Shown here: positions 1 to 64,000 of the stretch, piece after piece
How positions within the stretch are numbered: the first letter of the stretch is position 1
How the letters are laid out: the number at the start of each line of letters is the position of its first letter
Source: Elusimicrobiaceae bacterium
Lineage (GTDB): Bacteria; Elusimicrobiota; Elusimicrobia; Elusimicrobiales; Elusimicrobiaceae
Assembly: GCA_045606805.1 (NCBI GenBank)
Contig: JAZUSP010000047.1
Coordinates: 5,087-69,086 of the forward strand
Length of the DNA stretch: 64,000 nucleotides
Reading direction: 5' to 3'
Position numbers and translations under genes: made by a program
Notes under the pieces: model-generated
Seen by the model: only the letters and a program-made list of their open reading frames with translations
Told to the model about the DNA's origin: nothing
The model's database searches: none

Positions 1-242
1 TCAATTTCGGGCGGCAACAGGCGCGTTTGCGGCGGGACTTGGTCTTTGATTTTTTCATACGAGGCCGGATTAAGTACGGCGGCAAAGCGCGGCTTAAAGG
101 CGTGGAGTTGTTTTAAAAACAGGTCTGTATTATTGTTGGCCGACAGCCCCAGCACGCGGTAGTTTTCGCCCAGGTGGGCAACTACATCTAATGCCGAGGT
201 GCCGATAGAACCCGTGGAACCTAAAATGACAATGTTTTTCAT
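1..242 (-). CDS. dxr: 1-deoxy-D-xylulose 5-phosphate reductoisomerase, N-terminal part (runs off window)
   Basis: Hand translation gives MKNIVILGSTGSIGTSALDVV, the DXR NADPH-binding motif. The ATG overlaps the cdsA stop (ATGA). Not in the ORF track because it is truncated. Confidence 0.93.
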   Translation of the reverse strand, partial: MKNIVILGSTGSIGTSALDVVAHLGENYRVLGLSANNNTDLFLKQLHAFKPRFAAVLNPASYEKIKDQVPPQTRLLPPEI

Positions 243-1069
243 AATTGTACCGGCAGTGCAAACAGCACGACGTAATAGAAAATCGGCGCTAAGAGTAAGT
301 ACGAGTCAAACCTATCCAAAAATCCGCCGTGGCCCGGCAGTAAGTTGGAAGAATCTTTGACCCCGGTCGAGCGTTTTAACACCGATTCTGCCAGGTCGGA
401 CATTTGCCCCACTACGGCCACCAGTAGCCCCAACCACACGGCCGCCTGCACCGTCAGTAGCGTGCTTAAAAACAGGTTGCGCATGACCACCGCACCGCCC
501 ACAGCAAGGAGCGTGCCGCCAATGGCGCCTTCCCAGGTTTTCTTGGGGGAAACCTCTTGGTTGAGTTTATGCCGCCCGAAAAACCGGCCCGAAAAATACG
601 CCCCCGTGTCACTTACCCACACGGTGATAATCATAAATAGCGTCAAATATTCGCCGTACTGCGGGATGTCGCGTAAATTAATGAGGTGTGCCAGTGACCA
701 CGGAATTAAAAACACCCCGGTAAACGTGTTGCACACGCGCTCCCAACTGCGTTTGGGGGTCAGCACTTCAAAAAACAAAACGCCCACCAGCACGAGGCTA
801 ATGGCCATGGGGTAGAGGTTGTTGGGCAAAGTCAAACTTTCGGGATGTGCCCGGCCTAAGAGGGCCACGGCGCCCATTAAAATGCCCCACAACATAAGCG
901 AAATTGTGTGTACGGGGCGGCGCCCGGCCGTCAGCACCAGGCTGTATTCGTACAGGCACAGCATAATGACACAGCCGACAAACGCCATATAGGCGATGCC
1001 GCCGAAGTGGATGGCGGCGATGATTAAAGGGATGCCCACGAGGGCGGTGAGTATTCTGGGTAATAGCAT
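239..1069 (-). CDS. cdsA: Phosphatidate cytidylyltransferase
   Basis: Hydrophobic protein with SPKKTWEG and GVKDSSNLLPGHGGFLDRFDS motifs. Start placed at MLLPRIL (1069), 6 nt after a TATAAT. Confidence 0.95.
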   Translation of the reverse strand: MLLPRILTALVGIPLIIAAIHFGGIAYMAFVGCVIMLCLYEYSLVLTAGRRPVHTISLMLWGILMGAVALLGRAHPESLTLPNNLYPMAISLVLVGVLFFEVLTPKRSWERVCNTFTGVFLIPWSLAHLINLRDIPQYGEYLTLFMIITVWVSDTGAYFSGRFFGRHKLNQEVSPKKTWEGAIGGTLLAVGGAVVMRNLFLSTLLTVQAAVWLGLLVAVVGQMSDLAESVLKRSTGVKDSSNLLPGHGGFLDRFDSYLLLAPIFYYVVLFALPVQL

Positions 1070-1183
1070 GATAACATTATACCATTTTAACGGCGGGCGC
1101 GATGCCTGTTTATACTCCGGCACCATTTTCCAAAACCGGGCCATTTTGCCAAAACTTGGGCCCAAAATAGGTCCTTTTTATAC

Positions 1184-1212
1184 TTGACAATACTAACATA
1201 TCTTGCTAAACT
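1184..1212 (+). promoter_or_regulatory. sigma70 promoter (TTGACA-17 bp-TAAACT, extended TG) with no downstream CDS
   Basis: TTGACA at 1184-1189, TAAACT at 1207-1212, TGC immediately upstream of the -10. Confidence 0.7.
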
Positions 1213-1218
1213 ATACCC

Positions 1219-1413
1219 GTAGTGCCTGCGCAAGACCTTTGCGCGGGTTTCCCAACCAATTTGCCGTACCGACACCCCAACAGTGCGTGCCCCTACCTCA
1301 CACACTTTAAACCAGCAAAAGGAGTAAAACCCAACGGGTGTTAGAACCGGTGCCGAGTTAAGCTATCAAGGGAAGCAGCTCTGCTGCCCGTGCAACTGCG
1401 AACACAGGCATAC
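1219..1413 (+). ncRNA. ssrS: Candidate 6S RNA (rod-shaped ~195 nt RNA with central bubble)
   Basis: Manual fold: GUAGUGCCUG/CAGGCAUAC closing stem, CGCA/UGCG, UUGCGCGGG/CCCGUGCAA, UUUCCC/GGGAAG, asymmetric bubble, GUACCG/CGGUGC, ACACCC/GGGUGU. GAACC and UCAAGGG on the 3' strand recall 6S RNAs. Not checked with a covariance model. Confidence 0.5.
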
Positions 1414-1709
1414 CCGTTTGCGCAAGCAAGTGGGGGAACTTTGATAGCCCAGTAACTGTAATAACCCCGTTTTAAGGGGCCCGTACGTTGCGCGCTTTTT
1501 TGCGCCCGTGCGCGCCAAGTAAGTATTTTCTTTACTTACATACTTAGAACGGATAAATGCCGCAGTTGGCTCCGCAGAAGCAGATAGAAATCTTGCCGGC
1601 TCTTTCTTTACTATATCTGTCTTACAGGAACATGATTGCTAGTTAGCCCTACTACTTACTATCTAGTTAAATGCCTAGGGATACGGGTGCGCCCGCGCGG
1701 GCCCCGCAT

Positions 1710-1933
1710 TTTCCCCAGCACCGGGAAAAACTGACAGTAAGCCGATTAAAAGAGCACCGCTGTAAACGCAAGTGAACTCCTGTTTCCCCACGCACCGGAC
1801 AAAACTGACAGTAAGCTGATTAAAAGAGCACCGGTGTAAACGCAAGGGAACTCCTGTTTCCCCACGCACCGGACAAAACTGACAGTAGGCTGATTAAAAG
1901 AGCACCGCTGTAAACGCAAGTGAACTCCTGTTT
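1710..1933. repeat. Three tandem copies of a 74-bp unit
   Basis: CTGACAGTA recurs at 1731, 1805 and 1879 (period 74); the copies differ at only a few positions. Confidence 0.95.
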
Positions 1934-2053
1934 TCAGATTCGAGGCAGATTCGCACCGTATGTTGCCCCGTGGCGTACGTCTGCAAGACAATGCGTCAGC
2001 ATTGCAGGTACGCGAGGTGGGCAAATCGGTGCGAAGGTGCCCGAATGTGGAAA
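1931..2053. repeat. ~125-bp palindromic element (GTAC-core family), copy 1
   Basis: Nested inverted arms TTCGCACCG/CGGTGCGAA, TTGCCC/GGGCAA, GCGTAC/GTACGC, CTGCAA/TTGCAG. A near-identical copy lies at 7573-7696. Confidence 0.9.
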
Positions 2054-2175
2054 CCGCTACTTTCCATCCCTAACCATCCCATTTGACAAACTGCCTGGGT
2101 AACTTATATAATATATACGTTCTTAACCGAACGGCTTGGTAGTTCACAAGCCGTTCTTTGTATATAGGAGGGCAC

Positions 2176-2634
2176 ATGAAAGACCCTAAACTCATAGAAG
2201 AAACCGTAGCCAAAGCCCTGGCCGCACAACAGGTAGAGCTGGTGGACCTGGTCATCCAGCACCAGGGGCGCAAGGCGGTGCTGCAGTTTTTTGTGGACAA
2301 AGTTGGCGGCATTACGCTGGACGATTGTGGCGAGCTGACCGATAAAATAGACGCCATTTTAGAAATGGAAAACCTCATAGACGGCGCGTACGTGCTGGAA
2401 GTATCTTCCCCCGGCGTGCAGCGCGTGCTCAAAAAGCCGGAGCATTTCAAACGCTTTACCGGCGAGCGCGTGAAAGTCGTCCTAAAAGTGCCCCTTAACG
2501 GGCGCGGCAGTTTTACCGGGGTTATCGCACAAGCCGATGACCACGCCTTTGTACTTGAGGACGCAACGAACCAGTTTCGCTTTGAATACAACAACCTCAA
2601 AAAAGCGCACCTGGACCCGGTGCTTGAATTTTAA
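2176..2634 (+). CDS. rimP: Ribosome maturation factor RimP
   Basis: GITLDDC and YVLEVSSPGVQRVL motifs; lies upstream of nusA; AGGAGG RBS. Confidence 0.96.
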   Translation: MKDPKLIEETVAKALAAQQVELVDLVIQHQGRKAVLQFFVDKVGGITLDDCGELTDKIDAILEMENLIDGAYVLEVSSPGVQRVLKKPEHFKRFTGERVKVVLKVPLNGRGSFTGVIAQADDHAFVLEDATNQFRFEYNNLKKAHLDPVLEF

Positions 2635-2655
2635 CACGATAGGAGAACAAACCCC

Positions 2656-4062
2656 ATGGAAATGAATACCAAAGAACTCTTAGCCGCCCTAGAAGGGTTG
2701 GAGCGGGAAAAAAACATCAAACGCGACGATATTTTAAAAACGATTGAAGATTCGCTCGTGTCGGCCCTGCGCAAAAATTTGGGCAAAACCGCCCAAGTGG
2801 TGGCCAAAATTAACATCAAAACGGGCACCATTGACGCGTTGCACCAGTTAAACGTGGTGGAAGCAGTTTCCAACCCGGAAATGGAAATTGACCTTGAAAG
2901 TGCCCAAAAAATAGATAAAAAACTCAAAGTGGGCGACGTGCTTTCCCGCCCGTTACAAGTGACGGATTTCTCACGCATTGCCGCGCAAATTGCCAAGCAG
3001 GTGCTCATTCAAAAAGTACGCGGCATTGAACGCGACAATTTCTACAAAGAATATAAACTGCGCGAGGGCGAAGTGGTGATGGGCTCGGTGCGGCGCATGT
3101 CCGAGCGGGACATCATTGTGGACCTGGGCAAAATTGAAGCCATTTTGCCGTATTGCGAACAAATCCGCAAAGAGCATTATTCCAACGGCTCGCGCATTAA
3201 AGCCATGATTACCAAAGTGATGAACGCTACGGACTTTGCCGACATCGGCGACGACCCGATTCTCGGCCGCTACAAATCCGCCGCTTTTAAGCTGGACAAA
3301 GGCCAACGTGGGCCGTATGTGTTTTTATCCCGCGCTAACGGAGCCTTCTTAGAAGGACTCTTTAAAGTGGAAGTGCCCGAAATCAACGAAGGCATTGTGG
3401 AAATTAAAGGCATTGAGCGCGACCCGGGCTTCCGTTCCAAAGTGCTAGTTTCCAGCATGGACAGTAAAATTGACCCTATCGGCACGTGCGTAGGCATGCG
3501 CGGCATTCGCATCCGGGCGATTCAAAACGAACTGTCCGGCGAGCGCATTGATTTAATTAACTACTCGGCCGACGTCAGCACGTTACTGATGAACGCGCTT
3601 GCCCCGGCCAAAGCCAACTTTGTGCAAATTACCAGCGTGCGCGACAAAAAAGCCCTGATTATCGTGCCCGACGACCAACTGGCCATTGCTATCGGCAAAG
3701 ATTGGCAGAATATTCGCCTGGCTTCGCGCCTGACGGGTTGGGACTTAGACGTCAAGAGCGAAACCCAAAAAGCCCAAGAAGGCAAAGCGGCGACGGAGTC
3801 TATCCAAAACATTTTGGCCAGCATTGACGGGGTCGGCCCCAAAACAGCCGAATGGTTGCAAAAAGCCGGGTTTAACAGTGTGGAAAAATTGGCCAATGTG
3901 GAAATAGAACACCTTTGCACCGTGCAAGGTATTGGCGATAAGACCGCCTCTAAAATTATTGAAGGCGCTAAAAAATACATAGCCGAGCACGCCGCCCCGC
4001 AAGCGGCCCAAACACCCGCGCAGGAGACCGCCCATGACGACGACAACCCAGAAAACAACTAA
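2656..4062 (+). CDS. nusA: Transcription termination/antitermination factor NusA
   Basis: SRIAAQIAKQVLIQK, S1 and KH domains (CVGMRGIRI, AIGKDWQNIRLASRLTGW) and C-terminal HhH repeats. Confidence 0.97.
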   Translation: MEMNTKELLAALEGLEREKNIKRDDILKTIEDSLVSALRKNLGKTAQVVAKINIKTGTIDALHQLNVVEAVSNPEMEIDLESAQKIDKKLKVGDVLSRPLQVTDFSRIAAQIAKQVLIQKVRGIERDNFYKEYKLREGEVVMGSVRRMSERDIIVDLGKIEAILPYCEQIRKEHYSNGSRIKAMITKVMNATDFADIGDDPILGRYKSAAFKLDKGQRGPYVFLSRANGAFLEGLFKVEVPEINEGIVEIKGIERDPGFRSKVLVSSMDSKIDPIGTCVGMRGIRIRAIQNELSGERIDLINYSADVSTLLMNALAPAKANFVQITSVRDKKALIIVPDDQLAIAIGKDWQNIRLASRLTGWDLDVKSETQKAQEGKAATESIQNILASIDGVGPKTAEWLQKAGFNSVEKLANVEIEHLCTVQGIGDKTASKIIEGAKKYIAEHAAPQAAQTPAQETAHDDDNPENN

Positions 4063-6454
4063 AGAGGACAAAACCCCTAAAAAGAAAGCGGTAGCCAAAA
4101 AACCGGCGGCTAAAAAACCGGCTGATAAAAAAACAGCGCCTAAAAAAGAAACCGCCGCCAAGGCTCCGGCTAAAAAACCGGCGGCCAAAAAAACGGCTAA
4201 ACCCGCGGCCAAAAAAACAGTTGCCAAAAAAGAAACGGACACCAAGGCTCCGGCTAAAAAAACCGTTAAAAAAGCGCCCCCGAAAACGGCTACTAAGGCC
4301 GACGTAAAAGCGGGCGTAAAACCCGCCGTAAAGCCCGCGCCCGCGCTGGCAGAAAAACCGGCCACGTATGCGGGGGGGCAAACCGCCGCGCCTAAGCCGG
4401 GTGTAAAACCCGCGCCCGTGCAAGCGCCCAAGCCGCACGTGCAAAAACCTGCGGCGGCTCAGCCCAAACCGCAAGTAGTTGCGGCCCCTACGCCGCAAGC
4501 CGCACCTAAACCGCAATTTGTACAACCCAAGCCGGCGCCTGTGGCTCAACCTAAGCCGGCCCCGGCACAACCCCGGCCGCAAGTTCAAACGCCCAAGCCG
4601 CAACCTGCGCAACGGCCGCAACCGCAAGCGCAGAAACCGGCCCCGGTACCGTCCAAGCCGCAGGCCGCGCAAGCGAGCGCAAAACCGTCTGCCAAAACGG
4701 TCCGCATTGTCGGCCAGCCGACGGTCAAAGAGCTGGCGGAAAAGATGAATTTCAAAGTCAATGATTTCATCAAAAAACTCATGATGATGGGCATTTTCGC
4801 CACCATTAACCAACGGTTAGAAAAAGATATGATTGAGCTTGTGGTGGCGGAGTGCGGCTTTGAAGCCGAAATGGTGCAGGAAGATTTGAAAGAGGCCGCC
4901 GCCGTCATACAGTTGGAAGACGACCCGGCCAGCCTTAAACCGCGCAGCCCGGTGATCACCATTATGGGCCACGTGGACCACGGTAAAACGAGCTTGTTGG
5001 ACGCTATCCGCAAATCCAACGTCGTCGCGGGCGAAGCGGGCGCCATTACCCAGCACATTGGCGCGTACCGCGTGACCACGCCGCGCGGCGTGCTCACGTT
5101 TTTAGATACGCCCGGCCACGAGGCGTTTACTGCCATGCGTGCGCGCGGGGCGCAAGCGACGGATATTGTGGTGCTTGTGGTGTCCGCCACCGACGGCATT
5201 ATGCCGCAGACCATTGAGGCTATGGAACACGCCAAAGCTGCCGGCGCGCCGATTATTGTGGCGGTCAACAAAATTGACCTCCCTGGTGCCAACCCGGACC
5301 GCGTCCGCCAGGACTTAGCCGCCCGCGGCCTGGTGCCCGAAGAATGGCAAGGCTCCACGATTTTTGTGGACATTTCCGCCAAAAAGCATTTAAACATTGA
5401 TAAGCTCTTGGAGATGATTGCGCTGCAAGCGGAAATGATGGAACTTAAAGCCAACCCGGACCGCCCGGGCGTGGGTGTTATTTTGGAAAGTAAGCGCGAC
5501 AACAAACGCGGCGTAGTAGCCACCGTTTTGGTGCAAAAAGGTACCATGAAGGTGGGGGACCCCTTTTTGGTGGGCACGAACTACGGCCGCATCCGCGCGC
5601 TTATTGACGAAAACGCGCAACGCTACCAAAAAATCGGCCCCAGCGTGCCCGCCGAAGTCCTCGGTATTAACGGCGAGCCGCCGCAAGTGGGCGACACGCT
5701 CTATATTATGGAGAGCGAAAAAGAAGCCCGCTACGCCGCCGAAAAACGCAAGCTGGCGCAGAAGGAAGATTCGCAAGCGCACCGCAAGCAAATGTCCTTA
5801 ATGGCCCTAGGCAAAGCCGACGAAGAAGGCAACAAAGTCAAAAAACTGAGTTTGATTTTAAAGGCCGACGTGCAAGGCTCCATTGAAGCCATTAAAGATG
5901 CTTTGCTCCGCATCCCGTCCGACGAGGTGGAGCTGGATATTGTCCTGTCCGCCCCCGGCAACATTAACGAGAGCGATATCTTGCTCGCCAAGGCCAGCAA
6001 CGCGGTGGTCATCGGTTTTCACGTGTCCACCGAGCACAAAGCGCAAGCCGAGGCCGAGCGCGAGGGCATTGAAATCCGCAACTACACGATTATCTTTGAA
6101 CTGCTAGAAGACATCAAAGCCGCGATGGAAGGGCTGTTAGAGCCCGACGTAGTGGAAACCGTCGTGGGCACGGCTACCATTAAAAAAGTGATGAAGTTAA
6201 GCAGTGGCTTAATTTCAGGCTCTTTGGTAGAATCGGGCACCGTGATTCGCAACTATGAAGTGCGCATCAAACGTAACGGCGAAGAAGTGGGCCGCGGCAA
6301 AATCGGTGGCCTCAAACGCTTCAAGGATGACGTCAAAGAAGTGGAGAAAGGTTATGAGTGCGGCATCTTAATTGAGGGCTTCAAAGGCGTGCAAGAAGGC
6401 GACCTGATTGAGTGCTTCAAAAAAGAAACTGTCACCCGCAGAATTAAGATGTAA
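4034..6454 (+). CDS. infB: Translation initiation factor IF-2
   Basis: GHVDHGKT, DTPGHEAF and NKID G-domain motifs and the IF2 C-terminus; low-complexity K/A/P/Q N-terminus. Confidence 0.98.
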   Translation: MTTTTQKTTKEDKTPKKKAVAKKPAAKKPADKKTAPKKETAAKAPAKKPAAKKTAKPAAKKTVAKKETDTKAPAKKTVKKAPPKTATKADVKAGVKPAVKPAPALAEKPATYAGGQTAAPKPGVKPAPVQAPKPHVQKPAAAQPKPQVVAAPTPQAAPKPQFVQPKPAPVAQPKPAPAQPRPQVQTPKPQPAQRPQPQAQKPAPVPSKPQAAQASAKPSAKTVRIVGQPTVKELAEKMNFKVNDFIKKLMMMGIFATINQRLEKDMIELVVAECGFEAEMVQEDLKEAAAVIQLEDDPASLKPRSPVITIMGHVDHGKTSLLDAIRKSNVVAGEAGAITQHIGAYRVTTPRGVLTFLDTPGHEAFTAMRARGAQATDIVVLVVSATDGIMPQTIEAMEHAKAAGAPIIVAVNKIDLPGANPDRVRQDLAARGLVPEEWQGSTIFVDISAKKHLNIDKLLEMIALQAEMMELKANPDRPGVGVILESKRDNKRGVVATVLVQKGTMKVGDPFLVGTNYGRIRALIDENAQRYQKIGPSVPAEVLGINGEPPQVGDTLYIMESEKEARYAAEKRKLAQKEDSQAHRKQMSLMALGKADEEGNKVKKLSLILKADVQGSIEAIKDALLRIPSDEVELDIVLSAPGNINESDILLAKASNAVVIGFHVSTEHKAQAEAEREGIEIRNYTIIFELLEDIKAAMEGLLEPDVVETVVGTATIKKVMKLSSGLISGSLVESGTVIRNYEVRIKRNGEEVGRGKIGGLKRFKDDVKEVEKGYECGILIEGFKGVQEGDLIECFKKETVTRRIKM

Positions 6455-6480
6455 CAGTTGGTTTACGAATGCAAAATAGT

Positions 6481-6506
6481 ACCGCCCCTCGGTTACGAGG
6501 GGCGGT
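6481..6506. terminator. Intrinsic terminator hairpin between infB and pilin 1
   Basis: ACCGCCCCTCG-GTTA-CGAGGGGCGGT. Confidence 0.8.
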
Positions 6507-6518
6507 TGTGCGTATATT

Positions 6519-7175
6519 TTAATCTACTGCTACTATATTATCACTCCAAGGGGAAGGAAGTGTCTTACAAAAAGCCTCTCCTTCTGGACTAAAATAGTCA
6601 CACTCATAGGACACTGAACCGCTAGCATTGATTCCAAATTGTAATGCCATGGATGGTAAATGTTCTCTGGCAATACTTTGTGCCATACACTTTCTAGTAT
6701 CACATCGGGCTGCATATTCCCAATACTTGGTAAAGCAAGAAGCATCCTGTTCTCTTAGACAAGATATGTTCATATCAAGAACGTCAGATTTTACTTCTCC
6801 CGTGAATGAAATACGGTCGTCCTCATTGGCAGGAATGCCGTTACGCAATATATATAAATGCATGGCTTTTTTAAAAGAATCCAGTGTGGTAATGGCCTCA
6901 ACTGCCCGTGTCTTTAGTACAGCTTTTTGGTATTGTGGCACGGCCACAGCGGCCAAAATACCGATAATGAGCACGACGACCAAGAGTTCAATGAGCGTAA
7001 AGCCGTGGGTCGTTGTCAATAAAGGTGTCATCCCCGAGGATTGTAATCGGGGATCTTCCACGCATTTATTAAATAAGGCTTGTTCCCTTTTGTTACAACG
7101 ACAAGCGTTGTAGATTCCCAACAGAGACTCTTGGGAATGACAGACTTTTTTACAAACGTCTTTTTGGTTTTTCAT
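6519..7175 (-). CDS. Type IV pilin-like protein 1 (PilE/PilA-like) with extended leader
   Basis: G|[25 protein letters not shown]-methylation motif after a 58-aa leader; Cys pairs in the C-terminal domain. Confidence 0.92.
   Translation of the reverse strand: MKNQKDVCKKVCHSQESLLGIYNACRCNKREQALFNKCVEDPRLQSSGMTPLLTTTHGFTLIELLVVVLIIGILAAVAVPQYQKAVLKTRAVEAITTLDSFKKAMHLYILRNGIPANEDDRISFTGEVKSDVLDMNISCLREQDASCFTKYWEYAARCDTRKCMAQSIAREHLPSMALQFGINASGSVSYECDYFSPEGEAFCKTLPSPWSDNIVAVD
7027..7141. repeat. GTCATCC-type double-hairpin REP/REPIN-like element inside the pilin 1 leader peptide
   Basis: GTCATCCCCGAG..TCGGGGATCTTCCACGC, then a spacer, then CAAGCGTTGTAGATTCCCAA..TTGGGAATGAC. Confidence 0.85.
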
Positions 7176-7455
7176 AAGTTTTGCTCCTGTTTATTTAATT
7201 TGCAATTTACCCACTTATGAAACCCCACGGAAAACGGCTACTATACCGGAGTTTCTTGCAGTAACCCATATACAACAGCCGTAGTTTACCATTGAAAATG
7301 ATAAACATTCGGTACAACTTCGCAGGTTTGCAATTCCGTTGTCGTTGTACCTTATAATTGGCTGTATTTTGGACTGCAAGAATGCCTTTAAAGGCTTCCC
7401 GTTTCTTAAACGGTTCCAAAAACAGATAAAATTGTACCTATAGTATAATAAAAAA
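7176..7455 (-). ncRNA. Conserved structured 5' leader of pilin cassette, copy L1
   Basis: TATACT -10, UCUGUUUUUGGAACCGUUUAAGAAACGG block, stems CUUGCAGU/ACUGCAAG, ACAGCC/GGCUGU, GGUACAAC/GUUGUACC, conserved GAAUGUUU and downstream AGCCGUUUU. Confidence 0.8.
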
Positions 7456-7572
7456 GGTTGGATTTTAGCAACCTTTTTTAGGGGAAAAGTTTTACGTAAT
7501 GAATATTTACGTCCGCCAAGCATCGGGTAGAATGTTCAAAATAGCGCGGTGCAAACGAAAGGGATGGACGTG

Positions 7573-7696
7573 TTTTCAGATTTGAGGCAGATTCGCACCG
7601 TATGTTGCCCCGCAGCGTACGTCTGCAAGACAACGCGTCAGCGTTGCAGGTACGCAAGGTGGGCAAATCGGTGCGAAGGTGCCCGAATGTGAAAAC
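7573..7696. repeat. ~125-bp palindromic element (GTAC-core family), copy 2
   Basis: Near-identical to 1931-2053, with compensatory changes in the apical stem (AACGCGTCAGCGTT vs AATGCGTCAGCATT). Confidence 0.9.
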
Positions 7697-7711
7697 TGTT
7701 AGTTCGTGGTG

Positions 7712-8323
7712 TTATTGTGAAATCGGTACATTAAGTAAGGGCTTATCTTTCCACCCTTTCTTATCAAAATGCCACCACTCCGTGCGCGTATAGCTAAACC
7801 CGGCGGCCGTCATAATTTGTTTAAGCGTCTCGCGCCGGGCCAATATATCGGCGGGCAAGTCATAAAAATCCATGTGGGCTTGCTTGGTGAAAGAGTCAAA
7901 ATCCGTCGGCATTTTGAGGGGGTTGCCGTTCAAATCGCACGGCGTCAAATCTACCGCCATCCCGCGGCTATGGCGCGAGCCGCGCTTAGGCATGGCCACG
8001 TAACTTGGGTTTGGAAATGCTTGCCACAGCTTGCGGTGCTCGTCCTGCGGGCGATAGCAATCCCACAAGCAAAATGTAAACGGCTCTTTGGCTTGCGCCG
8101 CCAGCGCAACGGCTTTTTTCAGGCCGTCCACCACATCTTTATGCAAGTAACATTTGGCAGAAGCATAGATTTTTTTCCCCGTAAAATTGTTGTCCGTGGC
8201 ATAGCGCAAGCGCACAAACACGGGCAAATTTTCCACGGTTTGCACGTCCACAAGCCCGGCATCCTCTAAGGGTCCGGCCGTCGCGGGCCAGGCACATAAC
8301 AACAGCAAAAGTACGCGTTTCAT
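7712..8323 (-). CDS. ddpX: D-Ala-D-Ala dipeptidase (M15D, VanX/DdpX family), with signal peptide
   Basis: RYATDNNFTG, WDCYRP, SRHSRGMAVDLT and EWWHFD motifs; start MKRVLLLLLC at 8323. Confidence 0.9.
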   Translation of the reverse strand: MKRVLLLLLCAWPATAGPLEDAGLVDVQTVENLPVFVRLRYATDNNFTGKKIYASAKCYLHKDVVDGLKKAVALAAQAKEPFTFCLWDCYRPQDEHRKLWQAFPNPSYVAMPKRGSRHSRGMAVDLTPCDLNGNPLKMPTDFDSFTKQAHMDFYDLPADILARRETLKQIMTAAGFSYTRTEWWHFDKKGWKDKPLLNVPISQ

Positions 8324-8345
8324 ACTTTTATTATATAATAAAGGT

Positions 8346-9263
8346 ATGGACGAAAAACACTTCAAAAGCGGTTTTGCCGTACTGGCCGGGCTGCCCAATG
8401 CGGGTAAGTCCACGCTGCTCAATCAAGTGGCGGGCGGGTTACTCAGTGCTGTTACGCACAAGCCCCAAACCACGCGCCAAAACATTTTGGCAATTAGCGA
8501 GGGGGAAAACTACCAAATTGTGTTTGTGGACACCCCCGGATTCTTAACGCCTAAGTATAAGCTGCAGCAAACCATGGCCGATTGTGTGGACCGCGCCGTG
8601 CAGGAAGAAGCCGACGTGGTGCTTTTTTTGGTGGACATTACCGCGGATTACGAAGAAAACGCCAAGCTGGTGGCTAAGCTTAAAAAAGTGTTCTGCCCCA
8701 TTTTCCTCGTCTTGACCAAGTTGGATTTACTCAAAGACCGCGCGGCCATGGACGCGCTGGAAGAACGCGTTAAAAAAGACTTGCCCATTGCACAGGTAAT
8801 TCACGTTTCGGCTACCAAGGGTATTGGCATTGGAAAACTCAAAAACGCGGTGGCGGACGTGTTGCCGCTGAGCCCGGCGTATTTTCCGGCCGGCCAGTGG
8901 ACGGACCGTTGGGAACGCTTTTACGCGGCCGAGTTTATCCGTGAGCAAGTTTTCCTGTTGTACGAGCAGGAAATCCCGTACAGCACGTACGTGGAAGTGG
9001 AAAAATTTACCGAGAATTTGGGCCCCAAAAACTTTATCCGTGCCATCATCCACGTGGAGCGCGAGAGCCAAAAGCCCATCATCATCGGCAAGGACGGTAG
9101 TATGATTAGACAGTTGCGCGAGCGTAGCCAAAAGCGCGTGGAAGAATTTTTGGGCCGCCCGTGCCGCGTGGAACTGGGGGTCGTGGTATCGCCGGATTGG
9201 CGCAACAACAAGGCCAAGTTAGAGCAGTTTGGCTACCTGGACAAAGACCCGCGCGACATGTAA
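8346..9263 (+). CDS. era: GTPase Era
   Basis: GLPNAGKSTLLN, KPQTTR, DTPG motifs and C-terminal KH domain (EIPY, IIIGKDG). Confidence 0.97.
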   Translation: MDEKHFKSGFAVLAGLPNAGKSTLLNQVAGGLLSAVTHKPQTTRQNILAISEGENYQIVFVDTPGFLTPKYKLQQTMADCVDRAVQEEADVVLFLVDITADYEENAKLVAKLKKVFCPIFLVLTKLDLLKDRAAMDALEERVKKDLPIAQVIHVSATKGIGIGKLKNAVADVLPLSPAYFPAGQWTDRWERFYAAEFIREQVFLLYEQEIPYSTYVEVEKFTENLGPKNFIRAIIHVERESQKPIIIGKDGSMIRQLRERSQKRVEEFLGRPCRVELGVVVSPDWRNNKAKLEQFGYLDKDPRDM

Positions 9264-9267
9264 CTTT

Positions 9268-10424
9268 TTATTTTCCCGCCGATAACCGCTGTGCGATTTT
9301 AGTAAGCATAGCGGTTAATTTTTTATACTGTTCCACGCCGTCGGGGTCCACAAACGGGAAACACGCAATGCGCAAGGAATTTTGCGCTACCGTGCGGTAT
9401 TTTTTCAGGCCGTCAGCCAGGTTTTGTTTGCCGGTAGTGCGTAGAATTTGCGCAATTTGTTCGCCGGTAATTTGCGGGTGTGTAATGGCTAGCGTAAACG
9501 TGGTGAACGAGCGGTATTTTTCGTCGGAAATCAGGGGTTTAAAATACGGGGATTGTTGCGCCCAGTTACCCAAATAATCGGCGTGAGCGCGGCACAGTTT
9601 TTCCATAGCACTTATGCCGCCGCGCGCTAGCATCCATTTGGCGGCTTCATTGGCCATCCATATATTGATGGTGCTGGGGGTATTTAGCGTTTGGAATTGG
9701 TCCGCGTACGCAAGCGCGTTACGCAAATCTAAAAAGAAGGGTAAGTTTCGCGCAGGGTGCTTTGCACGCTCTACAGCGCGCGGGCTAAGCACCATGGCAC
9801 ACGTGCCGCCGCCGGCCCCCAAACATTTTTGCAAGCCGAAAATTTGGATATCGTACGCGCCTTTGGGCAAACGCCGCCCGCCCGCACACGACGTAGTATC
9901 CCACGCCACCAGCGTATGGGGTCCGCGGTTTTGCCAAATGTGAAGCAAATACTCGTCGGGTAATTGAACGCCGGTAGCGGTTTCGTTTGGGGTCAGCAAA
10001 ACTAAACTGGCGTTGGCGTCGGGCAAACCTTGCGGCAAAAAGTGTTCGTCCGCCGTTACAAACGAACGTTTGATGTGGGGCACGCGCGCGGCTAAATCAG
10101 CACACCATAAGTGGCTAAACGCGCCGATATCCACGCCGGAAATGGTATCTTTGGCTAGGCTCCACAGTACGGCGTCCATAGCCGGGGTCACGCCGCCGGG
10201 GAAGAACAAAACGGTGTAATCTGGCGGAATTTCCAACAGCGTGCGCAGATTTTCCACGCACTCTTTGTAAAGACCGTCAAAGGTAATGTCGGCCGCGCGG
10301 TGGCTGCGCTCAAAAAAAGTCTCGTACAGGCGCGCGTTGCGCACAGAAGGCAACCCTTGCCCCGGCCCGCACGAAAAACTGGCAGTGGGGAGTTCTTCCT
10401 CGGTAAAAATCAAATCGTTGGTGT

Positions 10425-10428
<4 letters not shown>
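9268..10428 (-). CDS. serC: Class V PLP aminotransferase, probable phosphoserine aminotransferase
   Basis: FSCGPGQ N-terminus, NETATGV, WDTTSCAGG, FGLQKCLG (PLP lysine) and NTPS motif. Confidence 0.78.
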
Positions 10429-13304
<2,876 letters not shown>

Positions 13305-13384
13305 GGAAAACCTCACACGGGGTTTTTGCCCCGCTAACTTAAATATATTATATAATTTATTTAACTTACACCGGGAGTTTGCGT

Positions 13385-14434
13385 GTGAAAAAACCGCTTA
13401 AATACTTATTATATGGGCTGGGGATGGTGTTATCTATCGGCATTTTGGCCGTGATGATTTACCACGCCAAGGACAGCTTTATCAAAATTTGGCAGGGCGT
13501 TAAAACAAAATACCTGTTTTTGTCGTTATTATCGTCGGTACTGATTTACATTGCCATGGGCATGAGCCTCTACGAAATGCTGCGTATCATGGGCCGGCGC
13601 ATCAGCAAAAGTGCCGCTGTGGGCATTGCCTTAGTTTCCACGACGGTAAACTATTTGGTGTCCTCGCTCGGGGCCAGCGGGTTTGCCTTGCGTGCGCATC
13701 TGCTCAACCGCCGCCGCATCCCGTTTGGCATGTGCGTCACGGCCAGCATTGTAATAACCGTACTCTTATATTTTGTACTGGCCATTATCATTTTGCAAGG
13801 GTCTATTTTGATGCTGTTTAACTCGTCCACGACGCCGTGGCAGCTCTTGGAAAATTTCGGTCTGATTGCCGGGATGTGCATCGTATGTGTGCTGATTACG
13901 GCGTTTCTATTTAATGACGAGTGGCGCTCCAAATGGTTGCGCAAAGCCTTCCGTCTGCTTAACAAAGTGTTGTTCCACGGGTTTGGGGCGCTCATTTCCA
14001 AGGGCCGCTATGACGATTTTGCCGCGCAGTTGGACGAAGGCATTGACCTCATCCACCAAAAACGTCACAAATTGACCAAAGCAATTGTGTACGTCTGCGC
14101 CGATTGGTTTTTTACCATTATGGTGCTTTATTTTGCGTTCCGTGCGGTGGGGGTGATGATTTCGCCCGGCGTGTTGGTGGCGGGGTTTGCCGTGGGCATG
14201 GTGACGACGCTCATCCCCATTTTGCCCAGCGGCCTAGGCGCCATGGAGCTTGCCATGACGGCCGTTTTTAACCAAATGGGTATTGATTGGGATGCCGCTT
14301 TAATGGCTACGCTCATCTACCGCGTAGTCTATTACGTTATCCCCGGCATTGTGAGTATTTTTATTTACTGGGGGCTGCAGTTATCTTCCCCGAGTGATGA
14401 GCCCAAACGTAAACGCAAAGGGGCGCACGTATGA
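13385..14434 (+). CDS. Lysylphosphatidylglycerol-synthase TM domain / UPF0104 flippase-like membrane protein
   Basis: Multi-pass membrane protein with [14 protein letters not shown] and LIYRVVYY motifs; GTG start after GGGAG. Confidence 0.75.
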
Positions 14435-14946
14435 TTGAAAAATTAGTCCACTTAACGCCGCAAATAGACGTAAGCGCATTTGTGCACAAAACGGCGGTGG
14501 TCGTCGGGCAAGTGACGCTGGGGGAAAATGTGTCCGTGTTCCCGTGTGCCGTTTTGCGCGGTGATATTGCCGCCATAACCGTGGGGGAAAACTCCAACAT
14601 TCAAGATAACGCCTGCCTGCACGTCAACTACAATGCGCCGTGCCAAATTGGACGCGGGGTCAGCGTGGGGCACGGGGCCGTGGTGCACGGCAGTAAAGTG
14701 GGCGATAACGTGATTATCGGCATGAACGCGGTCATTATGGAAAGCGAAATCGGCCCCAACTGCATTATTGGCGCCGGGGCGGTGGTACCGGCAGGGAAAA
14801 ATATCCCGGCGGGGTCCCTAGTCATGGGCGTGCCGGCCAAGGTCGTGCGGCCTCTCGACGAGGACGAAGTAAACGGCATTTTGCAAAACGCACACGAGTA
14901 CGTAAAAGCCATCCCGTTATATAAAGAGCAAACGCAAGAATTATGA
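14431..14946 (+). CDS. Gamma-carbonic anhydrase family hexapeptide-repeat protein (YrdA-like)
   Basis: VLRGD, NIQDNACLH, VGHGAVVHG and LVMGVPAKVVR motifs. Confidence 0.92.
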   Translation: MIEKLVHLTPQIDVSAFVHKTAVVVGQVTLGENVSVFPCAVLRGDIAAITVGENSNIQDNACLHVNYNAPCQIGRGVSVGHGAVVHGSKVGDNVIIGMNAVIMESEIGPNCIIGAGAVVPAGKNIPAGSLVMGVPAKVVRPLDEDEVNGILQNAHEYVKAIPLYKEQTQEL

Positions 14947-15308
14947 AGAAAATTGTTTTAATTGAAGATTCCAAAGTGTTGGGCACAGCCCTTGTGGGTG
15001 CGCTCAAAGTAGAAGGCATTGAGGCGCACTGGGCGCAAAACGGCGCGGCGGGGGTTTCCCTGGCCAAAGCGCAAAAGCCCGATTTGATTTTGCTGGATTT
15101 GATGCTGCCTAAACTAAGCGGATTTGACGTCTGTAAAATGCTTAAAACGGACAACGCCACCTGGCGCATCCCCATTGTGATTATGTCCACGCTGACGGAC
15201 CCGCAGTCGCGCGAGCGCGCCACCGAGGCCGGGGCCGATTATTTTATCCCCAAGCCCTACGACTTGGCGGCCACGCTGACGGAAATTAAAAAGATTTTGA
15301 AAATATAG
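14943..15308 (+). CDS. Single-domain response regulator (receiver)
   Basis: IEDS, PDLILLDLMLP and FIPKP receiver motifs, with no output domain. Confidence 0.93.
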   Translation: MKKIVLIEDSKVLGTALVGALKVEGIEAHWAQNGAAGVSLAKAQKPDLILLDLMLPKLSGFDVCKMLKTDNATWRIPIVIMSTLTDPQSRERATEAGADYFIPKPYDLAATLTEIKKILKI

Positions 15309-15316
15309 GAGAGAAT

Positions 15317-16375
15317 ATGGCTTTTGAAATAGATTACGTGTTTGAAATGCTTGAAATGAACGAGCCCGCGCAAGCACTCGCCGCGCTTAAAAAAGCGCGC
15401 AAAAAAGATGCGCAACTTTTGTTTTTGGAAGGCGAAGCGCACCGCCAGCTGGGCAGTTTTGAAACGGCGTTAAAAACGTACGCCAAGGCACTCAATGTGG
15501 CGGACGTGGCCGAAGAGCGCATGGACATTTTGCTTGCCATGTCGGCCTGTTACCGCACGTTGGGGCACGCCGCGCTTGCGTATGAATTGGCGTTGGAAAC
15601 CCTGGAAATGGCCAAAGAACTGGAAATGGATGATTACGGAATTCGCGCCATGCAGGAAATGGGGATGTCCTTGCGCGCCTGGGGAAAACTGGATGAGGCG
15701 CTTGAGCTTTTAGATGCCGTGTTAGCCGCCTATGTGCAACTTAAAGATTATGCCGGGCAAAGTTTTATCCACTGGGCCAAGGGGGGAATTTTCCGTCTGC
15801 AAGGCCATTTTGAAGAAGGCATTTTTCAGTTTAAAAAATCGGTGGCGTTGGCGCGCAAAGTGGGCGATAAAATTAGCGAGGCCTACGGCTACTGCGGCCT
15901 GGCGGGCATCAGCCGCATCTGCGGAAAAATTGACGCGTGCGTGAAAAATTATCAGCTGGCGGACCAAATTTTCAAAAATTCGCAAGACGTGTTTGGCAAA
16001 GCATACACCAACTGCGGCATGGCAAACGGACTACGCCAACAAGGCAAGTACGACGAGGCCCTGCGCCGCTATAACGTGGCCGATAAGCTCTACTGCGCCA
16101 TTGGCGATAAGGTGGATTTAGGCTTTGTAAAATGGGGCCGTGCCGACGTACTGCGCCGCAAAAACAAATTGGACCTGGCACTTAAAGACTTGCAAGAAGC
16201 ACGCGTGCTGTTTGATAACTCGGATGAGAAACGCGGGCAGATTTTAACAAAGTTGTCTTTGGCGCAAGTGTTGTATGCGCTGGGCCGCACCGACGAGGCC
16301 GAAGAACTTTACGACTTGGGGGTCAAGCAAGCCCGCGCCGAAAAACTCCACACGTATTTGGAAAGTTATACGTAA
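15317..16375 (+). CDS. Tetratricopeptide-repeat protein
   Basis: Repeated helical A/G-rich motifs (e.g. AYTNCGMANGLRQQGKYDEALRRY). Confidence 0.85.
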   Translation: MAFEIDYVFEMLEMNEPAQALAALKKARKKDAQLLFLEGEAHRQLGSFETALKTYAKALNVADVAEERMDILLAMSACYRTLGHAALAYELALETLEMAKELEMDDYGIRAMQEMGMSLRAWGKLDEALELLDAVLAAYVQLKDYAGQSFIHWAKGGIFRLQGHFEEGIFQFKKSVALARKVGDKISEAYGYCGLAGISRICGKIDACVKNYQLADQIFKNSQDVFGKAYTNCGMANGLRQQGKYDEALRRYNVADKLYCAIGDKVDLGFVKWGRADVLRRKNKLDLALKDLQEARVLFDNSDEKRGQILTKLSLAQVLYALGRTDEAEELYDLGVKQARAEKLHTYLESYT

Positions 16376-16405
16376 GCCAATATCAAGCAAGGAGCTATTT
16401 GTCAC

Positions 16406-16432
16406 ACACCCCCGCTTAAACCGCGGGGGTGT
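16406..16432. terminator. Terminator hairpin between the TPR gene and pilin 2
   Basis: ACACCCCCGC..GCGGGGGTGT. Confidence 0.75.
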
Positions 16433-16437
16433 AATTT

Positions 16438-17133
16438 TTAGTAATTGTATCGTATATTTTCTATAGGAGTGCTTTGTTCGGTTTCAGCTTGGCATATTTT
16501 ATGTTGTAGGGTTGTTGTATCGTTTCCATAGGCATAACAAGCTGTTTGTCCGGCATTTTTGTTGTTGTGATTAAGATTAATGAGGTAGCCTATTTGTCTG
16601 TTTCCGGCGGAATCATTTCGGATACAATAAACAGCTGTTTGTTCTTCTCTAATTTCCAAGATACATAATCCCCACGGGTAATAATGGACGCCGTAAATAT
16701 CATTTAACGTGGAAGACGTGGGAGTGGGAACATCTATGTCTAATTTGCTGATATCCGGGGTGTAGCTGTTGTTGGCTAAGTAATATACTTCCTCGGCATT
16801 GGCTAACGTTTTTACGAGGTTTTTAACGGTAGCAAAGCGGCTTTTGAGTACCGCTTTTTGGTACTGCGGCACCGCCACCGTGGCCAATATACCGATAATA
16901 AGTACCACGACTAACAACTCAATAAGAGTGAAAGCGCCGCTATTATATAAAGACGTCATTCCAAACCGGGGCATTGCTGTTGGCCCCGCCCCGTAGTGTC
17001 TTAATACGGGGTCTTGGAATCTTCCACGCATGTTGTTTATTAACGACAACGGCAAGCGTTGAAGATCCTGAATCGAGTTCAGGATGACTTGATTTTTTTG
17101 CGTTTGTCCCCGCCGGGTGTGTTTGTGTGTCAT
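16438..17133 (-). CDS. Type IV pilin-like protein 2 with repeat-derived leader
   Basis: A|[24 protein letters not shown] after a 67-aa leader. Confidence 0.92.
   Translation of the reverse strand: MTHKHTRRGQTQKNQVILNSIQDLQRLPLSLINNMRGRFQDPVLRHYGAGPTAMPRFGMTSLYNSGAFTLIELLVVVLIIGILATVAVPQYQKAVLKSRFATVKNLVKTLANAEEVYYLANNSYTPDISKLDIDVPTPTSSTLNDIYGVHYYPWGLCILEIREEQTAVYCIRNDSAGNRQIGYLINLNHNNKNAGQTACYAYGNDTTTLQHKICQAETEQSTPIENIRYNY
16955..17088. repeat. GTCATCC-type double-hairpin element with nested CCCCG..CGGGG insert, in the pilin 2 leader peptide
   Basis: GTCATTCCAAAC-[CGGGGCATT..CCCCGTAGTGTCTTAATACGGGGTC]-TTGGAATCTTCCACGC..GAAGATCCTGAATCGAGTTCAGGATGAC. Confidence 0.88.
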
Positions 17134-17410
17134 GTGTGTTCTCCTGTTATTTATTTATTTATCTGTTTAGGAACACACATAAAACGGCTGCTTTACTTGA
17201 GGCCTTGCAACGGAACTCATATAAAACAACCGCGGCATACCGCTTTTAAGGGCGGTAAACACTCGGCATAAAACGACGGGGTTATAAGGCCCGTTATCCT
17301 ATACCTGACACAGTTGTTTTTGGAGTTGCAAGGCACCGCGTGCGCAGTTCCCCGTTTCTTAAACGGTTCCAAAAACAGATAAAATTTACTACGTCTTTAT
17401 TATAACAAAA
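17134..17410 (-). ncRNA. Conserved structured 5' leader of pilin cassette, copy L2
   Basis: TATAAT -10, same 5' block, stems CCUUGCAAC/GUUGCAAGG and AAAACAACUG/CGGUUGUUUU, GAGUGUUU, downstream CAGCCGUUUU. Confidence 0.78.
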
Positions 17411-17436
17411 AACGCCCGCAAGTAGCGGGCGTTTTT
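17407..17436 (-). terminator. Terminator of the ispA-dxs-LOG operon, directly upstream of the pilin 2 promoter
   Basis: AAAAAACGCCCGC-AAGTA-GCGGGCGTTTTT. Confidence 0.8.
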
Positions 17437-17459
17437 AACATCTAACCAATCAGCCAAAC

Positions 17460-18275
17460 TTATTTCAAATCATAGAATTTGGCAATGATGTTCCACGCCT
17501 CTTTGGCGGTGTCCACAATCGGGCAGAGGTGTTTGTCGTCCATAGAAATTACGCCGTATTTGGCCAGCGCATCCACGTTGAATACGGTTGTCCAAAACTC
17601 TTTGCCCACCAAAATCACCGGGATGTTCTTCTTTTTTCCCGTTTGAATGAGGGTCAAAATTTCAAACAGTTCATCAAACGTGCCAAACCCGCCCGGGAAC
17701 ACCACAAACGCACGCGCACGTAGCACAAAGTGCAATTTGCGGATAGCAAAGTAGTGGAACAAAAAAGCCAGGTTTTGGGTAATATACGGGTTAGGTTCTT
17801 GCTCGTGCGGTAAGGTAATGTTAAGCCCAATGCTGCGCCCTCCGTTTTCGTACGCGCCGCGGTTGGCGGCTTCCATAATGCCGGGGCCGCCGCCGGTTAC
17901 AATGGAAAAACGGTCGCCGGCGTTGTCCACCACCAGTTTGGCAAATTGGCGGGCCTCGTCGTAGTATTTGCTAAGCGAGAGGAGCCCTTGCGCGGCTTTT
18001 ACTTTGTGTTGCAGGGTAATATCTTTGGGTTTTTTAGCTAACTTTTTTTGCGCGTCGGCCAGTTTGGCTTTGGCCTCGTCCTCTTCGGCAATGCGGGCAC
18101 TGCCAAAGCACACAATGGTTTCGGTTACGCCTTTTTTGCGGAAGTAAATTTCCGGCTTTAAGGTTTCCAGTTCCATGCGTACGGGGCGCAGGTCGTCGTT
18201 CTTCAAAAGCTCAACGTCTTCATAGGCTTTAATATACGAAGAAGTGTGTTTATTTGCTATCGCTGTTTTTTTCAT
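17460..18275 (-). CDS. LOG family nucleotide monophosphate phosphoribohydrolase
   Basis: FGSAR, TGGGPGIMEAANRGA and PGGFGTFDELFE motifs. Confidence 0.92.
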   Translation of the reverse strand: MKKTAIANKHTSSYIKAYEDVELLKNDDLRPVRMELETLKPEIYFRKKGVTETIVCFGSARIAEEDEAKAKLADAQKKLAKKPKDITLQHKVKAAQGLLSLSKYYDEARQFAKLVVDNAGDRFSIVTGGGPGIMEAANRGAYENGGRSIGLNITLPHEQEPNPYITQNLAFLFHYFAIRKLHFVLRARAFVVFPGGFGTFDELFEILTLIQTGKKKNIPVILVGKEFWTTVFNVDALAKYGVISMDDKHLCPIVDTAKEAWNIIAKFYDLK

Positions 18276-18283
18276 AAGTTCCC

Positions 18284-20140
18284 TCACTTAATTTTCCACT
18301 GCAAAATGTGTTTAACGAGCGCGGCCTCGCTAATGCCTACTTGGTCGTAAAGCAGCGCGGGTTTGCCGTGTGGCACAAATTCGTCGCCAATCCCCAGGCG
18401 CAGTAAGCGCGCGTTTTTGTGTGTGTCGGCCAGGTATTCGGCCACGGCCGAGCCAAAACCCCCGGCCAGCATATTATCTTCCACCGTGACCAGTTTGCCC
18501 GTGCGTTTGACGGCCTCGTCAATAAGAGCAGTGTCTAGCGGCTTAATAAAACGCATGTTGATGACCCCGGCGTCCACGCCTTTATCACGCAACATTTCGG
18601 CGGCTTTTAAGGCGGGGTGCACGCGACTACCGATAGCCAAAATCGTCACGTCTTTGCCTTTCGTGAGCCAGGTGCCTTTGCCGATATCCAGGGTTTTAAG
18701 TTCTTTGTCTATCGGCACGCCAAACCCGGCGCCGCGCGGATAGCGCAGCACAAAGGGCGCGTTGGCGGCAAAAGCGGTTTTTAACAGGTGGCCCATTTCG
18801 TTTTCGTCGGCGGGGGCGGCCATTATTAAATTAGGGATACTGCGCAAAAAGCTGATGTCAAATACGCCGTGGTGCGTGGGGCCGTCCTCGCCGACGAGCC
18901 CGGCGCGGTCCAGCGCAAAAACTACGGGCAGTTTTTGCAAGCAAATATCGTGCAAAATTTGGTCGTAGCAACGCTGGGCAAACGTGGAGTAAAGGGCAAC
19001 TAGCGGCTTTTGTCCGCCTGCGGCTAACCCGGCGGCAAACGTGGCGGCATGTTCCTCGGCAATGCCCACGTCAAAGTAGCGTGCGGGGAACTGGTCGCGG
19101 AATTTGTCGAGCCCGGTACCTTCGGGCATGGCGGCGGTAATGGCGCAAATTTTTTCGTCTTGTTCGGCCAGTTTGACTAGCGCGTTTGAAAACGCTTTGG
19201 TAAACGTAACCGCGCCCGATTTGCCTAAACTATCCCCGGTGTCCACGTCAAAAATACCTACGCCGTGAAATTTGGTCGGATTTTTTTCGGCGGGCTCGTA
19301 GCCCTTGCCTTTTTTGGTGACTACGTGGAGCATGACGGGCCCTTTGACGGTTTTTAACGTTTCCAATACTTCTAAAAGCGCGTTAATGTCGTTACCGTCC
19401 ACGGGGCCGAAGTACCGAAATCCCATTTCTTCAAAGAGAGTCCCCGGGAATAAAATGGAGCGCGCACGCTTAGCCAGTTTGGCGGCATTGTTGCCCAGCT
19501 CGTCAAAACGTTTTAAAAAGTTGGTGGCTTTTTCTTCGGCCAGTTGCACGTATTTGGTGGTTAAAAGTTTGGTTAAGGCCGTGCCAAGCGCACCCACACG
19601 CTGGGAGATAAACATCTGGTTGTCGTTTAAAATGACCAGCATATCCGTGCGCAAAAGCCCCGCGTTTTGCATGGCTTCATAGGCCATGCCGCCCGTCAAA
19701 CAACCGTCGCCCACTACGGCAATCACGCGGTGATTTTGGTGTTGTTGGTCGCGCGCGATAGCCAGGCCCAATGCGGCCGAAACTGCCGTAGAGGCGTGCC
19801 CCGCGCCAAATGCGTCAAATTCACTTTCACTACGTTTTGGAAACCCGCTTAAACCGCCTTTGGTGCGAATGGTGGAAAATTCTTTTTGCCGCCCGGTGAG
19901 GAGCTTGTGCGCATAGGCCTGGTGGCCGGTATCAAACACAATTTTATCGTCGGGCGTATTATAGACGTAGTGCAAGGCCGTAATGATTTCCACCGCCCCT
20001 AAGCTGGACCCCAAATGCCCGCCGTTTTTACTGGCAGTTTTGATGATAACGTCGCGCAGTTCCTGGCACAGCGTGGGCAGGTGTTCTTTTTTAATCAGGC
20101 GTAAATCGTGCGGGGTTTGGATGCTGGGCAGAACTTTCAT
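18284..20140 (-). CDS. dxs: 1-deoxy-D-xylulose-5-phosphate synthase
   Basis: GGHLGSSLG, DTGHQAYAHK, GDGCLTGGMAYEA, GIAEEHA and DRAGLVGEDGPTHHG motifs. Confidence 0.98.
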   Translation of the reverse strand: MKVLPSIQTPHDLRLIKKEHLPTLCQELRDVIIKTASKNGGHLGSSLGAVEIITALHYVYNTPDDKIVFDTGHQAYAHKLLTGRQKEFSTIRTKGGLSGFPKRSESEFDAFGAGHASTAVSAALGLAIARDQQHQNHRVIAVVGDGCLTGGMAYEAMQNAGLLRTDMLVILNDNQMFISQRVGALGTALTKLLTTKYVQLAEEKATNFLKRFDELGNNAAKLAKRARSILFPGTLFEEMGFRYFGPVDGNDINALLEVLETLKTVKGPVMLHVVTKKGKGYEPAEKNPTKFHGVGIFDVDTGDSLGKSGAVTFTKAFSNALVKLAEQDEKICAITAAMPEGTGLDKFRDQFPARYFDVGIAEEHAATFAAGLAAGGQKPLVALYSTFAQRCYDQILHDICLQKLPVVFALDRAGLVGEDGPTHHGVFDISFLRSIPNLIMAAPADENEMGHLLKTAFAANAPFVLRYPRGAGFGVPIDKELKTLDIGKGTWLTKGKDVTILAIGSRVHPALKAAEMLRDKGVDAGVINMRFIKPLDTALIDEAVKRTGKLVTVEDNMLAGGFGSAVAEYLADTHKNARLLRLGIGDEFVPHGKPALLYDQVGISEAALVKHILQWKIK

Positions 20141-20149
20141 ACGCACTCC

Positions 20150-21160
20150 TTAATACGTTCTTGTCTTAAAAAACTCGGCCATTTCATAAAGCGGCCACAG
20201 GTTTTTTTGTTTGGCGGTTTTGAGTTTGCTAAGCGCTTTTTGGGCGTTGGCAATTAAAAGCTGGGCATGTTTGCGGCTGCCCTCTAAGCCAAACAGGCTG
20301 ACGAACGTGAGCTTGCCGTTTGCTTTATCACTATTAGATTTACCGAGCTGTTTGGCACTGGCCGTGACGTCTAAAATATCGTCCACAATTTGGAACACCA
20401 GCCCAATGCAGTTGGCGTAGGTTTTAATGTATTTTAAATCGGCCCCTTTGGCCCCGGCCAGTAGCGCGCCGGTTTCCACACTGCCGCGGATGAGCGCGCC
20501 CGTTTTGTTGGCGTGAATGTAGCGCAAAATAGTTTCGGGTGTCGTTTCGGCCGCGGTGGGGGGGAGCATAAAGTAACGTAGTGACTTATCGGCCAGTAAC
20601 TTGGACGACTTTTTGAGCTTTTCCGCGCGCACGCTTTTGGCCTCTTGCGTGCCCATGCCTTCGGCATACAAGTCGGCGGTTTGGCCGCCTACCATGCCCG
20701 CGGCGCCGGCACAGTTTGCAAAATTTTGAAGGGCGTTTAAGGTGTTTTCGGCGCCAATCGTTTTTACTTTGCCGTTTTGCGCAAACACTTCAAAGACGTA
20801 TGTGAGTAGCGCGTCGCCCGCCAACAAGGCCAAATCCTCGCCGAACACTTTGTGGTTGGTGGGTTTGCCGCGGCGCAAGTCGTCATTATCCATACAAGGC
20901 AAATCGTCATGGATTAAAGAATAAGTGTGCAGCATTTCCACGGCGCACGCGGCGGGCAGTACGTCGGCCGCTTTTTTGCCGAATGCCTCAGCGGTGGCCA
21001 TTAAAAGGATGGGCCGCACGCGTTTGCCGCCCGCTTGGAGCGAATAGTTCATAGCGTCGGTCAAAATCTTGGGCGAATTTTTAATTTTGGAAATGTATTT
21101 AGCCAAATTTTTCTCTACCAATTTGGCCCGTTCTTTTTGGTACGCATCAAATTTATTCAT
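20150..21160 (-). CDS. ispA: Polyprenyl diphosphate (farnesyl/geranylgeranyl) synthase
   Basis: GGKRVRP, SLIHDDLPCMDNDDLRRG and FQIVDDILD motifs; adjacent to dxs. Confidence 0.93.
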   Translation of the reverse strand: MNKFDAYQKERAKLVEKNLAKYISKIKNSPKILTDAMNYSLQAGGKRVRPILLMATAEAFGKKAADVLPAACAVEMLHTYSLIHDDLPCMDNDDLRRGKPTNHKVFGEDLALLAGDALLTYVFEVFAQNGKVKTIGAENTLNALQNFANCAGAAGMVGGQTADLYAEGMGTQEAKSVRAEKLKKSSKLLADKSLRYFMLPPTAAETTPETILRYIHANKTGALIRGSVETGALLAGAKGADLKYIKTYANCIGLVFQIVDDILDVTASAKQLGKSNSDKANGKLTFVSLFGLEGSRKHAQLLIANAQKALSKLKTAKQKNLWPLYEMAEFFKTRTY

Positions 21161-21233
21161 AAAAACCCTCTAGTTAGGTATATATAAGTATTATACCTAA
21201 TTATGGGTGTGAAAAGGCATTTTGCTTGATTGG

Positions 21234-21989
21234 CTAATAGGGCATTGTATAAGCGCGTAGCGTTGAATAATTTGTGTCTGTTTGGAGGGGTGCACCAAAA
21301 AGTTGGGTGCAATAACTACCCGGCGTTTTTTGATAAACAAAACCGTTAGAATTGGTCCTTTCTGCACAGATAATTTTGGGTTCTCTCATATCTACAAAGA
21401 AACCGGCCCCGGCATAAGTACCGGAAATGCGCCCTAATTTTATAAAATGCCCATCCATTTGCAGGGCCCAATCTTGGTTAGAACGTACTACAGTTGACGT
21501 AGCATAGGTATCCCATAAAGTGTTTCCCGTCCAGGCGGTTAGGTCAATATCCAGTTCTTCAAAAGTGGTTGCGTATTTTCCATTAGCTAAGTAATAGGCG
21601 GCCTGGGCTTGAACCATTGATTTTAGCAACGGTAATACTTGGGCGGCTTTGCTCTTTTCGACGGCTTTTTGATATTGCGGCACAGCCACTGCCGCCAAAA
21701 TACCAATGATGAGGACAACGACTAACAGCTCAATAAGCGTGAATGCGGCAAGATGCCCCTTAGCCGGGGCATTGTCAGAGCCCGCCCCGCAGGGTTGTAG
21801 TGCGGGGCTAGCCTGACCTACCCGTTTAATAAGGGTAAAACCGCCGTTGTTAAATAAAGACGTCATTCCAAACCTGATTTGGAATCTTCCACGCGTGCTG
21901 TTAATCCACGACAACGACAAGCGTTGTAGATCCTGAATCAAGTTCAGGATGACTTTATTTTGTACAACTAACTTTTTGTTTTGCATCAT
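21234..21989 (-). CDS. Type IV pilin-like protein 3 with doubly extended leader
   Basis: Two FTLI motifs 32 aa apart; the second continues as [20 protein letters not shown]. Confidence 0.9.
21862..21953. repeat. GTCATCC-type double-hairpin element in the pilin 3 leader peptide
   Basis: GTCATTCCAAACCTGATTTGGAATCTTCCACGC..GTAGATCCTGAATCAAGTTCAGGATGAC. Confidence 0.88.
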
Positions 21990-22270
21990 GTTATTTCTCC
22001 TTGTATTTTTTCAATTTATCCGTCTTGGAAAAACTCATGCAAAAACGGCTCATGCCAGTTAAGCGTTTCCCCACCCTTAACCAACAACAGCCGTAATTTA
22101 CCGTACAGAACGATAAACATTCAGCACAACTTTTATTTGGGATCGGCAAATAAATGTTGTGCCTAATTACGCGCTGTATTTTGGAGGGGAAACGATTGCT
22201 TTTTAAAGCAAAAGTCCGTTTCTTAAACGGTTCCAAAAACAGATGAAATTGTCGTTTTCCTACTCTCTCA
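21990..22270 (-). ncRNA. Conserved structured 5' leader of pilin cassette, copy L3
   Basis: TAGAAT -10, 5' block, stems CGUUUCCCC/GGGGAAACG, ACAGC..GUAAUU/AAUUACGGCUGU, GGCACAAC/GUUGUGCU, GAAUGUUU, AGCCGUUUU. Confidence 0.78.
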
Positions 22271-22568
22271 TTCTACATAATTTCTGCCTAATTTGCACCC
22301 TAACTTTGTTACGCGCTTGCTTCAATACCTCCGCCCTAAAGGGCGGTTTACGCAAGTATTCTGCGCAAACGCAAGCCGCGTTAGGGCACAAATTAGTTTG
22401 AAATTATCACGCTGTTTGGGTGTGGCTGCTTGTAAACGTATTTTGAAATGGTTGTTTTTTGATATGATTTTTGCTACCATGAACGGAGGAGAAATCTATC
22501 TCTCTATATAAAAACGCCATATAAAAGGTTTTAGCGAGTTTGAACGGATTATAAAGGAGAACATCAAA

Positions 22569-23624
22569 ATGAAAAACAATAAACGGGGTTTTACCCTGAT
22601 TGAACTGTTGGTAGTAGTGCTTATCATTGGTATATTGGCGGCGGTAGCGGTGCCGCAGTATAAAAGAGCGGTAGAAAAAAGCCGCTTTAGTGCGTTAATT
22701 CCGGTAGCTAAAGGGGTGGCAACGGGGAACGAAAGTTATTATTTGGAGTCAAACACGTATGCAAATGATATCAAGTATTTAAGTGTAGATGCCAATGCAC
22801 AAGGAATAGAAATAAGTGTGGTAAATGATGACTCAAACGGGCTTAGTTATGTAAAAGCATATAATGAAACCGAATTACCAAATCATGACTATGTTGTCTT
22901 TCAAGAACACAGTGGAAATTTTGGAGGAGTTACGATGTGTGAAGCGGCGGATGAAGAAGCCGGAAAACTGTGCGAAGCGATGGGAGGGAGTATTTTGGAC
23001 GGAGCCGTAACTAGCGGGTGGATTGCGTATGCTTTAAGCGGCGATACGGCCGGAAGCAGTTTCCCCAGTGCGGGTGGTTTTAATTTGGGTGATTTTGACC
23101 AAGCTGCCCTAAATGAGGTATTGGCGGGGTTACCTACTGGAAGCACTTATTCTTATAACTTTGACATATGTGAAGCAATGGACTCGGCGACTAGTTGCGC
23201 CAAATCTACATTTAAGAAAATGGGATATTGTAGGGCGGGGCGACAATATAGTTGTGCAGGTTCTACCTTTAGCAATGGTGGTACATGTACTACCTTCTCT
23301 AATTTAGACGCAGAATATGCGTGTGCGGGTTCTACCTTTGGAGCTAGCGCAAAATGTCAAGGATATAATGCATATGGTTGTGCAGGAAGTACCTTTAGCG
23401 GATATAATAGTTACTGCCAGGGGGGAGCTGCGTACGGATGTGTGGGCTCTACCTTTAGCGGAGAGAATAGTTACTGCCGGGGAGATGTGGAGGACGGATG
23501 TACAGGTACAACCATTCAATCTGGGGCATATTGTACGGGGCAAGGGTGTGCAAACGCCGCGTATGAAGGAACCGGATGTTGCAAAGGAGATTATTGCGGC
23601 AGTGCGCCGAAATGTGCCTCTTAA
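22569..23624 (+). CDS. Type IV pilin-like protein 4 with Cys/Gly-rich repeat C-terminus
   Basis: MKNNKRG|FTLIELL short leader; repeated CxGSTF..YC units in the last ~140 aa. Confidence 0.9.
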   Translation: MKNNKRGFTLIELLVVVLIIGILAAVAVPQYKRAVEKSRFSALIPVAKGVATGNESYYLESNTYANDIKYLSVDANAQGIEISVVNDDSNGLSYVKAYNETELPNHDYVVFQEHSGNFGGVTMCEAADEEAGKLCEAMGGSILDGAVTSGWIAYALSGDTAGSSFPSAGGFNLGDFDQAALNEVLAGLPTGSTYSYNFDICEAMDSATSCAKSTFKKMGYCRAGRQYSCAGSTFSNGGTCTTFSNLDAEYACAGSTFGASAKCQGYNAYGCAGSTFSGYNSYCQGGAAYGCVGSTFSGENSYCRGDVEDGCTGTTIQSGAYCTGQGCANAAYEGTGCCKGDYCGSAPKCAS

Positions 23625-23649
23625 TTTGTATCAAAAAATCTGATTAAAC

Positions 23650-23683
23650 AAAGAGCCCCGGCAATATAGCGGGGCTCTTTTTT
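23650..23683. terminator. Bidirectional terminator between pilin 4 and hydF
   Basis: AAAGAGCCCCG..CGGGGCTCTTTTTT. Confidence 0.8.
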
Positions 23684-24858
23684 CATCTTCCTTTTTTTCT
23701 AAAAATCTCCGTCACGCGCTCAAAAATGCCATTGCACCACGCAATCGTGAGGCCGTAGTTGCTTACGGGGACGCCGGCCTCTTTTAACACCGTTAGGCGG
23801 CGCAAAATTTGCGTGCGCGTTACCATGCATCCGCCGCACTGGATAGCCAATTTAAAGGGACTTAAGTTTTCAGGCAGCGGGTCCAAATTATTGACGGTCG
23901 TAAAAAAGAGTTGTTTGCCGGTAAATTCTTGCAGCCAGCGCGGGATTTTCACGCGGCCGATGTCGTCGCATTTATTTACGGTATGCGTGCAGGACTCCAG
24001 CACCAAAATGTGGTCGCCGTCTTGCAGTTTATCAATGGCGGGTGTGCCTTTTAAGTAGGCGTCAAAATCGCCTTTAAGGCGCGAAAATAAAATGCTAAAG
24101 CTCGTCAGCGGGATATGCGCGGGCACGACGGAGCTAACATATTTAAACACTTGCGAATCGGTCACCACCAGCTTAGGCGTGTGGTTGGCCATGTAACCCC
24201 GCAGTTCGGTATCCTTGACGCACACGGCCGTGGCACCGATATCCAGCAAATTGCGAATCGTCTGCACTTGCGGTAAAATAAGCCGCCCTTGCGGGGCCGA
24301 ACTGTCCACGGGAATAACTAAAACAATCTCATCTCCGGCGCGCACGTAATCGTCCAAAATCACGTCGGGCGCGTAGGAACTTTTGGGCAGGTGCTCACGG
24401 ATGGTACGCAACAATAAATCCACGTTCGGTTTTTTGCACGTAAACGCAACGACGTCCGCGCCTTTAATTTCCACATTAGTGGTAGGCAAATCGGTCTTGT
24501 TCTGCACGAAGAAAAACGGCACTTTGCGTGCTTTGCACGTTTCCATTAACGTTTGGTCGTACGCGTCAAAATTTCCGGCAAATACGAGGACCGCCAAATC
24601 CACTTGGTCCAGCGCGTCATTGGTGCGCGCGACGCGTTGCTGCCCCAGGTTGCTGGGGTCGTCCACGCCGGCGGTGTCAATGAGTTCCACCGGCCCGATA
24701 CCGACGAGTTCAATGACTTTTTTAACCGGGTCCGTAGTGGTGCCGGGTTCGTCCGCCACAACGGAAACCTGCTGGCCTGTTAAGGCGTTGACGAGGGAGC
24801 TTTTCCCCACGTTCATTTTGCCAAAAAATCCAATCCGGGGTTTATTGAGTTGTACCAT
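23683..24858 (-). CDS. hydF: [FeFe]-hydrogenase maturation GTPase HydF
   Basis: GKMNVGKSS, GTTTDPV, DTAG, PQGRLILPQVQT, ESCTH..DDIGRVKIP and CGGCM motifs. Confidence 0.88.
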   Translation of the reverse strand: MVQLNKPRIGFFGKMNVGKSSLVNALTGQQVSVVADEPGTTTDPVKKVIELVGIGPVELIDTAGVDDPSNLGQQRVARTNDALDQVDLAVLVFAGNFDAYDQTLMETCKARKVPFFFVQNKTDLPTTNVEIKGADVVAFTCKKPNVDLLLRTIREHLPKSSYAPDVILDDYVRAGDEIVLVIPVDSSAPQGRLILPQVQTIRNLLDIGATAVCVKDTELRGYMANHTPKLVVTDSQVFKYVSSVVPAHIPLTSFSILFSRLKGDFDAYLKGTPAIDKLQDGDHILVLESCTHTVNKCDDIGRVKIPRWLQEFTGKQLFFTTVNNLDPLPENLSPFKLAIQCGGCMVTRTQILRRLTVLKEAGVPVSNYGLTIAWCNGIFERVTEIFRKKGR

Positions 24859-24900
24859 AATCTCATTATACTAAACTTGCGCAAGAGGTAATTTCTGAGC

Positions 24901-25083
24901 CAAATTACGAAGAAAAAATCTTGAACAGGCGGTAAAACACAAGCCTCCGGTTTTTCAAAGGAATTTGTGTTAGAACGCGACGCGGACTTGCGAAGTATAC
25001 TGTGCGCAGCCGCCCGGAGGGCGGAGGTATTCGAGCAAGGACGCAACAAAGTTCTAGCGCAAATTACGAAGAAAAAATCTTGA
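24901..25083. repeat. Palindromic insert flanked by identical 24-bp direct repeats
   Basis: CAAATTACGAAGAAAAAATCTTGA at 24901-24924 and 25060-25083; inverted arms AATTTGTGTTAGAAC/GTTCTAGCGCAAATT between them. Confidence 0.85.
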
Positions 25084-25108
25084 CAAATGCTTTTTGTTCC
25101 ACTATACT
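25080..25108 (+). promoter_or_regulatory. sigma70 promoter for the 25137 operon
   Basis: TTGACA-17 bp-TATACT. Confidence 0.8.
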
Positions 25109-25136
25109 ATAAATACCGTTTTACGAGGGGGATTTT

Positions 25137-25691
25137 ATGAAAACCGTACTTGTAGTATTCACTTTGTTAGGGGCCGCTTTGAGCGCCGCCGCGTATCAGG
25201 CGGGGCCGCAAAACCGTTCCAATTTCGGCTCCAACCAAGCGGCGCAAGCGGGCCAGCAAAATTACCGTTCGTTTAGCACTTACAAACAGCGCAATTGGAG
25301 CCAAGGTGTGCAAACCCAGCGCGTGCAGACCGAAACGGCCGGTAAGTCGGCTACGGATTTTGAGAAAAAGGCCCAAAAACCCGTCGGTAAAACGCAAGCC
25401 GTTGCGCCGAAAGCAGTCAAACCCGCCCCGCAAGCGGTGGCGACAAAGCCGTCGTCAACCACGGCCAATATGCCCGCCAATGCGGACCCGGCCGCTATGA
25501 TGCAACAAGTGCAAAATATGATGAGCGCCATGGGCAACATGAGCGGTGCGCAACCGAGCCAACCCGGCGTATCGGGCCAAGCGCAAGTTGGCCAAAATGC
25601 GGCGGCCATGCCCGCAGGTACGCCGGATCTCTCGGCCTTAATGGGGGGAGCGATGCCCGCGGCCCCGGCGGCAACCCCGGCTAAAAAATAA
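25137..25691 (+). CDS. Secreted low-complexity (Q/A/M/P-rich) hypothetical protein
   Basis: Signal peptide MKTVLVVFTLLGAALSAAA; GGGGG RBS. Confidence 0.75.
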   Translation: MKTVLVVFTLLGAALSAAAYQAGPQNRSNFGSNQAAQAGQQNYRSFSTYKQRNWSQGVQTQRVQTETAGKSATDFEKKAQKPVGKTQAVAPKAVKPAPQAVATKPSSTTANMPANADPAAMMQQVQNMMSAMGNMSGAQPSQPGVSGQAQVGQNAAAMPAGTPDLSALMGGAMPAAPAATPAKK

Positions 25692-25692
25692 T

Positions 25693-26382
25693 ATGAAACA
25701 TCTTTTAGTAAGTGTATTTTTAATCAGTATGCTCAGTGTGTGGAGTGTGGCGCAGCGCCCCCAAACCGAGGTGGAAATGCGCCGCCCGGGCATGTCTGTT
25801 GAAGTTACTCGCCCGCAAACCCTTACGGGTGCCGAGCGTCCGGATACGACGGCAGAAATAAACCGCCCCACCACGCAAACCGGGGCCGTGCGCGCGCAAA
25901 CAACTGTTTCCACACAACGCCCGCAGACGGAGGCAAGTGCCGTATATCCGGCTACTACCGTGGAAACGGTGAAACCCATGACGACGGTAGAAGTGATGCG
26001 CCCTCAAACCACGGTAGAGCTTTCCCGTCCGCAAACGGCGGAATTTTCCGTGGCACAAAGCGGCAGCGTTGCCGGGCAAAAAGGGGGGAAAAGTGCAGCG
26101 GTTACGTCGGCACAGGCCACTACTTCTATGAGTAATTTTACCCCCAAGCAAGCCAAAGATTTTTCGTCCGCGCAAAAAGCCGCACCGCTGGGCGGGGGGG
26201 AGAATAAACTGGGTAACGAAACTAACGCCGCCGAGAAAGATGCCGCTAATAAAGCCAGTATGCTAGGCAAACAAAGCAATCAAAATATGGATGTGGACCC
26301 GAATTTAAAGACAGGCAACCTGGCGGCTTTAGGCGCGTCGGTGGAGAAGAAAGTAGAAGAAACTAAGAAGAAGAAAAAATAA
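25693..26382 (+). CDS. Secreted protein with 11 tandem 9-aa RPxT repeats
   Basis: Signal peptide; RPQTEVEMR/RPGMSVEVT/RPQTLTGAE... with period 9; Lys-rich tail. Confidence 0.8.
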   Translation: MKHLLVSVFLISMLSVWSVAQRPQTEVEMRRPGMSVEVTRPQTLTGAERPDTTAEINRPTTQTGAVRAQTTVSTQRPQTEASAVYPATTVETVKPMTTVEVMRPQTTVELSRPQTAEFSVAQSGSVAGQKGGKSAAVTSAQATTSMSNFTPKQAKDFSSAQKAAPLGGGENKLGNETNAAEKDAANKASMLGKQSNQNMDVDPNLKTGNLAALGASVEKKVEETKKKKK

Positions 26383-26395
26383 AATTTCTGCTTGG

Positions 26396-26446
26396 AAAAG
26401 GGGGGAGAAACGGTCTATTGGTGGCTGTTTCTCCCCCTCTTTTTTC
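26396..26446 (+). terminator. Terminator after the 25137-26382 operon
   Basis: AAAAGGGGGGAGAAAC..GTTTCTCCCCCTCTTTTTT. Confidence 0.75.
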
Positions 26447-26548
26447 TAACTATTTTTTCCTGACGCGGGAGCGGATATTTGGGCTCAATAGGCGTTTTTT
26501 TCGGTGACAGCGCCTAATTTTAACGTTCCAATAAGCAGTTATAAAATG

Positions 26549-26640
26549 GATAATCCCTGAACTCGTTTCAGGGTCTTTGATGCTTGTAGTTGTTTTTAAC
26601 AACCTACGTGGAAGATCCCGAAACAAGTTCGGGAATAATC
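26549..26640. repeat. Intergenic GTCATCC-type double-hairpin element (degenerate)
   Basis: CCCTGAACTCGTTTCAGGG..ACGTGGAAGATCCCGAAACAAGTTCGGGA. Confidence 0.75.
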
Positions 26641-26675
26641 TTTATGCATATTATTAGGTCGATTTTTGGGTTTAC

Positions 26676-26965
26676 CTAAAACGTTCGGAGCACAAATGCC
26701 CGTACACGGCACAGTACCCCCAAAATGTTTTGGGGCAAATGGGAACCTGGCGCGGGTGCATATGTTTGGGCTTGTCTAAAACGTTTGGCGCACAAATGCC
26801 CGTACGGCAAGTATCCCCAAAATGTTTTGGAGCATTTGGCTTTAAATCGGGTTTTTGTTTGGGGGTATATCCTAGTACCCCTCATTTCGTTTTAGGGCAT
26901 TGGCTTAAAACGCGTTTTTGTTTTGCCCCATATCCCAGGTACCCTATTTTTGTTATAGGGCATTT
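26676..26965. repeat. Two pairs of imperfect direct repeats (~65-bp units)
   Basis: CTAAAACGTT(C/T)GG(A/C)GCACAAATGCCCGTAC..CCCCAAAATGTTTTGG at 26676 and 26776; GCATT(T)GGCTT..GTTTTTGTTT..GTACCC at 26832 and 26897. Confidence 0.75.
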
Positions 26966-27256
26966 TAGCAAAATGCAAAATTAAGCTAATTTTTGCAAAA
27001 TGTGGTGGGGGGAGTAAAAACCAAAAAAACAGTTCAATTTTACCGTATGGGGGTATATCAGTATACCCCCAATTTTGTTTTAGCCCGTTTAAAATAAGAC
27101 ATGATTTTTAACCCAACTTTGTGAACTTGTATTGCTAACAAAAAATAACTATAAACTAAGTTAGAATTAACATAAAAATATTTATAAATTAAGTAGAAAA
27201 TATAAAAATATAATAATAGTTAGAGCAGTGGTAAAAATCGCTTTTAAATCCTAATT

Positions 27257-27284
27257 ACTTAACATAATACTTATTCTCGTTAGT
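27257..27284 (-). other. Candidate dif (XerCD) site
   Basis: Minus strand reads ACTAACGAGAA-TAAGTA-TTATGTTAAGT, an 11-6-11 layout. The right arm is close to E. coli TTATGTTAAAT and the left arm to B. subtilis ACTTCCTAGAA. Confidence 0.6.
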
Positions 27285-27355
27285 TAAATAAACGCTGACA
27301 AATACCCCCTTTCACGCCATTTTGTCCCCATGATTTTGCACGATTTGAAAATAGT

Positions 27356-27364
27356 TGTGGATAA
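27356..27364 (-). promoter_or_regulatory. Perfect DnaA box (TTATCCACA)
   Basis: TGTGGATAA on the plus strand, in an AT-rich intergenic region. Confidence 0.45.
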
Positions 27365-27488
27365 CAGTTGTGAATTTTATAAAATAATTTGAGAAAATGG
27401 GGAAAACTATAAAAAAATAGTAAAAAATAAAAGTACTTAAAAAATAAGTACTTTTTATATTGCGTACAAAAACCTACAAAATGATGTT

Positions 27489-28034
27489 TTACATCTGTTT
27501 TAGTAAATTTTCGGCCAGAGCAAAGGCTTTGGCAAAGCCCTCATTGGTTAGCTGATAAGTGCGGCTGCGTTTAGTTCCCTCCCCCACCATGCGCCCGGCC
27601 TGGATTTCCCCAGCCAGCAAACGGTCCAGCCGGCCCGCATCTATCCCGCAGGCTTTTAAAGAATGGGCCAAGTCCAGGGCCGGGTAAGCAGGTTTTTTTA
27701 AGAGTACACGGGCCCCAGCCAAGAGTATAAGGGCCACCTCTTGCGCAGATAACTTGGTTTTGCGGCGCAGGGTCAGCAGGTTGCCGTCCTCTTTGAGCAG
27801 TTTTTCCCATAAATAAAGTTCGGTATGCGGGGTATTGACGGGCGTAACAACCGCTAATTGCGGGGCTTGATGAGCCATGGCCGGAGTAGCCGGGGGAGCG
27901 GCCTTAGCCGCCCCAATGAGGGTCAAAAAATAGTTGCGTTCGCGCTCAATAAATTCACGCGGGCCCTGGGCCTCAAACTCCTCGCCGTTAGGCAGCCGGA
28001 AGCGTATTTTTAAGACGTTTTCCCCATTGTTCAT
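27489..28034 (-). CDS. Hypothetical protein with probable C-terminal winged helix-turn-helix
   Basis: C-terminal pattern of helices plus wing (GRLDRLLAGEIQAGRMVGEGTKRSRTYQLTNEG); strong upstream promoter and GAGG RBS. Confidence 0.65.
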   Translation of the reverse strand: MNNGENVLKIRFRLPNGEEFEAQGPREFIERERNYFLTLIGAAKAAPPATPAMAHQAPQLAVVTPVNTPHTELYLWEKLLKEDGNLLTLRRKTKLSAQEVALILLAGARVLLKKPAYPALDLAHSLKACGIDAGRLDRLLAGEIQAGRMVGEGTKRSRTYQLTNEGFAKAFALAENLLKQM

Positions 28035-28097
28035 AAGCTGTTTATAACCTCATTTTTTAGCACGTTTTCCACGGGAGTTATCCCCCGCCACAGACAT

Positions 28098-28126
28098 ATA
28101 ATAGCTATTTTGTTATTTTATGTCAA
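28098..28126 (-). promoter_or_regulatory. sigma70 promoter of the wHTH gene
   Basis: TTGACA-17 bp-TATTAT on the minus strand. Confidence 0.75.
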
Positions 28127-28432
28127 GCGATATGTTATTTATGTCAGTTTTATGTCATCCCCGGTGGATAAGTTTTATTGTAGGAAGAAGGCGCAACGCA
28201 AAATTTTGCCCGGTTTTGTAAAAAATTGAGCGGTAGTGTTAGATTTTTTGTCCATACCAAGCCCCCAAAATATGACACATAAAATGAAGTGGATTTTTTC
28301 TCCCCCCACCCCTTAAAATTAACCCAATTTTTGCGTGGGGTGGGCGGATGCCTCAAAATCAGTAAAAACAGGGGCAGAAACCTTAAAAAACAAAAACCGC
28401 AAAATCGGGTATGATTTTGCGGTAAAAAAAAA

Positions 28433-29137
28433 CTAAACCATCCGGTAGAGAAACTGTGAAAATAATTTTTGACAATAATCACCCGGTTGCTTAGAAAATA
28501 GAATTTTACTATTATTAAACCGTTCCATACACATCAATTGTTTTGCGGGATAGGAAGGTGTGGTGCTATTAAGTAAATATACAAAACCCGCTCCGGCATA
28601 AGGTCCGGAGATGCGCCCTATGGCAAGACCCTTTCCAACGGCTTGGTCATAAAATTCTAAACTCCAGTCTTTATTGGATATAGCGCCTGCGGTGTTTAGC
28701 CAACTTTCATGTTTATTCCAAGACATATTTACATCCAAATCTGCAAAAGAATTTGCGTATGTTCCATTTGCCAAATAGTAGGCTTCCTGTGCGGCTGCTA
28801 TGGACCGAATGATTGCAAATGCTTGGGTAGCTTTGCTTTTTTCTACTGCTTTTTGGTATTGTGGAACGGCCACGGCCGCCAATATACCAATGATAAGAAC
28901 AACGACTAGTAGTTCAATGAGAGTAAAGGCCGTGTTGGTATATAAATTTGTCATTCCAAACCGGGGTATTACCGTTGGCCCCGCCCCGTAGTGTCTTAAT
29001 ACGGGGTCTTGGAATCTTCCACGCAGGTCGTTTCGTAACGAAAACAGCAAGCGTTGAAGATCCTGAGTCAAGCTCAGGATGACTTTATTGTTTACAGTCG
29101 GTTGCGTGAAACCCCACCGGGTGTATAGCTGATTCAT
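28433..29137 (-). CDS. Type IV pilin-like protein 5 with repeat-derived leader
   Basis: A|[24 protein letters not shown] after a 70-aa leader. Confidence 0.9.
   Translation of the reverse strand: MNQLYTRWGFTQPTVNNKVILSLTQDLQRLLFSLRNDLRGRFQDPVLRHYGAGPTVIPRFGMTNLYTNTAFTLIELLVVVLIIGILAAVAVPQYQKAVEKSKATQAFAIIRSIAAAQEAYYLANGTYANSFADLDVNMSWNKHESWLNTAGAISNKDWSLEFYDQAVGKGLAIGRISGPYAGAGFVYLLNSTTPSYPAKQLMCMERFNNSKILFSKQPGDYCQKLFSQFLYRMV
28950..29083. repeat. GTCATCC-type double-hairpin element with nested insert, in the pilin 5 leader peptide
   Basis: Same layout as 16955-17088, including CCCCGTAGTGTCTTAATACGGGG. Confidence 0.88.
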
Positions 29138-29390
29138 GTTTTCTCCTTTCTGTTTGGGAAAGAAACGGCTCTTTTGCCGGGCCAGCTATACACAACCCAC
29201 CAAAACAGCCGTGGCCCACCGTCAAAACGGCAAGCACTCGGCACAACCCCAACGGGCTCTAGATTTCCCGTCAAAGTTGTGCCTTAAAACGACTGTTCTT
29301 GGGTGTATAACTGTATCTATCCCATTCACAGTTTAAATTGTATTTACTGCTCTTTCATTCTACATAATTTTTGCCTAAATTAGTAAAATA
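29138..29390 (-). ncRNA. Structured 5' leader of pilin cassette, copy L5 (lacks the 5' GGAACC block)
   Basis: TAGAAT -10; stems UAUACA/UGUAUA, AACAGUCGU/ACGGCUGUU, GGCACAAC/GUUGUGCC, GAGUGCUU, AGCCGUUU. Confidence 0.72.
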
Positions 29391-29395
29391 ATCTT

Positions 29396-30418
29396 ATGAA
29401 ATCGCTTTCTTCCCCCCTCCTTGCGTGGTACCACAAAAACAAGCGCGACTTGCCTTGGCGGCATACCAAGGACCCTTACAAAATTTGGCTGTGTGAAATT
29501 ATTATGCAGCAAACCCGCGTCGCCCAGGGGCTTAGCTATTATAATCGGTTTGTGGAAACATTCCCTACCCCGGCCGCGTTGGCGGGGGCGTCGCAAGATG
29601 AAGTATTAAAACTGTGGCAGGGGCTTGGCTATTATAGCCGCGCGCGCAATTTGCACGAAGCCGCTAAAAGTATGCACGGCAAATTTCCCCCCACTTACGA
29701 CGGGGTGCGCGCCTTAAAAGGCGTGGGCGATTACACGGCCGCGGCGATTTGCTCGATAGCCTATAATATGCCCTACGCCGTGGTAGACGGGAATGTGTAC
29801 CGGGTGCTCTCGCGCGTGTTTGGCATTACTACGCCCATAGACTCCACGGGCGGAAAAAAACAATTTACCGCCCTGGCGCAAAAGCTACTCAATAAAAAAA
29901 ATCCCGGTGATTATAACCAGGCGATTATGGATTTCGGGGCTATGGTCTGCACGCCGCAAGCGCCCGCTTGTTTGACGTGTCCGCTTGCCAAAATGTGTGT
30001 GGCCCGCAAAGACGGTGCGCAGGAAAAACTGCCCGTTAAGGCGCAAAAGACGAAAGTTTCCACGCGCTACTTCCACTATATATATGTAGAACAAGGGAAG
30101 TTTACGTGGATTCATCAGCGCGGGCCCGGTGACGTGTGGCAAAATCTCTACGAACTGCCGCTTGTGGAAACGCACGACGGAAATTTGACGGCCGCGTACC
30201 CGCAACTTAAAAAATGGTTTGGCCCGGCGCAAGTGGCGGCAGTCAGCCAAACGCCGCTCAAGCACGTACTTTCGCACCAAATTATTTACGCATATATATA
30301 TAAGGTAAATGTACCCGCCGCGCGCAAGGTACCCGCAGGGTTTATCAAAATTTCCACAAACGACCTGCCGAAGTACGCCGTTTCCCGCCTGGTGCAAAAG
30401 TTACTGGAAAAAGTATAA
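29396..30418 (+). CDS. mutY: A/G-specific adenine DNA glycosylase
   Basis: RDLPWR, EIIMQQTRV, WQGLGYYSRARNL, VDGNVYRV and Fe-S motif CTPQAPACLTCPLAKMC. Confidence 0.97.
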   Translation: MKSLSSPLLAWYHKNKRDLPWRHTKDPYKIWLCEIIMQQTRVAQGLSYYNRFVETFPTPAALAGASQDEVLKLWQGLGYYSRARNLHEAAKSMHGKFPPTYDGVRALKGVGDYTAAAICSIAYNMPYAVVDGNVYRVLSRVFGITTPIDSTGGKKQFTALAQKLLNKKNPGDYNQAIMDFGAMVCTPQAPACLTCPLAKMCVARKDGAQEKLPVKAQKTKVSTRYFHYIYVEQGKFTWIHQRGPGDVWQNLYELPLVETHDGNLTAAYPQLKKWFGPAQVAAVSQTPLKHVLSHQIIYAYIYKVNVPAARKVPAGFIKISTNDLPKYAVSRLVQKLLEKV

Positions 30419-30423
30419 CAATC

Positions 30424-30453
30424 AAAACCCCCGGCTTAACACCGGGGGTTTTT
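30424..30453. terminator. Bidirectional terminator between mutY and fadL
   Basis: AAAACCCCCGG..CCGGGGGTTTTT. Confidence 0.8.
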
Positions 30454-30466
30454 AGAATGGTACTAT

Positions 30467-31687
30467 TTAGAATTTATAACCCACGGTCAACGCAAACATA
30501 TCACTGCGCCCGCCGGAGTATTTCATGGGTGCACCTGCGGGTGCTATGGGGGACGGGGCACTTTTGCCGGACAAGTCGCGCCCGAAGATGTGCGCGTAGG
30601 CAAAGTCAGCACTCCAGGTTTGGCCTTTGTAGCCAAAACCCATGCTAACAATATGGCGGTCGTCCACGGGCACCAGCGTATCCATGGCATTCTTGTTAAT
30701 CGGCGATTTGTCAAACACGTATCCGCCACGCACCGCCCATACGGGGGTCAGCATATATTCGGTACCGAAGTTCAAACGGAAGGTATCTTTGTATAATTTT
30801 TGTGGGTTGATAAACGGAACGGAAGACGCATCTTTGTACTGGATAATGATTTGGTCGTACGAGCTCCAAAACGTTCCAATAATTCCAGCTTCCATGACCC
30901 ATTTGTCGGTAGCTTGGAACGAAAGCCCGGCGGAAATGCTGTCAGGCAAGTTGATGGCCCCTTCGGCGGGAGAATCGTGAATATTGATAATCCCAAAGGT
31001 ACCGTTTGAATTAACGGAACCATTCAAATTTTGTTTGATCTTACTGCGGTACATAGCCCCCAAGGACCATTTTTCAGCCCATTGCGGACGGTACAATAAT
31101 GAGAAGTTTCCCCCCCAGCTAACCCCGGTACCGTGAATGTCATATTGGCCATTCATAGGTTGAAAGGTAGAGTTTTGCGTGAAATCAATGGTCATGGCTT
31201 CCAGGCCCATGGCAATAGATAGTTCATCATTGGCTTTGATAGCAATCGTCGGTGTGAAAGAGAAAGTTTCCAGTTTTACTTTATAGGCCAAATTGCTACC
31301 GGGCCACGTTTGCCAGTTGCGGTACGTACCGCCCAGGCCATAGCGCGAAAATGCACCTAAACCCAAGCTGATATCATCACTCCATTTATGAGTAATGTAG
31401 AAGTTGGGTAACGTCCATACATCACGTTGTAAACTGCGGGTAGAGCCATTGACCGTCGTGCGCGCGTGCGCAGTTACCAAAGTAGCACCTAATTGAATGT
31501 TGGTGCCTTCCAGTTCGGTAATCAAGGCCGGGTTGGTGGCCAAAGAGGCGGCCTCGGCTTTGTTTGCCATCACGGCGCCGCCCATAGCGGTAGAGCGTCC
31601 GCTAAATTCATATAATGCAAACCCCGCCCCATAAGAAAGGTCCGTCAGTAAGCCGCACAGCACGGCTGCAATCAATAATTTCTTCAT
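30467..31687 (-). CDS. fadL: FadL/OmpP1 family outer-membrane beta-barrel transporter
   Basis: Signal peptide, AGFALYEFSGRSTAMGGA, NPA motif and terminal YKF. Confidence 0.85.
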   Translation of the reverse strand: MKKLLIAAVLCGLLTDLSYGAGFALYEFSGRSTAMGGAVMANKAEAASLATNPALITELEGTNIQLGATLVTAHARTTVNGSTRSLQRDVWTLPNFYITHKWSDDISLGLGAFSRYGLGGTYRNWQTWPGSNLAYKVKLETFSFTPTIAIKANDELSIAMGLEAMTIDFTQNSTFQPMNGQYDIHGTGVSWGGNFSLLYRPQWAEKWSLGAMYRSKIKQNLNGSVNSNGTFGIINIHDSPAEGAINLPDSISAGLSFQATDKWVMEAGIIGTFWSSYDQIIIQYKDASSVPFINPQKLYKDTFRLNFGTEYMLTPVWAVRGGYVFDKSPINKNAMDTLVPVDDRHIVSMGFGYKGQTWSADFAYAHIFGRDLSGKSAPSPIAPAGAPMKYSGGRSDMFALTVGYKF

Positions 31688-31743
31688 AATTCTCCTACAA
31701 GTTACACAAAAATCCCCGCCCTATGTGACGGGCGGGGCACTGC

Positions 31744-32400
31744 TTATTTATTTAAAGCGGCCAGTTTATCCTTGGCTACACTGCCAAAATAGGTCTTGGT
31801 GTAGTTGGCCAAAATTTGCTGGTAGGTTTCCACCGCTTGCGCTTTTTGGCCGGCCAGTTCCTGGCTTAGCGCCAACGTAAAATACGCTTGCGGCAAAGCA
31901 AAACTTTTGGGATTATCCTGGATAAATTTTGTGAGCAGTTTGATAGAGCCGTCGTAATCTTTGGTGGCCTGTTTGGCGGCGGCTAAACTCAAAATAGCCA
32001 CGGTGCGCAACGTTTCATTATGCGCAGTGGTCAGCGGCTCATACGCGCTGGCGGCCTGGGCGTAGTTTTCGCCGTCGTAGAGGATATCGCCTTTTAGGAG
32101 CTGGGCATACTGCGCGGCGGGCGTACCCGGGAATTGGATAGCTACGCCGTCAAGTTGTGTGAGTGCGGATGGGTCACTCATCACGGCCAGTTGGGCATTG
32201 TAGTAAGCGGCCCAAGATTGTTCTTGCACTTTTTTTACGTGGGTGGCATACGCGTAACCCAGTACGGCGGCCAATACCAAAATAACGGCACCCGTAATGA
32301 CGCGTCTTTTGTGGTCTTTTACGTATTTTTTAGTGCCGGCTAAAAGAGAAATAATTGCTTCTTGTTCTTGCTTTACAGTAGGTTGTTGTTTTTTGTTCAT
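31744..32400 (-). CDS. Membrane-anchored TPR protein (YfgM-like)
   Basis: N-terminal TM helix followed by TPR-like helices. Confidence 0.72.
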   Translation of the reverse strand: MNKKQQPTVKQEQEAIISLLAGTKKYVKDHKRRVITGAVILVLAAVLGYAYATHVKKVQEQSWAAYYNAQLAVMSDPSALTQLDGVAIQFPGTPAAQYAQLLKGDILYDGENYAQAASAYEPLTTAHNETLRTVAILSLAAAKQATKDYDGSIKLLTKFIQDNPKSFALPQAYFTLALSQELAGQKAQAVETYQQILANYTKTYFGSVAKDKLAALNK

Positions 32401-32459
32401 ATACCTTATTATAGTAAAATTGCGGGACGTTTGGAAACGCAGTTTACTATAATATAGGT

Positions 32460-33239
32460 ATGCAAAATAAATCTTCTAACTGCGTAGCACTTTGGTTTAT
32501 CCCGCTGGTGGCGGTGTTATTGGCGGCATTTTTTACATTCGTTTTTTTAGTGGGCAAGGCATTATATAAGAGGATGAATACGCCTTCCGCGCCGCCCGTG
32601 CAAACGGCGCAAGCCCCGCAACAACCTGCTCCACTGGCGGCGCCGGTAGTGCCGTTTGTAGAGTTGGAAGAAACGGACGAAACTGCCTTGCCGCCCGAAG
32701 TGGAAATTCCGGCGGAAGATGCCGATATCCCCCCCGTGCCCGAGGTCTGCCCGGCTACGGCCGTGCCGCTTAAACTGGAAAAACCCAAACGCCGTCGCCC
32801 AGTTACGCCATTTGAACAAGGCCTCAAAGCGTGTGCGGCGGGCGGCACGTTCCCGTGTGCGTGGGAAGATGATTCTGGCGTTATCGTTAAACAATATTGG
32901 CTGATGAGTGCCGCTGGCCCCGTCCAACGCGGCATTTACGATAGGGACGGCAATTTAATCAATGAAACCATTGCCACGCTTAGCGGCACGGTAACGTCGT
33001 ACACAGAGCAAGATAAAACGTACTTTTTTGAAGGAGGCGTTCTCACAAAAATCCGCACCAGCCCGTATGAAAATTGTAATTTTCACGATTGGTTTTTTAT
33101 TGATGCGGCTGGAAAGTTGGATGTATGCCAATGTGCGCGCACGACGGGCAGTGCTTGTTGCGAACGTTCCCCCTATCATGAGGGCGCCCCGCGCGGTTAT
33201 TGCGACTTAAACCCGCTGGACAAAGACTTTTGCAAGTAG
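32460..33239 (+). CDS. Hypothetical membrane-anchored protein with Pro/Glu-rich linker and Cys-rich C-terminus
   Basis: N-terminal TM helix; about 9 Cys in the C-terminal domain; TATAAT 6 nt upstream. Confidence 0.7.
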   Translation: MQNKSSNCVALWFIPLVAVLLAAFFTFVFLVGKALYKRMNTPSAPPVQTAQAPQQPAPLAAPVVPFVELEETDETALPPEVEIPAEDADIPPVPEVCPATAVPLKLEKPKRRRPVTPFEQGLKACAAGGTFPCAWEDDSGVIVKQYWLMSAAGPVQRGIYDRDGNLINETIATLSGTVTSYTEQDKTYFFEGGVLTKIRTSPYENCNFHDWFFIDAAGKLDVCQCARTTGSACCERSPYHEGAPRGYCDLNPLDKDFCK

Positions 33240-33255
33240 TGCTTTTCCTTTCGCT

Positions 33256-33359
33256 CGTCATCCCGCAGTGTTTCTGTGCGGGATATGGCGCGGGCACGCT
33301 GTCTTATCATCTTCCCCTCTTGTGGGGGAAGTACCGCCGTTAGGCGGGGTAGGAGGGTT
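33256..33359. repeat. Free intergenic REP-like hairpins of two families
   Basis: GTCATCCCGCAG..TGCGGGATA resembles the pilin 7 leader insert; CTTCCCCTCTTGTGGGGGAAGT..GGAGGG resembles the pilin 9 leader insert. Confidence 0.7.
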
Positions 33360-33370
33360 GTAAAATAGGG

Positions 33371-33703
33371 CTACCACTTTTTAAACACAAAAAATACCGC
33401 TAGCACCAAACACAAAAAGCCGACGAGGTGATTCCACTTAAACCGCTCGCCAAAGTAAAGCATACTAAACCCGGCAAACACAGCTAGTGTGATGACTTCT
33501 TGCATTACTTTTAGTTGCGTGACGCTAAAATAGTTGCTGCCAATACGGTTAGCGGGCACTTGCAAACAATACTCAAAAAACGCAATGCCCCAGCTGACCA
33601 AGATGACCGCCCACAGGGCGCGGGATTTGAATTTGAGGTGCCCGTACCAGGCGATGGTCATAAATAGGTTTGAGGCACATAATAATATAATCGGTTTCCA
33701 CAT
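33371..33703 (-). CDS. DMT-superfamily small membrane protein (DUF486)
   Basis: SNLFMTIAWYGHLK, EYCLQVPANRIG and QLKVMQEVITL motifs. Confidence 0.9.
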   Translation of the reverse strand: MWKPIILLCASNLFMTIAWYGHLKFKSRALWAVILVSWGIAFFEYCLQVPANRIGSNYFSVTQLKVMQEVITLAVFAGFSMLYFGERFKWNHLVGFLCLVLAVFFVFKKW

Positions 33704-33780
33704 AGTTACATTGTAGGAAATTTTGACGACCGACGCGACGTTACGTCATACGTGGACCAACAATTTGCCAAAATCTTTCC

Positions 33781-34128
33781 ATTTCGCACCGACTTTCACT
33801 CGCGTACTTGCCGCACTCCGTGCGGTCCGGCAGACGTACTAGGGTTGGCAAGAAGTTCTAATTGCTCTTTGCGTTTAGTCGTTTTTGTGCCGTGAGGCGC
33901 GGCAAAAAAGTGCAGGCAATGTACTCATTGGCAAACTTTTTTAACAAAGCCGAGCTCAAAAACGGCTAAACCCTACGGGCCGCGTCCTTTTGGTCTATTA
34001 CATTCTTTTTTTGCTTGGCATAGTTACTTTGCCTGCGCAAAACAAAGTGCGTACTAACCGCAAAAGTCCAGCGGCGCAAAGGCAAAGAGAGCTCCTTGCC
34101 AACCCTGGCTCAACTTACGGTGCGAAAT
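33781..34128. repeat. ~350-bp nested palindromic composite (MITE-like)
   Basis: Outer arms ATTTCGCACCG/CGGTGCGAAAT, inner arms AGGGTTGGCAAG/CTTGCCAACCCT, internal hairpins. Confidence 0.75.
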
Positions 34129-34387
34129 GCTTTGATTTTGACAAATCAGGGTACTGACTATTTTACCCGGTGTTTGTTTTCCCTCACTTGCGTTTGTACG
34201 GTCCGCTTGCGTTTATATTTGGCGGGCGCGATTTTGAAAAATCATCTTATATTTTATTTAACTTTGTATTTGGGGAAAAAACTGGCCCAAGTTATAGGCC
34301 GGCCTTACCTAAGCCTAAATCTGAAAAACTAAACGGCGTTTTTGTTTCGCAAAACTATCCTCCAGTTAATAACTAGGGGAAAGCTAT

Positions 34388-34864
34388 TTACCATGTTGTT
34401 ATTTTGTATAGATTTTCAAGACCGCCTACATATTTTCCAAGTGTGGCGCATAATTTTTTTTGTGTTTCGTTATTCCATTGACAATATTTATTATTACTTT
34501 CTGATTGATAGTCACTATATTGATGATTGTAATAAAAAACAATTGTTATATCAGGTAATCGTGTATCTTTTACCCGAACAGCATTGGCAGATTTTGGGTT
34601 GTTTGCTGCTAAAGTAACTTGTATTTCTTGTAAGGTAGGCGGATTAATATCTAAATCAGCCAAAGTCTGTGTATAGGAACCATTGGCAAGATAATATACC
34701 TCTTGCGCTTTTTGAATAGCATCCGCCACTGTGACTAATTGCATTAACTGAGCTTTATTAACGGCAAACTTATATTGCGGGACGGCCACCGCCGCTAAAA
34801 TGCCGATAATTAAAACAACTACTAACAACTCAATGAGGGTAAACCCCTGGTTTTCTTTTTTCAT
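34388..34864 (-). CDS. Type IV pilin-like protein 6 (short leader)
   Basis: MKKENQG|[24 protein letters not shown]; C-terminal Cys pair. Confidence 0.93.
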   Translation of the reverse strand: MKKENQGFTLIELLVVVLIIGILAAVAVPQYKFAVNKAQLMQLVTVADAIQKAQEVYYLANGSYTQTLADLDINPPTLQEIQVTLAANNPKSANAVRVKDTRLPDITIVFYYNHQYSDYQSESNNKYCQWNNETQKKLCATLGKYVGGLENLYKITTW

Positions 34865-35150
34865 ATGCTTTTTCTCCTAACTATAATTTCAATTTACCTG
34901 CTTTGGAAAAACGCATACAAAAACGGCTATGATGCCTGAGTACTCAGCAAAGAACCCAATACAAAACAGCCGTAGTTTTCCGTCGAAACGAAAAACATTC
35001 GGCACAAGAAAACGGGTTTCGAAGGTCCGTTCCCTTGTGCCTTAAATGGCTGCTCTTGGCTTGCTGAGTGCTTTTGTTGGCAAAAGCTCTGCGTTTCCCA
35101 AACGCTTCCAAAAACAGGATAAATTGTACCTACATTATAACATAAAAAAA
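34865..35150 (-). ncRNA. Conserved structured 5' leader of pilin cassette, copy L6
   Basis: TATAAT -10; stems ACUCAGCAA/UUGCUGAGU, CAGCC/GGCUG, GGCACAAG/CUUGUGCC, GAAUGUUU, UAGCCGUUUU. Confidence 0.8.
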
Positions 35151-35252
35151 GGATTATTCCCGAACTTGTTTCGGGATCTTCCACGCCTGTTGTTGGTTGT
35201 TGCTATGTGCAAACGGCAAGCGTCGAAGATCCTGAGTCAAGCTCAGGATGAC
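35151..35252. repeat. Intergenic GTCATCC-type double-hairpin element
   Basis: TTCCCGAACTTGTTTCGGGATCTTCCACGC..CAAGCGTCGAAGATCCTGAGTCAAGCTCAGGATGAC. Confidence 0.85.
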
Positions 35253-35340
35253 AAATTAAAGAAATGGCTCACTTACGTTGCAATAAACTAGTTAAAATTT
35301 GCGTTATAAATTGTAACTTAATTCTTGGTACAATATACTT

Positions 35341-36693
35341 ATGAAAAAACTGACACTTTTCTTACTAGGGTTTATATTATTGGGCACGCGCCCGGCAATG
35401 GGCGAAATCATCTCGCCCGAAAAACCGGCGCCGGAGACGGACGAAGTGCACAAGGTCCACGGTTTGACCGTCACCACCCGGGCCGACGGCACGCCATTGC
35501 CGGACATTCACGCCACGCTTTCCTTGCAAGATTGTATTGATTTGGCCTTGGCCAACTCCCCCACCATGATTGCCGCTAACCTGGCGGCGCAAAATGCGCG
35601 GGTCAATTTGAATTTGGCCAAATCACAATTTTTGCCGACGGCCTCGGCCGGGTTTAACAGCAGTTATAATATGGGCACGCCCATGCACGATTACGGTGCA
35701 CAAAACACGTCCGCGTCGGCCAATTTAACGCTAAGTGGCATTACGGACCTGGTCCGTAACGTTAAAATGAAACAGTCCGCCGTGGAACAGGCCGATTTAA
35801 AAGTGCAAAGCGTGCAAAATGATATCATCCGCAACGTGCGCAAAGGGTATTATGTGCTACTTGCCGCCCAACGTGCCGTCAATATCCGCACCCAATCCAA
35901 AGCCGTCTACCAGGACCAGTACGAACGCACCAGCGAATACTACCGCTTGGGCCTGCGCCCTAAAGTGGACGTAACAACGGCCGAAGTCAATTTAAATAAC
36001 GAGTCCTTGCGCCTCATCCGCGCTACCAACTCCGTCAAAAACGCCTCGGCCGCGTTGGCTAACATTTTGGGGGTTACCACGCCTGACGTGCTCACGGTAG
36101 AAATGATGGAAGATTTTGATGCGTTTGATATCACGCTAGACGACGCCATTAAAGCCGCGTACGAAAACCGCCCGGATGTGGCGTCCTCGCGCTTGGACGT
36201 AAGCATCAGCCAAATGCAGCTCAGCCAAGCCAAAGCGGGTTTGTTTCCGACCATGACTTTATCGGCCGGCTACACCAAAAGCGGCGAGAGTTTGTACTTA
36301 GATACTGAGGCCGCACACGTCGGCGTGGCAATTGAAATTCCGCTGTTCAACGCGTTTAAAACCTATAACGGTATTAAGCAAGCTAAAATTGCGCTGGAAA
36401 ACACGCACAACAACACGCGCAGTCTCTTAAACAACGTTTTTTTAGAAGTACAAAAAGCCTACATTGCGCTAAACGAAGCGGCCGAAAGTATTCCGCTTGC
36501 CAAGCTTAATGTGGACAAAGCCAAGGAAAATATGGAGCTGGCCCGCGGCCGCTACAACGAAGGAATTGGCGATATGATTTCACTTAAAGATGCCGAAGTG
36601 GCGTACACGGATGCCGAGCTTAGTTTGCTTAGCGCCCGGTATGATTACGCCTCGGCAGTGGCTGATTTAAAACAAGCCATGGGAACTTATTAG
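35341..36693 (+). CDS. tolC: TolC-family outer-membrane efflux protein
   Basis: Signal peptide, two OEP-like repeats (SQFLPT, AGLFPT), first gene of an efflux operon. Confidence 0.9.
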   Translation: MKKLTLFLLGFILLGTRPAMGEIISPEKPAPETDEVHKVHGLTVTTRADGTPLPDIHATLSLQDCIDLALANSPTMIAANLAAQNARVNLNLAKSQFLPTASAGFNSSYNMGTPMHDYGAQNTSASANLTLSGITDLVRNVKMKQSAVEQADLKVQSVQNDIIRNVRKGYYVLLAAQRAVNIRTQSKAVYQDQYERTSEYYRLGLRPKVDVTTAEVNLNNESLRLIRATNSVKNASAALANILGVTTPDVLTVEMMEDFDAFDITLDDAIKAAYENRPDVASSRLDVSISQMQLSQAKAGLFPTMTLSAGYTKSGESLYLDTEAAHVGVAIEIPLFNAFKTYNGIKQAKIALENTHNNTRSLLNNVFLEVQKAYIALNEAAESIPLAKLNVDKAKENMELARGRYNEGIGDMISLKDAEVAYTDAELSLLSARYDYASAVADLKQAMGTY

Positions 36694-36702
36694 GGAGCAT
36701 TT

Positions 36703-37932
36703 ATGAAAACAATACTTAGTAAAATTTGGCACATGCCGTGGTGGTTAAAGTTGATTATTTTGGCGCTGCTTATCGGCGCCGGGTGGTGGGTGAAACAAAA
36801 GTATTTTACAAAGCCCGCCCTGCCGCCTTTCCGTGTGGCAAAAGTAGAACGGGGCGACATTGCCGACCAAGTGGAAGCCTCGGGCCCGATTAACCCGGTA
36901 AACACCACACAAGTGGGTGCGCTGGTGTCCGGCGAGATTTTGAAAATTTACGTCGATTACAACAGCGAAGTGAAAAAAGGCGACCTGATGGCTGTAATTG
37001 ACCAAACGCAAATTTTAGCGTCGCTGGAAGAAGCCCGCGCCAGTTTATCCTCGGCTAAAGAGAGCCTTTCCTCGTCCAAAAAAGCCTATGAACTGGCCAA
37101 ACGCAACTACGAGCGCTACAAAGTGCTCTACGATAAAAACTATGTGTCCAAGGTGGATTTGGAAAGTTATGAACTTGCTTACGTCAATGCCAAAAGCGCG
37201 CTAAACGCCGCTAAGGCCAGCGTTGTGCGCGCCCAAGCTAATGTGGACTCTGCCGAGAAAAATCTCTCCAACACCAAAATTGTTTCCCCCATTGACGGCG
37301 TTGTTTTAACGCGCAAAGTGAGTGAGGGCCAAACCATTACGGCCGGGTTTTCCACGCCGGAGCTATTTGTGGTGGCGCAAGATTTAACCAAAATGCAAAT
37401 TGAAGCTAAAGTCAGCGAGGCCGACATTGTTAAAATCAAACCCGGCCAACACGCCACGTTTACGTTAGACGGCTATATGGGCGAAAAATTTAACGGTACC
37501 GTGCGCCAGGTGCGTACCAATTATGTGGATACTTCGTCGTCGGCGTCCAGTTCCGGCACGTCTTACACCGTGATTGTGGATGTGGATAATGCGGACCTGC
37601 GCCTCAAACCCGGTATGACGGCCACCATGACCATTTTCACGCAAGAGAAAAAGGATGTGCTTATGGTGCCCAACGAAGCCTTGCGCTTTACCCCCTCCAC
37701 CAACAAAAAAACGTATGATAAAACCGGGGTGTGGAAAGTGCAAAAAGGCGAGCCGCCTGTACGTGTGGATGTGGAAATCGGCATTATTGCCACGAAAAAT
37801 ACCGAAATTGTTTCGGGCGACGTGCAAGAAGGCGACCGCATTATCGTGGGTGAAAATAATTTAAAATCGTCGGGCACGATGCCTATGATGGGCGGCGGCC
37901 CGCGGATGGGTGGCGGTATGCGCCGCCGTTAA
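36703..37932 (+). CDS. macA: MacA-like periplasmic adaptor (membrane fusion protein)
   Basis: VERGDI, GALVSGEI, IVSPIDGVVL and LKPGMTA motifs. Confidence 0.88.
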   Translation: MKTILSKIWHMPWWLKLIILALLIGAGWWVKQKYFTKPALPPFRVAKVERGDIADQVEASGPINPVNTTQVGALVSGEILKIYVDYNSEVKKGDLMAVIDQTQILASLEEARASLSSAKESLSSSKKAYELAKRNYERYKVLYDKNYVSKVDLESYELAYVNAKSALNAAKASVVRAQANVDSAEKNLSNTKIVSPIDGVVLTRKVSEGQTITAGFSTPELFVVAQDLTKMQIEAKVSEADIVKIKPGQHATFTLDGYMGEKFNGTVRQVRTNYVDTSSSASSSGTSYTVIVDVDNADLRLKPGMTATMTIFTQEKKDVLMVPNEALRFTPSTNKKTYDKTGVWKVQKGEPPVRVDVEIGIIATKNTEIVSGDVQEGDRIIVGENNLKSSGTMPMMGGGPRMGGGMRRR

Positions 37933-37945
37933 AACAGGGGGCCTT

Positions 37946-38668
37946 ATGGCGTTAATTGACACGCGCGATTTATACAAAATTTACCAAGTGGGCGACGTGG
38001 AAGTGCGCGCCTTAAACGGCGTAAGCGTTTCTATTGACCCCGGCGAATTTGTGGCTGTGATGGGGCCGTCCGGCTCGGGCAAAAGTACCTTTATGAACAT
38101 TTTAGGGTGTTTGGATAAGCCCACGCACGGCACGTATATTTTAGACGGAATAGATGTGACCGCAACGGACCTTTCTAAACTGGCCGGGGTGCGTAATCGC
38201 AAAATCGGCTTTGTGTTCCAGGGGTTTAACTTAATTAAACGCACCACGGCACTTGAGAATGTGGAACTGCCCATGATTTACAACTACACCCCCGCCGCCC
38301 AGCGCCGCAAAAAAGCCATGGAAGCGTTAGAGGCCGTTGGCCTAGCGCAGCGGGCGGACCACTTGCCTAATCAACTCTCCGGCGGGCAGCAACAGCGCGT
38401 AGCCATTGCGCGCAGTTTAGTGTGCGACGCACCTATTATCTTTGCCGACGAGCCCACCGGCAACTTAGACACCAAAATGAGTATTGAGGTCATGGACCTG
38501 TTCACGCGACTTAATAAAGAAATGGGCAAAACCATTATTTTAATCACGCACGAGCCCGATATTGCCCGGTACGCCACGCGCCTTATTAAATTTAAAGACG
38601 GGCAGAAAATCAGCGACGAAAAACAAACCCCTTGTGGGGCTATTTGCGCGCCCAAGGAGCAGTTATGA
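37946..38668 (+). CDS. MacB/LolD-family ABC ATP-binding protein
   Basis: GPSGSGKST, LSGGQQQRVAIAR and ADEPTGNLD motifs. Confidence 0.95.
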   Translation: MALIDTRDLYKIYQVGDVEVRALNGVSVSIDPGEFVAVMGPSGSGKSTFMNILGCLDKPTHGTYILDGIDVTATDLSKLAGVRNRKIGFVFQGFNLIKRTTALENVELPMIYNYTPAAQRRKKAMEALEAVGLAQRADHLPNQLSGGQQQRVAIARSLVCDAPIIFADEPTGNLDTKMSIEVMDLFTRLNKEMGKTIILITHEPDIARYATRLIKFKDGQKISDEKQTPCGAICAPKEQL

Positions 38669-39891
38669 TAGACGCATTTTTATCGGTATTTAAGATTTCC
38701 CTAAAGTCCATTTTTGCCAACAAAATGCGTGCCGCGCTGACGAGCTTGGGCATTATTATTGCCGTGGCCGCCGTTATTACTGTGCTGGCTGTGGGTAATG
38801 CCACCAAAAAAAGTATGCTAGACCGTATTTCCAACATGGGCACGAACATCCTTTTTCTGCGCCAGCCGTGGGATTTAGATTCGTCTATTTCCTCGCCCAA
38901 AGACGTAACGATGGATGATGTGCTGGCCATTCGCCAAACGGAGGGTGTAGCCGGGGCCGCACCGTATATCCAAACCAGTTTTAATGTCAAATACAAAAAC
39001 ACGAGTGTTAGTTTAAGCGCACTGGCGACCGATACGGACATTTTTAACGTGTACGATTGGACCGTGGAAAAGGGCCGCCCATTTACCGAAAAAGAGATAG
39101 ATGAGTATGCGCAAGTCATGGTCATTGGTGCCAATTCCGCACAGACCATTTTTGGTGACGTGGACCCGCTGGGCAAAACGGTGGTACTGGATAACATCCC
39201 GTTTACGGTAGTCGGTATTACCAAAAAAACCGGGTCTAGCGGCTTTGGGTTTAATATCGACGAAGGCGTGCTAATTCCCTATACTACGGGCAAGGTAAAA
39301 TTAAATTCCGGTTGGAAAACCACGAGCCGCCGCGCACTGGACCGCGTGGTTATCCGCGTGGCCGACTTTAACAAAATTGAAAACACGAAAGTAGATATTT
39401 CCAACGCCGTGCGCAACGTGCACCGCATCCACCCCTTAGGCAAGGACGATTTTCAGCTGGATGATATGGCCTCTATGGTGGAGCAAGCCAAAAGTATGGG
39501 CACTATGATTAGCCTGTTTTTGGGCGTCATCGGCATTGTGTCTTTGATTGTAGGCGGCATTGGGGTGATGAACATTATGCTTGTATCCGTGACCGAGCGC
39601 ACGCGCGAAATTGGCATCCGTATGGCCATTGGCGCGACAAGCTGGAATATCCGCCTGCAGTTTTTAGTAGAATCCATGACGCTTTGTTGTATGGGAGGCG
39701 CTGTGGGAATTCTGCTGGGCGTGGGGTGTTCCCTTATCGTTTCCAAATATATGGCGTTAGCCGCGCATGTGAGTGTGTGGGCGATATTACTCGCGGCCGG
39801 ATTTTCGGCGGCGACGGGAGTTTTCTTTGGGTATTATCCGGCGTATAAGGCCTCTAAGCTAACACCCATTGACGCTTTGAGATACGAGTAA
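38665..39891 (+). CDS. MacB-family ABC permease
   Basis: NKMRAALTSLGIIIAVAAV and GGIGVMNIMLVSVTERTREIGIRMAIGA motifs. Confidence 0.95.
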   Translation: MIDAFLSVFKISLKSIFANKMRAALTSLGIIIAVAAVITVLAVGNATKKSMLDRISNMGTNILFLRQPWDLDSSISSPKDVTMDDVLAIRQTEGVAGAAPYIQTSFNVKYKNTSVSLSALATDTDIFNVYDWTVEKGRPFTEKEIDEYAQVMVIGANSAQTIFGDVDPLGKTVVLDNIPFTVVGITKKTGSSGFGFNIDEGVLIPYTTGKVKLNSGWKTTSRRALDRVVIRVADFNKIENTKVDISNAVRNVHRIHPLGKDDFQLDDMASMVEQAKSMGTMISLFLGVIGIVSLIVGGIGVMNIMLVSVTERTREIGIRMAIGATSWNIRLQFLVESMTLCCMGGAVGILLGVGCSLIVSKYMALAAHVSVWAILLAAGFSAATGVFFGYYPAYKASKLTPIDALRYE

Positions 39892-39935
39892 TTTCTTCCT
39901 AATTTGGCGCAAAAAAGCCAATCATAAAAAGCACC

Positions 39936-40083
39936 GTCATCCTGAGTCGCGGCATTATCACTAGCCGCGCCCCGCATAGTGTCTTAATACGGGGTCCCAG
40001 GATCTTCAACGCTTGCTGTTTTGCTGTAACAGCGACAACCACAACAACATGCGTGGAAGATCCCAAATCAAGTTTGAGATGAC
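39936..40083. repeat. Intergenic GTCATCC-type double-hairpin element with the same nested insert as in pilins 2 and 5
   Basis: GTCATCCTGAG-[..CCCCGCATAGTGTCTTAATACGGGGTC]-CCAGGATCTTCAACGCTTGC..GCGTGGAAGATCCCAAATCAAGTTTGAGATGAC. Confidence 0.85.
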
Positions 40084-40174
40084 TATATGATTTCGAAAAA
40101 TCAGCTTATCGTAAATTTTACCCTGTGTTTGGGGAAGTACTGACAAGTTCTACAGGCCCAAAGAATTTTTCATA

Positions 40175-40771
40175 CTAATTGGCAAAGGCGAGCGTTTGGC
40201 ATAATTTTTTACCATAATCTGTACGCCCGTCACAAACGATTTTATTGGGTGCTGTGGAATGATGCGCAAAATAATATATTATAAGTAAATCTGGATTGGA
40301 TGCAGGATAAGAAAGTGTTACCATCCAAGCCTTGGGATCTGCCTGTCTTCCTGAGATGTTATCAATCTCGCTAGAAGGACATTCGATGATGGACGCATCC
40401 TCTGTACTCATTTTGCAATTTCCCGGAATATCAAAGTCTAACTTCGAGATGTTGGATGCATATCCTCCGTTTGCCAAATAATATACTTCTTGTGCTTTGC
40501 GAACGTTGTCAACTATGGGTAGCAAAGTGCTTACACGGCTTTTATCTACAGTTAACTTGTATTGCGGCACGGCCACTGCCGCTAAAATGCCGATAATAAG
40601 CACAACGACTAACAACCCAGGGAGCGTCAAACCTCGGGCCACACACTTCGCCATCCCGCAGGCCTGTAGCGCGGGATATAAGTGTGGGCCCGCCCCTATA
40701 CCCCGCACAGTTACACTGCGGGGTGACGAGGGGCAGAAATTGATTACTTCGATAGATTTTTCTTTTTTCAT
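40175..40771 (-). CDS. Type IV pilin-like protein 7 with degenerate methylation motif
   Basis: G|[24 protein letters not shown] instead of FTLIELL; 47-aa repeat-derived leader. Confidence 0.82.
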   Translation of the reverse strand: MKKEKSIEVINFCPSSPRSVTVRGIGAGPHLYPALQACGMAKCVARGLTLPGLLVVVLIIGILAAVAVPQYKLTVDKSRVSTLLPIVDNVRKAQEVYYLANGGYASNISKLDFDIPGNCKMSTEDASIIECPSSEIDNISGRQADPKAWMVTLSYPASNPDLLIIYYFAHHSTAPNKIVCDGRTDYGKKLCQTLAFAN

Positions 40772-41066
40772 ACATGTTCTCCTAAGTTAATTTGCAATTT
40801 AACCTGCTTGGAACACGTATAAGAACGGCCGACACACTTGAGCTACTCGACTAACCCAAATATAACAGCCGTAGTTTACTGATATTACACAAGGTAATAC
40901 CAGCAAACATTCAGCACATTGCTTTCAAGGGATCAGCAAGAAAACAATGTGCCTTAAACGACTGTTCTTGGAGTCGAGTAAGCTAATCTTTATAATTAGC
41001 GTTCCGTATTCCACATACGGTTCCAAAAACAGAGTAGAAATTGTACCTATAGTATAATAAAAAAAT
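40772..41066 (-). ncRNA. Conserved structured 5' leader of pilin cassette, copy L7
   Basis: TATACT -10; stems UACUCGACU/AGUCGAGUA, AACAGUCGU/ACGGCUGUU, GGCACAUU/AAUGUGCU, GAAUGUUU, GGCCGUU. Confidence 0.8.
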
Positions 41067-41133
41067 GGTAGAAATTCAAACCTCCGGTTTTGTTTTTAAA
41101 ACCGGGGGTTGCTCAGTTCGTAAAGCAGAAAAC

Positions 41134-43653
41134 TTATTTGCGTTTAAAGAACTGTTTAACTCTGTCCGTCAAGTTTTGGGCGCTGGCTTTTAAACCGGGA
41201 ATGGTTTTATTTTCCATACGTCTAAATAACTTAGCCGAAATCAAGGCCAAGACGGACGGAATCCCGATCAGCGTGGCAATCGTCGCATCCCCTTCGCCCA
41301 AAATACCGGCATTCATGAGGGTTTGGGCTACTTCGGTCAGCAAGTACGGCCCTACCGCACAGGAAATCGCCGTGGCCATGATGAGCGAAGTCACGCGGTC
41401 CTGCGTGGCATGGTTGTGCGCGGTGCGCGCAAACGCCAACGAGAATCCGGTCGAAATCCCTAACTCAGCCGTAAACAAAGCCGCGGTTAAGGCGTACGGG
41501 TCGTGCGTAGCGAACAGTGAGGTAATCCCCCCCGTTGCAGCCAATAACGTGGCAATGCTCACGTTGCGTTTGGGAAACCATTTTAAAAAGAACGGCGCCA
41601 GCATACGCCCGGCCAAGAACGCCACGGCGTATTGGGCCATCCCAAACAAGTATTGGTCCGATTCGTTTGCTGTTAATTGCGGAATCATAAACAGAAATCC
41701 GCTTTGGTACGCTACTTCAACTGCGTTCATTAAAAATAACGCGCTGATAAAGCTACCCACGCCCGGCTCTTCGCGCAAAAGGCGCACATAGCTGTTGTTT
41801 AAAATGGAATCTTTCCATTTCATCGCTTTGCGGGGTTTAATGCCTTGCATAACGGGCGATTGGGCCACTTTCAGGTTTGCCGCCTTTTGTACAACGGGTT
41901 TGGTGTTGGGCAGCTTGGCTAAATTGAGTGCAATCGCCGAACCGCCGACAATCGGCAACGCCAAGAGGAACGGTGCGCTCCAATCCATGCCTAACATTTT
42001 GGTAGCAATAAACGGAAATGCAAACGACGCCATCATGCCAATTGAGCGGCTCAGCTCCACATACGCCCCGCGCGATTGACGCACCAGCGCGTCGGCATGT
42101 TTACTAATTTCCGTCATTACCGGGCCAACTGCATTGTGAATAAATACACACCCTGTGCTGGCTGCCGTTAATGCGGCTAACAGCCAACCGTACTGGGCCA
42201 TGGGGTCTTCCCACGCGGTAAAAGAACCGTCAAAACCTAAGGCCGTAGCACCTAAAGTAAAACTCCCCCCGGCCAAGGCGAGGCCGGCGTTAATGGTGCC
42301 TTTGCGGCCGATTTTAGTTTTGAGCCAGTTCGCAATAAACGAGCCGAACAAATACGGCGAGAACGTGGCCGCTGTCACTAAAATAGCTGAGGTAAGCGGC
42401 AAATTTAAAGCCGTTTTAATGCTGGCCATAATCGGCGTGCCGATTTCCAACCCGATGGAAAACGCCGTCAAATACAACGCCGCGCGTTGGGCAAAGTTGG
42501 CGGGCTGTGTCGGGTCAAACGGTTTAGGAGCTACTTTTTTTAAAGCTGCTTTCAATTGTGCCAAGGCCTTGTTGTTGGCAACGCTGTCGGCTGCTTTGTT
42601 CGCCATGGCAAGCGCGGCGGTTTGGGTCGGGGCGACCACTAATTTTTCCGCAACCGGGGCCCGGAGTTCAGGCTCATTTTGCCCGCGGTTTTTGGTTGGA
42701 TTAAGGGGCGCATTTTCATCCGTTTCTAGCTTAATTTCTTTTGTGGCAATGGCAGCTGGTTTTAAGGTAGGATTTACGGCTAACGGCCCGCGCCCGGCGT
42801 TCATATATAAGTAGGTGGCCTGTGCCGACGGGTTTACCGCCACTTGGTTGAGCGGGCCAAGTTTGGCTAAATCAGCTTGCACGGCGCCCACATCCACGGG
42901 GTTGCGGATGCCGTTTTCACTACCAAAGATATAGGTAAGTAATTTATGTTCTTGGGCGTATTGTGCCAGGCCGTCCCACAATTCGGGCTGGACACGGCTG
43001 GAGCGGGAGAGCTCTTCTAATTGGCTATAAGCTTCCAAACGTAGCAAGGCGCGCGCAGCGGCGGCCGTTACAATAGCCTCTTGCGCGGTACCTTGCGTTT
43101 TAAGGGCGGTTCGGTAAATCAGTTCCCCGTCAGCTTTGTTACCCAGTAACCCTAACGACGCAATATCCGCCACCGTACCTATGGCCGGTAATACCATGCC
43201 TTCAAACAATACTTTTTGTTCTGCTTGTAAATTGGTACGGTAGAAATTAGTGGCCGTTTCAATATCCTGGGGGCTGGCTTTGCCGTTTAAGGCTAAGGCC
43301 ACAAAGTCCGAGCGTAACAAAAGCGCGCGTTCTTTGGCGTTGTTATGCATCAGGATTTGGCGGGCAGGCGGCAACAGCGGGTTGCGGTTGCCCAAGAGTG
43401 CCGCATAATTTTGCGTCAGCGGCAGACGCATGCCGTTTAAGGCAGCTTGTTCAATGCGTTTGCCGAAGGCAAGGCTGGCCGCAGTATTTTTGACACCTGC
43501 GGGTAAGTTTGCAGCGGGTAATTTAACAGACGGTGCTTTAAACGCTTTTCCGGCACCTTGGACCAGTTTTCTGGGGGCAACTTGCGCCAAGACCGGGCTT
43601 GCGTTGAGCACCAGTAAGTTAACACTTAACAGTACAGCTATTATTTTTTTCAT
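41134..43653 (-). CDS. Signal peptide + ~380-aa soluble region fused to an MFS-type 12-TM transporter (FucP-like)
   Basis: The C-terminal ~450 aa has alternating TM helices, KTKIGRKGTINAG and GRMLAPFFLKWFPKR loop motifs, and two 6-TM halves. Confidence 0.72.
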   Translation of the reverse strand: MKKIIAVLLSVNLLVLNASPVLAQVAPRKLVQGAGKAFKAPSVKLPAANLPAGVKNTAASLAFGKRIEQAALNGMRLPLTQNYAALLGNRNPLLPPARQILMHNNAKERALLLRSDFVALALNGKASPQDIETATNFYRTNLQAEQKVLFEGMVLPAIGTVADIASLGLLGNKADGELIYRTALKTQGTAQEAIVTAAAARALLRLEAYSQLEELSRSSRVQPELWDGLAQYAQEHKLLTYIFGSENGIRNPVDVGAVQADLAKLGPLNQVAVNPSAQATYLYMNAGRGPLAVNPTLKPAAIATKEIKLETDENAPLNPTKNRGQNEPELRAPVAEKLVVAPTQTAALAMANKAADSVANNKALAQLKAALKKVAPKPFDPTQPANFAQRAALYLTAFSIGLEIGTPIMASIKTALNLPLTSAILVTAATFSPYLFGSFIANWLKTKIGRKGTINAGLALAGGSFTLGATALGFDGSFTAWEDPMAQYGWLLAALTAASTGCVFIHNAVGPVMTEISKHADALVRQSRGAYVELSRSIGMMASFAFPFIATKMLGMDWSAPFLLALPIVGGSAIALNLAKLPNTKPVVQKAANLKVAQSPVMQGIKPRKAMKWKDSILNNSYVRLLREEPGVGSFISALFLMNAVEVAYQSGFLFMIPQLTANESDQYLFGMAQYAVAFLAGRMLAPFFLKWFPKRNVSIATLLAATGGITSLFATHDPYALTAALFTAELGISTGFSLAFARTAHNHATQDRVTSLIMATAISCAVGPYLLTEVAQTLMNAGILGEGDATIATLIGIPSVLALISAKLFRRMENKTIPGLKASAQNLTDRVKQFFKRK

Positions 43654-43697
43654 TTTTCCTCATTACTAATCTGAGCATTCTACTAATCGTTTAACTA

Positions 43698-43733
43698 AAA
43701 ACCCGCCCTTTTCTTTGTTTAGGGCGGGTTTGT
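43698..43733 (-). terminator. Intrinsic terminator located upstream of the MFS-fusion start codon
   Basis: On the minus strand AAACCCGCCC..GGGCGGGTTTTT, about 45 nt before the ATG at 43653. Confidence 0.7.
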
Positions 43734-43754
43734 ATTTCTAAATCGGTTTCATTC

Positions 43755-43865
43755 TTATTTACAAACACTCCCTGTCATACGTTCACGCATAATAGATAAT
43801 ACCGGGCTAAAGGACTCTAGCACGGACCAGTTATTATAAATAGTATGACAGCAAATGTTCATCAT
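43755..43865 (-). CDS. Possible 36-aa leader/small peptide
   Basis: MMNICCHTIYNNWSVLESFSPVLSIMRERMTGSVCK*, preceded by AAGGG and TATAAT; it could be a chance ORF. Confidence 0.3.
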   Translation of the reverse strand: MMNICCHTIYNNWSVLESFSPVLSIMRERMTGSVCK

Positions 43866-44009
43866 TTTAAATTACCCTTTTACTGCAACAACATAATTAT
43901 ACCAAAAAACAAAACGTGCGTACAACTATATTTTTGCTTACCTAATATATTATACAATAATTTTAAAATAGGGATGCAATAAAATAAAAAGGAATTGTGT
44001 TATTAAACT

Positions 44010-44585
44010 ATGACAAACTTGAGCGCGCAAAATGATGATGAGTTGATACAAACTTTTGTTTCCGGGCAGCCGCAGGCTTTTGAAGAGCTGGTATTGCGTT
44101 ACAAAAACAGTTTGTACCAATATATTATGAGCCTGGTGCACGATGAAGGAGCCGCCGGGGATTTATTCCAGGACGTGTTTTTGGCCCTTTATAAGCACGC
44201 GGCGGACTTTAAGGCTCAGGGCAAAGTGAAAGCGTGGCTGTTTTTAACGGCGCGCAACAAAACGCTCAATTATTTTCGGGACCGCAAAGAACACATTTCT
44301 TTGGACGAACCCGACGAAGAAGGAAACGAATTTTGGCACGAAGTATTGCCGGACGGCGAGGCAGACCACCTGGAGCAGTTAACCAGCCGGGAAGGGTTAG
44401 AAAGGCTCAAAAAAGCCATTGACAGTTTGCCCCCCCGCCAAAAGGAAGCGATTTATTTGCGGCAGTATTTATCGTTTGCGGAAATGGCGCAAGTGCAACA
44501 CCGTCCGTTGGGTACGGTACTGGCCGATTGTCACCGCGCAGTGGCGAAAGTGCGCCACTTATTAGCAAGTGAGGAGTTTTTATGA
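44010..44585 (+). CDS. ECF RNA polymerase sigma factor
   Basis: Region 2 (AGDLFQDVFL, KAWLFLTARNKTLNYFR) and region 4 (LPPRQKEAIYLR..SFAEMA..GTV). Confidence 0.92.
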   Translation: MTNLSAQNDDELIQTFVSGQPQAFEELVLRYKNSLYQYIMSLVHDEGAAGDLFQDVFLALYKHAADFKAQGKVKAWLFLTARNKTLNYFRDRKEHISLDEPDEEGNEFWHEVLPDGEADHLEQLTSREGLERLKKAIDSLPPRQKEAIYLRQYLSFAEMAQVQHRPLGTVLADCHRAVAKVRHLLASEEFL

Positions 44586-44887
44586 AACGCGAAATGTTTG
44601 AAGATGTCATTAGCCAAGCTCTAGCCGCCCCGGCCGCTCCGGCCGAGTTGGTGGATAAAGTATTTGCCAAAACTACGCGCCGCCAAAGCTGGTTTGCCCG
44701 CTATAAAATGGCGTTAGTCGGCGGGGTAGCGGCAGTAGTAGTGGGGGTGTGCGTGGGCGTGGGGCATTATGTGCATACAACGCCGTCGTACGATAAGGCC
44801 CAACTGGTGGTATATATGAGCCAAACAGCGCAAGACGAATATGCCACTTTTTTAAGTGATTTGGAGTTGTTTGAACAAGAATTCTAG
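44582..44887 (+). CDS. Putative membrane anti-sigma factor
   Basis: Overlaps the sigma gene stop; single TM helix. Confidence 0.7.
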   Translation: MKREMFEDVISQALAAPAAPAELVDKVFAKTTRRQSWFARYKMALVGGVAAVVVGVCVGVGHYVHTTPSYDKAQLVVYMSQTAQDEYATFLSDLELFEQEF

Positions 44888-44897
44888 GAGGTTAAGT

Positions 44898-45530
44898 ATG
44901 AAGAAACTTATGTTCGCGTTAGTCGTGGCGGCGGTAGCCATGCCCGCGTTAGCGCAAGAAGTAAAAGCCCCGGTGGGCAAAGACGCCCCCGCCATATCCC
45001 GCACAGAAGCTATGCGGGATGACATGCGGGACCACGAAGCCTTTAAAAAAGCCCGTGAAGAACACAAAGCTCAACTAAAGGCGACGGAAGAAAAAATGGA
45101 AAAACTTGTGAAAGAATATAACAAGTTAAAACCCGGCAAGAAAAAAGACGCCAAACGCGCCGAAATTGCACAGGAACTGCGCGCCATGCACGAGAAACAA
45201 CTGGAGTTCAAAAAAGACCAGTTAGTGAAATTTGAGGAACGCCTCTCGCGCATGAAAGCGGAATTTGCAAAAGAAAACTCCGCCGAAGGCCGGGCCGAAT
45301 GGGTCAACCAAAAAACGGACGCTTTGATTGCCGCCGATGGCGACTTAAAAGCCGTTTTCGGCCACCCCGGTAAGCACCGCCCGCACATGGGTAAAGACGG
45401 TGAGTGCCCCTGCATGGGCGAGAAGAAAGATTGTCCGTGCAAAAAAGGGTTTATGGGCAAAGGCCCCAAAGGGTTTGGCCACAAAGGCCCGCGCGGTCCT
45501 CGCCCGGATGGGCCGGACTTTGACGACTAA
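44898..45530 (+). CDS. Secreted helical protein, Spy/CpxP-like, with His/Cys/Gly-rich tail
   Basis: Signal peptide MKKLMFALVVAAVAMPALA, charged coiled-coil core; cotranscribed with the ECF pair. Confidence 0.6.
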   Translation: MKKLMFALVVAAVAMPALAQEVKAPVGKDAPAISRTEAMRDDMRDHEAFKKAREEHKAQLKATEEKMEKLVKEYNKLKPGKKKDAKRAEIAQELRAMHEKQLEFKKDQLVKFEERLSRMKAEFAKENSAEGRAEWVNQKTDALIAADGDLKAVFGHPGKHRPHMGKDGECPCMGEKKDCPCKKGFMGKGPKGFGHKGPRGPRPDGPDFDD

Positions 45531-45558
45531 TTGCCTATAAAGAATTAGCCAAACTTAA

Positions 45559-45585
45559 ACGCCCCCGCAATCACTTGCGGGGGCT
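45559..45585. terminator. Terminator between the ECF operon and pilin 8
   Basis: GCCCCCGCAA-TCAC-TTGCGGGGGC. Confidence 0.78.
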
Positions 45586-45590
45586 AATTT

Positions 45591-46070
45591 TTATAAAGGG
45601 ACCCAACAAGTACGTGCATTATTACAGCTTGTGTTTAGTAACGATAAACATAGCTTTTTCTTATATGTATTGCCTCCATACCAACATATTACGTGATCTT
45701 GGTCATAATATTTTTCTAAGGTGGGAAGTTGGCCTTTTATATCTTCAATTTTTGTACTGTTATGGATTCCGCCTTCACGGTATAACTTATATTGCACGTC
45801 ACTATAAATTACCTGAGTTGCACTTGTATTAGTAGTTCCGGCAGGTAATTCTACATCTAACTTACTAAAATCGTCGGCATGATCTCCGTTTGCCAAATAA
45901 TAGACTTGTTGGGCAGTATCAATGGCTTTAATAACGGGTAGTACCCGCGATAGGCGTGCTTTATCTACAGCTATCTTATATTGCGGCAGGGCCACCGCGG
46001 CCAAAATGCCGATGATTAAAACAACTACTAACAACTCAATGAGGGTAAACCCCCGTTTTTTCCATTCCAT
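45591..46070 (-). CDS. Type IV pilin-like protein 8 (short leader)
   Basis: MEWKKRG|[24 protein letters not shown]; two C-terminal Cys pairs. Confidence 0.93.
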   Translation of the reverse strand: MEWKKRGFTLIELLVVVLIIGILAAVALPQYKIAVDKARLSRVLPVIKAIDTAQQVYYLANGDHADDFSKLDVELPAGTTNTSATQVIYSDVQYKLYREGGIHNSTKIEDIKGQLPTLEKYYDQDHVICWYGGNTYKKKLCLSLLNTSCNNARTCWVPL

Positions 46071-46356
46071 AAACATGCTCCTAATTTTTTAATTTCAATT
46101 TTCTTCTGTTTATGAAACGTAATAAAAACGACTGGACATAAACCAGGTCTCTACACAGACACCCATTCACACCAGTCGTGGCCTTTTGTCATAGACAAAA
46201 AACACTCAGCACTAAACAACAGGCTCATGACTTCCTGTCATCTAGTGCTTAAAAACGACTGTTCTTGACTGTGTAGAGAGTTCCTAACGGAACTGTCCCG
46301 TATTCCACATACGGTTCAAAAACAGATTAAATTGTACCTACAGTATAATAAAAAAG
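46071..46356 (-). ncRNA. Conserved structured 5' leader of pilin cassette, copy L8
   Basis: TATACT -10; stems CUCUACACAG/CUGUGUAGAG, CAGUCGU/ACGACUG, AGCACUA/UAGUGCU, GAGUGUUU, downstream CAGUCGUUUU. Confidence 0.8.
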
Positions 46357-46396
46357 CACGCATTTTTCAATGCGTGCTTAAAGAGAATGCGGCGTT

Positions 46397-46717
46397 TTAT
46401 TTCATAACATCTTTCCAAGCTTGCACTTCCGTGTTCACTTGGTTTTTGGTGTCATCAATTTTTTGTTTGACTTGCGTTTTTACCTGGCTGACTACGCCGT
46501 TGGTTTCGCTGCTTGCCTTGGCGGCTTCGCTGTTTTCGCGCGCGGCTTGGTAAGCCTGTTTGGCTTCTTGCAATTTTTGGCGCGTTTCGGCCGATTTTTG
46601 CAAGGCTTCGTCCAACGTGAGCGGCTGATTAGCCGTTGTCGCGGCGGTGTTACTGCCGGTAGAAGCACACCCCGCGGCTAAGGCAGCTAATACGCCTAAA
46701 ACAAATAATTTTTTCAT
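46397..46717 (-). CDS. Small lipoprotein
   Basis: Lipobox LAAGC followed by a coiled-coil. Confidence 0.8.
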   Translation of the reverse strand: MKKLFVLGVLAALAAGCASTGSNTAATTANQPLTLDEALQKSAETRQKLQEAKQAYQAARENSEAAKASSETNGVVSQVKTQVKQKIDDTKNQVNTEVQAWKDVMK

Positions 46718-46798
46718 GTGAATACTCCTTTATGTAAAATAACACTTATATTTTACAATTTCTATTTTAACCGTGCAAAGAATTGCTACAATAAAGGT

Positions 46799-47530
46799 AT
46801 GACAGAACTGCAAACTTTTATTTCTTGGCTCAAAAACGCACGCTATGCCACCGCGTTTACGGGGGCGGGTGTGAGCGTGGAAAGCGGCATTGCGCCGTTT
46901 ACCGGGGCGGGCGGACTTTGGAATCAGTACGACCCTCAGTTTATTGAAATCAATTTTTTCCTTTCCAATCCTACGCGCAGTTGGGAGGAAATGAAAAAGA
47001 TTTTCTTTACCGATATGGACGAAGCAAAACCCAACAAAGCTCACCAGGTGCTTGCCGCGCTGGAAACGCAAGGCTTACTAAAAGGTATTATCACGCAAAA
47101 CATTGACGGTTTGCACCAACGCGCGGGCAGTAAAAACGTGGCCGAATTTCACGGCACCATTCACACGCTCTCGTGTTTGTCGTGCGGGCGCAAATACCGC
47201 TTAGAAGACGTAAATTTAGACGACGTTCCCCCCGCCTGTATGTGCGGCCACGTCTTAAAACCCGATTTTGTTTTTTATGGCGAGGGCATCCCCCCGCGCG
47301 CCTACGAACACGCCGCCCAACTGTCGCAAGACACGGATTTAATGATTATTATCGGCACAGCGGGCCAGGTAATGCCGGCGTGCAGTTTGCCTTATGCGGC
47401 CAAAGAACACGGTGCCAAAATTGTGGAGATTAACCCGCAACCCTCAGCTTATACCGGGCAACTGACGGACTTATATTTCCCGTATAAAGCGGGCGAATTG
47501 TTTGCCCAGTTTGAAAAAGAGTTCCAATAA
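46799..47530 (+). CDS. cobB: NAD-dependent deacylase (sirtuin)
   Basis: FTGAGVSVESGI, TQNIDGLH, HG, CxxC..CxC zinc motif, KPDFVFYGE and IIIGT motifs. Confidence 0.95.
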   Translation: MTELQTFISWLKNARYATAFTGAGVSVESGIAPFTGAGGLWNQYDPQFIEINFFLSNPTRSWEEMKKIFFTDMDEAKPNKAHQVLAALETQGLLKGIITQNIDGLHQRAGSKNVAEFHGTIHTLSCLSCGRKYRLEDVNLDDVPPACMCGHVLKPDFVFYGEGIPPRAYEHAAQLSQDTDLMIIIGTAGQVMPACSLPYAAKEHGAKIVEINPQPSAYTGQLTDLYFPYKAGELFAQFEKEFQ

Positions 47531-47582
47531 ATAAAAATCCCCCGGCATATACCGGGGGATTTTCACGTCAAAACAAGGTTTC

Positions 47583-47912
47583 TTAGTTTTTGCTCGGCAT
47601 CAAATAGAGCACGAACAAGATGAGCCAGCCGATTACCGGCAGAATCAACAGAAGTAGTAACCACGGGGTAAACCCGCCGTCACGCAAACGGCGCGCGGCA
47701 ATCCCTAACGAAGGGAGCAAAATAGCCAGTTGGCACACAAAATACAAAATGTTGCCTGCCTTACCAAAAAAACTCAGTATCAAAGACAACACTAAAAATA
47801 CTAAGAAGCTAAACAGCACCCACAACCAAAAGTGTTTGCGGTCCGCTTTCCCGGCAAAATCAATGTAATGATTTTTAATCGGGTCAATAAAATACGTGCT
47901 AAATACTTTCAT
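47583..47912 (-). CDS. DUF805 (YhaH-like) membrane protein
   Basis: FAGKADRKHFW and LPSLGIAARRLRD motifs. Confidence 0.9.
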   Translation of the reverse strand: MKVFSTYFIDPIKNHYIDFAGKADRKHFWLWVLFSFLVFLVLSLILSFFGKAGNILYFVCQLAILLPSLGIAARRLRDGGFTPWLLLLLILPVIGWLILFVLYLMPSKN

Positions 47913-47982
47913 ACAACCTCCTTTAAGTTAAACTGCTACCTTTAGCATACAATAAAATACAAACTTTTTGCAAGACCAAAAA

Positions 47983-49770
47983 TTATTTATAAAACGCCGC
48001 AAACGATTCTAGTGCTTTTTTGATTTGGCCCGGGTCTGCTCCCGCCGACGGTTTAAACTGGGCATCATAATTTTCAATGCCGCCGTATTCGTCTAGCACG
48101 GTGAGCTGTTCCCCGGTGCGGATGGCTTTTTTGGTATAGCTGGAAAGGAGCGTAAACGGCCGCGGTGCGGGGTCAAATAAGTGTTGGCCCAGCGCATAAT
48201 CTTGCACCGGGTTTTGGCAACCCAGTACGTCTTGCATGAGCATTGGCACTACGTCGTAATGGGACGTGCGGTAATCCATACGTTGGCCCGGGCGGGACGA
48301 ATCCCACACCAAGAGAGGCACATGGGTTTGATAGTCGGCAAAGTTGCTGTTATGCCCCCAAAAGTTGTGGCGCGTGTCGTTGATTTCTTGCCCGTGGTCG
48401 CCCGTGATAATCACGACCGTGTTATCCAATAAATGTTGCTTTTGCAGGTCCGTTAAAATGCGCCCAAGCATGCGGTCTGTAAAGTGCAACGAATTTTTGT
48501 ACTGGTTCATATACGGCGTAGGGTCCGTGTTTTTATGCAGGAGTAAATAATTCATTTCCTCGGCCGGGGTAAAAATTTTGTCCTCGGGCGGATAGCTGTT
48601 TCCGTGCGGCGCGTCCAAGAAAATAAACCCAAAAAACGGCTTGTCTTTGGCGCGGGTTTGCAAAAACTTTTCAAAATCTTCCACCGCGTTTATATCGCGT
48701 TGCCATTTGGTTTCGCCTTGGGATTCCAAGCGTAAATCCGGCACAGTGGCAAAAATGTTTTGGTGAAACGTTGGGCTGTTTAATTTGCCGCTGGAATAAA
48801 TGGCCGGTGTGTATCCCGTTTCCAGCGCGCGCGACACGAGCACCGGCGACAGTTGGCGGCTGGTCACGTCATTCCAATATGCGTGCGGCAACGAATAAAA
48901 TAGCGAAAATACTCCCGCTTCCGTGGCGTTACCGCCGGAGAGGTGAGCGGTAAAATAGCTCATATTTTTTTGGTTGGCCCACGCGCTAAGCCGGGGCATC
49001 ACGGACGCATTAAAGCTGTCGGCCCGCCACGATTCCACCAGGATAATGAGCACATTTTTAGGCGTTGAGGGCGGCGTGCAAATAAGCGGGGTTTTAGGGT
49101 AGTCCAGGGTTCCGGTGGAGGCCGTTTCATAGAGGTTACGTTTGGGCTCAAAACCCATTTTGCGCAGGCGGCTGTTTAAGGAAACCGGGCTGGCAAACGG
49201 CAGTATTCCACGTTGGGACACAACAGCTGTTACCATGTTAAATTTCCCCCACGCATACAGTCCGTTGTACGTCAAAAAAATAAGCACCCACACGGCTAAA
49301 CATACTCCGATAATTTTAGGGCGAAAGACAACACGTTTAGCCAGTAATGTAAGACCAAATTCGGCGGCAAAAATAAGGGCAATCCCTGCCCACACCAGCG
49401 CCCACATTCCCGTGGAAAAGGCAAAAATTTCACGCCCGGCCGGGCCGAAAAAGAGTGCTAACATGGCCGGGCTGATGTGAAAACGGTATTGGGAATAGAC
49501 GATTAAATCTAAGACGAAAAATAAGCTAAAAAGCCCCCCCCAGCCTACGCACGCGGCTTGCAGGGCACGCGGCCCGATAAGCCGTCCCGGCGCACATAAC
49601 AGCCCGCACGCCCATGCAAATAAAAAAATATGCCCTAGCAGAAAGGTAACGGTAAACGTAATCCCCAACGGGCCGGGCACAAAGCCGTTTGTGTAAAAAT
49701 AACCCAGCGCGCCCAAACACCACAAAAGGCCGTTAAGCACAATAAAAGTAAAAAGTTGCCGCAGCTGCAT
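47983..49770 (-). CDS. YejM/PbgA-like membrane sulfatase-fold protein
   Basis: 5 N-terminal TM helices, then ILVESWRAD, SGGNATEAGVFSLFY and TGDHGQEIND motifs. Confidence 0.85.
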   Translation of the reverse strand: MQLRQLFTFIVLNGLLWCLGALGYFYTNGFVPGPLGITFTVTFLLGHIFLFAWACGLLCAPGRLIGPRALQAACVGWGGLFSLFFVLDLIVYSQYRFHISPAMLALFFGPAGREIFAFSTGMWALVWAGIALIFAAEFGLTLLAKRVVFRPKIIGVCLAVWVLIFLTYNGLYAWGKFNMVTAVVSQRGILPFASPVSLNSRLRKMGFEPKRNLYETASTGTLDYPKTPLICTPPSTPKNVLIILVESWRADSFNASVMPRLSAWANQKNMSYFTAHLSGGNATEAGVFSLFYSLPHAYWNDVTSRQLSPVLVSRALETGYTPAIYSSGKLNSPTFHQNIFATVPDLRLESQGETKWQRDINAVEDFEKFLQTRAKDKPFFGFIFLDAPHGNSYPPEDKIFTPAEEMNYLLLHKNTDPTPYMNQYKNSLHFTDRMLGRILTDLQKQHLLDNTVVIITGDHGQEINDTRHNFWGHNSNFADYQTHVPLLVWDSSRPGQRMDYRTSHYDVVPMLMQDVLGCQNPVQDYALGQHLFDPAPRPFTLLSSYTKKAIRTGEQLTVLDEYGGIENYDAQFKPSAGADPGQIKKALESFAAFYK

Positions 49771-49928
49771 ACGTATATTATAGCTTTTTGGACTGCACAA
49801 AAGAAAAACCCCTTATGCCCTTTGTAGGTCAAGCATTGCCTGACAAGGCCCTGTAAGGGCTTCTATGCAAAAAGATACAAAAACCCCCAGCTTAGCCGGG
49901 GGTTTTAGAGAATGATAAAAATGACTTA

Positions 49929-51716
49929 CTATTTATCAGCCATGCTGCGCAGGCGCGGTTGCACCGTGGGCATATCTTGGATAATGCCGCTGGCTTTCTT
50001 TTGCACCGTCTCCGTTTGTTGTTTGGCGGTATTTTTTGTGCGGACCGTGGTTTGATTCGCTTGGGTTAATTTTTTTTCTTGGGCGGCTTTGGCGGACTTT
50101 TCCCAAGCTTGTTTTTCAGCGGCTACTTGATTGCGCAAGGCTTGGGCATTGGCAGCCGCTTGTTGCTGGGCCTCGCTCATTTCTTCTTGCAAGACCGTAG
50201 GGGCTAGTTCCAGTTCTTGGACAGTTTGGCTGGACTTGGTTTGCAGCTCGTTTATAAACTCTTGCGCGTCGGCCTTGTGTTGGGCGCGCAGTTGTTCCAC
50301 CCGGGCTTCATCTTGCACTAGCTGAGCTTCCAACTCACGTACATGGGCTAAGCTGGCAGCCTCTTGTTGGAGTGCCTTTTGATAAGCCCGGTCCGTTTGC
50401 CCCGCAATTTTTTGTGTGGTGGTGGACTCGGGCATATATTGTTGGGCAACGGCTAACGTGTTGGCGCGTACGGTATCGGCCCCTTGTTCAATAAGGTAAT
50501 TGGCTACCACTTCATTTTTTAAAGCAAGCGCGGTGTTTAGCGCCGTGTTGCCGGTGTTATCGGTAGCATTGATGTTGGCACCTCTGCGTAAGAGTTGGGC
50601 CGTTACGTTGGCCGTCGGCGCATAAGCGGTGTAAATAAGGGCGGTCCTGCCTTGAGCGTCTTTTTGTTCAAGGTTGATGTCCGGCAGACGCGTTAAAGCG
50701 GCGGCACAATCGTCATTGCCTTTGGCGGCGGCACGCATGAGCGGGGTTACGCCGTTTAAATCTTGCACATTCGGGTTTGCTCCGACGGAAATTAACGCAC
50801 GTGCAGCACCCGCTTGATCCGTTTCAACGGCATAAGCCAGCGGAGCACGGCCTTGTGCGTCAGGCAAATTGACATCGGCTTTGTAGCGGGCGAGCGAGCG
50901 GATTATGTCGCTATGTCCTTCGGCCGCGGCTACAGATAGGGCACTGATGCCTGTGTCGGGGTTGCGGTAATTGGGGTTAGCGTCATGGGCCAGCAAGGCT
51001 TTGACGTTACGGCCATTCCCTTTTTGGGCCGCGTAAATTAGCGGTGTGTTGCCGACGGCATCAGGGATATTGACGGCTGCCGGGCTGGCCTTGGCAAGTG
51101 CGGTAATCAGTTTTTCGTTATCAAAATTAGCGGCATATAAGAGCGGGGTTTTACCCGTGTCATCTTTAACGGAAGCATTGGCGCCGCGGGTTAAAAGGTA
51201 TTCCACAATATCCGCATGGCCTTGCGAGCAAGCCGCCACTAACGGCGTTACCCCGTACGGGGACGAAGCGTTGACGTCAGCTTTTGCTTCTACTAGGTAT
51301 TTGACAATGGTTAAATTGCCTTTTTCGGCAGCCAGCGTAAGAGGCGTAATGTTGGCATAGTTACGCTCATTGACATCTACGTTGGCATAGATGAGCGTAC
51401 GTACGCGATCATCATCCCCCAGTTTAATGGCGCGGATGAGTGATGTGTCATACACATATTTTGTTTTTACCGGGGGGCGTTCGCCCAAAATAGTGCCCGC
51501 GTAGGTTTGTTGTTCCGCGCCGAACACTTTGCCACGGTAAATACCGTCGTCGTTTTGTCGTTGTTGTTCGGCGGCCTGGGCGGCTAAACGGGCTCTACGC
51601 GCGTTACGTTCGGCCAAGGATTCGCTCTCTTCGGCGGAACTAGAATAGTTGTACTGCTGGGCCGCTAGCGGCACCGCTACAACGCTCAAAGCTAGTAGTA
51701 AAGAAGTTTTTTTCAT
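49929..51716 (-). CDS. Secreted ankyrin-repeat protein with C-terminal coiled-coil
   Basis: Signal peptide; about 10 TPL..AA..G ankyrin units. Confidence 0.92.
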   Translation of the reverse strand: MKKTSLLLALSVVAVPLAAQQYNYSSSAEESESLAERNARRARLAAQAAEQQRQNDDGIYRGKVFGAEQQTYAGTILGERPPVKTKYVYDTSLIRAIKLGDDDRVRTLIYANVDVNERNYANITPLTLAAEKGNLTIVKYLVEAKADVNASSPYGVTPLVAACSQGHADIVEYLLTRGANASVKDDTGKTPLLYAANFDNEKLITALAKASPAAVNIPDAVGNTPLIYAAQKGNGRNVKALLAHDANPNYRNPDTGISALSVAAAEGHSDIIRSLARYKADVNLPDAQGRAPLAYAVETDQAGAARALISVGANPNVQDLNGVTPLMRAAAKGNDDCAAALTRLPDINLEQKDAQGRTALIYTAYAPTANVTAQLLRRGANINATDNTGNTALNTALALKNEVVANYLIEQGADTVRANTLAVAQQYMPESTTTQKIAGQTDRAYQKALQQEAASLAHVRELEAQLVQDEARVEQLRAQHKADAQEFINELQTKSSQTVQELELAPTVLQEEMSEAQQQAAANAQALRNQVAAEKQAWEKSAKAAQEKKLTQANQTTVRTKNTAKQQTETVQKKASGIIQDMPTVQPRLRSMADK

Positions 51717-51830
51717 TCTTATCATCCTCCAAGATACATTATAGCATAACTGGAAAAAAAGGGAAGCGAAAAATAACTATAAAAAACGCCCCAACAGGGG
51801 CGTAAATTTAGAAACTGCCGGTTGCGTAGG

Positions 51831-52001
51831 TTATAACGAAATAGCGCTGACCGGACAGGTGCCGGCACAAGAGCCACACTCAATGCATTTGGCGGCGTCA
51901 ATGTTTCTTTTGCCATTCACTTCGCTAATGGCACCTACCGGGCAGGAAGATTCACAAGCACCACAGTTGATGCAAACTTCGGGGTTTACTTTATAAGCCA
52001 T
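51831..52001 (-). CDS. 2[4Fe-4S] ferredoxin (56 aa; below the ORF-track length cutoff)
   Basis: Hand translation MAYKVNPEVCINCGACESSCPVGAI..CIECGSCAGTCPVSAISL shows two CxxCxxCxxxCP motifs; AGGAG RBS. Confidence 0.96.
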   Translation of the reverse strand: MAYKVNPEVCINCGACESSCPVGAISEVNGKRNIDAAKCIECGSCAGTCPVSAISL

Positions 52002-52115
52002 AATTTTCTCCTATATTTAGATTTCCTACTTATATTATACTAAAAAAAGCGAGTTTGCAAATTCTCAGGCGGTACTCCCCCCTTGTATGAGGAATACTCA
52101 ATGTGATACAATATA

Positions 52116-52135
52116 AAGTGAGGAAAACCTAACTT
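52116..52135 (+). promoter_or_regulatory. Palindromic operator (DtxR/IdeR-like) between the -10 box and the feoAB start
   Basis: AAGTGAGG-AAAA-CCTAACTT downstream of TGATACAAT. Confidence 0.5.
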
Positions 52136-52137
52136 TT

Positions 52138-54081
52138 ATGGAATCACAAACACTTCGCTCACTTTATGAGATTAAAGCCGGTAACACGGCTCAAATTACC
52201 GATATTCAAACCTCGGCCAAAATGGCCCAAAAATTAGCCGCCATGGGCATTGCCCGCGGCCAGTTTATCAAACGTAAAAAAGGCTCTTCCCCTGTGGTGG
52301 TGGAAGTATCCGGCACCGAGGTTGCCATCGGGCGTGAAACTGCCAAAAAGATTTTGGTTACCGCTAAAAAAAATACATTTTTGTTGGCGGGTAACCCTAA
52401 CGTGGGGAAAAGTTTAATTTTCTCGCGCCTTACGGGCATTGGAATTATTTCGTCCAACTTCCCGGGCACAACGGTGGGGCTTAATTACGGCACTACGCAA
52501 TTTAAAGGCGAAACGTACGATATTATTGATATTCCCGGCCTCTACCGCCTAGAAGAAGAATGGCTCATAGAAGGCAAAAAGCGCAATTTATTTAAAGAGC
52601 TGACGTATGATTTTATCGTGTGTGTGGCGGATGCGTCGCACTTGGAGCGCAATTTGTTTTTTGTGCTGGAAATTTTGCAACTGCAAAAGCCGCTTATTTT
52701 GATGCTCAATAAATTTGACGAGGCGCAGCGCAAAGGCATCACAATTGACGTCAAAAAGCTTTCCAAACTCTTGGGCATCCCCGTGATTGCCACCGTAGCC
52801 ACGACGGGTGAGGGCCTTAAAGAATTGGAACGCGAGGCTATGAAGCTGATTAATGACCCTGTGCAAACACCGTCCATTGCCATCCCCCCCACCGCCGAAG
52901 AAAAATGGCAAACCATTGGGCGGATTATTCATGAGGTGCAACAAGTCAAGCACAAACACCCGTCGTTTTGGGAACACTTACAGGGGTGGGCCACGGCGCC
53001 GGTGACCGGGCTGCCGATAGCGTTACTCACGCTGATTGTGTCGTTTTTCCTCGTGCGGTTTGTGGGAGAGAGTTTGATTGATTTGCTAGACCCGCTGTAC
53101 GAAAATTATTATTTTCCATTTTTGGAAAAACTGTTGGCCCCCATTAAAGATAATATGTTGGGGCTACTTTTGCTCGGCGACGGCGGCGATAATTATTTTG
53201 GCGTGCTGACCGACGGGCTACATATTGCCTTAGTGGACGTGATGCCTTACGTGTTTGCGTTTTATGCGTTACTCGGCTTTTTGGGCGAGCTGGGGTATCT
53301 GCCGCGCTTGGCGGTGCTGTTGGACGGCATTTTGCATAAAATCGGTTTGCACGGGTATGGGTCTTTGCCTATTATGCTTGGCTTTGGGTGCAAAGTGCCC
53401 GCCGTGATGGGCGTGCGCGTGCTGGAAACGCGGCGCGAGCGCGTGATTGCGCTGGCGCTTATTTTGGTGCTGGCACCGTGCATTTCGCAAACGGCCATGA
53501 TTATTTCTATTTTATCGCCGTACGGCGTGAAATATATGCTCATGGTATTTGGGGCACTCGTTATAAACGGGATTATTATCGGCACCTTATTAAACCGCTT
53601 GATGAAAGGCGAAACACCCGAGCTGTTTATGGAAATTCCGTCGTGGCAGATCCCGCAACTCCGCCCCTTGGCGCGCAAAATTTGGATCCGCATGAAAGAA
53701 TATTTTGCCGACGCGCTGCCGCTTATTTTAGCCGGGATTGTGTTTGTGGACATCATGCAACTGGCCGGTATTACGGGGTGGCTCACGAAAATTTTACGTG
53801 CGCCGATGGAGTGGGCCTTAGGTTTGCCCGCTGACGTTACCCCGCTGTTGCTCCTCGGGTTTTTGCGCAAAGATGTATCTATTGCTTTGTTAGAGCCGTT
53901 TAATTTAACCCCGCAAGCACTGGTGGTGGCGTGTGTGTTTATGAGTATGTACATGCCGTGCATCGCCACGTTTTTTGTGATGCTGCGCGAGAGCGGCTGG
54001 AAAGATACGTTGCGTGTGGTGGCGCTGACGCTGGTGTTTTCCACGGCGACGGCTATGCTACTGCGGGTGGTGCTGGGGTAA
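52138..54081 (+). CDS. feoB: FeoA-FeoB fusion ferrous iron transporter
   Basis: N-terminal FeoA-like SH3 domain (KLAAMGI..IAIGRETAKKI), GNPNVGKS, NFPGTTV, DIPG, NKFD and gate motif GFGCKVPA. Confidence 0.93.
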   Translation: MESQTLRSLYEIKAGNTAQITDIQTSAKMAQKLAAMGIARGQFIKRKKGSSPVVVEVSGTEVAIGRETAKKILVTAKKNTFLLAGNPNVGKSLIFSRLTGIGIISSNFPGTTVGLNYGTTQFKGETYDIIDIPGLYRLEEEWLIEGKKRNLFKELTYDFIVCVADASHLERNLFFVLEILQLQKPLILMLNKFDEAQRKGITIDVKKLSKLLGIPVIATVATTGEGLKELEREAMKLINDPVQTPSIAIPPTAEEKWQTIGRIIHEVQQVKHKHPSFWEHLQGWATAPVTGLPIALLTLIVSFFLVRFVGESLIDLLDPLYENYYFPFLEKLLAPIKDNMLGLLLLGDGGDNYFGVLTDGLHIALVDVMPYVFAFYALLGFLGELGYLPRLAVLLDGILHKIGLHGYGSLPIMLGFGCKVPAVMGVRVLETRRERVIALALILVLAPCISQTAMIISILSPYGVKYMLMVFGALVINGIIIGTLLNRLMKGETPELFMEIPSWQIPQLRPLARKIWIRMKEYFADALPLILAGIVFVDIMQLAGITGWLTKILRAPMEWALGLPADVTPLLLLGFLRKDVSIALLEPFNLTPQALVVACVFMSMYMPCIATFFVMLRESGWKDTLRVVALTLVFSTATAMLLRVVLG

Positions 54082-54091
54082 AAATAAACTT

Positions 54092-54709
54092 TTATTGTTC
54101 GCTATAACTAGAGGGCATATCGTAGTATGTCCAACCGTTTGGATTCTCTTTTGGATTTCCATCACTTAATGTGGCGCAGACTTTATTTTCTAAGTATTTT
54201 GTTGTTATTGCTTGGCATAGGTAGCGATTTGTTAAAGGATAAAAACTTAAGCGAAGAGATGAATTTAGCGTATAACTTATTTTTTTAAAATCTTCTTCAA
54301 ATATGTATTTATCTTTATTCGGGATATCAATATCAAGTCCTTCCCAAGAATATATATATTCTCCATTGGCTAGGTAATAGGATTGTTGTGCTTTGCGCCA
54401 AGCGTCCAAACCGACTAGCCCTTCCATGGCGCGGGATTTTAGAACTGCCACTTGATATTGCGGTACGGCCACGGCGGTTAAAATACCAATAATAAGCACG
54501 ACGACTAAAAGCTCGATGAGGGTAAAGCCCTTTCTTCCTCCCTTGCGGAGGAAGTGGTCCGCAGGACCGATGGAGGGGCTCATTAAGGAGAATGCCTTAT
54601 AGGCCCCCCTTTTTGTCGCTACCGCGACCCCCGACAAAAGCCCTCGGGGGCAGGCTCTTTCCCCGCAAGGGGGACAAGAAACGACATTTACATTTTTGTT
54701 GTTTTTCAT
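54092..54709 (-). CDS. Type IV pilin-like protein 9 with repeat-derived leader
   Basis: G|[24 protein letters not shown] after a 61-aa leader. Confidence 0.92.
   Translation of the reverse strand: MKNNKNVNVVSCPPCGERACPRGLLSGVAVATKRGAYKAFSLMSPSIGPADHFLRKGGRKGFTLIELLVVVLIIGILTAVAVPQYQVAVLKSRAMEGLVGLDAWRKAQQSYYLANGEYIYSWEGLDIDIPNKDKYIFEEDFKKISYTLNSSLRLSFYPLTNRYLCQAITTKYLENKVCATLSDGNPKENPNGWTYYDMPSSYSEQ
54534..54680. repeat. CCCC(T/G)CAAGGGG-type palindromic element in the pilin 9 leader peptide
   Basis: TTCCTCCCTTGCGGAGGAAG, GGTCCGCAGGACC and CCCCGCAAGGGG hairpins; related to 33311-33359. Confidence 0.72.
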
Positions 54710-54990
54710 AAATCTTTCTCCTTATTTTTATTTCTTCAATTTGTCTGTTTATGAAACCCAACAAAAACGGCTATTAAGCTCAAGCCTACATACTGACCCA
54801 AAAATAACAGCCGTGGTTTTTTGCGTGTGCAAAAAACACTCGGCACAAAACGAACGGGTAATTAGTCCGTTCATCTTGTACCTAAAAACGACTATTTTTG
54901 GCGTATGTATGGCCGGGATTGCTCCCGGCGATCCGTTTCTTAAACGGTTCCAAAAACAGGATAAAATTGTACCTATAGTATAATAAAAAA
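54710..54990 (-). ncRNA. Conserved structured 5' leader of pilin cassette, copy L9
   Basis: TATACT -10; 5' block; stems UACAUAC/GUAUGUA, AAUAGUCGU/ACGGCUGUU, GGUACAA/UUGUGCC, GAGUGUUU, UAGCCGUUUU. Confidence 0.8.
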
Positions 54991-55014
54991 AGACTGGGTT
55001 ATCCAGTCTTTTTT
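54983..55014 (-). terminator. Terminator hairpin upstream of the pilin 9 promoter
   Basis: AAAAAAAGACTGG-GTTAT-CCAGTCTTTTTTT. Confidence 0.78.
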
Positions 55015-55083
55015 TATGCATTGCAAGGAAAAATTATTTAGCAAACCCATTTTTCAAATTTGAGTTTAGTTTGCAGGGAAAAG

Positions 55084-55142
55084 TTGGGCCGTAGCGTACG
55101 TCCGCCGGACCGCGCGTAGCGCGGCAAGTACGTAAGGCCCAA
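55084..55142. repeat. Short member of the GTAC-core palindrome family
   Basis: TTGGGCC..GTACGTCCGCCGGACCGCGCGTAGCGCGGCAAGTACGT..GGCCCAA; matches the reverse complement of 33801-33840. Confidence 0.75.
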
Positions 55143-55194
55143 GTCACTGCAAAATAAACCAAATTTGGAAAAACATATCATTTGCAAGGTATAA

Positions 55195-56430
55195 TTATTT
55201 TACGGCATCTATGGCAATGCTTTCTAAAACGTGCAGCACTTTTTCGGCCCAGTTTAAACTGCACCACTCATACGGGCCGTGCGGGTTTTCGTACCCGGCA
55301 AAAATATTCGGGGTGGGTAAGCCCTTAAACGACATTTGCGAGCCGTCCGTTCCCCCCCGCGCTTGCGTGAGGCGGTAAGGTACGTTGTTTTCTTTAAGGG
55401 CTTTTTCCAATAACTCCATGGCTTGCGGGCGCGCTTTTAAAATCTCTCGCATGTTGCGATACTGCTCTTTAAATTCCAGCTCAATTTTGGCCGCTGGATA
55501 CTTGGCGCGTTTATCGTCTAAGAGTTTAAGTAAATTTTGTTTGAATTTGGAAAATTTCGTCAGGTCATGCTCGCGCACGATACCTTGCACTTCGGCTCTT
55601 TCCAGGCCGCCCGTAATATCTTTAAATAAGATAAATCCGTCCTCTTTATCAGTCGTTTCGGGCAGTTTATCTTCGGGCCAGGACGAAATGATATCGGCCG
55701 CAATGCGCACGGGGTTGGCCATAAATCCCTTGGCCGAGCCGGGGTGGCAGGATTTTCCTTCAATGCGAAGGACAAAACTGTCTGCATTAAAGTTGCCGCA
55801 ATCAATATCGCCCAAGTTGGCACCGTCAATGGTGTAGGCAAAATCCGCGGCAAACTTTTTGACGTCAAAATACGTAATGCCCGTGCCGGTTTCTTCGTCA
55901 ATTGTGAATGATACTTTGAGGGGGCCGTGCTGGATTTCGGGGTGTTTTAACAAGTGCTCGGCCAAGGTCATAATAATAGCAATGCCCAGCTTATCGTCGG
56001 CGCCTAAGAGTGTATTGCCGTCGGCCGTCACAATGTTATCCCCCACGCACTTAGCCAGGCGCGGGGCGTTTTGCTCGGTGAGCATCATATTTTTTTCTTG
56101 GCTGATAACCAGCGGGCCGCCGGCGTAATTTTCGTGCAGGACGGGGCGGATGTCGTGGCCGTTGTAGTCGCTTACCGTGTCCATGTGGGCAAACAGGCCG
56201 ATAACGGGGGCCTTTTTATCCGTCGTGGCCGGGATGAGGCCGGTGACAAAGCCGTATTCGTCAACTTCTACATCTTTGATACCGATTTTTTTCATCTCGG
56301 CCGCCATTTGATGGGCAAAGGAAATTTGGGAATCCGTCGTAGGAGTGACGGTACCGGCCGGGTCGCTGGTGGTATCAAACGCGACGTAGCGGCAAAGACG
56401 GTTATAAATTTTTTGCTGTAATTCGTTCAT
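55195..56430 (-). CDS. pepT: Peptidase T (M20B tripeptidase)
   Basis: AHMDT, LLGADDK, FTIDEETG, FAYTIDG, RGGTDG and PHGPYEW motifs. Confidence 0.96.
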   Translation of the reverse strand: MNELQQKIYNRLCRYVAFDTTSDPAGTVTPTTDSQISFAHQMAAEMKKIGIKDVEVDEYGFVTGLIPATTDKKAPVIGLFAHMDTVSDYNGHDIRPVLHENYAGGPLVISQEKNMMLTEQNAPRLAKCVGDNIVTADGNTLLGADDKLGIAIIMTLAEHLLKHPEIQHGPLKVSFTIDEETGTGITYFDVKKFAADFAYTIDGANLGDIDCGNFNADSFVLRIEGKSCHPGSAKGFMANPVRIAADIISSWPEDKLPETTDKEDGFILFKDITGGLERAEVQGIVREHDLTKFSKFKQNLLKLLDDKRAKYPAAKIELEFKEQYRNMREILKARPQAMELLEKALKENNVPYRLTQARGGTDGSQMSFKGLPTPNIFAGYENPHGPYEWCSLNWAEKVLHVLESIAIDAVK

Positions 56431-56494
56431 AAAAATCCCCCTAAAAATCTATTTTTATTATACAATTTATATATCTTACTCTTGGAGGGTTTTT

Positions 56495-56959
56495 ATGAAG
56501 AAAATACTGGTTTTGTTCACGTGCTTGGGCCTATTGGCCGGGTGCGCCACCGTTAAGCAAGCGGCTAACTTAAAAAATTGTACCTATGCTCTTAAAAGTG
56601 TGGAACTAAGCGATATGACGTTAAATGCGTTTAATTTTACGCTTACCATTGCCATCACCAACCCCAATAAAACTGAGCCGGCTAAATTAAAAAGGTTTGT
56701 GGGTGTGTTGGAAGCAAACGATACAAAAATTGCCGACGTGACACTTAAAGATATTGAAATTGCCCCCGGCGCTACGTATAACGCCAAAGCCAAAATCAAC
56801 GTGCCGACGGCCGCTTTGGGTAGCCAATTACTGGGGCTTTTGGCCATGGGCAGCGGTACCGTGGATTATCACTTGACCGGAACGATGTATTTTGAAGGGC
56901 CGATGGGTGTGGAAATCCCCCTCCCGGTGGACATGGGAAGATTGGGCAGCTACAATTAA
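56495..56959 (+). CDS. LEA type 2 (WHy-domain) lipoprotein
   Basis: Lipobox LAGC; ITNPN motif; beta-rich. Confidence 0.75.
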   Translation: MKKILVLFTCLGLLAGCATVKQAANLKNCTYALKSVELSDMTLNAFNFTLTIAITNPNKTEPAKLKRFVGVLEANDTKIADVTLKDIEIAPGATYNAKAKINVPTAALGSQLLGLLAMGSGTVDYHLTGTMYFEGPMGVEIPLPVDMGRLGSYN

Positions 56960-57088
56960 AACCGGTTCATATTGAATGAAAAACCCCCGGCTTGGCCCGG
57001 GGGTTTTTAGTCCCCTGTGTTGTGGTCCTTTGGGATCCACTTAAAAAGACCCCCGCTAGTTGCGGGGGTTTTACGGTAATAGTTTAGA

Positions 57089-59980
57089 CTAACTGCGTTT
57101 GCGGGAGGTACCCTTGCGCGCGGTAGTTTTTGCAGTAGCTTTTTTGGCCGGGGCCGGTTTGGCCGCAGCGGGTGCTTGTTGTTTAATGCCGTAGGCTTGG
57201 TCTAACAAGTTTTTGGCATCAGAAACGGTGGGGTCCAAAAGGCCGCTTACCATGTTATAGTTAAAGCGGTACACCGTTTTGAAATTTTGCGGATTTTCCG
57301 GCGGTACTTTGACGGTAACGGAGTAATTATCCGCTTCTACGGCCTCAGTGGTTTCCCACGTGATAAGTTCCGGCGAAATACCCGCATGTTTAGACTCAAT
57401 AAATGCTTTGAGCAAGAATCCGTTAGGCAACGGGAATTGCTGCACTTTTTCCTGAGCTTGCTGCGCTGGGGTAGGCCCTTGGGGAACTTCCGGCGCTGGG
57501 ACGGCTGGCAGTTGTTGCGGTTCAGCCAAGATTTCTTGCGTGGTTTGCTGGACGGCGGCTTGCGGTTTACCTGCAAACAAGTTGACAGATGCCGGCAACA
57601 CTTTTAAGAGCCCTAACAGCACATACAGGATAATCAGGAATAATATGCAAACTAAAGTCAAGATGATTGCTTTAGTGGATTTGGTAAGTCCACCGAAAGT
57701 TTTTAGGCCATGTTGTGCGGTTACGTCATTTAATTCGTTGACGTTTAAGCGTTCGGTTTCGGTCGGTTCGGGGACCATGGGAACTGTTTTGATGTCAAAG
57801 GCGGCACCGCGTTTGGCCTGGATGGTATTTTCCAAGTTGATTTGGGTAGCCGATATATCATCCGGCAAGCCTTCCGTACCTAATTCTGTAGTGGATTGGC
57901 TTTTGGTGACGGCTAACATATCCTGGAAAGTGGCGTCTTTTTCTTTTTTATTCTTTTCTTCTTCCTGTGCTTTCATGACTTCGGCCACATTATCCGTTAA
58001 TTGGGCCGGCGGTACAAAGTCGGAAATCAAATACGTGGACCCTTCTTTAAGTTCAATTTCTGTCAGTTCGTTCGGGTTGCTTTCGGGCAACGGTTCGTTA
58101 GATAAATTGACTGTGGCCGCTTGAACGACAGGTTGTTCTGTATCGTCGTTTCCAAAAGCATCTTGTAAATCTTTATCAGTAATCGTTCCCGGATCTGTTT
58201 TCGCAGTTTCTTCCTGCGCCGGGGTTTCTACCTGCGCCGGGGTTTCTTCCTGAACCGGGGTTTCTTCCTCTGCCGGGGCTTCTTCTTGCACCTCTGGTTC
58301 TTCTTTTATATAAAAGCCTTCCGGTTCTTCTTCTTTGGTGTGAGGTACTAACTCTTGGATAGCATCTTCTTCCGGCAAATCAGCCGGGGCCGGCGTTGCT
58401 GCTGCCTGCTCTTGGGCTTCTTTTTCAAAGGCGGCGCGGTCATCTAAGCCGGGTAAGTCGGCAACGGCCGGGGTTTGCGGTTCAACAACCGGTTGTTCCG
58501 CGACATCCGGCATTTGGGCTACCGGGATTTGCGGCGCAACTTCTTCTTGCAGTTCTTGCGCTTGCGGCAGTTCTTGCGCAGTGTCCGCTACCGGGATTTG
58601 ATCAAGATTAGAATTGGAGTCTTCATGAAAAAGGGTGGTAGCGGTGGGGGCTATGTCCACAGACGGTAAATCCGCCGGGGCAGGTTCGGGTTGAGGGTTA
58701 TCGGCGGGCATTTGCTTGGCCGGTAAAACTTCTTCTAATTTTTCCGGATTTTCTTTATCCGTAGCAATGGATAACGGAGCCGGTTCGGGTTTATCTTCAT
58801 TATTTACTAAAGAGACGACAGATGCAGCCGCGAGCCCCGCTGCGGCGGCCCCTAATGCTATTTCACCTACGGAAGATTTTTCTTCTTCGGTGGATGCGGG
58901 GGCTTGTTCGTGCTCGGCAATGATTTGGTCTAAAATATCTTCTTTTGGCGAGGCCGTCAATTCATTAATCAGTGCATCTTTTTGAGTTTCTTCCAAGCTG
59001 GGGGTAGTGATGACGGCTTCTTGCAGTTCAAGAGTGGGCTTTTCGTCGGCCGGTTCTTCTGTTTCGGCGGGCGCAGGTGCGGAATTTTCGTCGGGCGTAG
59101 ATGCGGGCTCTTTTATTTCCCCTAATGATAAAGAGGTCATTTCTTTTTCAATTTCATCAAGGGCGTCTGCCGGTAAAGGCATAGGTTCTTCGGTTACAAC
59201 AGGTTGTATTTGGGGTTGCGGGGCCGGTATATCCGCAGCCGGTTCAGTTTTGGGTTCCTCTTGCACTGGGATAAATTCAAGTTCGGGTTCAATGCTGTGT
59301 ACCGCTTGTTCTTCTTCGGCTTTTTTTCGAGCTTCCTGTTCAGCTGTTTTTTCGGGCATTAAATCCTGGAAAGTGTCTTCTATTTCAACGGGTTTTCCGC
59401 CGTACATTGAATCTAAGGCTGAGCGGATAATTACTTCCTCTTCTTCTGGGGCGGACTGCGTGGGGAACGGTGTATCCTCTTGGGATGTTTCTAGTTCATT
59501 CGCAGGCATATCATGCCGGGTCAGCGTAATGGTATTGGAATGAGGGTCATCCGTGGGCACACTTAACGGAATGTCTTGAGCCGCATCATTCGGGCGGGAT
59601 AATTGAGCGACTTGGTCGGATAATTTTTTGTTTTGTTCCAAAGCGTTATCCAAATTATGTTGCATAGAATCTAATTTGGATTGTAAGTTAGACATACCGC
59701 TTGTCAAGGCTTGTAACTGGGCAAGTAAAGCTTGGGTTTGCGCATCTTGTTGCGGTTGCTGGGCGGCCGATTGTTGCGGCATGGTTTGTGGGAGCGGTTC
59801 GCTAACCGGGATTTCGTCAAATTCAAAAATAGAAGAAGCTTTGACCCATTCTTGCCCGCCTTTAGAGGCCACTTCTTCCGAACAAATCAGCGTATCAGGG
59901 GTAAAGCCTTTCAGCGTTACCAAACTATTCTCATCATACGGTCCGTCAACTTTTTCGTTAATATATACCCAGTATCTCAT
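57089..59980 (-). CDS. GYF_2 (DUF4339)-like N-terminus + long acidic disordered linker + TM + extracytoplasmic domain
   Basis: YWVYINEKVDGPYD..W..A N-terminus; E/P/A/Q-rich middle; TM helix IILTLVCILFLIILYVLLGLL. Confidence 0.8.
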   Translation of the reverse strand: MRYWVYINEKVDGPYDENSLVTLKGFTPDTLICSEEVASKGGQEWVKASSIFEFDEIPVSEPLPQTMPQQSAAQQPQQDAQTQALLAQLQALTSGMSNLQSKLDSMQHNLDNALEQNKKLSDQVAQLSRPNDAAQDIPLSVPTDDPHSNTITLTRHDMPANELETSQEDTPFPTQSAPEEEEVIIRSALDSMYGGKPVEIEDTFQDLMPEKTAEQEARKKAEEEQAVHSIEPELEFIPVQEEPKTEPAADIPAPQPQIQPVVTEEPMPLPADALDEIEKEMTSLSLGEIKEPASTPDENSAPAPAETEEPADEKPTLELQEAVITTPSLEETQKDALINELTASPKEDILDQIIAEHEQAPASTEEEKSSVGEIALGAAAAGLAAASVVSLVNNEDKPEPAPLSIATDKENPEKLEEVLPAKQMPADNPQPEPAPADLPSVDIAPTATTLFHEDSNSNLDQIPVADTAQELPQAQELQEEVAPQIPVAQMPDVAEQPVVEPQTPAVADLPGLDDRAAFEKEAQEQAAATPAPADLPEEDAIQELVPHTKEEEPEGFYIKEEPEVQEEAPAEEETPVQEETPAQVETPAQEETAKTDPGTITDKDLQDAFGNDDTEQPVVQAATVNLSNEPLPESNPNELTEIELKEGSTYLISDFVPPAQLTDNVAEVMKAQEEEKNKKEKDATFQDMLAVTKSQSTTELGTEGLPDDISATQINLENTIQAKRGAAFDIKTVPMVPEPTETERLNVNELNDVTAQHGLKTFGGLTKSTKAIILTLVCILFLIILYVLLGLLKVLPASVNLFAGKPQAAVQQTTQEILAEPQQLPAVPAPEVPQGPTPAQQAQEKVQQFPLPNGFLLKAFIESKHAGISPELITWETTEAVEADNYSVTVKVPPENPQNFKTVYRFNYNMVSGLLDPTVSDAKNLLDQAYGIKQQAPAAAKPAPAKKATAKTTARKGTSRKRS

Positions 59981-60056
59981 AATTTCATCACCCTGTTTTT
60001 TAAAATATCATGGTATGATAACAGCATAGCAAATTATCACCTAGTTTTACAGCTTT

Positions 60057-61619
60057 TTATATAGATTTCGCTTGAGCCCGTGCTTGCCGGTAATGATTTA
60101 GCAAGGTTTCTAATTCTTGCGGGTCCTCTTTTTTCTGTTCGATTGCGGGCAGCATGTCCGTTAGAACGGATACCGAGGACCCGTTTTCCAACATTTCCAG
60201 TAAAAATTGGCAAATGGTGTGGTTATACTTACCATTTAATTCTTCCACCAAACTACGTAAGGCAAAAAGGTGTTTTTCCCGGTTCGCTTTCCAAAAGGTA
60301 TAAGGTGCTAAGGATTTATTGAAAAAAGTGACCAATTCTTTGGCCGATTTGGTACCCAGGTAATTTTTCATCACTTGCGGGGCTAACCCTTGCGTGAGTG
60401 AAATGGCTTTAATGCCCTGCATATAAGCCGCTTGTTTGCGGGCTTCTTCCTGGCTGAGCATCCCTAAGAGAACTTTGCAAGCCAGCTCTTTGTTTTCGTC
60501 TTGGTTCACACAATAAGGTAAGTTGGATAGTAGCTCATTTAGTTCCCGTTCCAATTGGGCGAATGTCTTTTTCCCCCCAAAGCGGTTTGCCATTTCATAT
60601 TCAAAGCCACTGTATAAGGCGTTTTTGGCTAATTGGCGGCGCAAGAGTTCAGTTTCGCGCTTTGAGGCGGCTGCTTGAGAGGCCCGCTCAAAACTTTCCG
60701 GCGTTCCGTCCAGCAGTACGCGCACCGCCAGGCCGAGGTTTTCTTCGGGATTATCCACATACGGCAAGCGTTTAAGTACCGCATCAAACGCAGCGGCAAT
60801 GTCCTGCGGGGTTTTGGCCTTTAAATAACGGCAGGCAATAATCAGTAAATCTTCTTCTAACAGTTCATCATTTAAAAGTTTGGAAGTGACGGCAATATCT
60901 TGCGCGTCTTTGGGGGTAATTTGCAACAAAAGTGTGCGGGCGGCCAAAGAAGCGCATAAATGTTCGCATGGGTTATGTATTAACAGTTCTTGAAATAATT
61001 GTTCAAACGGCTCTTTTACAGAAATACTGGCCGGCTGGGAATATAAGAGTTCCAGCTCTGCCGTTAGTTTAACAGACAAATGGTATTTATCGGCCAAGGT
61101 AAAAATGGTGTTACGGTTTTGGGCCGTAATTTCTTTAGAACGGGCATAAATTTCATCTGCTTGCGTAAGCAGATAAGAAAGTGCGGCGCGGGCTTGTTCT
61201 TCGTCGGATAAATTTTCTTTTTGTACGTGGGAAAGCGCGTCTTCAAAGGCGTCATCAAAATACCGGCGCGAAGAAAACGAGGCATATACTTCCAGTAATT
61301 TGCCCGTGTCTTGCGCGGAGATGTTCAACGCGGCGCACAACTCGTTAATAGAGGTGGAATTGTTGTAAATGCGTAGTTGCCGCAAAGCGGCGGCCAAGGT
61401 ACATTCATCCAAGAGCATTTTGGCAATAGTGGTGTCGGTCATGGGCGAGTCCGAGCTGAGTTGGGCGGCCAGGTCGGCAATGTCTTGCTGGAGTTGGGCG
61501 ACTGTTTTTTTATCTTCTAAGGTATAGACGAGTTTGGCGGCATAGTCGTTATCAATGCCGGGGAGCATATTATAAATGGTGCTTAACATACCACTGCGTT
61601 TGGTTTCGGTTTGGCTCAT
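60057..61619 (-). CDS. Hypothetical all-alpha protein with degenerate internal repeats
   Basis: Start MSQTETK overlaps the upstream stop (ATGA); LPY..N..EN..LA..VLL recurs. Confidence 0.75.
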   Translation of the reverse strand: MSQTETKRSGMLSTIYNMLPGIDNDYAAKLVYTLEDKKTVAQLQQDIADLAAQLSSDSPMTDTTIAKMLLDECTLAAALRQLRIYNNSTSINELCAALNISAQDTGKLLEVYASFSSRRYFDDAFEDALSHVQKENLSDEEQARAALSYLLTQADEIYARSKEITAQNRNTIFTLADKYHLSVKLTAELELLYSQPASISVKEPFEQLFQELLIHNPCEHLCASLAARTLLLQITPKDAQDIAVTSKLLNDELLEEDLLIIACRYLKAKTPQDIAAAFDAVLKRLPYVDNPEENLGLAVRVLLDGTPESFERASQAAASKRETELLRRQLAKNALYSGFEYEMANRFGGKKTFAQLERELNELLSNLPYCVNQDENKELACKVLLGMLSQEEARKQAAYMQGIKAISLTQGLAPQVMKNYLGTKSAKELVTFFNKSLAPYTFWKANREKHLFALRSLVEELNGKYNHTICQFLLEMLENGSSVSVLTDMLPAIEQKKEDPQELETLLNHYRQARAQAKSI

Positions 61620-62191
61620 AGGTGGTGCCCCTGTGAAAACGTGTTTATCCAGGTTTGTAATTGTGCTTGACGGGCGGTGTCTGTGATATAATCCGCATTG
61701 GCGCGGATATTTTCCACGCAGCAGGCCACGGCGCTTGTGAGTAAATGTTGTGCACAATGTGCGTCGGAAACAATGATGTGGGAAATGTAAGGACGGGCCT
61801 CTTTTAATAGGGCGGCAACTTGCAAACATACTTGCGCTGTTTGCGCCGGAACGGCGGCCGCTTGCCACAACGCTTCTTGCACGGCTTGCGCACGCGCGTG
61901 GTTTTCTTTGGGGAGTTTGGCGGCCGCTAAATAATCTTCATACGCGCAGGCATCTTGCGTGATTAAATTTTTTAGTTGTTCATACAACGTATTTAATTGT
62001 TGCAACGATTCTTTCAAACTAGGGTGGTATTCAGCCGGAGTGGCTTTGCGTTTAAGCGTAGTACCAACCGCCATCATGATAAGCGCACAACCCATGGCAC
62101 CCGCCATGGCGGCGGCCGCCCCCCCACCCGGGGTAGGGGCCGAAGAAGCTAAAGCATCCGTAAACGTTTGTGCGCTTTCGTTCCACGTCAT
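61616..62191 (-). CDS. Formiminotetrahydrofolate cyclodeaminase family protein
   Basis: LASSAPTPGGGAAAAMAGAMG, DACAYE, PAQTA and SDA motifs. Confidence 0.9.
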   Translation of the reverse strand: MTWNESAQTFTDALASSAPTPGGGAAAAMAGAMGCALIMMAVGTTLKRKATPAEYHPSLKESLQQLNTLYEQLKNLITQDACAYEDYLAAAKLPKENHARAQAVQEALWQAAAVPAQTAQVCLQVAALLKEARPYISHIIVSDAHCAQHLLTSAVACCVENIRANADYITDTARQAQLQTWINTFSQGHHL

Positions 62192-62199
62192 AAGGTTAC

Positions 62200-63051
62200 C
62201 TACATAATGGTGCCGGACGGAAGATCCGAATATTTTTTAATACGCAGCATTTTGAGGCGGTCCTCGACAATGTCGGTGCGGCTGAAAAACACGTGTTCTA
62301 TAGCGCTGGCCGGCATAATGTAACGGCCGCGTTTGACACCTTTGGGGTCGGTTTTTAAGCCGAGCCATACACTCCACAGCTTGACATCTTTAAAATCTTT
62401 TTCTTCCAGTTCCGCCGCGGCGCGCCGAATTTTTTTAAGGTCGCCCAGGCCGCTGGTAATGACGGCATTGTGAAAACCGCAATTTTTGGCGGCGCAGATA
62501 TCGCGGTGCGTGTCGCCGATTACATAGACTTGGTCGGGCGAAAATTTGGTTTTAAATTTTTTCTCGGCGCGTTTGACGGCGGCCCCAAGCATTTCTTCGC
62601 GCGTGTGCCCGTCCGTGCCCCACCCGCCGACGGTAAAGTAGTTGCCTAAGCCGCTGGGTTTTAATTTAATATAGGCGCCTTCTTCGGTATTTCCGGTACC
62701 TAAGGCCAGCACAATGTCTTTATCTTTGGAAATTTCTTTAAGCAGTTTTTCCACGCCGGGCAGTGCGTTGTATTTATGGGCGCGCACGAGGGCGTGAACT
62801 TCGTCCGGCAGTTGGTCCACATACGCTTTTTCCATTTTTTTAAGTTCCGCGGCCGACGGTTTTTTGCCTTTGTGGAGCATGCCGTAAATCAAGGTAAAAT
62901 TATCTAAATCGGTCCGGCCCGAAATTAACGCATGTTCAAACTTTGGCAGTTTGCCGTAGAGTTTTTCAGCCGCTTTGGCTAGGGCGCGGCACCCGGCGCC
63001 GCCAGTGGTCACTAAGGTGCCGTCTAAATCAAATAAAACGAGTTTTTTCAT
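62200..63051 (-). CDS. HAD-superfamily hydrolase (phosphoglycolate phosphatase-like)
   Basis: FDLDGTL, LGTGN and YVIGDTHRD motifs. Confidence 0.9.
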   Translation of the reverse strand: MKKLVLFDLDGTLVTTGGAGCRALAKAAEKLYGKLPKFEHALISGRTDLDNFTLIYGMLHKGKKPSAAELKKMEKAYVDQLPDEVHALVRAHKYNALPGVEKLLKEISKDKDIVLALGTGNTEEGAYIKLKPSGLGNYFTVGGWGTDGHTREEMLGAAVKRAEKKFKTKFSPDQVYVIGDTHRDICAAKNCGFHNAVITSGLGDLKKIRRAAAELEEKDFKDVKLWSVWLGLKTDPKGVKRGRYIMPASAIEHVFFSRTDIVEDRLKMLRIKKYSDLPSGTIM

Positions 63052-63944
63052 TTGCTTTCTCCTTTGGGTTTTACAATTCCGGTAACAATGTACGCCCCGC
63101 CTACCGCTAATACCATGCCGATAATTTTGGGCAGTGTTACGCGGTCCTGCCCGAAGGCCATGGACAAAATATACGTGCCCACGGGGTAAGATAAAATAAT
63201 AGCGGTAGCTTTGCTTAAATCCATATTACGGATGGCTTGATACCAGTACACATTGCCTAAAAAATAGTTGATGACGGCGCTAAGCACCAGGATAATCCAC
63301 AGCGCGGGGGCTGTGGCGTTTAGCATAATAGGTCCGTCTAACAGCGGCCAACAAAGCACCAGTAAACCCAGCGCCGGAAGTGCATACAACGCACGTGCGG
63401 CGGCAATAGATTGCGGGGACAAATCCTTGGGGAGTTTTTTAGCAAAAATGTGGCTAACTTGGTACATCCACACATAGCCGATTACCAACAGGTCGCCCTT
63501 GGCTTGGATGGAAGTTCCCCCTTCAAGTACAATTAAAATAACGCCCATTAAAATAAGCACCGAGCCGCCGATTTGTTTAAGTGTGGGGCGTTCTTTGAGT
63601 AAAATGGCCGCCAAAATAAGCGAGTAAATCATTTCCACCTGGTTGGCGATAGACGCATTGACGGGTGTAGTGTATTTGAGAGCAATCATAAACATCGTCA
63701 TAGGTAGCGCAGTGCCGAAAGTCCCCATGCCCAGCGCTTTGGGCCAGACGTCTTTGCGGAACAGGTTTTTCCACTCTACCGAATTGCCGAAATACAAACG
63801 GAAACACAGCACGGCAAACGCGCAAGTAAAAAACAAAAACAGGGCTGACGTAGCATACGGCACAGCCAGTTTGGAAATGACTACGTTAACAGACGTGGCC
63901 AACCACGCGAGCCAAATCGCGTAAATGGGTAAAACATTAAACAT
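63048..63944 (-). CDS. EamA/DMT-family transporter
   Basis: 10 TM helices in two EamA repeats (ALKYTTPVNAS, ILLKERPT). Confidence 0.9.
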   Translation of the reverse strand: MFNVLPIYAIWLAWLATSVNVVISKLAVPYATSALFLFFTCAFAVLCFRLYFGNSVEWKNLFRKDVWPKALGMGTFGTALPMTMFMIALKYTTPVNASIANQVEMIYSLILAAILLKERPTLKQIGGSVLILMGVILIVLEGGTSIQAKGDLLVIGYVWMYQVSHIFAKKLPKDLSPQSIAAARALYALPALGLLVLCWPLLDGPIMLNATAPALWIILVLSAVINYFLGNVYWYQAIRNMDLSKATAIILSYPVGTYILSMAFGQDRVTLPKIIGMVLAVGGAYIVTGIVKPKGESK

Positions 63945-64000
63945 ACTTATATTATACTTTATTAGGAGGGGTTAGTGCCCCTGTTGTTTGACGGTCAGGC

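Follow-up and report, generated by a model that had tools for sequence, protein, structure and literature searches.

The 64-kb window, i.e. the whole stretch of DNA analysed here, carries eight paralogous leaders of ~260 nt, all on the minus strand and each situated 5' of a pilin-like gene (Table 1). Our analysis centers on the copy starting at 46336, within which an earlier note had placed a two-state RNA switch. The proposed switch (46120-46265, minus strand) lies between a promoter-like site and an ORF coding for a type IV pilin-like protein of 161 aa. The promoter-like site conforms to the pattern TTGnnA-N17-TATACT, which is found again 5' of many homologous leaders, and transcription of the leader probably starts there. 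TACAAT was rejected as the -10 element because TATACT, with TTGnnA 17 nt upstream of it, is the better fit; taking TATACT as the -10 element makes ACAAUUU the 5' end of the RNA, which would pair with AAAUUG before the SD. A sigma-54 promoter in the region of seg1 and H1 was likewise rejected, given that inspection by eye found TTGC absent at the right spacing. From the terminator to the ORF the 46336 copy showed no promoter-like site.

Table 1. Elements of the 46336 leader and its gene, followed by the eight leader copies of the window (window coordinates; seg, segment)
Feature	Coordinates	Strand	Remarks
Promoter-like site	46342..46370	minus	-35 TTGAAA 46370-46365, 17-nt spacer, -10 TATACT 46347-46342; 10/12 matches
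5'-terminal strand ACAAUUUAAUCUGUUUUUGAACCGU	46311..46335	minus	contains seg1 CUGUUUUUGA 46325-46316, which can pair with seg2 or seg5
Hairpin H1	46298..46314	minus	CCGUAU-GUGGA-AUACGG
Hairpin H2	46280..46293	minus	GUUCC-GUUA-GGAAC
P1 5' strand CUCUACACAG	46269..46278	minus	all 9 P1 pairs covary
seg2 and P2 5' strand	46255..46268	minus	seg2 UCAAGAACAG (46268-46259) overlaps the P2 5' strand AACAGUCGU (46263-46255)
P3 hairpin	46208..46249	minus	apical-loop palindrome UCAUGA 46230-46225
Junction GAGU and P4 hairpin	46181..46207	minus	conserved GAGU 46207-46204, P4 46203-46181
Predicted terminator hairpin	46128..46179	minus	52 nt; -25.7 kcal/mol, z -6.3
P2 3' strand (seg3) ACGACUGGU	46171..46179	minus	shared strand of the switch
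P1 3' strand CUGUGUAGAG	46149..46158	minus	in the top of the terminator hairpin
Downstream partner (seg4) CCAGUCGU	46128..46135	minus	end of the terminator 3' arm
U tract UUUUU	46123..46127	minus	immediately 3' of the hairpin
seg5 ACGUUUCAUAAACAGAAGAAAAUUGA	46095..46120	minus	complementary to the 5'-terminal strand and the start-codon region
SD and start region UGUUUAUGGAAUG	46063..46082	minus	SD AGGAG 46082-46078, start codon 46076; pairs with seg5
Type IV pilin-like ORF	45591..46076	minus	161 aa; Pfam N_methyl, E 5.5e-09; N-terminal methylation motif
Leader copies, 5' end to ATG	7436-7173, 17388-17131, 22253-21987, 29342-29135	minus	
Leader copies, 5' end to ATG	35128-34862, 41045-40769, 46336-46068, 54971-54707	minus	

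Homologs of the leader and the predicted terminator

To collect homologs, we scanned a genome collection with a pattern restricted to the 5' segment and the P3/P4 junction, from which the segments under test were left out; the scan returned 116 loci. A profile HMM derived from the eight window copies delineated 120 distinct leaders in the window and the scan loci, belonging to 38 assemblies, the window counting as one and the genome collection supplying the other 37; these are almost all labelled Elusimicrobiaceae or Elusimicrobiales and come from gut and rumen. A second scan, of metagenomes and with a pattern lacking the 5' segment, contributed 109 more distinct leaders (the metagenome set). 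One assembly has at least 22 copies. Among the 107 leaders with enough downstream sequence, evaluated in gene-facing orientation, 90 lie before a pilin-like ORF with the G/A-FTLIELL motif, while a few precede genes for other envelope proteins, such as a zinc-ribbon membrane protein (L048) and an outer-membrane beta-barrel protein (L020).

Searches with the Rfam 15 models recovered no match on the window at the gathering threshold and none on the eight leaders at E up to 1, and at E up to 10 there were only chance-level matches off the leader element. The weak Rfam matches to Trp/Thr leaders fall on the terminator of the upstream gene, outside the leader element. A search of sequencing runs uncovered no RNA run with the leader or its relatives (RNA contigs overlap it by 36 nt at <90% identity, and the best DNA run contained 0.23 of the sampled words), and in the literature, including three large ncRNA-discovery papers, we found no description of an RNA motif associated with Elusimicrobia pilins.

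The central claim of the earlier note was that the P2 3' strand can pair either with its upstream partner or with a conserved segment further downstream. The sequences on which it relied were read correctly: the P2 3' strand is ACGGCUG in six window copies; in the 17388 copy GCGGUUG pairs at every position with the downstream CAGCCGU, twice as G-U; and in the 46336 copy both change together, the P2 3' strand to ACGACUG (46179-46173) and the downstream segment to CAGUCGU (46134-46128). In this last copy ACGACUG has two CAGUCGU partners, namely the downstream one and another in the P2 5' strand (46261-46255). The distance of the downstream segment from the RBS region, given earlier as 35-45 nt, needs correction, since it lies 44-51 nt before the SD, and 23 nt in one short copy. 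Similarly, the complementarity proposed between the downstream CCGUUUU and the 5' hairpin (AAACGG arm) is confined to the four copies with CCGUUU/AAACGG and fails in copies 41045 and 46336. In the latter two the hairpin arms are CCGUAU/AUACGG and the downstream segment is unchanged; given this lack of covariation we regard that pairing as a coincidence.

Rather than being an isolated partner of 6-7 nt, the downstream segment forms the 3' side at the base of a hairpin of ~19 bp. The 5' arm of this hairpin is made up of the P2 3' strand together with the region joining P2 to P1, the P1 3' strand is contained in its top and its 3' arm ends in seg4. As the 52-nt hairpin, with its G+C-rich base, is followed by five U residues it has the form of an intrinsic terminator, and we infer that the hairpin at 46179-46128 would terminate transcription in vivo. 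The stretch from seg3 to seg4 folds as one closed hairpin in 117 of the 120 homologs, with a mean of -22.2 kcal/mol, ~19 bp and a mean z of -5.0 relative to dinucleotide shuffles, and it is closed in all 108 cases of the metagenome set (108/108; mean -23.9 kcal/mol). The 8 nt that follow contain at least five U residues in 108/120 homologs; in some copies the U tract is short or interrupted (UUCUUAU in 41045, UUUCUUU in 29342).

To evaluate the pairing we used a structure-blind MAFFT alignment of 119 distinct homologs (A2). Over the 19 named pairs of the terminator 82.2% of the cells are paired, as against 74.0% in shuffles, cells with changes on both sides number 204 versus 99, and the covariation score is 0.340, as compared to 0.216 when shuffled and at most 0.139 when the partners are slid; the pairing, double-change and covariation values were attained by none of 500 shuffles, a control that does not fully account for relatedness among the sequences. 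The six basal pairs are near-invariant across the 119 homologs (pair 1: AU 96, GU 18, GC 2; pair 2: CG 119; pair 3: GC 118, GU 1; pair 4: GC 117, AU 1, GU 1; pair 5: CG 111, UG 3, UA 2, unpaired 3; pair 6: UA 85, UG 31, AU 1), yet compensation is seen at four of the positions: L013 and L008 have G-C in place of A-U, the 46336 window copy has A-U in place of G-C, L041 and L080 have U-A in place of C-G, and L031 has A-U in place of U-A. These events fall at different positions and in different assemblies. The joint substitution of the P2 3' strand and the downstream segment expected by the earlier note is indeed found in homologs: there are 6 double-changed paired cells where 0.69 are expected and 8 unpaired cells where 15.2 are expected, neither value being reached in any of 20000 permutations (0/20000 each, uncorrected for relatedness).

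RNAalifold applied to the structure-blind MAFFT alignment of the terminator recovered only the 11 basal pairs, the mid-stem being thrown out of register by indels; in its place the terminator was evaluated by folds of individual sequences and by the named structure. A simple terminator scan, which provides for neither bulges nor loops of more than 8 nt, missed the leader hairpin on account of its long, imperfect stem, and we do not take this as counter-evidence.

The competing junction fold and the flanking segments

The alternative to the terminator is a three-way-junction fold, which we studied on an alignment (A3) that spans both P1 strands and everything between them. This fold comprises P1 of 9 bp, a CC/GG pair step, P2 of 8 bp, a distally extended P3, and P4. 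On A3, 90.1% of its cells are paired, compared to 71.5% in shuffles, and 1120 cells are double-changed, compared to 379, these controls again leaving relatedness partly unaccounted for. P2 is paired in 96% of cells and displays two-sided change in three of its pairs, and P1 strands form a far more stable duplex with their cognate than with non-cognate partners (-15.4 versus -5.2 kcal/mol; -16.1 versus -5.2 kcal/mol in the metagenome set). Conservation is high among the junction nucleotides (GUGCCGARUGUUU ... AAACYACGGCUGUU), on either side of which lie covarying helices. The P1/P2 fold and the terminator are mutually exclusive, since both make use of the P2 3' strand, of the region joining P2 to P1 and of part of the P1 3' strand. 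The comparison with a riboswitch expression platform or attenuator drawn earlier is thereby borne out: both folds are conserved and covary across 120 homologs, and a U tract lies 3' of the alternative helix. Judged from its sequence, the leader is arranged like an ON-type attenuator whose antiterminator would be the aptamer-like domain itself.

A further strand enters this competition from the 5' side. On the eight window copies RNAalifold pairs seg1, CUGUUUUUGG, with seg2, CCAAAAACAG, which overlaps the P2 5' strand. None of the 10 positions of seg1:seg2 is paired in fewer than 110 of the 120 sequences, and the duplex has a mean of -12.8 kcal/mol (z -4.35). At the last seg1 position the partners are G-C in 200 cases, A-U in 8 (the 46336 window copy being one of these) and G-U in 4, with 0 mismatches among the 212 scored (11 unscorable; Fisher p 3.7e-12). 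Seg1 itself is almost invariant, being so in 93/103 leaders of the set selected without it. When the terminator is forced, seg1:seg2 appears in the predicted structure of 117/120 leaders.

The energies of the two states are nearest-neighbour predictions, which include neither tertiary structure nor folding kinetics. For transcripts ending with the terminator, 99/120 leaders have the terminator state as their minimum-energy fold, and this state lies on average 4.0 kcal/mol below the state in which P2 is forced. For full-length leaders the corresponding values are -96.8 kcal/mol (ON) and -97.2 kcal/mol (OFF), by which the two states are predicted to be nearly isoenergetic. The full leader of the 46336 copy has an MFE of -101.8 kcal/mol (z -8.5). 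The stepwise folding check proposed in the earlier note, done by cutting the transcript at successive lengths, gave the same order in the 120 leaders and in the metagenome set, i.e. seg1:seg2, then P1/P2, then the terminator. The MFE fold contains seg1:seg2 in 118/120 leaders when cut after seg2; P2 in 117/120, and seg1:seg2 in 2, when cut after the P1 3' strand; and the terminator in 97/120, with seg1:seg2 back in 96, when cut after the terminator. The same three cuts gave 101/101, 101/101 and 91/101 in the metagenome set. In ~20 of the 120 leaders, including 3 of the 8 window copies, the P2 state is still the minimum-energy fold once the terminator is complete. The antiterminator domain is hence predicted to be favoured until the 3' arm of the terminator has been made, upon which the RNA would flip unless P1/P2 is held.

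In the predicted folds seg5, the ~20 nt after the U tract (e.g. GGGUUUCAUAAACAG or GCGUUUUUCCAAAGCAG), engages the SD, the start codon or both in a long-range hairpin. This pairing is stronger between cognate than non-cognate partners (-11.1 versus -7.2 kcal/mol, p 5.5e-20), and the first ~26 nt of the RNA, ACAAUUUNAUCUGUUUUUGGAACCG, pair with the seg5 region at -15.6 kcal/mol versus -9.0 kcal/mol with shuffled partners (p 5e-36). In constrained folds seg1:seg5 is seen in 49/103 leaders in the ON state and seg1:seg2 in 90/103 in the OFF state, and the paired fraction from SD to AUG is lower in ON (0.45) than in OFF (0.59; p 3e-7). These observations suggest that seg5 is a probable second lock, acting on translation. 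The evidence for such translational coupling is weaker than that for the terminator switch: seg1:seg5 exhibits almost no two-sided covariation, and it is absent from the predicted ON state of the 46336 copy, for which the coupling is accordingly not predicted.

The apical loop of P3 contains a self-complementary hexamer in ~70-80% of copies. Palindromes of at least 6 nt are present in 80/120 leaders and in 81/101 of the metagenome set, as against ~6-7 in shuffled loops, and they comprise at least 13 different hexamers. The self-complementarity is thus exposed in an apical loop and kept through sequence change, as would be expected of a kissing loop of the DIS type. Kissing-loop homodimers, including the retroviral dimerisation initiation site of HIV-1 (HIV-1 DIS), have been reviewed (PMC7357161). 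The notion that the palindromes within a genome are more diverse than chance was not supported, as their diversity equals that of random draws from the pool at most.

Models for the control of the pilin genes

Taken together, we consider it likely that the leader is a cis-acting RNA of ~260 nt that controls the type IV pilin gene by transcription attenuation, with the region 46120-46265 being its expression platform. The proposed mechanism involves five segments of two complementary types, a CUGUU type (seg1 and seg3) and an AACAG type (seg2, seg4 and seg5). In the OFF state, pairing of seg1 with seg2 would free seg3 for seg4, resulting in a hairpin of ~19-21 bp that, along with U5, would constitute the intrinsic terminator; in transcripts that are nevertheless read through, seg5 would pair with the SD/AUG. 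In the ON state seg2 would pair with seg3 (P2) and, together with P1, close the three-way junction P2-P3-P4, thereby taking up the 5' arm and the top of the terminator, while seg1 would be free for seg5, leaving the SD/AUG open. Binding of an effector at the conserved three-way junction might hold P1/P2 until the RNA polymerase has passed, which would make this an ON-type switch; a small molecule, a protein or RNA dimerisation are candidates for this effector. A mechanism based on leader-peptide attenuation was rejected, given that an ATG ORF with an SD-like motif occurs in only 10/120 leaders and in none at a conserved position. The leader family is new and specific to Elusimicrobiaceae; its mechanism is of a known kind, and the family and its multi-strand design are what is new.

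As to what selects between the two folds, a true small-molecule riboswitch, which would be a refinement of the above reading, is a possible but uncertain candidate. Here a metabolite, or a second messenger governing surface behaviour such as c-di-GMP, would be bound by the P2-P3-P4 junction as its aptamer and would stabilise P1/P2 and allow read-through. The high conservation of the junction nucleotides, with covarying helices on both sides and an overlapping expression platform, is what one would expect of an aptamer, and the aptamer fold is the MFE just before the terminator 3' arm emerges, the terminator being only ~4 kcal/mol more stable later. The ON-type c-di-GMP-II riboswitch of C. difficile pilA1 offers a precedent (PMC6366702). 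However, no riboswitch model of Rfam matched at E up to 10, the conservation of the joining region is already largely explained by the alternative pairings, and at least 22 copies in a single assembly would be unusual for a riboswitch.

The multiplicity of copies per genome would suggest a single trans-acting factor, pointing to an attenuator driven by a protein or an RNA with no small molecule involved. In this model, which we regard as doubtful, either an antiterminator protein or dimerisation of the leaders via the self-complementary P3 loop would pick the fold. Both the near-invariance of seg1 (93/103) and the conservation of H1 go beyond the needs of pairing alone, and P3-loop palindromes of at least 6 nt are far in excess of those in shuffled loops. 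On the other hand, no candidate protein was identified, P3 is present in both states, so that a link between loop and switch is not evident, and the diversity of palindromes within a genome is no greater than that of random pool draws. A more elaborate form of this idea is a self-recognising RNA network, in which leaders with the same P3 palindrome, be they nascent or terminated, would dimerise, bias the choice between terminator and antiterminator and co-switch classes of pilin paralogs; we consider this improbable. If true, it would amount to an RNA-based choice among dozens of pilins, layered on a new riboswitch-like sensor. The P3 loops, if confirmed, would reveal selection for RNA homodimerisation in a bacterial cis-regulator, which is rare.

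There is also little probability that the element is a stand-alone small RNA of ~210 nt with a constitutive terminator, P1/P2 being a transient intermediate and the pilin being expressed by leak-through or from another promoter. The terminator state is indeed the thermodynamic minimum in most copies, and the terminated product would be compact and very stable, as suggested by the z of the full leader. However, P1 covaries at all 9 pairs despite being incompatible with the terminator, which implies that selection maintains a second state. Moreover, the pairings of seg5 with the SD/AUG and of seg1 with seg5 tie the leader to the downstream ORF, and, as noted above, the 46336 copy has no promoter-like site between terminator and ORF. 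Least probable by far is a DNA-level feature, in which seg1, seg2 and seg5 as inverted repeats, along with the shared sequences, would let the pilin paralogs recombine, invert or undergo gene conversion, the RNA pairing being incidental: the 64 kb contain eight copies of the leader and seg1 and seg2/seg5 do form inverted repeats of ~10 bp, but compensatory changes keep P1, P3, P4 and the terminator paired despite column identities of 51-63%, which is an RNA-level signature, G-U pairs are tolerated only on the transcribed strand, 90/107 gene-facing leaders precede a pilin-like ORF and no inverted copy was noticed (orientation not having been tabulated). An invertible DNA switch between seg1 and seg5 is judged unlikely on the same grounds, namely the covariation at the RNA level and, with orientation not tabulated, no inverted copy having been noticed.

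Returning to attenuation as the preferred reading, it bears on how dozens of type IV pilin-like genes of gut and rumen Elusimicrobia are controlled, with one conserved leader standing before most of them. Such a shared leader points to a single signal by which the entire set of pilins would be switched on or off, and the pilin genes behind the leaders are probably under one common riboswitch-like on/off control. The leader thereby presents a new orphan class of riboswitch or attenuator to be de-orphanised.

Comparison with known regulatory RNAs

The HIV-1 DIS has an apical loop of 9-11 nt with a central self-complementary sequence of 6 nt between unpaired bases. The P3 loop appears to share this organization, having an apical loop of 9-11 nt with a central palindromic hexamer and unpaired flanks, and its hexamer varies yet stays palindromic. 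It differs in being part of a bacterial cis-regulatory leader.

The leader of the E. coli trp operon is the classical 1:2 / 2:3 / 3:4 attenuator. Its chain of alternative helices, in which an upstream segment sequesters the 5' strand of the antiterminator and thereby gives rise to the 3:4 terminator, resembles that of the Elusimicrobia leader, which, in contrast, has no conserved leader peptide. The pbuE (ydhL) adenine riboswitch of Bacillus subtilis is an ON-type purine riboswitch in which the 3' side of the aptamer forms the 5' arm of the terminator, with no separate antiterminator. Like it, the Elusimicrobia leader features direct competition between aptamer and terminator, with the aptamer favoured until the terminator 3' arm has been transcribed. 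Its sequence and junction are nevertheless unrelated, it is longer at ~260 nt, and it has an upstream strand, seg1, that in the OFF state would bind the P2 5' strand anew.

The closest parallel is the c-di-GMP-II riboswitch Cdi-2-4, which precedes pilA1 in Clostridioides difficile and is an ON switch, forming a terminator when the effector is lacking and allowing read-through when bound (PMC6366702). Both are 5' leaders of type IV pilin genes, with ON logic and an intrinsic terminator that forms without effector, both of these being predicted in the case of the Elusimicrobia leader. The Elusimicrobia leader differs in matching neither RF01786 nor any other Rfam model, and its three-way junction is closed by P1/P2, unlike the pseudoknotted fold of c-di-GMP-II riboswitches. 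It is further distinguished from Cdi-2-4 by occurring in at least 22 copies in one assembly as opposed to one, and by possessing an additional 5' competitor strand and a helix masking the SD/AUG. By analogy, the c-di-GMP-II riboswitch of pilA1 can be seen as the nearest functional precedent, with the Elusimicrobia leader apparently working in a like manner while not being a member of that family.

Complementarity around the terminator

The pilin ORF SD/AUG region is predicted to pair with the sequence lying directly 3' of the terminator, the cognate duplexes being more stable than non-cognate ones (-11.1 versus -7.2 kcal/mol), and the conserved AAAUUGAAAU sits in the loop of the hairpin that masks the SD/AUG. 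This post-terminator sequence is complementary not only to the SD/AUG but also to the 5' end of the RNA; hence, the predicted pairings suggest a lock on translation that is coupled to the choice between the terminator and the P1/P2 fold.

Palindromes in the P3 apical loop

The apical loop of P3, a hairpin of the three-way-junction fold, is mostly 7-11 nt long in this leader family. Of the 120 leaders from the genome collection and the window, 80 have a hexamer in this loop that is perfectly self-complementary, and so do 81 of the 101 metagenome leaders scored for loops, as against about 6-7 for shuffled loops; no palindromes were found in the loops of P4 or of the 5' hairpins H1 and H2. At least 13 different hexamers were recovered, among them UAAUUA, UUAUAA, UCAUGA, UUCGAA, UUGCAA, UCUAGA and CUCGAG, and GAUC also occurs. 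The loop-scoring script placed the eight loops of the window in seven classes. Five of these are hexamers and one is GAUC, shared by two copies; the last is copy 7436, which the script called palindrome-free although UUGCAA can be read in its sequence. Palindrome diversity inside one genome did not exceed chance. From its sequence, the P3 loop looks like a candidate site for dimerisation through kissing loops.

Genes associated with the leader and their surroundings

A minority of the leader loci have an envelope gene other than a pilin gene behind the leader (Table), and the regulon is therefore not strictly one of pilins. Within the window, no leader copy was found upstream of the ninth pilin-like gene; control by the leader does not cover all pilin paralogs. 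The minus strand at 23633-23710 weakly matches the Rfam model of the rimP leader (30.4 bits, where the gathering score is 47; E 0.63), probably by chance. Near the pilin unit of leader 46336-46068, the small ORF overlapping the ECF-type sigma factor gene may encode an anti-sigma factor.

Several pilin-like ORFs of the window carry very long N-terminal extensions ahead of the G/A-FTLIELL motif, amounting to 66 aa in ORF 16438-17133. Conserved DNA hairpin repeats, e.g. GTCATCCTGAACTCGATTCAGGATC, lie inside these extensions, which may be repeat elements that have inserted there, or else prepilin leader peptides of an unusual kind.

Table. Positions of leader elements, genes and repeats (window coordinates unless a homologous locus, L, is named)
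Feature	Position	Strand	Remarks
Post-terminator segment and SD/AUG region	46063-46120	minus	equivalents in other leaders
P3 apical loop palindrome, leader 46336-46068	46225-46230	minus	family-wide in L003-L233
Zinc-ribbon membrane protein gene	L048:1403-1876	minus	behind leader
Outer-membrane beta-barrel protein gene	L020:5207-5899	plus	behind leader
Ninth pilin-like gene	22569-23624	plus	351 aa
ECF-type sigma factor gene (Sigma70_r2/r4) and overlapping small ORF	44010-44887	plus	just upstream of pilin unit of leader 46336-46068
Sir2-family gene	46718-47530		follows sigma factor gene, small ORF and pilin unit
Repeat family D7	1709-1933	plus	three head-to-tail copies, unit ~74-77 nt, 90-91% identity
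Repeat D9	1929-2062, 7571-7704		134 nt, related to D7
Pilin-like ORFs with long extension	16438-17133, 6519-7175, 21234-21989, 28433-29137, 54092-54709	minus	
Repeat families D5, D6, D12	17014-17096, 21879-21961, 29009-29091		in extensions
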